DNA of 14,021 bases from Fidelibacterota bacterium (GTDB lineage Bacteria > Fidelibacterota > Marinisomatia > Marinisomatales > S15-B10). Numbering within the stretch: position 1 is the stretch's first letter; each line of letters starts with the position of its first letter. The translations under genes were made by a program, and so were the position numbers. Below are positions 1 through 14,021 of this stretch, in pieces. Where the stretch lies: positions 49,263 through 63,283 of the forward strand of contig PBTS01000026.1 in the NCBI GenBank assembly GCA_002729175.1, in the 5' to 3' direction. A model generated the notes under the pieces. That model was given only the letters and a program-made list of their open reading frames with translations. It had not been told where the DNA came from and did no database searches.

Positions 1-1481
1 TGACCTACCACAGCCCCTGTTGGTTTGTCATTAATATAAAAATTTCCTGCGGCGTGAGTGAGTGCTTGTGAGGCATCATCGATGGCTTTTCTATCTTGAG
101 ACACAACACATCCTGTCAGGGCGTAGATGGATGTTTGATCGACCAATTGCAGTATTTCCTGCCATTCATTTGGATCGTAAACATAAATAGTCAGGACGGG
201 GCCGAATATCTCTTCTTCCATTGTTTTGAAATGGGGATTGGTAGTAATGATTGTAGTCGGTTCAATAAAGTAACCAACCGAGTCGTCATATCCTCCGCCC
301 GTGAGAATCTCGGCGTCGGACGATTCTTTTGCATAGTCGATGTAGTTCACGATAGAGTCGAAAGCGGCCTTGTCGATAACTGCATTCATGAAGTTAGTGA
401 AATCTTCTACATCGCCCATCTTGATGGATTTCACCTCTGCCACATACCGTTCTTTGATCTCTGGCCAGATGGTTGATGGGATGTAAGCCCGCGAGAGGGC
501 AGAGCATTTCTGGCCTTGATATTCAAATGCTCCACGCACCATACAGGTAACTAAGGCGTCGAGATCGGCAGATTCATGAGCTACACAGAAATCTTTGCCT
601 CCCGTCTCTCCCACGATGCGAGGATAAGTAGCATAGCCGGCGATGTTTTCTCCAACTGTTTTCCACATGGACTGAAAGACAGCTGTTGAGCCGGTAAAAT
701 GGATTCCAGCCAGATCGGTATTCGGCAAAACAGTTGGTCCAACTTTAGAGCCTGGTCCCGGGATGAAATTGATAACGCCGTCTGGAATGCCTGCTTCCTG
801 GAAAAGTTTCATCAGGTAATATGCAGGGAAGACAGCGCTGGAAGCCGGCTTCCATAGTACTACGTTCCCCATAAGAGAAGGTGCTGTGGGAAGGTTGGCC
901 CCGATGCTGGTGAAATTGAATGGACTAACCGCAAAAACAAAACCCTCCAGAGGTCGATGCTCGATCGTGTTCTTGATGGGAGGAGGAGAATGCATGGGTT
1001 GAAAGGTATTGAGTTCCTGAGCATAATAGGGGTTGAAGTTGAAAAAGTCCACTACTTCGCATGCAGAATCGATTTCAGCCTGGTAAACTGTCTTGCTCAT
1101 GTTGAGCATAGTGGAGGCATTAAGAATCTGTCGCCATTTACCTGCAGCCAACTCCCCCATTTTTAGGAAGATTTTAGCCCGCTCTTCAAAAGGAGTAGTG
1201 GACCAGCTTTTCCACGCTTTGCCGGCTGCCTCAATGGCCTGTTTTACCTCCGATTCACCGGCCTGATGAAAATGGGCAAGAACATGCTTGTGGTTGTGGG
1301 GAATGATACACTTTTGGGTGTTACCGGTCTTTATCTCCTGACCGCCTATGATAATCGGGATTTCAATCTCCTTGCCTTTCAGTTCATCGAGCGTGGCTTT
1401 CAGTTCTTTCCGCTCAGGCGTGCCTGGAGCGTAGGATTGAACAGGATCATTTTCAGGTTTGGGAACGGTAAAATCAGTCAT
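1..1481 (-). CDS. pruA: L-glutamate gamma-semialdehyde (delta-1-pyrroline-5-carboxylate) dehydrogenase, monofunctional; 3' end beyond the window edge
   Basis: Manual translation of the minus strand from ATG at 1481 (AAAGGA Shine-Dalgarno-like at 1496-1491) gives MTDFTVPKPENDPVQSYAPGTPER... It contains the ALDH/P5CDH motifs RPLEGFVFAVSPFNFTSIGANL, VLWKPAS, IHFTGST, GETGGKDF, GAFEYQGQKCSA (catalytic Cys) and EEEIFGP. No stop or frameshift was found. It is missing from the ORF track, probably because its stop lies outside the window. Confidence 0.95.
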   Translation of the reverse strand, partial: MTDFTVPKPENDPVQSYAPGTPERKELKATLDELKGKEIEIPIIIGGQEIKTGNTQKCIIPHNHKHVLAHFHQAGESEVKQAIEAAGKAWKSWSTTPFEERAKIFLKMGELAAGKWRQILNASTMLNMSKTVYQAEIDSACEVVDFFNFNPYYAQELNTFQPMHSPPPIKNTIEHRPLEGFVFAVSPFNFTSIGANLPTAPSLMGNVVLWKPASSAVFPAYYLMKLFQEAGIPDGVINFIPGPGSKVGPTVLPNTDLAGIHFTGSTAVFQSMWKTVGENIAGYATYPRIVGETGGKDFCVAHESADLDALVTCMVRGAFEYQGQKCSALSRAYIPSTIWPEIKERYVAEVKSIKMGDVEDFTNFMNAVIDKAAFDSIVNYIDYAKESSDAEILTGGGYDDSVGYFIEPTTIITTNPHFKTMEEEIFGPVLTIYVYDPNEWQEILQLVDQTSIYALTGCVVSQDRKAIDDASQALTHAAGNFYINDKPTGAVVG

Positions 1482-1526
1482 GAATCGAAGTCCTTTCAGT
1501 GTATAAGCATTGAAAACGAGTAGGCA

Positions 1527-1556
1527 AATTTAGGCGAAGGATTAAGTGACAGGCAA
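1527..1556 (-). promoter_or_regulatory. Candidate sigma70-type promoter for pruA (TTGCCT-N18-TAAATT)
   Basis: The minus strand reads TTGCCT (1556-1551), an 18-nt spacer, then TAAATT (1532-1527), about 45 nt upstream of the pruA ATG. Motif match only. Confidence 0.4.
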
Positions 1557-1638
1557 GTGGGTACTGGCCCACCTAAGTGTTGAGATTATAGTAGTACACT
1601 TCCCAGAACCACAAACGTAACCATAAAGCAGTCCAAAC

Positions 1639-1992
1639 CTATTTTAAAAGTTCAAGCACTTTTTCCGGAGGCCGGCCCAAAACAGCCCGCTGGTCACTGA
1701 CTGCAATAGGTCGCTCCATCAGTTTGGGGTGCTTGGCCATGGTACTGAACAGGGAGCCATCATCTTCAAACGAGTCTTTCAGGTTGAGTGCTTTAAACTC
1801 GGCCTCGCCTTTCCGGATAAACTGATTTGGTCTAAGACCCATCATTCCCGCCAGGGATCGTAACATCGATTCATCGGCAGGATTCTTTAAATATTCGATG
1901 ATCTCCGGTTCAACTCCGTTTTCCCTGAGAAGCTGCACGGCTTCCCGGCTTTTTCGTCAACGGGGATTATGATAAAGTGTGATCTTACTCAT
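1639..1992 (-). CDS. arsC: ArsC-family (glutaredoxin-type arsenate reductase/YfgD-like) protein with selenocysteine at residue 12; 117 aa
   Basis: ATG at 1992 has GGGAG 9 nt upstream. It reads MSKITLYHNPR-TGA(1959-1957)-RKSREAVQLLRENGVEPEIIEYLKNP..., in frame with track ORF 1639..1938. The HNPxCxxSR motif has TGA at the Cys position. The conserved arginines are retained in FIRKGE, LMERPI and LGRPPE. Confidence 0.9.
1924..1948 (-). promoter_or_regulatory. Putative bacterial SECIS element within the arsC coding sequence
   Basis: The mRNA after UGA reads CGAAAAAG-CCGGGAAGC-CGUGCA-GCUUCUCAGG. GGGAAGC pairs with GCUUCUC (one G-U pair), and CC/GG extends the stem across a bulged A. The 6-nt loop has G at its second position and is separated from the UGA by 17 nt. 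Confidence 0.7.
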
Positions 1993-2082
1993 CAGTAGAA
2001 ACTCCCATATTTGGTTGTCGTTTTGCCTAGCCTAATTTAATGCACAAGCGAGACCCTACCGATTCTAATCTCTCTATTATGA

Positions 2083-2111
2083 TTGATTTAGACAGAACTT
2101 GTAGGTAATTT
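2083..2111 (+). promoter_or_regulatory. Candidate sigma70-type promoter for the mre operon (TTGATT-N17-TAATTT)
   Basis: TTGATT at 2083-2088, a 17-nt spacer and TAATTT at 2106-2111, in the divergent arsC/mreB intergenic region. Motif match only. Confidence 0.4.
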
Positions 2112-2173
2112 CGAGCCTCCGCGATTAATCCGAGGAGACAACTTTACATAACCTTCATCTTTCGAGTAAGTAG

Positions 2174-3202
2174 ATGAATATAGTCAAGAATGGTATAGGT
2201 TCGGCAGGCTGGGTATCCGGCGACATAGCTATCGACTTAGGAACGGCCAACACTCTGATTTGGATTCCTTCCAAGGGTATTATCATTAATGAACCTTCCA
2301 TTATTGCAAGAAATATTAATGACGGATCTGTTCTGGCTGTAGGTAAGGAGGCCAGCTTGATGGTTGGGAAGACACACCGGGATATAGAAACAATCAATCC
2401 CCTCAAGGATGGTGTCATTGCAGACTTTGAAGCAACAGACGGGATGCTCCTAGGATTTGTTAAGAAAATCAATTTCAGTCCCATCGCACGGTTCAAAATG
2501 GTGATTTGTGTGCCGAGCGGTGTAACGGGGGTAGAGCGAAAGGCGGTGCGGGATTCTGCTGAGCGTGCTAACGGAAGGGAAGTTTACCTTATCGAAGAAC
2601 CGGTGGCTGCTGCCATAGGAATCGGTATAGATATTTCCAAACCGGTAGGGAATATGATTGTGGATATCGGCGGCGGCACCTCCGAGATCGCCGTCATCGC
2701 CCTCAATGGGGTAGTAACCAAAGAGACGATCAAGATCGCCGGGCACGAGATGGATGAAGCTATTGTTCAATGGTTTCGCGCTGAGCACAAACTTGACGTC
2801 GGTGAACCAACGGCTGAGAAGATCAAGAAAAAAGTCGGCACCGCAATGCGAATGGATCAAGCGCCTATCCAGATAAAAGGGCGGGATTTGGTTTCAGGTA
2901 TACCCAAAACGGTTGAAGTCTCCTCTGATGAGGTTCGTCAAGCTTTGAAGGACTGTGTTACTCAGATCGTCGATGTAATAAAAAGAGCACTTGAAAAGAC
3001 ACCCCCCGAACTCGCCGTCGATGTCCTTGAAAGGGGCATTATTCTTACCGGTGGAGGTTCAATGCTAAAAGGGCTCGATCAAAATATCAGAGAGAGAACA
3101 AATCTTCCGACAAACTTATCTGAAAATCCTCTCACAGACGTGGTGAGAGGTACCGGTATGGTTTTGTCCAACATTAAGAAGTACACAGATGTGCTTATGT
3201 AG
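2174..3202 (+). CDS. mreB: Rod shape-determining protein MreB (actin-like ATPase)
   Basis: Motifs DIAIDLGTANT, PLKDGVIADF, IEEPVAAAIG, MIVDIGGGTSE, AEKIK and ILTGGGSML. First gene of an mre cluster. Confidence 0.97.
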   Translation: MNIVKNGIGSAGWVSGDIAIDLGTANTLIWIPSKGIIINEPSIIARNINDGSVLAVGKEASLMVGKTHRDIETINPLKDGVIADFEATDGMLLGFVKKINFSPIARFKMVICVPSGVTGVERKAVRDSAERANGREVYLIEEPVAAAIGIGIDISKPVGNMIVDIGGGTSEIAVIALNGVVTKETIKIAGHEMDEAIVQWFRAEHKLDVGEPTAEKIKKKVGTAMRMDQAPIQIKGRDLVSGIPKTVEVSSDEVRQALKDCVTQIVDVIKRALEKTPPELAVDVLERGIILTGGGSMLKGLDQNIRERTNLPTNLSENPLTDVVRGTGMVLSNIKKYTDVLM

Positions 3203-3208
3203 CTGTTG

Positions 3209-3994
3209 ATGCGAAAGCTCGTCGGCTTTATTGTTGATAATCGTGACTGGTTCTCCCTCACTTTCTCTATAGCGCTCTCACTCCTTCTCCTCTCGAATAA
3301 CGAATCACCTGATGTTCAGATCCTCCGTGGGAAGTTCAATTCCGTTCTGTCCGTCATTTACGCACCCGTGAACTGGGTACAGGGGATTGGTACCCTGCGG
3401 GAAGAGAATGACGCTCTTAGAGCAAAGGCTGTGCAGCTTTCTCTTCTCAATTCTGAACTGTTGCAATACAAGACCGAGAATGAGCGTCTTAAAGCAATGC
3501 TGGATTATAAGGAATCGGTTGGCACGTTTCTTCTACCAGCCCGGGTGGTCAGCACTGGTCTTTCGCCTCTCATGAGAGTGGTGAATATCAATGTCGGTTC
3601 TCAACAAGATGTGAGGCCAAACCTTGCCGTGGTAAGTGTTGACGGGGTGGTGGGGAAAACCGTTTCAGTCGGCCCGGCAACAACAGTGGTTCAACTCATG
3701 GTAGACTACAGCTTTCGGCTGAGCGTCAAGCTGGAAAAAAGTGGGACTACAGGTATTATGCGCTGGAGAGAAGGTGACATTTTCGAGGTGTGGGAGATCC
3801 CCAAAGCCACAGAGATTGAAGTGGGTGAAAGAATTATCACTTCAGGCTTTAGCGACATATTCCCGCCAAACCTTGCAGTTGGATTTGTTTCAGGTATTAT
3901 TGACCGGCCTGAAATGATGCACAAGATTGCCGTGGCGAAAGCCAACACAGACTTCACCACATTGGGTCATTTATTTGTTATAAGCGGTGAATAA
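3209..3994 (+). CDS. mreC: Rod shape-determining protein MreC
   Basis: N-terminal membrane anchor, coiled coil (LREENDALR...ENERLKAML), and motifs PARVV, GVVGK, GERIITSG and FPPNLAVG. It follows mreB. Start is ATG 3209 (track uses TTG 3206). Its TAA overlaps the next ATG (TAATG). Confidence 0.93.
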   Translation: MRKLVGFIVDNRDWFSLTFSIALSLLLLSNNESPDVQILRGKFNSVLSVIYAPVNWVQGIGTLREENDALRAKAVQLSLLNSELLQYKTENERLKAMLDYKESVGTFLLPARVVSTGLSPLMRVVNINVGSQQDVRPNLAVVSVDGVVGKTVSVGPATTVVQLMVDYSFRLSVKLEKSGTTGIMRWREGDIFEVWEIPKATEIEVGERIITSGFSDIFPPNLAVGFVSGIIDRPEMMHKIAVAKANTDFTTLGHLFVISGE

Positions 3995-4485
3995 TGGTGA
4001 ATCGCGCACTACCTTTTCTGATCGGTTTGGCTGCACTTTTTCTTCAGATGATGCTAAGCGATTTTCTCACCATAAGGGGCCTCCGGCCTGATTTTGTTCT
4101 AATATTCGTGGTTTATCTTTCCTTCAGGTGGGGTAGCCTCGCAGGGATTATTGCCGGGTTTAGTCTTGGGTTGGTGGAAGATTTTTTAAGTGCTGGTTCG
4201 CTTATGGGCCTGGCCCCTCTTACAAAGTCAATTACAGGATTCCTAGTTGGGAGACTTCAGGGAAGATACAACCGCATGAGTCCTATCACTTTTCATGCTG
4301 CTTGGGTCGGGATAATGATGGTTCATTTCTTTATTTTCATTTATGTCAATTATCAGTCTGTCTATGTAACCAACCCTGGTATCTTTTGGCAGACATACAT
4401 CTTTGCCGCAGTCTACACATTCATTTTCATAGGTATACTTCAGATGATTATACCTCTCAGCAAAGTCAAACCGCCGCCCAAGTGA
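3994..4485 (+). CDS. mreD: Rod shape-determining protein MreD
   Basis: Hydrophobic 163-aa membrane protein with RPDFVLIFVVY and GFSLGLVEDFLS motifs, between mreC and mrdA. Confidence 0.88.
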   Translation: MVNRALPFLIGLAALFLQMMLSDFLTIRGLRPDFVLIFVVYLSFRWGSLAGIIAGFSLGLVEDFLSAGSLMGLAPLTKSITGFLVGRLQGRYNRMSPITFHAAWVGIMMVHFFIFIYVNYQSVYVTNPGIFWQTYIFAAVYTFIFIGILQMIIPLSKVKPPPK

Positions 4486-4492
4486 GGACGCC

Positions 4493-6268
4493 GTGCTAAA
4501 AACAGAAATCTATATTCCTGCCCGAAGACGAGACGTCGTTTCTCTGGTGATCCTGCTTTTGTTTTCTCTGCTGTTGGGGCGGTTTTATTATCTTCAGATT
4601 TACAGATATGAAAAATACAGTCTTTTGGCCGATGCGAATAGGATTCGCATGGTCACCCAACCGGCACCGCGAGGTAATATCCTAGACAGGAAAGGTGAAA
4701 TTCTCGCCGCCAACCAGTCCATTTACGCCATATCAGTTATTAAGGATGAACTTATTGATGAAGATGTGCAAATGGATATGATGGAGAAGTACCTCGATCG
4801 GGATAAAAGGGATCTTCAGCTGAATTTGAAGAAGTATTACCAGGGGCGTTTCCTGCCGGCCCTCATTGCCAGGAATGTTTCAATCGCTAAGCTCAGCCTA
4901 ATTGAGGAGCACAAAAATGAGTTGCCTGGTGTTTTTTCTACCAAACTACCGGTGAGATTCTATCCCAATGTGAAAAATGTAAGAGCTTCTCACATCCTCG
5001 GCTATCTTCGAGAAATAAATAACAGTGAGCTCAATGCCATGAAGGAAGGTGATTATGCTTTGGGTGATTACCTTGGCTTTCAAGGTCTAGAAAAATTATA
5101 TGAGAATCGGCTAAGGGGTGTTAAAGGGGCCGAATTTAGGCAAGTTGATGCTTTGGGGAGGGAAGTGGGAATTTTAATCGATCGTGAACCGATCACCTCC
5201 AGTCCGGGAGAAAATTTACACCTCACCATAGATTCGGGCCTGCAGTCTAGAACAGAATCACTGCTTGAAGGTAAACGTGGTGCTGCTGTTATTATAAATG
5301 CGGAAACAGGTGAAATCCTTGCCATGGTCAGCAAGCCTGATTTTCCGCTGAGGGATTTTTCTGCCGGCATGGATCTGGACAAGTGGCGAAGTTATTCCAC
5401 CGATGAGAGTCGGCCGCTTCTCAACCGGGCTGTCCTTGGGCTCTACCCGCCCGGTTCATCATTCAAACTGATAACAACCATCGCCGCACTTGAGCAAGGT
5501 CTGGTGGATGACAAGTGGAGCGTCCAGTGTACTGGTAGTTACGAATTTGGAGACCGAACTTTTGGGTGCTGGCGAGAGGATGGTCACGGTCGTGTAAATC
5601 TATCAAGGGCAATCGTAGAGTCGTGTAATGTTTACTTTTATCAGTTGGTCCAAAGAATGGACATCGATACATGGGCTGCTTATGTGAAATTGTTTGGTTT
5701 TGGATCACCTACAGGGATAGATCTGCCGGATGAGAACGATGGTGTGGTAGCGGAAAGGGCTTACATGAACAAGAAGTACGGGCGGTGGGGATGGGCCGAA
5801 GGATCTCTTCTGCACCTTGCTATTGGTCAGGGCGACATTTTAGTGACACCTCTGCAAATGGTTCAGTTTATTGGAATTGTTGCTATGAAAGGAGATCAGT
5901 ATCGACCAAAACTTGTGAAGAACGGGACGAAAGACCGGATGGTAAGGATACCGATAAAATCAGCAACATGGAGAACCATTCACAAAATGACATTCGATGT
6001 TGTGAACAAGAGAGGCGGTACCGCCTTTGATAAAGAACTGGCGGCGTCTAATGTTAGTGCGCACGGGAAAACAGGTACGGCAGAGAATCCTCATGGGGAT
6101 CCTCACGCGTGGTTTGTCGGTTTTGCTGAAGGTAAAGGTGAAACAATAGCTATCAGCCTCATTATCGAAAATGGAGGTACAGGAGGCTCTACCGCTGCAC
6201 CCATTGCTTCGAAACTAATCAAATCATATTTCCGAGTAGGAGACGCCACTTTGGGCGCTGATTTGTGA
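4493..6268 (+). CDS. mrdA: Penicillin-binding protein 2 (class B PBP, peptidoglycan D,D-transpeptidase)
   Basis: GTG start with GAGGA upstream and an N-terminal TM helix. Motifs PRGNILDRKG, RFYP, HILGY and GLEKLYE, plus transpeptidase motifs SxxK (PGSSFK), SxN (ESCN) and KTG (GKTGTAE). Confidence 0.96.
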   Translation: MLKTEIYIPARRRDVVSLVILLLFSLLLGRFYYLQIYRYEKYSLLADANRIRMVTQPAPRGNILDRKGEILAANQSIYAISVIKDELIDEDVQMDMMEKYLDRDKRDLQLNLKKYYQGRFLPALIARNVSIAKLSLIEEHKNELPGVFSTKLPVRFYPNVKNVRASHILGYLREINNSELNAMKEGDYALGDYLGFQGLEKLYENRLRGVKGAEFRQVDALGREVGILIDREPITSSPGENLHLTIDSGLQSRTESLLEGKRGAAVIINAETGEILAMVSKPDFPLRDFSAGMDLDKWRSYSTDESRPLLNRAVLGLYPPGSSFKLITTIAALEQGLVDDKWSVQCTGSYEFGDRTFGCWREDGHGRVNLSRAIVESCNVYFYQLVQRMDIDTWAAYVKLFGFGSPTGIDLPDENDGVVAERAYMNKKYGRWGWAEGSLLHLAIGQGDILVTPLQMVQFIGIVAMKGDQYRPKLVKNGTKDRMVRIPIKSATWRTIHKMTFDVVNKRGGTAFDKELAASNVSAHGKTGTAENPHGDPHAWFVGFAEGKGETIAISLIIENGGTGGSTAAPIASKLIKSYFRVGDATLGADL

Positions 6269-7485
6269 ACTTCTATAAAAAACTGCAAGAAGCCCCTCTG
6301 CACTGGCTAGTTCTGGTATTCATCCTGAATGGTTTTGGCCTTATTACTCTCTACAGCATTTCTCAAGGTGGTGCTTCGTTTTCATTCTCATCTCGTTTTT
6401 TTAAATTCCTTTTCTGGTTTTTTCCGGCGTTTGGTGCGTTTTTCTTTTTCTTAGCTATACCCAAGCGGTTAATTCACGAATATTCATACATTGTTGTAGT
6501 CTTTGCTTTTGCTTCTCTGTTTCTGCCTTATCTAACCGACCCTGTTGCGGGAACGTACAGGTGGATATCCATGGGCAGTGTCAACTTCCAACCGGCTGAA
6601 GTGATGAAGTGGCTTGTGGTTATTGCGTTGGCAAGATACCTGTCAGACCATAGGCTTCAATTGAAGAAAGTTTCGTCTCTATTTGTGCCTATTGTTGCGG
6701 TAATGATACCTGCCTTGGTCATAGCCAAGCAGCCAGATTTGGGTTCGGCCGTTATAATTGTTGCACCGCTTATTCCACTGCTCTATTGGGTAGGGGCCAA
6801 GCCTCTCCACATATTTCTGCTCTTGGCACCTATTTTCAGCATAATCACCGCATTTAATTATTACACGTTCACAGCATGGATGATTTTCATTGCTGTTATT
6901 CTGTTCTTTTCTCAATCGACACTCCGGGTCATGCTGGCTAATTTTTTCGGAAACGTTTTTCTTGGTCTTCTAACGCCTGTAATATGGAACAGTCTGCGGG
7001 CCTATCAGAAGGAACGCGTTCTCGTACTACTCGATGTTACCCGAGATCCACTGGGTGCTTCGTATCAGGTGATACAATCTCAGACAGCAATCGGCTCCGG
7101 CGGCCTTTGGGGTAAAGGTTTTGGCCACGGCACTCAGACGCACTTGAAATTTCTGCCTGAGCAAGAAACAGATTTTATATTCTCAGTCATTGGGGAGGAA
7201 TTTGGATTTATCGCTGTGGCATTCATCCTGGTTCTTTTTGCCTTTCTGGTGCTTGACATGATTCAACGTGCCTATAAAACTTCAGAACGCTTCCCTAGCC
7301 TCGTATTATTCGGTATTACGGCTCTCTTTATGTCACATATATTTGTAAATGTGGGTATGACAGTGAATCTGCTTCCTGTAAAAGGCTTACCTTTACCGTT
7401 TATCAGTTATGGCGGGACATTCCTTGTTTCCTGTTATGCTATGCTGGGGTTGGCTATGAACATGAGCATCGAGTCTACCGATTGA
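6265..7485 (+). CDS. rodA: SEDS-family peptidoglycan glycosyltransferase RodA
   Basis: Multi-pass membrane protein with RWI, FQPAEVMK, QPDLGSA, YQVIQSQTAIGSGG, FLPEQETDFIFSVIGEEFG and GLPLPFISYGG. GTGA overlap with the mrdA stop. Confidence 0.95.
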   Translation: MNFYKKLQEAPLHWLVLVFILNGFGLITLYSISQGGASFSFSSRFFKFLFWFFPAFGAFFFFLAIPKRLIHEYSYIVVVFAFASLFLPYLTDPVAGTYRWISMGSVNFQPAEVMKWLVVIALARYLSDHRLQLKKVSSLFVPIVAVMIPALVIAKQPDLGSAVIIVAPLIPLLYWVGAKPLHIFLLLAPIFSIITAFNYYTFTAWMIFIAVILFFSQSTLRVMLANFFGNVFLGLLTPVIWNSLRAYQKERVLVLLDVTRDPLGASYQVIQSQTAIGSGGLWGKGFGHGTQTHLKFLPEQETDFIFSVIGEEFGFIAVAFILVLFAFLVLDMIQRAYKTSERFPSLVLFGITALFMSHIFVNVGMTVNLLPVKGLPLPFISYGGTFLVSCYAMLGLAMNMSIESTD

Positions 7486-7545
7486 ATATACCAGCCTTTC
7501 CCTCAGGAACTGCTTGAAGTTTGGGTACTAAACAGATTGGTGGAA

Positions 7546-7574
7546 TTGACAAATAGAGGTAAATTTACTAGTGT
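7546..7574 (+). promoter_or_regulatory. Candidate internal promoter for the downstream envelope cluster
   Basis: Perfect TTGACA (7546-7551), a 17-nt spacer and TAGTGT (7569-7574). An alternative -10, TAAATT, lies at 7560-7565. It sits in the 98-nt gap after rodA. Confidence 0.4.
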
Positions 7575-7583
7575 CTAAGCGCG

Positions 7584-8423
7584 ATGAGTAACCGAACTCG
7601 TCTGATGGTGACCATGAATCGCAACTTCGCCCCCCAATTCTCCCATCTTTTCCCACTTTTTATCTGTGGTATGTTTATCTCTGCTTTTGCCGCGGCTCAA
7701 ACTCAGTCATCGCAGGATAAAAATTTAATCGATAGGGTGTCCTCGCTAGAGACGCAAGTGAACCAGCTGCTGGGTATTGTCATCCCTGATGTAGAAAATG
7801 CAATGGGGAGTATGGTCCGGGCGAAAGCTCAATCTGACAGCACCACCATTTTACTCATCAACCGAGTCAATACGCTTCAGAACAAAATTAGAACTCTCGA
7901 GAGCAAAGCAGCTTACACTGATAGTATCAACTTCCAGCTCTTGCAGCAGCTGATGATGATTGAGAATAAGATTGTTACCCTGACGCGGAGTTTTAATGAA
8001 CTTTATGATTTGAAGACAGGTACCGTTGATGTCTCAGCATCCAAGATCAACAATGATGATTATAAGAGAAGCTATATTGATGCTCTAAGCGCTTACAATG
8101 ACGGTAACTATGAGTCGGCCATCCAAGGTTTTGGGCGTCTTGTTACAGGCGATCCTAGTCACAAGCTCGCCGATAACAGTCAGTACTGGCTTGGCGAATC
8201 GTATTATGCATTGAAAAACTATAAGCGGGCTATCCTTGAATTCGAAAAAGTTTTCCAATTCAAGGAGCAGGATAAGTGGGACGACACACAGTTAAAACTT
8301 GGAATCTGCTATCAGAAAATTGGCAACTTCGACAAAGCAAGGGCTGAATTTCAGAAGCTGGTGGACCACTATCCGGGTAGCGAATATTATCAGCGGGCGC
8401 AGCAATACCTTCGTCAGTTGTAA
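7584..8423 (+). CDS. Periplasmic coiled-coil plus TPR protein, CpoB/YbgF-like (true start may be ATG 7614)
   Basis: Signal peptide ending AFAAA-Q and heptad-rich helices (RVSSLETQVNQL, RVNTLQNKIRTLE). The C-terminal YbgF-type TPRs include YESAIQGF, LADNSQYWLGESYY, LKLGICY and ARAEFQKLVDHYPGS. Confidence 0.7.
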   Translation: MSNRTRLMVTMNRNFAPQFSHLFPLFICGMFISAFAAAQTQSSQDKNLIDRVSSLETQVNQLLGIVIPDVENAMGSMVRAKAQSDSTTILLINRVNTLQNKIRTLESKAAYTDSINFQLLQQLMMIENKIVTLTRSFNELYDLKTGTVDVSASKINNDDYKRSYIDALSAYNDGNYESAIQGFGRLVTGDPSHKLADNSQYWLGESYYALKNYKRAILEFEKVFQFKEQDKWDDTQLKLGICYQKIGNFDKARAEFQKLVDHYPGSEYYQRAQQYLRQL

Positions 8424-8460
8424 CCTGCCATTTTATTTAGATTTTTTGGAGACCCACTAA

Positions 8461-9300
8461 ATGAAAATATATTTTCTTGCTTCTGAAATTACACCTTTTT
8501 CTCAGACATCCTTCCTTGCAACTTTTTGTAAAAACGTTCCAATCAAACTTCAACAATACGGTCACGACATCAGGCTCACTTCCCCGAAGTACGGGTATAT
8601 CAGTGAACGCAAATATACTCTTCGAGAGGTAATTCGGCTCAGAGAGATCGAATCAGAGATTGGTGGTGTGACCGAAGTTGCTTCCGCAAAATCAGCTTTT
8701 ATTCCAAAGACAAGAGTCCAAGTTTACTTTATGGAACATGCTGACTGGTTTCAACCATTAACAACACTTCTCTATAAATCGAAGAACGGCCGAGCGCTTT
8801 CAGATAATGATGATCGGTTCGGTTTCTACAGCAAAATAGCGCTCGAAATGCTGGTGAATCTTTTTTGGTCGCCTGACATCATAATCTGTAATGATTGGCA
8901 ATCGTCTTTTGTCCCGATCCTTTACAAACAGCTTTTTGCCAATCAGGAATTCTATAAGAATATCAAGACGGTTCAGCTTATTCACACCATTAATGAGTAT
9001 ACCAAAGTGTCAAAATCATCCTTCGAAAAACTGGGTGTGGAATTGCCAAAAGAGTTTGCAGGAGATTCACTCAATTGTCTTTCGGTCGCTGCTACAAACG
9101 CAGATCTGGTCATTGCTGTAGACGGTCCTAATTCCAAGATTTCGAAGGAACTTTCGAGCCATGCAGACTTTAAACCCCATATTGCTGGCATAAAGAAGAA
9201 ACTCAAAACAATAAATCTAAAGAACGAAGATGAAGCTTCAGTTGAATCAACCGCTGACGGTATTAATAAGATTCTTCAAGAGGCTTTTGGCTCCGCATAA
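8461..9300 (+). CDS. Short glycogen/starch synthase-like protein (Glyco_transf_5 N-terminal domain only, degenerate KTGGL motif)
   Basis: MKIYFLASEITPF, GHDIRLTSPKYG, DNDDRFGFYS, PDIIICNDWQS and LIHT match the GlgA N-terminal domain. It is only 279 aa with a clean stop, and GGAGA lies upstream of the start. Confidence 0.8.
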   Translation: MKIYFLASEITPFSQTSFLATFCKNVPIKLQQYGHDIRLTSPKYGYISERKYTLREVIRLREIESEIGGVTEVASAKSAFIPKTRVQVYFMEHADWFQPLTTLLYKSKNGRALSDNDDRFGFYSKIALEMLVNLFWSPDIIICNDWQSSFVPILYKQLFANQEFYKNIKTVQLIHTINEYTKVSKSSFEKLGVELPKEFAGDSLNCLSVAATNADLVIAVDGPNSKISKELSSHADFKPHIAGIKKKLKTINLKNEDEASVESTADGINKILQEAFGSA

Positions 9301-9339
9301 GTTTTTCAATTTAATTTTCATCACCTCTAAGACCAGCGA

Positions 9340-10575
9340 ATGAATCATTTCGGCTCAAGATTTTTCTGCACCATTGTTTCATTATTCCTCATTTCCTGTG
9401 AGAATGAAGCCTTTCTCATAAATCTGGATGATGCTCCGCTGCAGTCTCAGGTAGCTTCAACGACCTCTTTTCAGTTTAAGACATACCAGGTGCCGCCAAC
9501 CCTTGGAGGACTACACAGCATCTATGCGGGACGTAACGAACAATTTGATGCCTCCCGGACACTTTTGGAATTTGAGTCTCACACCATTTTGAACTGGGCA
9601 AACTTCGAAATAGATAGTGGCTATTTCCAGTTGACACTGGACAGCACCTTCTCCGGCAATATTCCGGAAATAAGTACAATCACTATGGGTTATTTCAGGC
9701 GTGATTCCAATTATGTGGAACTGGGATCTAACTACACCAATGTTGACTGGATTTCTGACGATTACCCAAGGCTTTCCTCCAAATTTTCCAGTGACACCAC
9801 AGGACTGATGCACCTTCGGTTCCCCATCGATTCCGCATTGGTCAAAACGCTGGGAGATACGGCAGAAGGGAGTTGGCTCTATTTACTAGAGTTACCTGAA
9901 GAATCTGATTTCATCCTGAAATTTTATTCCTCTGACAGTCCGATCCACGGCCCAATTCTGAGAACATTCATGCATAAAGCAACAGATGACTCAGATACCT
10001 CAGCAACAGTTGTTGACTCGACCCGTGTTTTCAATGGTCAGTCGGATGTAACACTTTTTATTCCACCCAATCTGGAGAACAGTCTTTTTGATTCAAACTA
10101 CAGTTACATTGGCGTTGCTGCGGGTTTGGTGACTGTTGTGAAGGCCGATTTGACTTCCATGAATATTCCTAAGAAGGCATCCGTGGGGCGAGCCAAGCTG
10201 ATACTCACCATGGATGAGGCTCACAGCTCAGCCGGGGCGCTCGATTCACTGTTTATCCAAGCTTACGCGATGGAAGACACTATCACCAACTGGAGTTGGG
10301 GGGAAGAGCTGAATGAAGATATTTACGATCATCACACTGCCTCCATTGCCAAGTCTTCTTCAGCTGCACCAATTGGATCAATATTAAAACTTGATGTGAC
10401 CGATTTGCTTCAGTCTCTTATCAGTGAGAGAGAGGTCGAGGATAAAACTATTGTAAATCTAGGTTTCAAGCTGAAGATGATCAATTCAGGATCGATTTTC
10501 GATTATGCGGCCATACGTTCAGACAGTTCAGCACTGGGGCAACCGTTGCTTGAGATTTATTATGAAATTCCGTAG
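9340..10575 (+). CDS. Lipoprotein of 411 aa, possibly DUF4270/BamH-like
   Basis: Lipoprotein signal with lipobox LISC (Cys20). The mature part is acidic and beta-rich with several DS/DT motifs. The family guess rests on its position after a short GlgA-like gene and on general composition, not on a search. Confidence 0.55.
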   Translation: MNHFGSRFFCTIVSLFLISCENEAFLINLDDAPLQSQVASTTSFQFKTYQVPPTLGGLHSIYAGRNEQFDASRTLLEFESHTILNWANFEIDSGYFQLTLDSTFSGNIPEISTITMGYFRRDSNYVELGSNYTNVDWISDDYPRLSSKFSSDTTGLMHLRFPIDSALVKTLGDTAEGSWLYLLELPEESDFILKFYSSDSPIHGPILRTFMHKATDDSDTSATVVDSTRVFNGQSDVTLFIPPNLENSLFDSNYSYIGVAAGLVTVVKADLTSMNIPKKASVGRAKLILTMDEAHSSAGALDSLFIQAYAMEDTITNWSWGEELNEDIYDHHTASIAKSSSAAPIGSILKLDVTDLLQSLISEREVEDKTIVNLGFKLKMINSGSIFDYAAIRSDSSALGQPLLEIYYEIP

Positions 10576-11755
10576 TCTTTTCTTTCTACTGTTTTCCGTT
10601 TCTCTGACGGCTCAAACGCCCTACAATGCTATAGGTCACGGGATTATTCTAGACAGCCCGGATGCGGCCAGTCTTGCTTTTTCCAGTACCGGACTAATCC
10701 CTTCTTTCAACAGCCGTTTTTCATCGTCCAATCCGACAACATGGACCGATCTCGTCTTTACTTACCTCACAGGCCATTACAATGCAGAAGAAGTGAACAC
10801 CGGTAGTTTCCGCTCCGGATTAGGTACTCTATCAACTGCTGCTTTCATTGTTCCCATAAATGGAAAATATGCTTTTGGAATGGGGATGACACCGATATCT
10901 CGTAAATCCTTTGATTTGATGGGGGATACCACTTCAGTAGTCTTTTCCGGGGATACGCTTACCCTTTCAAAAACAATGGACGGTTCGGGTGGTATCAGCA
11001 CAATGTTTGCAGGCGGTGCGTGGAACGTTTCACCAAAACATACCGTCGGGATTAGATTCGATTTTCTCTTTGGTGTTTACGATGAACATACTGTCAGCCA
11101 CATAGACTATCGATCATCCGAATATGCCAGGAGATTTGCCTACAAAGGAACCTTTCTGTCGGGCTATTACCGTTTTGTGCCGACACCTGAAAAGCGGCGT
11201 TTGTCGGCGTTTGCAGGTTTTCAATTACCCTTTGGTAGTCAATATATCGCAAGAACTGATTTTTTCACATATGTTGAATCAGATCTCCAACCCAGAATGG
11301 ATTTTGTTTTACCCACTACTTTGAGCGGTGGATTGATATACAGCCTTTCGTCATCAATTCATGCCGGTGCTGAGCTGGTCATCAGATCTTTTGGCTCCTC
11401 TGAGGCAGACAATTTGAATACGCTCGATGGTGAAATGGGTAGAGCTAATAGAATCAGCATTGGACTGACACGTGAAAAGATCTTTGGTTCCAGAGATATT
11501 ATGAACATGTTTCACTACCGGGTTGGATTTTTCCGAAGATCACACTACATTCGCGAGCTTGGAAATGACCTGACTGAGATGGGGTTATCCTTTGGTATTG
11601 GTGTTCCTTTCGGATTGACTCAAAATCAACTGGATTTCGGTTTCAGGATTTCGGGGAGAAGTGGATTCCTTTCCGATAGTCCTGAAACGATAAATCAGTT
11701 TTCTGTTGGGCTAACTCTTGGTGACCTGTGGTTGGTAAAAGGTAAGAGGAGATAA
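10562..11755 (+). CDS. Outer-membrane beta-barrel protein, FadL/OmpP1-like, possibly BamG-like
   Basis: The better start is ATG 10562 (MKFRSLFFLLFSVSLTA-QTPYNAIGHG, a signal peptide) rather than 10505. It has a FadL-type NPxxW motif (SNPTTW), alternating amphipathic strands (FGMGMTP, VGIRFDFLFG, YRVGFF, LSFGIGVP, FSVGLTL) and a basic tail WLVKGKRR. Confidence 0.7.
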   Translation: MKFRSLFFLLFSVSLTAQTPYNAIGHGIILDSPDAASLAFSSTGLIPSFNSRFSSSNPTTWTDLVFTYLTGHYNAEEVNTGSFRSGLGTLSTAAFIVPINGKYAFGMGMTPISRKSFDLMGDTTSVVFSGDTLTLSKTMDGSGGISTMFAGGAWNVSPKHTVGIRFDFLFGVYDEHTVSHIDYRSSEYARRFAYKGTFLSGYYRFVPTPEKRRLSAFAGFQLPFGSQYIARTDFFTYVESDLQPRMDFVLPTTLSGGLIYSLSSSIHAGAELVIRSFGSSEADNLNTLDGEMGRANRISIGLTREKIFGSRDIMNMFHYRVGFFRRSHYIRELGNDLTEMGLSFGIGVPFGLTQNQLDFGFRISGRSGFLSDSPETINQFSVGLTLGDLWLVKGKRR

Positions 11756-11756
11756 C

Positions 11757-13049
11757 ATGGTTCTTTATTCCGCGAGAGAAATTCTTTCATTAAAGACCTT
11801 GCAAATTGTCACCTTAGTGGCACTTATTTTTTCAGCGTGCGCGCCCCCAGACTCTATGGAAGAGGAAATGGTGGAACCCGAACCAGTGAGTCAAGAGCAG
11901 TGTTTACGACTTCTAAGCAGTGCGGCCGAATACTATAAGAATAAAGACTGGAGCTCAACTTCGCGAGTTTATGGTGAGCTTGTTGACTTGGGATGTGATA
12001 AGGGCAATGAGGAGGAAGTTTTTCAGTACTGGGCCATTGCTTATGAATTCCTCGGCAGGTTTGACAGTTCAGAATATGTACTTCTTCAAGGTTTAAAGCG
12101 ACTTCCTGATAATGTCAATTTGCGAAAAAGGCTTGCCTATGCTTATAAGAGACTGGGCAATCCAGAAAAAGAAATTTTCGAGTTTGAGAAACTAATTGAA
12201 TTAACACCTGAGGATCTGGAACCATTGAATCGTCTTAATGAGTTGTATGTCGAAGTTGGCCGCTACGATGACCAAGTGTTTGTGCTTCAGCGGATGCTGA
12301 AGATTGATCCTAACAATAAGAATGCTCAAGGTGACCTTGCTCAAGCTTTTGAAGCCACCGGCAAAGATCCTCTGGATATTTATCGACGGAGGTTCGAGGA
12401 TAATCCGACCAACTATTCTTTCGGGATAGATCTTGCTGATCAACTTATGATGACTGGAGAAGAAGAGGAAGCCGTGGAGATATTGAACAAACTCCGCCGA
12501 AGTAGTGGGGGCAGTGGATCGGTGACCAACAAACTCGTTTTGCAGAAACTGGCCATAGCATATTCTGAGATTGATAATCTTGAATCTGCTTCAAGTGTTT
12601 ATGAAGAACTTTACAATCTTGACCGCAGGGATTTCAAAACAGCTTTGGAGGTTGTGAAGGTAAACAACGCTCTTGGAGATTTTGGCAAGGCTATGAAATG
12701 GGCCGAAGAAGCCATTAAAATTGCACCTGACAATGGCGAAACAATCGGTGCCAAGGGGAATGTCTACTACGCCGCATTTCAAGACTGTCGCGAAAACTTT
12801 CCTACCACTGATGACAAGTTGGTGGCGGCATTCGCATACAACTACTTTAAAATGGCTGAAGATAAAGGTCAAAACAGGTATAAGCGTGATCGCATATATC
12901 TTGAAAATAACCGTGACGACCTTGTTTTTGGTAAAGCTGACTGGTTTATGCTTGATGAAGATATTAAGCGTAAGGGTTCCATCTCCCCAAAAAGTGAATG
13001 CTATGCATGGGTCTCAGAATCGATAAAGAAAGACCCAAGCTGGAACTAA
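11757..13049 (+). CDS. TPR-repeat lipoprotein
   Basis: GAGGAG Shine-Dalgarno sequence, hydrophobic signal with lipobox FSAC (Cys28), and multiple TPR-like repeats (LKRLPDNVNLRKRLAYAY, LIELTPED, MLKIDPNN, AIKIAPDNGE). Confidence 0.8.
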   Translation: MVLYSAREILSLKTLQIVTLVALIFSACAPPDSMEEEMVEPEPVSQEQCLRLLSSAAEYYKNKDWSSTSRVYGELVDLGCDKGNEEEVFQYWAIAYEFLGRFDSSEYVLLQGLKRLPDNVNLRKRLAYAYKRLGNPEKEIFEFEKLIELTPEDLEPLNRLNELYVEVGRYDDQVFVLQRMLKIDPNNKNAQGDLAQAFEATGKDPLDIYRRRFEDNPTNYSFGIDLADQLMMTGEEEEAVEILNKLRRSSGGSGSVTNKLVLQKLAIAYSEIDNLESASSVYEELYNLDRRDFKTALEVVKVNNALGDFGKAMKWAEEAIKIAPDNGETIGAKGNVYYAAFQDCRENFPTTDDKLVAAFAYNYFKMAEDKGQNRYKRDRIYLENNRDDLVFGKADWFMLDEDIKRKGSISPKSECYAWVSESIKKDPSWN

Positions 13050-13080
13050 TCAGTAAGACCACAGATTTTAATTAACTTTT

Positions 13081-13106
13081 GATGCCGGACATGTTCCGGC
13101 ATCTTT
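13081..13106 (+). terminator. Putative intrinsic terminator hairpin
   Basis: Perfect 9-bp stem GATGCCGGA/TCCGGCATC with a 5-nt loop (CATGT), followed by a short TTT run, 31 nt after the TPR gene stop. Confidence 0.65.
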
Positions 13107-13173
13107 GCATTGTGCTGGTGAAGACGCGTGATCCCCGTTAAATTTATAAGTTACTTATCCGCGCTATTCGCCA

Positions 13174-14021
13174 ATGACGATTAAACCAGTTGCATCCACA
13201 GGTCTTCGCGATTGTGATTCTGAAGTCTTTTCCGCCATCCGGGGTGAAGTCTTACGGGAAAACGAAACTCTTGAATTAATCGCTTCAGAGAATTTCGTCA
13301 GTCAGGCGGTCCTCGAAGCCGCCGGTGGCATAATGACCAACAAATATGCTGAAGGTTATCCCGGCAAGCGTTATTACGGGGGATGCGAATGGGTGGACGA
13401 AGCTGAGAACATTGCCCGCGACCGCGCAAAAAAACTCTTTAATGCTGATTATGCCAATGTTCAGCCTCACTCAGGTTCTCAGGCGAACATGGCTGTTTTT
13501 TTCACATTTCTTCAGCCTGGGGACACCATCATGGGTCTTGATCTGGCCCACGGAGGACATCTGACTCATGGCAGCCCCGTTAACTTTTCTGGCAAGTTGT
13601 TCAATGTTATTTCATACCAGGTGGAGAAGGATACGGGACGTGTAAATTTTGACAAAGTTATCGAACAGGCACGGCAGGCCAAGCCGAAGCTTATCATCTG
13701 TGGTGGAAGTGCTTACCCGAGGTTCATTGAGTTTGAAAGTTTCAGGACTGTCGCTGATGAAGTGGGTGCATTTCTCATGGCTGATATTGCTCACCCTTCC
13801 GGTTTAGTGGCGACTGGTGTTCATCCAAGTCCGTGGCCGTACTGCCATGTGGTGACTTCCACCACCCACAAGACACTGCGCGGACCTCGAGGTGGCCTCA
13901 TTCTTATGGGGAGCGATTGGGAGAATCCATGGGGAATTGTTGCGCCGAAGTCAGGCCGTACAAAGAACGTGTCTGAACTATTGGATTCCAATGTTATGCC
14001 GGGTATTCAGGGTGGCCCACT
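13174..14021 (+). CDS. glyA: Serine hydroxymethyltransferase (5' part; runs off the window)
   Basis: Manual translation from ATG 13174 gives [50 protein letters not shown], the PLP-lysine motif [12 protein letters not shown], and PGIQGGP. It is absent from the ORF track, probably because there is no stop in the window. Confidence 0.97.

Follow-up and report, generated by a model that had tools for sequence, protein, structure and literature searches.

A probable selenocysteine-containing ArsC-family reductase, encoded through an in-frame UGA codon, in Marinimicrobia (SAR406)

The gene and its in-frame TGA

The window, meaning the whole stretch of DNA that was analysed, is 14,021 nucleotides long. 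It contains an aldehyde dehydrogenase gene at 3-1481 and, further along, a divergent mreB-mreC-mreD-mrdA-rodA cluster. Between these lies a small gene, on the same strand as the aldehyde dehydrogenase gene that follows it downstream. Standard gene calling recovers only part of this small gene: under translation table 11, the list of open reading frames at the locus holds solely a 99-aa ORF with a GTG start.

An earlier note on this DNA held that this ORF lacks the ArsC active site, and that the same frame continues upstream through one TGA to an ATG with a Shine-Dalgarno sequence. Both statements are correct. The 99-aa product would miss the whole active-site loop, and the TGA, the ATG and the Shine-Dalgarno-like sequence are all found where the note had placed them. 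The features of the locus are as follows.

1992-1639, minus strand: full coding sequence of a 117-aa ArsC-family reductase, predicted to contain selenocysteine (Sec); ATG at 1992-1990, stop TAG at 1641-1639
2006-2002, minus strand: Shine-Dalgarno-like GGGAG, 9 nt 5' of ATG 1992, read from the sequence and with a presumed function
1959-1957, minus strand: UGA codon 12, probably read as Sec at the place of the catalytic Cys12; U-R-K-S forms the UxxS motif
1946-1927, minus strand: bSECIS-like hairpin, with stem 1946-1940/1933-1927 (GGGAAGC/GCUUCUC) and loop CGUGCA at 1939-1934
1639-1938, minus strand: 99-aa ORF of standard gene calling; its start, GTG 1938-1936, is Val19 of the 117-aa protein
1813-1815, minus strand: Arg60 codon, aligned with Arg60 of R773 ArsC
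1711-1713, minus strand: Arg94 codon, aligned with Arg94 of R773 ArsC
1672-1674, minus strand: Arg107 codon, aligned with Arg107 of R773 ArsC

Read on the minus strand from 1992, the gene begins ATG AGT AAG ATC ACA CTT TAT CAT AAT CCC CGT TGA CGA AAA AGC CGG. If TGA is translated as U, this gives MSKITLYHNPRURKSREAVQLL... and a protein of 117 residues. The frame has no TGG codons. It also has no TGC or TGT codons, which means that residue 12 is the sole residue that can bear a thiol or a selenol.

The note had further placed the TGA, as codon 12, at Cys12 of ArsC, with three arginine motifs intact. This agrees with alignments to the structures of R773 ArsC (1I9D/1JZW): the UGA codon is aligned with Cys12, and each of Arg60, Arg94 and Arg107 with the arginine of the same number. 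In the structural literature on ArsC, these three arginines are the catalytic and anion-binding triad. It is very likely that the gene encodes a small arsenate-reductase-type enzyme in which the catalytic Cys is replaced by Sec at the in-frame UGA.

Such proteins are not new, as the note had also said. In the consulted parts of the 2005 Sargasso Sea survey, 'arsenate reductase' with a UXXS motif (COG1393) figures as a new selenoprotein family with 14 sequences, and its predicted SECIS is shown (PMC1088965). Those of the 2008 GOS survey give 77 Sec and 784 Cys sequences for 'Arsenate reductase'/'ArsC 1' (PMC2398784). Excerpts from reviews of 2022 and 2026 carry the family under COG1393/TIGR00014, with a GenBank example (PMC9312934, PMC13188914), and an excerpt on Deltaproteobacteria has ArsC-like selenoproteins (PMC1794560).

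The likeness to this Sargasso/GOS family (COG1393, pfam03960, TIGR00014) extends to the family itself, to UxxS with Sec at the catalytic Cys, to the marine origin and to a SECIS hairpin directly downstream with a G in its apical loop. There is no difference in kind from what these excerpts describe, the comparison being one by description. The gene is real and unannotated, and belongs to an already known selenoprotein family; what is known of selenoproteins does not change in kind. Given that the UxxS ArsC family has been known since 2005, the call is correct and also an ordinary one. Among the titles and abstracts listed for Marinimicrobia and selenocysteine, none concerns this protein. To judge by the 2026 review, no Sec form of ArsC appears to have been characterised yet.

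Evidence that the UGA is read as selenocysteine

A TGA that is private to one assembly would point to a nonsense mutation. This is not the situation here. In a sample of the phylum, 99 of 301 genomes matched the protein at E <= 1e-15, giving 100 match rows; counted by hand, 75 of these have one in-frame TGA and 25 have none. A match was also found in 28 of the 41 related genomes, and in 21 of these 28 it has exactly one in-frame TGA. One of the seven matches without TGA (in G007) covers residues 66-116 only, and is uninformative on codon 12.

The codon-12 column was read by tblastn in the 34 fetched loci, which are 55-99% identical to the query. It holds TGA in 24 and TGC/TGT in 10, in the context YHNPR[*/C]xKSR. 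TGA and Cys therefore share a single column, as the note expected of orthologues, and the arrangement is conserved across genera and families. The closest genome contig matches (98%, 91% and 69% identity) are from Candidatus Neomarinimicrobiota/Marinimicrobia. After these, identity drops to about 50-56%, and the matches are Cys forms from Pseudomonas, Thiohalobacter, Thiodiazotropha and others.

The codons before the TGA are equally informative. The Arg codon directly in front of it is kept in 24/24 Sec loci, and is spelled in five ways (CGT, CGC, CGG, AGA, AGG). Tyr-5 and Asn-3 are likewise kept in all 24, each with both of its synonymous codons, and in every one of these loci an ATG stands in frame, 10-12 codons ahead of the TGA. 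Judging by this pattern of substitutions, the codons 5' of the TGA are under coding constraint, beyond chance. These features are what the test for a bacterial selenoprotein looks for, namely a UGA in the Cys column of homologues and coding sequence that is conserved before and after it.

The codon was also compared with contigs from independent sequencing runs, all of them seawater or marine metagenomes; the run flagged as a possible source was left out. Contigs from two DNA and two RNA-library runs, belonging to four studies, span the gene and show no difference at 1957-1959, so the codon that the note wanted checked in raw reads is the same in these DNA and RNA-library contigs. These contigs differ from the window at 1534, 1585, 1863 and 1915 only. 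The differences at 1863 and 1915 are inside the gene, a third-position and a first-position change between them, and are read as synonymous (Gly26, Leu44). Taken together, the conservation of the TGA, the constraint upstream of it and the independent contigs exclude a private nonsense mutation or an assembly error.

Directly after the UGA, a hairpin can be drawn that the earlier note did not have. Its 7-bp stem starts 10 nt after the UGA, and there is a G in the apical loop. In this genome two additional C-G pairs, beyond a bulged A, lengthen the stem to 1948-1925. The apical loop also contains, as GUG, the GTG at 1938 from which gene callers start the 99-aa ORF. Bacterial SECIS elements (bSECIS) follow spacing rules of about 11 nt to the stem and 16-37 nt to the loop.

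Support for the hairpin is comparative, since the single-sequence fold does not rise above shuffles: the 86-nt MFE fold of the window is no better than these (z = 0.76), with the centroid still showing the hairpin. When the 24 Sec loci are aligned without gaps, standard pairs are formed in 93.5% of cells, versus 30-62.5% if the 3' partner is slid by 1-3 columns. None of 500 shuffles reached the observed pairing or covariation score. Compensatory changes occur at two pairs, with G19:C28 becoming U:A in 5/24 sequences and A17:U30 becoming C:G in 2/24. Where G:C has become U:A, the amino acids encoded on both sides differ as well (Ser for Ala, Ile for Leu), which means that the pairing is kept at the cost of a change in the protein. 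In the loop, none of the 24 sequences departs from U23 and G24.

The Cys loci provide a natural comparison. In the Sec loci 157/168 stem cells are paired, versus 35/70 in the 10 Cys loci, and the mean local MFE is -9.0 kcal/mol versus -4.0. RNAalifold on the 24 sequences keeps only the inner 4 pairs, at a weak energy (-1.74 kcal/mol); the full 7-bp stem was assessed by explicit pair counting. On this comparative footing, a conserved bSECIS-like hairpin follows the UGA. It has the stem-loop just 3' of the UGA and the G in a small apical loop that the Sargasso Sea paper describes in the part consulted (PMC1088965), and 3 of the 24 loci do not fit.

These three Sec loci (L127, L129 and L130, of family f9) form only 3-4 of the 7 pairs in the 48 nt from the TGA, so another structure must serve there. 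This could be a separate SECIS, or these loci could stem from an independent change from Cys to Sec. A maximum likelihood protein tree was made from 38 rows, namely the 34 loci and the database Cys proteins P0007, P0008, P0013 and P0020; the Sec site was entered as X. In this tree the 21 Sec forms with the standard hairpin are one group (support 89/86). The other three adjoin the Cys form L125 (95/90), apart from those 21. The tree needs at least two changes between Sec and Cys; with a weakly supported backbone (33/45 at the base) and an arbitrary midpoint root, it allows no claim on their direction.

Scans of the sequence around the gene gave little else. An Rfam scan of the window at gathering thresholds had no matches, which carries no weight either way. 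Over 1400-2250 no promoter was found, and a terminator-like match there is the SECIS hairpin as read on the plus strand.

Selenocysteine also requires dedicated machinery, and the note had proposed a search for selA, selB, selC and selD. All four are in the genome, over their cut-offs. The scores are 452.5 bits for selA and 345.1 bits for selB, which are adjacent on contig C31 and have frames of 458 and 647 aa without internal stops, and 388.5 bits for selD. The tRNA-Sec, with anticodon tca, scores 63.8 bits on RF01852 and is confirmed by ARAGORN.

The genome is a metagenome-assembled one, 93% complete and 7.1% contaminated, and its sel genes sit on contigs other than that of the ArsC gene. 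Because of the contamination, selA was also checked in relatives. Of the 41 relatives, 37 have it over the cut-off. Those with the TGA form number 21, and 19 of these are among the 37; the other two, G003 and G006, are 91-92% complete and have no selA over the cut-off. The gene is also present in all seven genomes with a match that has no TGA, so the presence of selA does not separate Sec from Cys carriers.

Some observations on these genomes stand by themselves. The selD gene is itself that of a selenoprotein, with one in-frame TGA in its N-terminal GxGU-ACK motif (L001:1480-2532, plus strand, contig C56 of the genome, G000). The assembly has ambiguity letters at scattered positions, seen as X in the translations of L001 and L132 (contigs C56 and C19). 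Two relatives of about 1 Mb, G025 and G039 (family f12, genus g17; 98-99% complete), have neither selA over the cut-off nor ArsC, and ArsC is found in 0 of the 30 f12 genomes in the phylum sample. The f12 lineage may have lost both.

The TGA could be taken at face value, as a stop. The 99-aa product from GTG 1938 would then be real, or the gene a pseudogene, or the codon an assembly or sequencing error. Table 11, which yields just the 99-aa ORF, speaks for this, as do the 99-aa public calls of the nearest relatives. Yet a stop of this kind would be present in 75 of 100 phylum matches and aligned with Cys in the rest. Ahead of it would be 11 codons that vary synonymously while the protein stays conserved, and in each of the 24 loci an ATG, and the product would be without its active-site loop. 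It would also have turned up in four independent runs. Conservation and these runs contradict the pseudogene, the sequencing error and the 99-aa product, which were rejected; their joint chance is minimal.

Another possibility is that the UGA is decoded as a standard amino acid, be it Trp or Gly under a reassigned code, or Cys or Trp by near-cognate read-through. There are indeed two public records, P0005 and P0006, that are translated with W at the codon-12 position. The note had claimed that there is no genome-wide reassignment of UGA, and the genome agrees. In the window, TGA is the stop codon of mreD, mrdA and rodA; none of the 11 genes besides the ArsC one is interrupted by an in-frame TGA, and Trp is written TGG in them, 2-8 times per gene. 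There are no internal stops in selA and selB either. A W or G in place of the catalytic nucleophile would moreover inactivate the enzyme, and neither the full Sec machinery nor the SECIS-like hairpin fits such a decoding. Code reassignment was rejected on the stops, the TGG codons, the machinery and the hairpin, and decoding as any standard amino acid is extremely improbable. The reading of UGA as Sec, which the note had proposed, agrees with all of this: the TGA/Cys alignment, selABCD, the independent contigs, the standard code and the hairpin.

Family, mechanism and possible substrate

Profile and structure comparisons were made with Cys in place of Sec. The protein belongs to the glutaredoxin-type ArsC family, with a profile score over the cut-off, the nucleophile at position 12 and the Arg triad all present. 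TIGR00014, the equivalog model for arsenate reductase (glutaredoxin), scores 127.8 bits against a cut-off of 106.05, with residues 4-116 on model positions 1-114. PF03960 (ArsC) scores 61.8 bits against a cut-off of 24. The strict E. coli/R773 ArsC model NF007456 reaches 84.6 bits out of the 242 needed, and TIGR01617 (Spx/MgsR) 51.2 bits versus 75.05, the motif being UxxS and not CxxC; the protein falls in neither of these two groups.

Among PDB entries matched over the full length, 3F0I comes first (E=3e-27, 98.1 bits), followed by 3RDW (7e-27, 97.1 bits). R773 ArsC (1I9D/1JZW; 5e-21 for 1I9D, 78.3 bits) stands behind these two short homologues. With 119-121 aa, these two (3F0I titled 'arsenate reductase', 3RDW 'putative arsenate reductase') are of the same length class as the marine protein and its best matches among solved structures. 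Their YHNP(K/R)CSKSRE aligns to YHNPRURKSRE here, the two structures using Cys. To our knowledge their physiological role is not established, and none of the titles and abstracts listed for YfgD and arsenate reductase deals with function.

R773/E. coli ArsC is alike over residues 1-116, with nucleophile 12 and Arg60, Arg94 and Arg107 in register and a single catalytic chalcogen residue in both. The marine protein differs in having Sec for Cys12, in lying outside any ars operon and in failing NF007456. It also has 117 aa and not 141, which means that the C-terminal tail is absent. A further relative is the 'Arsenate reductase 2'/ArsC-like UxxC selenoprotein (cd03032, NF041106), with the Spx/MgsR branch. 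The ArsC/Spx superfamily fold is common to both, and as far as the excerpts on it go, the 'Arsenate reductase 2' branch also has a Sec form. That branch has a dithiol-type motif, UxxC or CxxC, whereas the marine protein has UxxS and no Cys at all.

A mechanism can be put together from these parts. UGA codon 12 would be decoded as Sec in a 117-residue ArsC-family reductase with a glutaredoxin fold, from a marine bacterium of the Marinimicrobia (SAR406). The hairpin 10 nt past the UGA would act as a bacterial SECIS and recruit SelB with Sec-tRNA(Sec), as made by SelA and SelD of the same genome (SelD being a selenoprotein). From the sequence, then, we infer selenium at codon 12. The selenol would stand at the Cys12 place, within the HNPxU-xxSR loop and among Arg60, Arg94 and Arg107. 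R773 ArsC serves as the analogy for the chemistry: the selenolate would attack arsenate, or some related oxyanion or electrophile, and a Se-As intermediate would result.

A low-molecular-weight thiol together with glutaredoxin would then resolve this intermediate; these reductants, too, are suggested by analogy. As possible reductants, the genome has an 80-aa dithiol glutaredoxin (CSYC) and a CGFS monothiol glutaredoxin. It also has two homologues of GCS2-type glutamate-cysteine ligase. E. coli-type gshA was not found in the genome, and gshB is over the cut-off neither there nor in any of the 41 related genomes.

Arsenate is somewhat favoured as the physiological substrate, by analogy with the known enzymes. 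The main alternative competes with this functional part of the explanation only. It accepts the ArsC-fold selenoprotein as real and has it act as a housekeeping selenol reductase for another oxyanion, an electrophile or a mixed disulfide, with no link to arsenic resistance. It has a lesser yet considerable chance of being right.

Much of what speaks for this other role lies in the genomic context. No arsenite pump was found in the genome or beside arsC, which sets the gene apart from a canonical ars resistance system. ACR3 was not found in the 93%-complete genome. Neither was ArsB (PF02040, TIGR00935), a weak negative because both models are silent in the E. coli control too. Across the related genomes ACR3 is over the cut-off in 2/21 with the TGA form, 2/7 with a match without TGA and 4/13 without this ArsC; these genomes are related to one another and not independent samples, which makes the counts descriptive and not a statistical test. 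In the 34 loci the neighbour is mreB in 17, and an ars gene in none.

The failure of NF007456 and the fact that the best PDB matches are short ones, with 3RDW titled merely 'putative arsenate reductase', also suit a role other than arsenate reduction. The 2026 review, in the part consulted, calls the functions of such selenoproteins largely uncharacterised (PMC13188914).

Against such a role, the protein passes an equivalog model for arsenate reductase and keeps all four catalytic positions of R773 ArsC. Arsenite could leave the cell by aquaglyceroporin, by MFS-type exporters or through methylation. Arsenate in seawater is, in addition, a plausible substrate.

A broader proposal for SAR406/Marinimicrobia is at least conceivable, and is put forward as tentative and rather doubtful. 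It holds that the Sec ArsC is the normal form in this lineage and works outside the classical ars system, with neither pump nor operon. It would be either a highly efficient selenol enzyme, tuned to the nanomolar seawater arsenate taken in along with phosphate, or a reductase with some other substrate entirely. If this were true, the second Sec clade (L127, L129, L130) would mark an independent Cys-to-Sec conversion or the replacement of a SECIS.

Annotation and the surrounding sequence

The note had warned that gene callers would truncate this gene, and that is what the databases contain. Each of its nearest relatives there (P0002, P0003, P0004 and P0016) has 99 aa and starts past the TGA. 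The public records P0005 and P0006 of close relatives have Trp at the TGA site instead (YHNPRWKKSR), and appear to have been translated under a code in which TGA is Trp. The gene is systematically miscalled: either the record has 99 aa and no active site, or Trp stands in place of Sec. This means that inventories of arsenic and selenium genes in an abundant ocean lineage are wrong for this gene.

Several things are added to what was known. The UxxS ArsC selenoprotein family is now linked to Marinimicrobia (SAR406), where the Sec form predominates (75/100 matches). The hairpin gains comparative and covariation support, a second Sec clade with a different downstream structure comes into view, and most carriers turn out to be without a recognisable arsenite pump. 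In addition, the loci are a natural series of Sec and Cys forms, with SECIS-present and SECIS-absent sequences, which is suited to biochemical comparison.

The RNA-library contigs cover the gene, which is as far as they go, given that contigs cannot show expression level, strand or ends. One of them, X15 (record 1), covers 1400-2013; its end is 21 nt 5' of the ATG, with adapter-like letters after it. Another contig starts at 2017. The end of X15 at 2013 is a weak hint of an mRNA 5' end.

Elsewhere in the window, on the plus strand, there are ORFs of 411 and 416 aa at 9340-10575 and 10505-11755, which overlap by about 70 nt and have no Pfam match at E <= 1e-5. Also on the plus strand, a 279-aa ORF at 8461-9300 consists of a Glyco_transf_5 (starch synthase catalytic) domain alone, which is short for a glycogen synthase.
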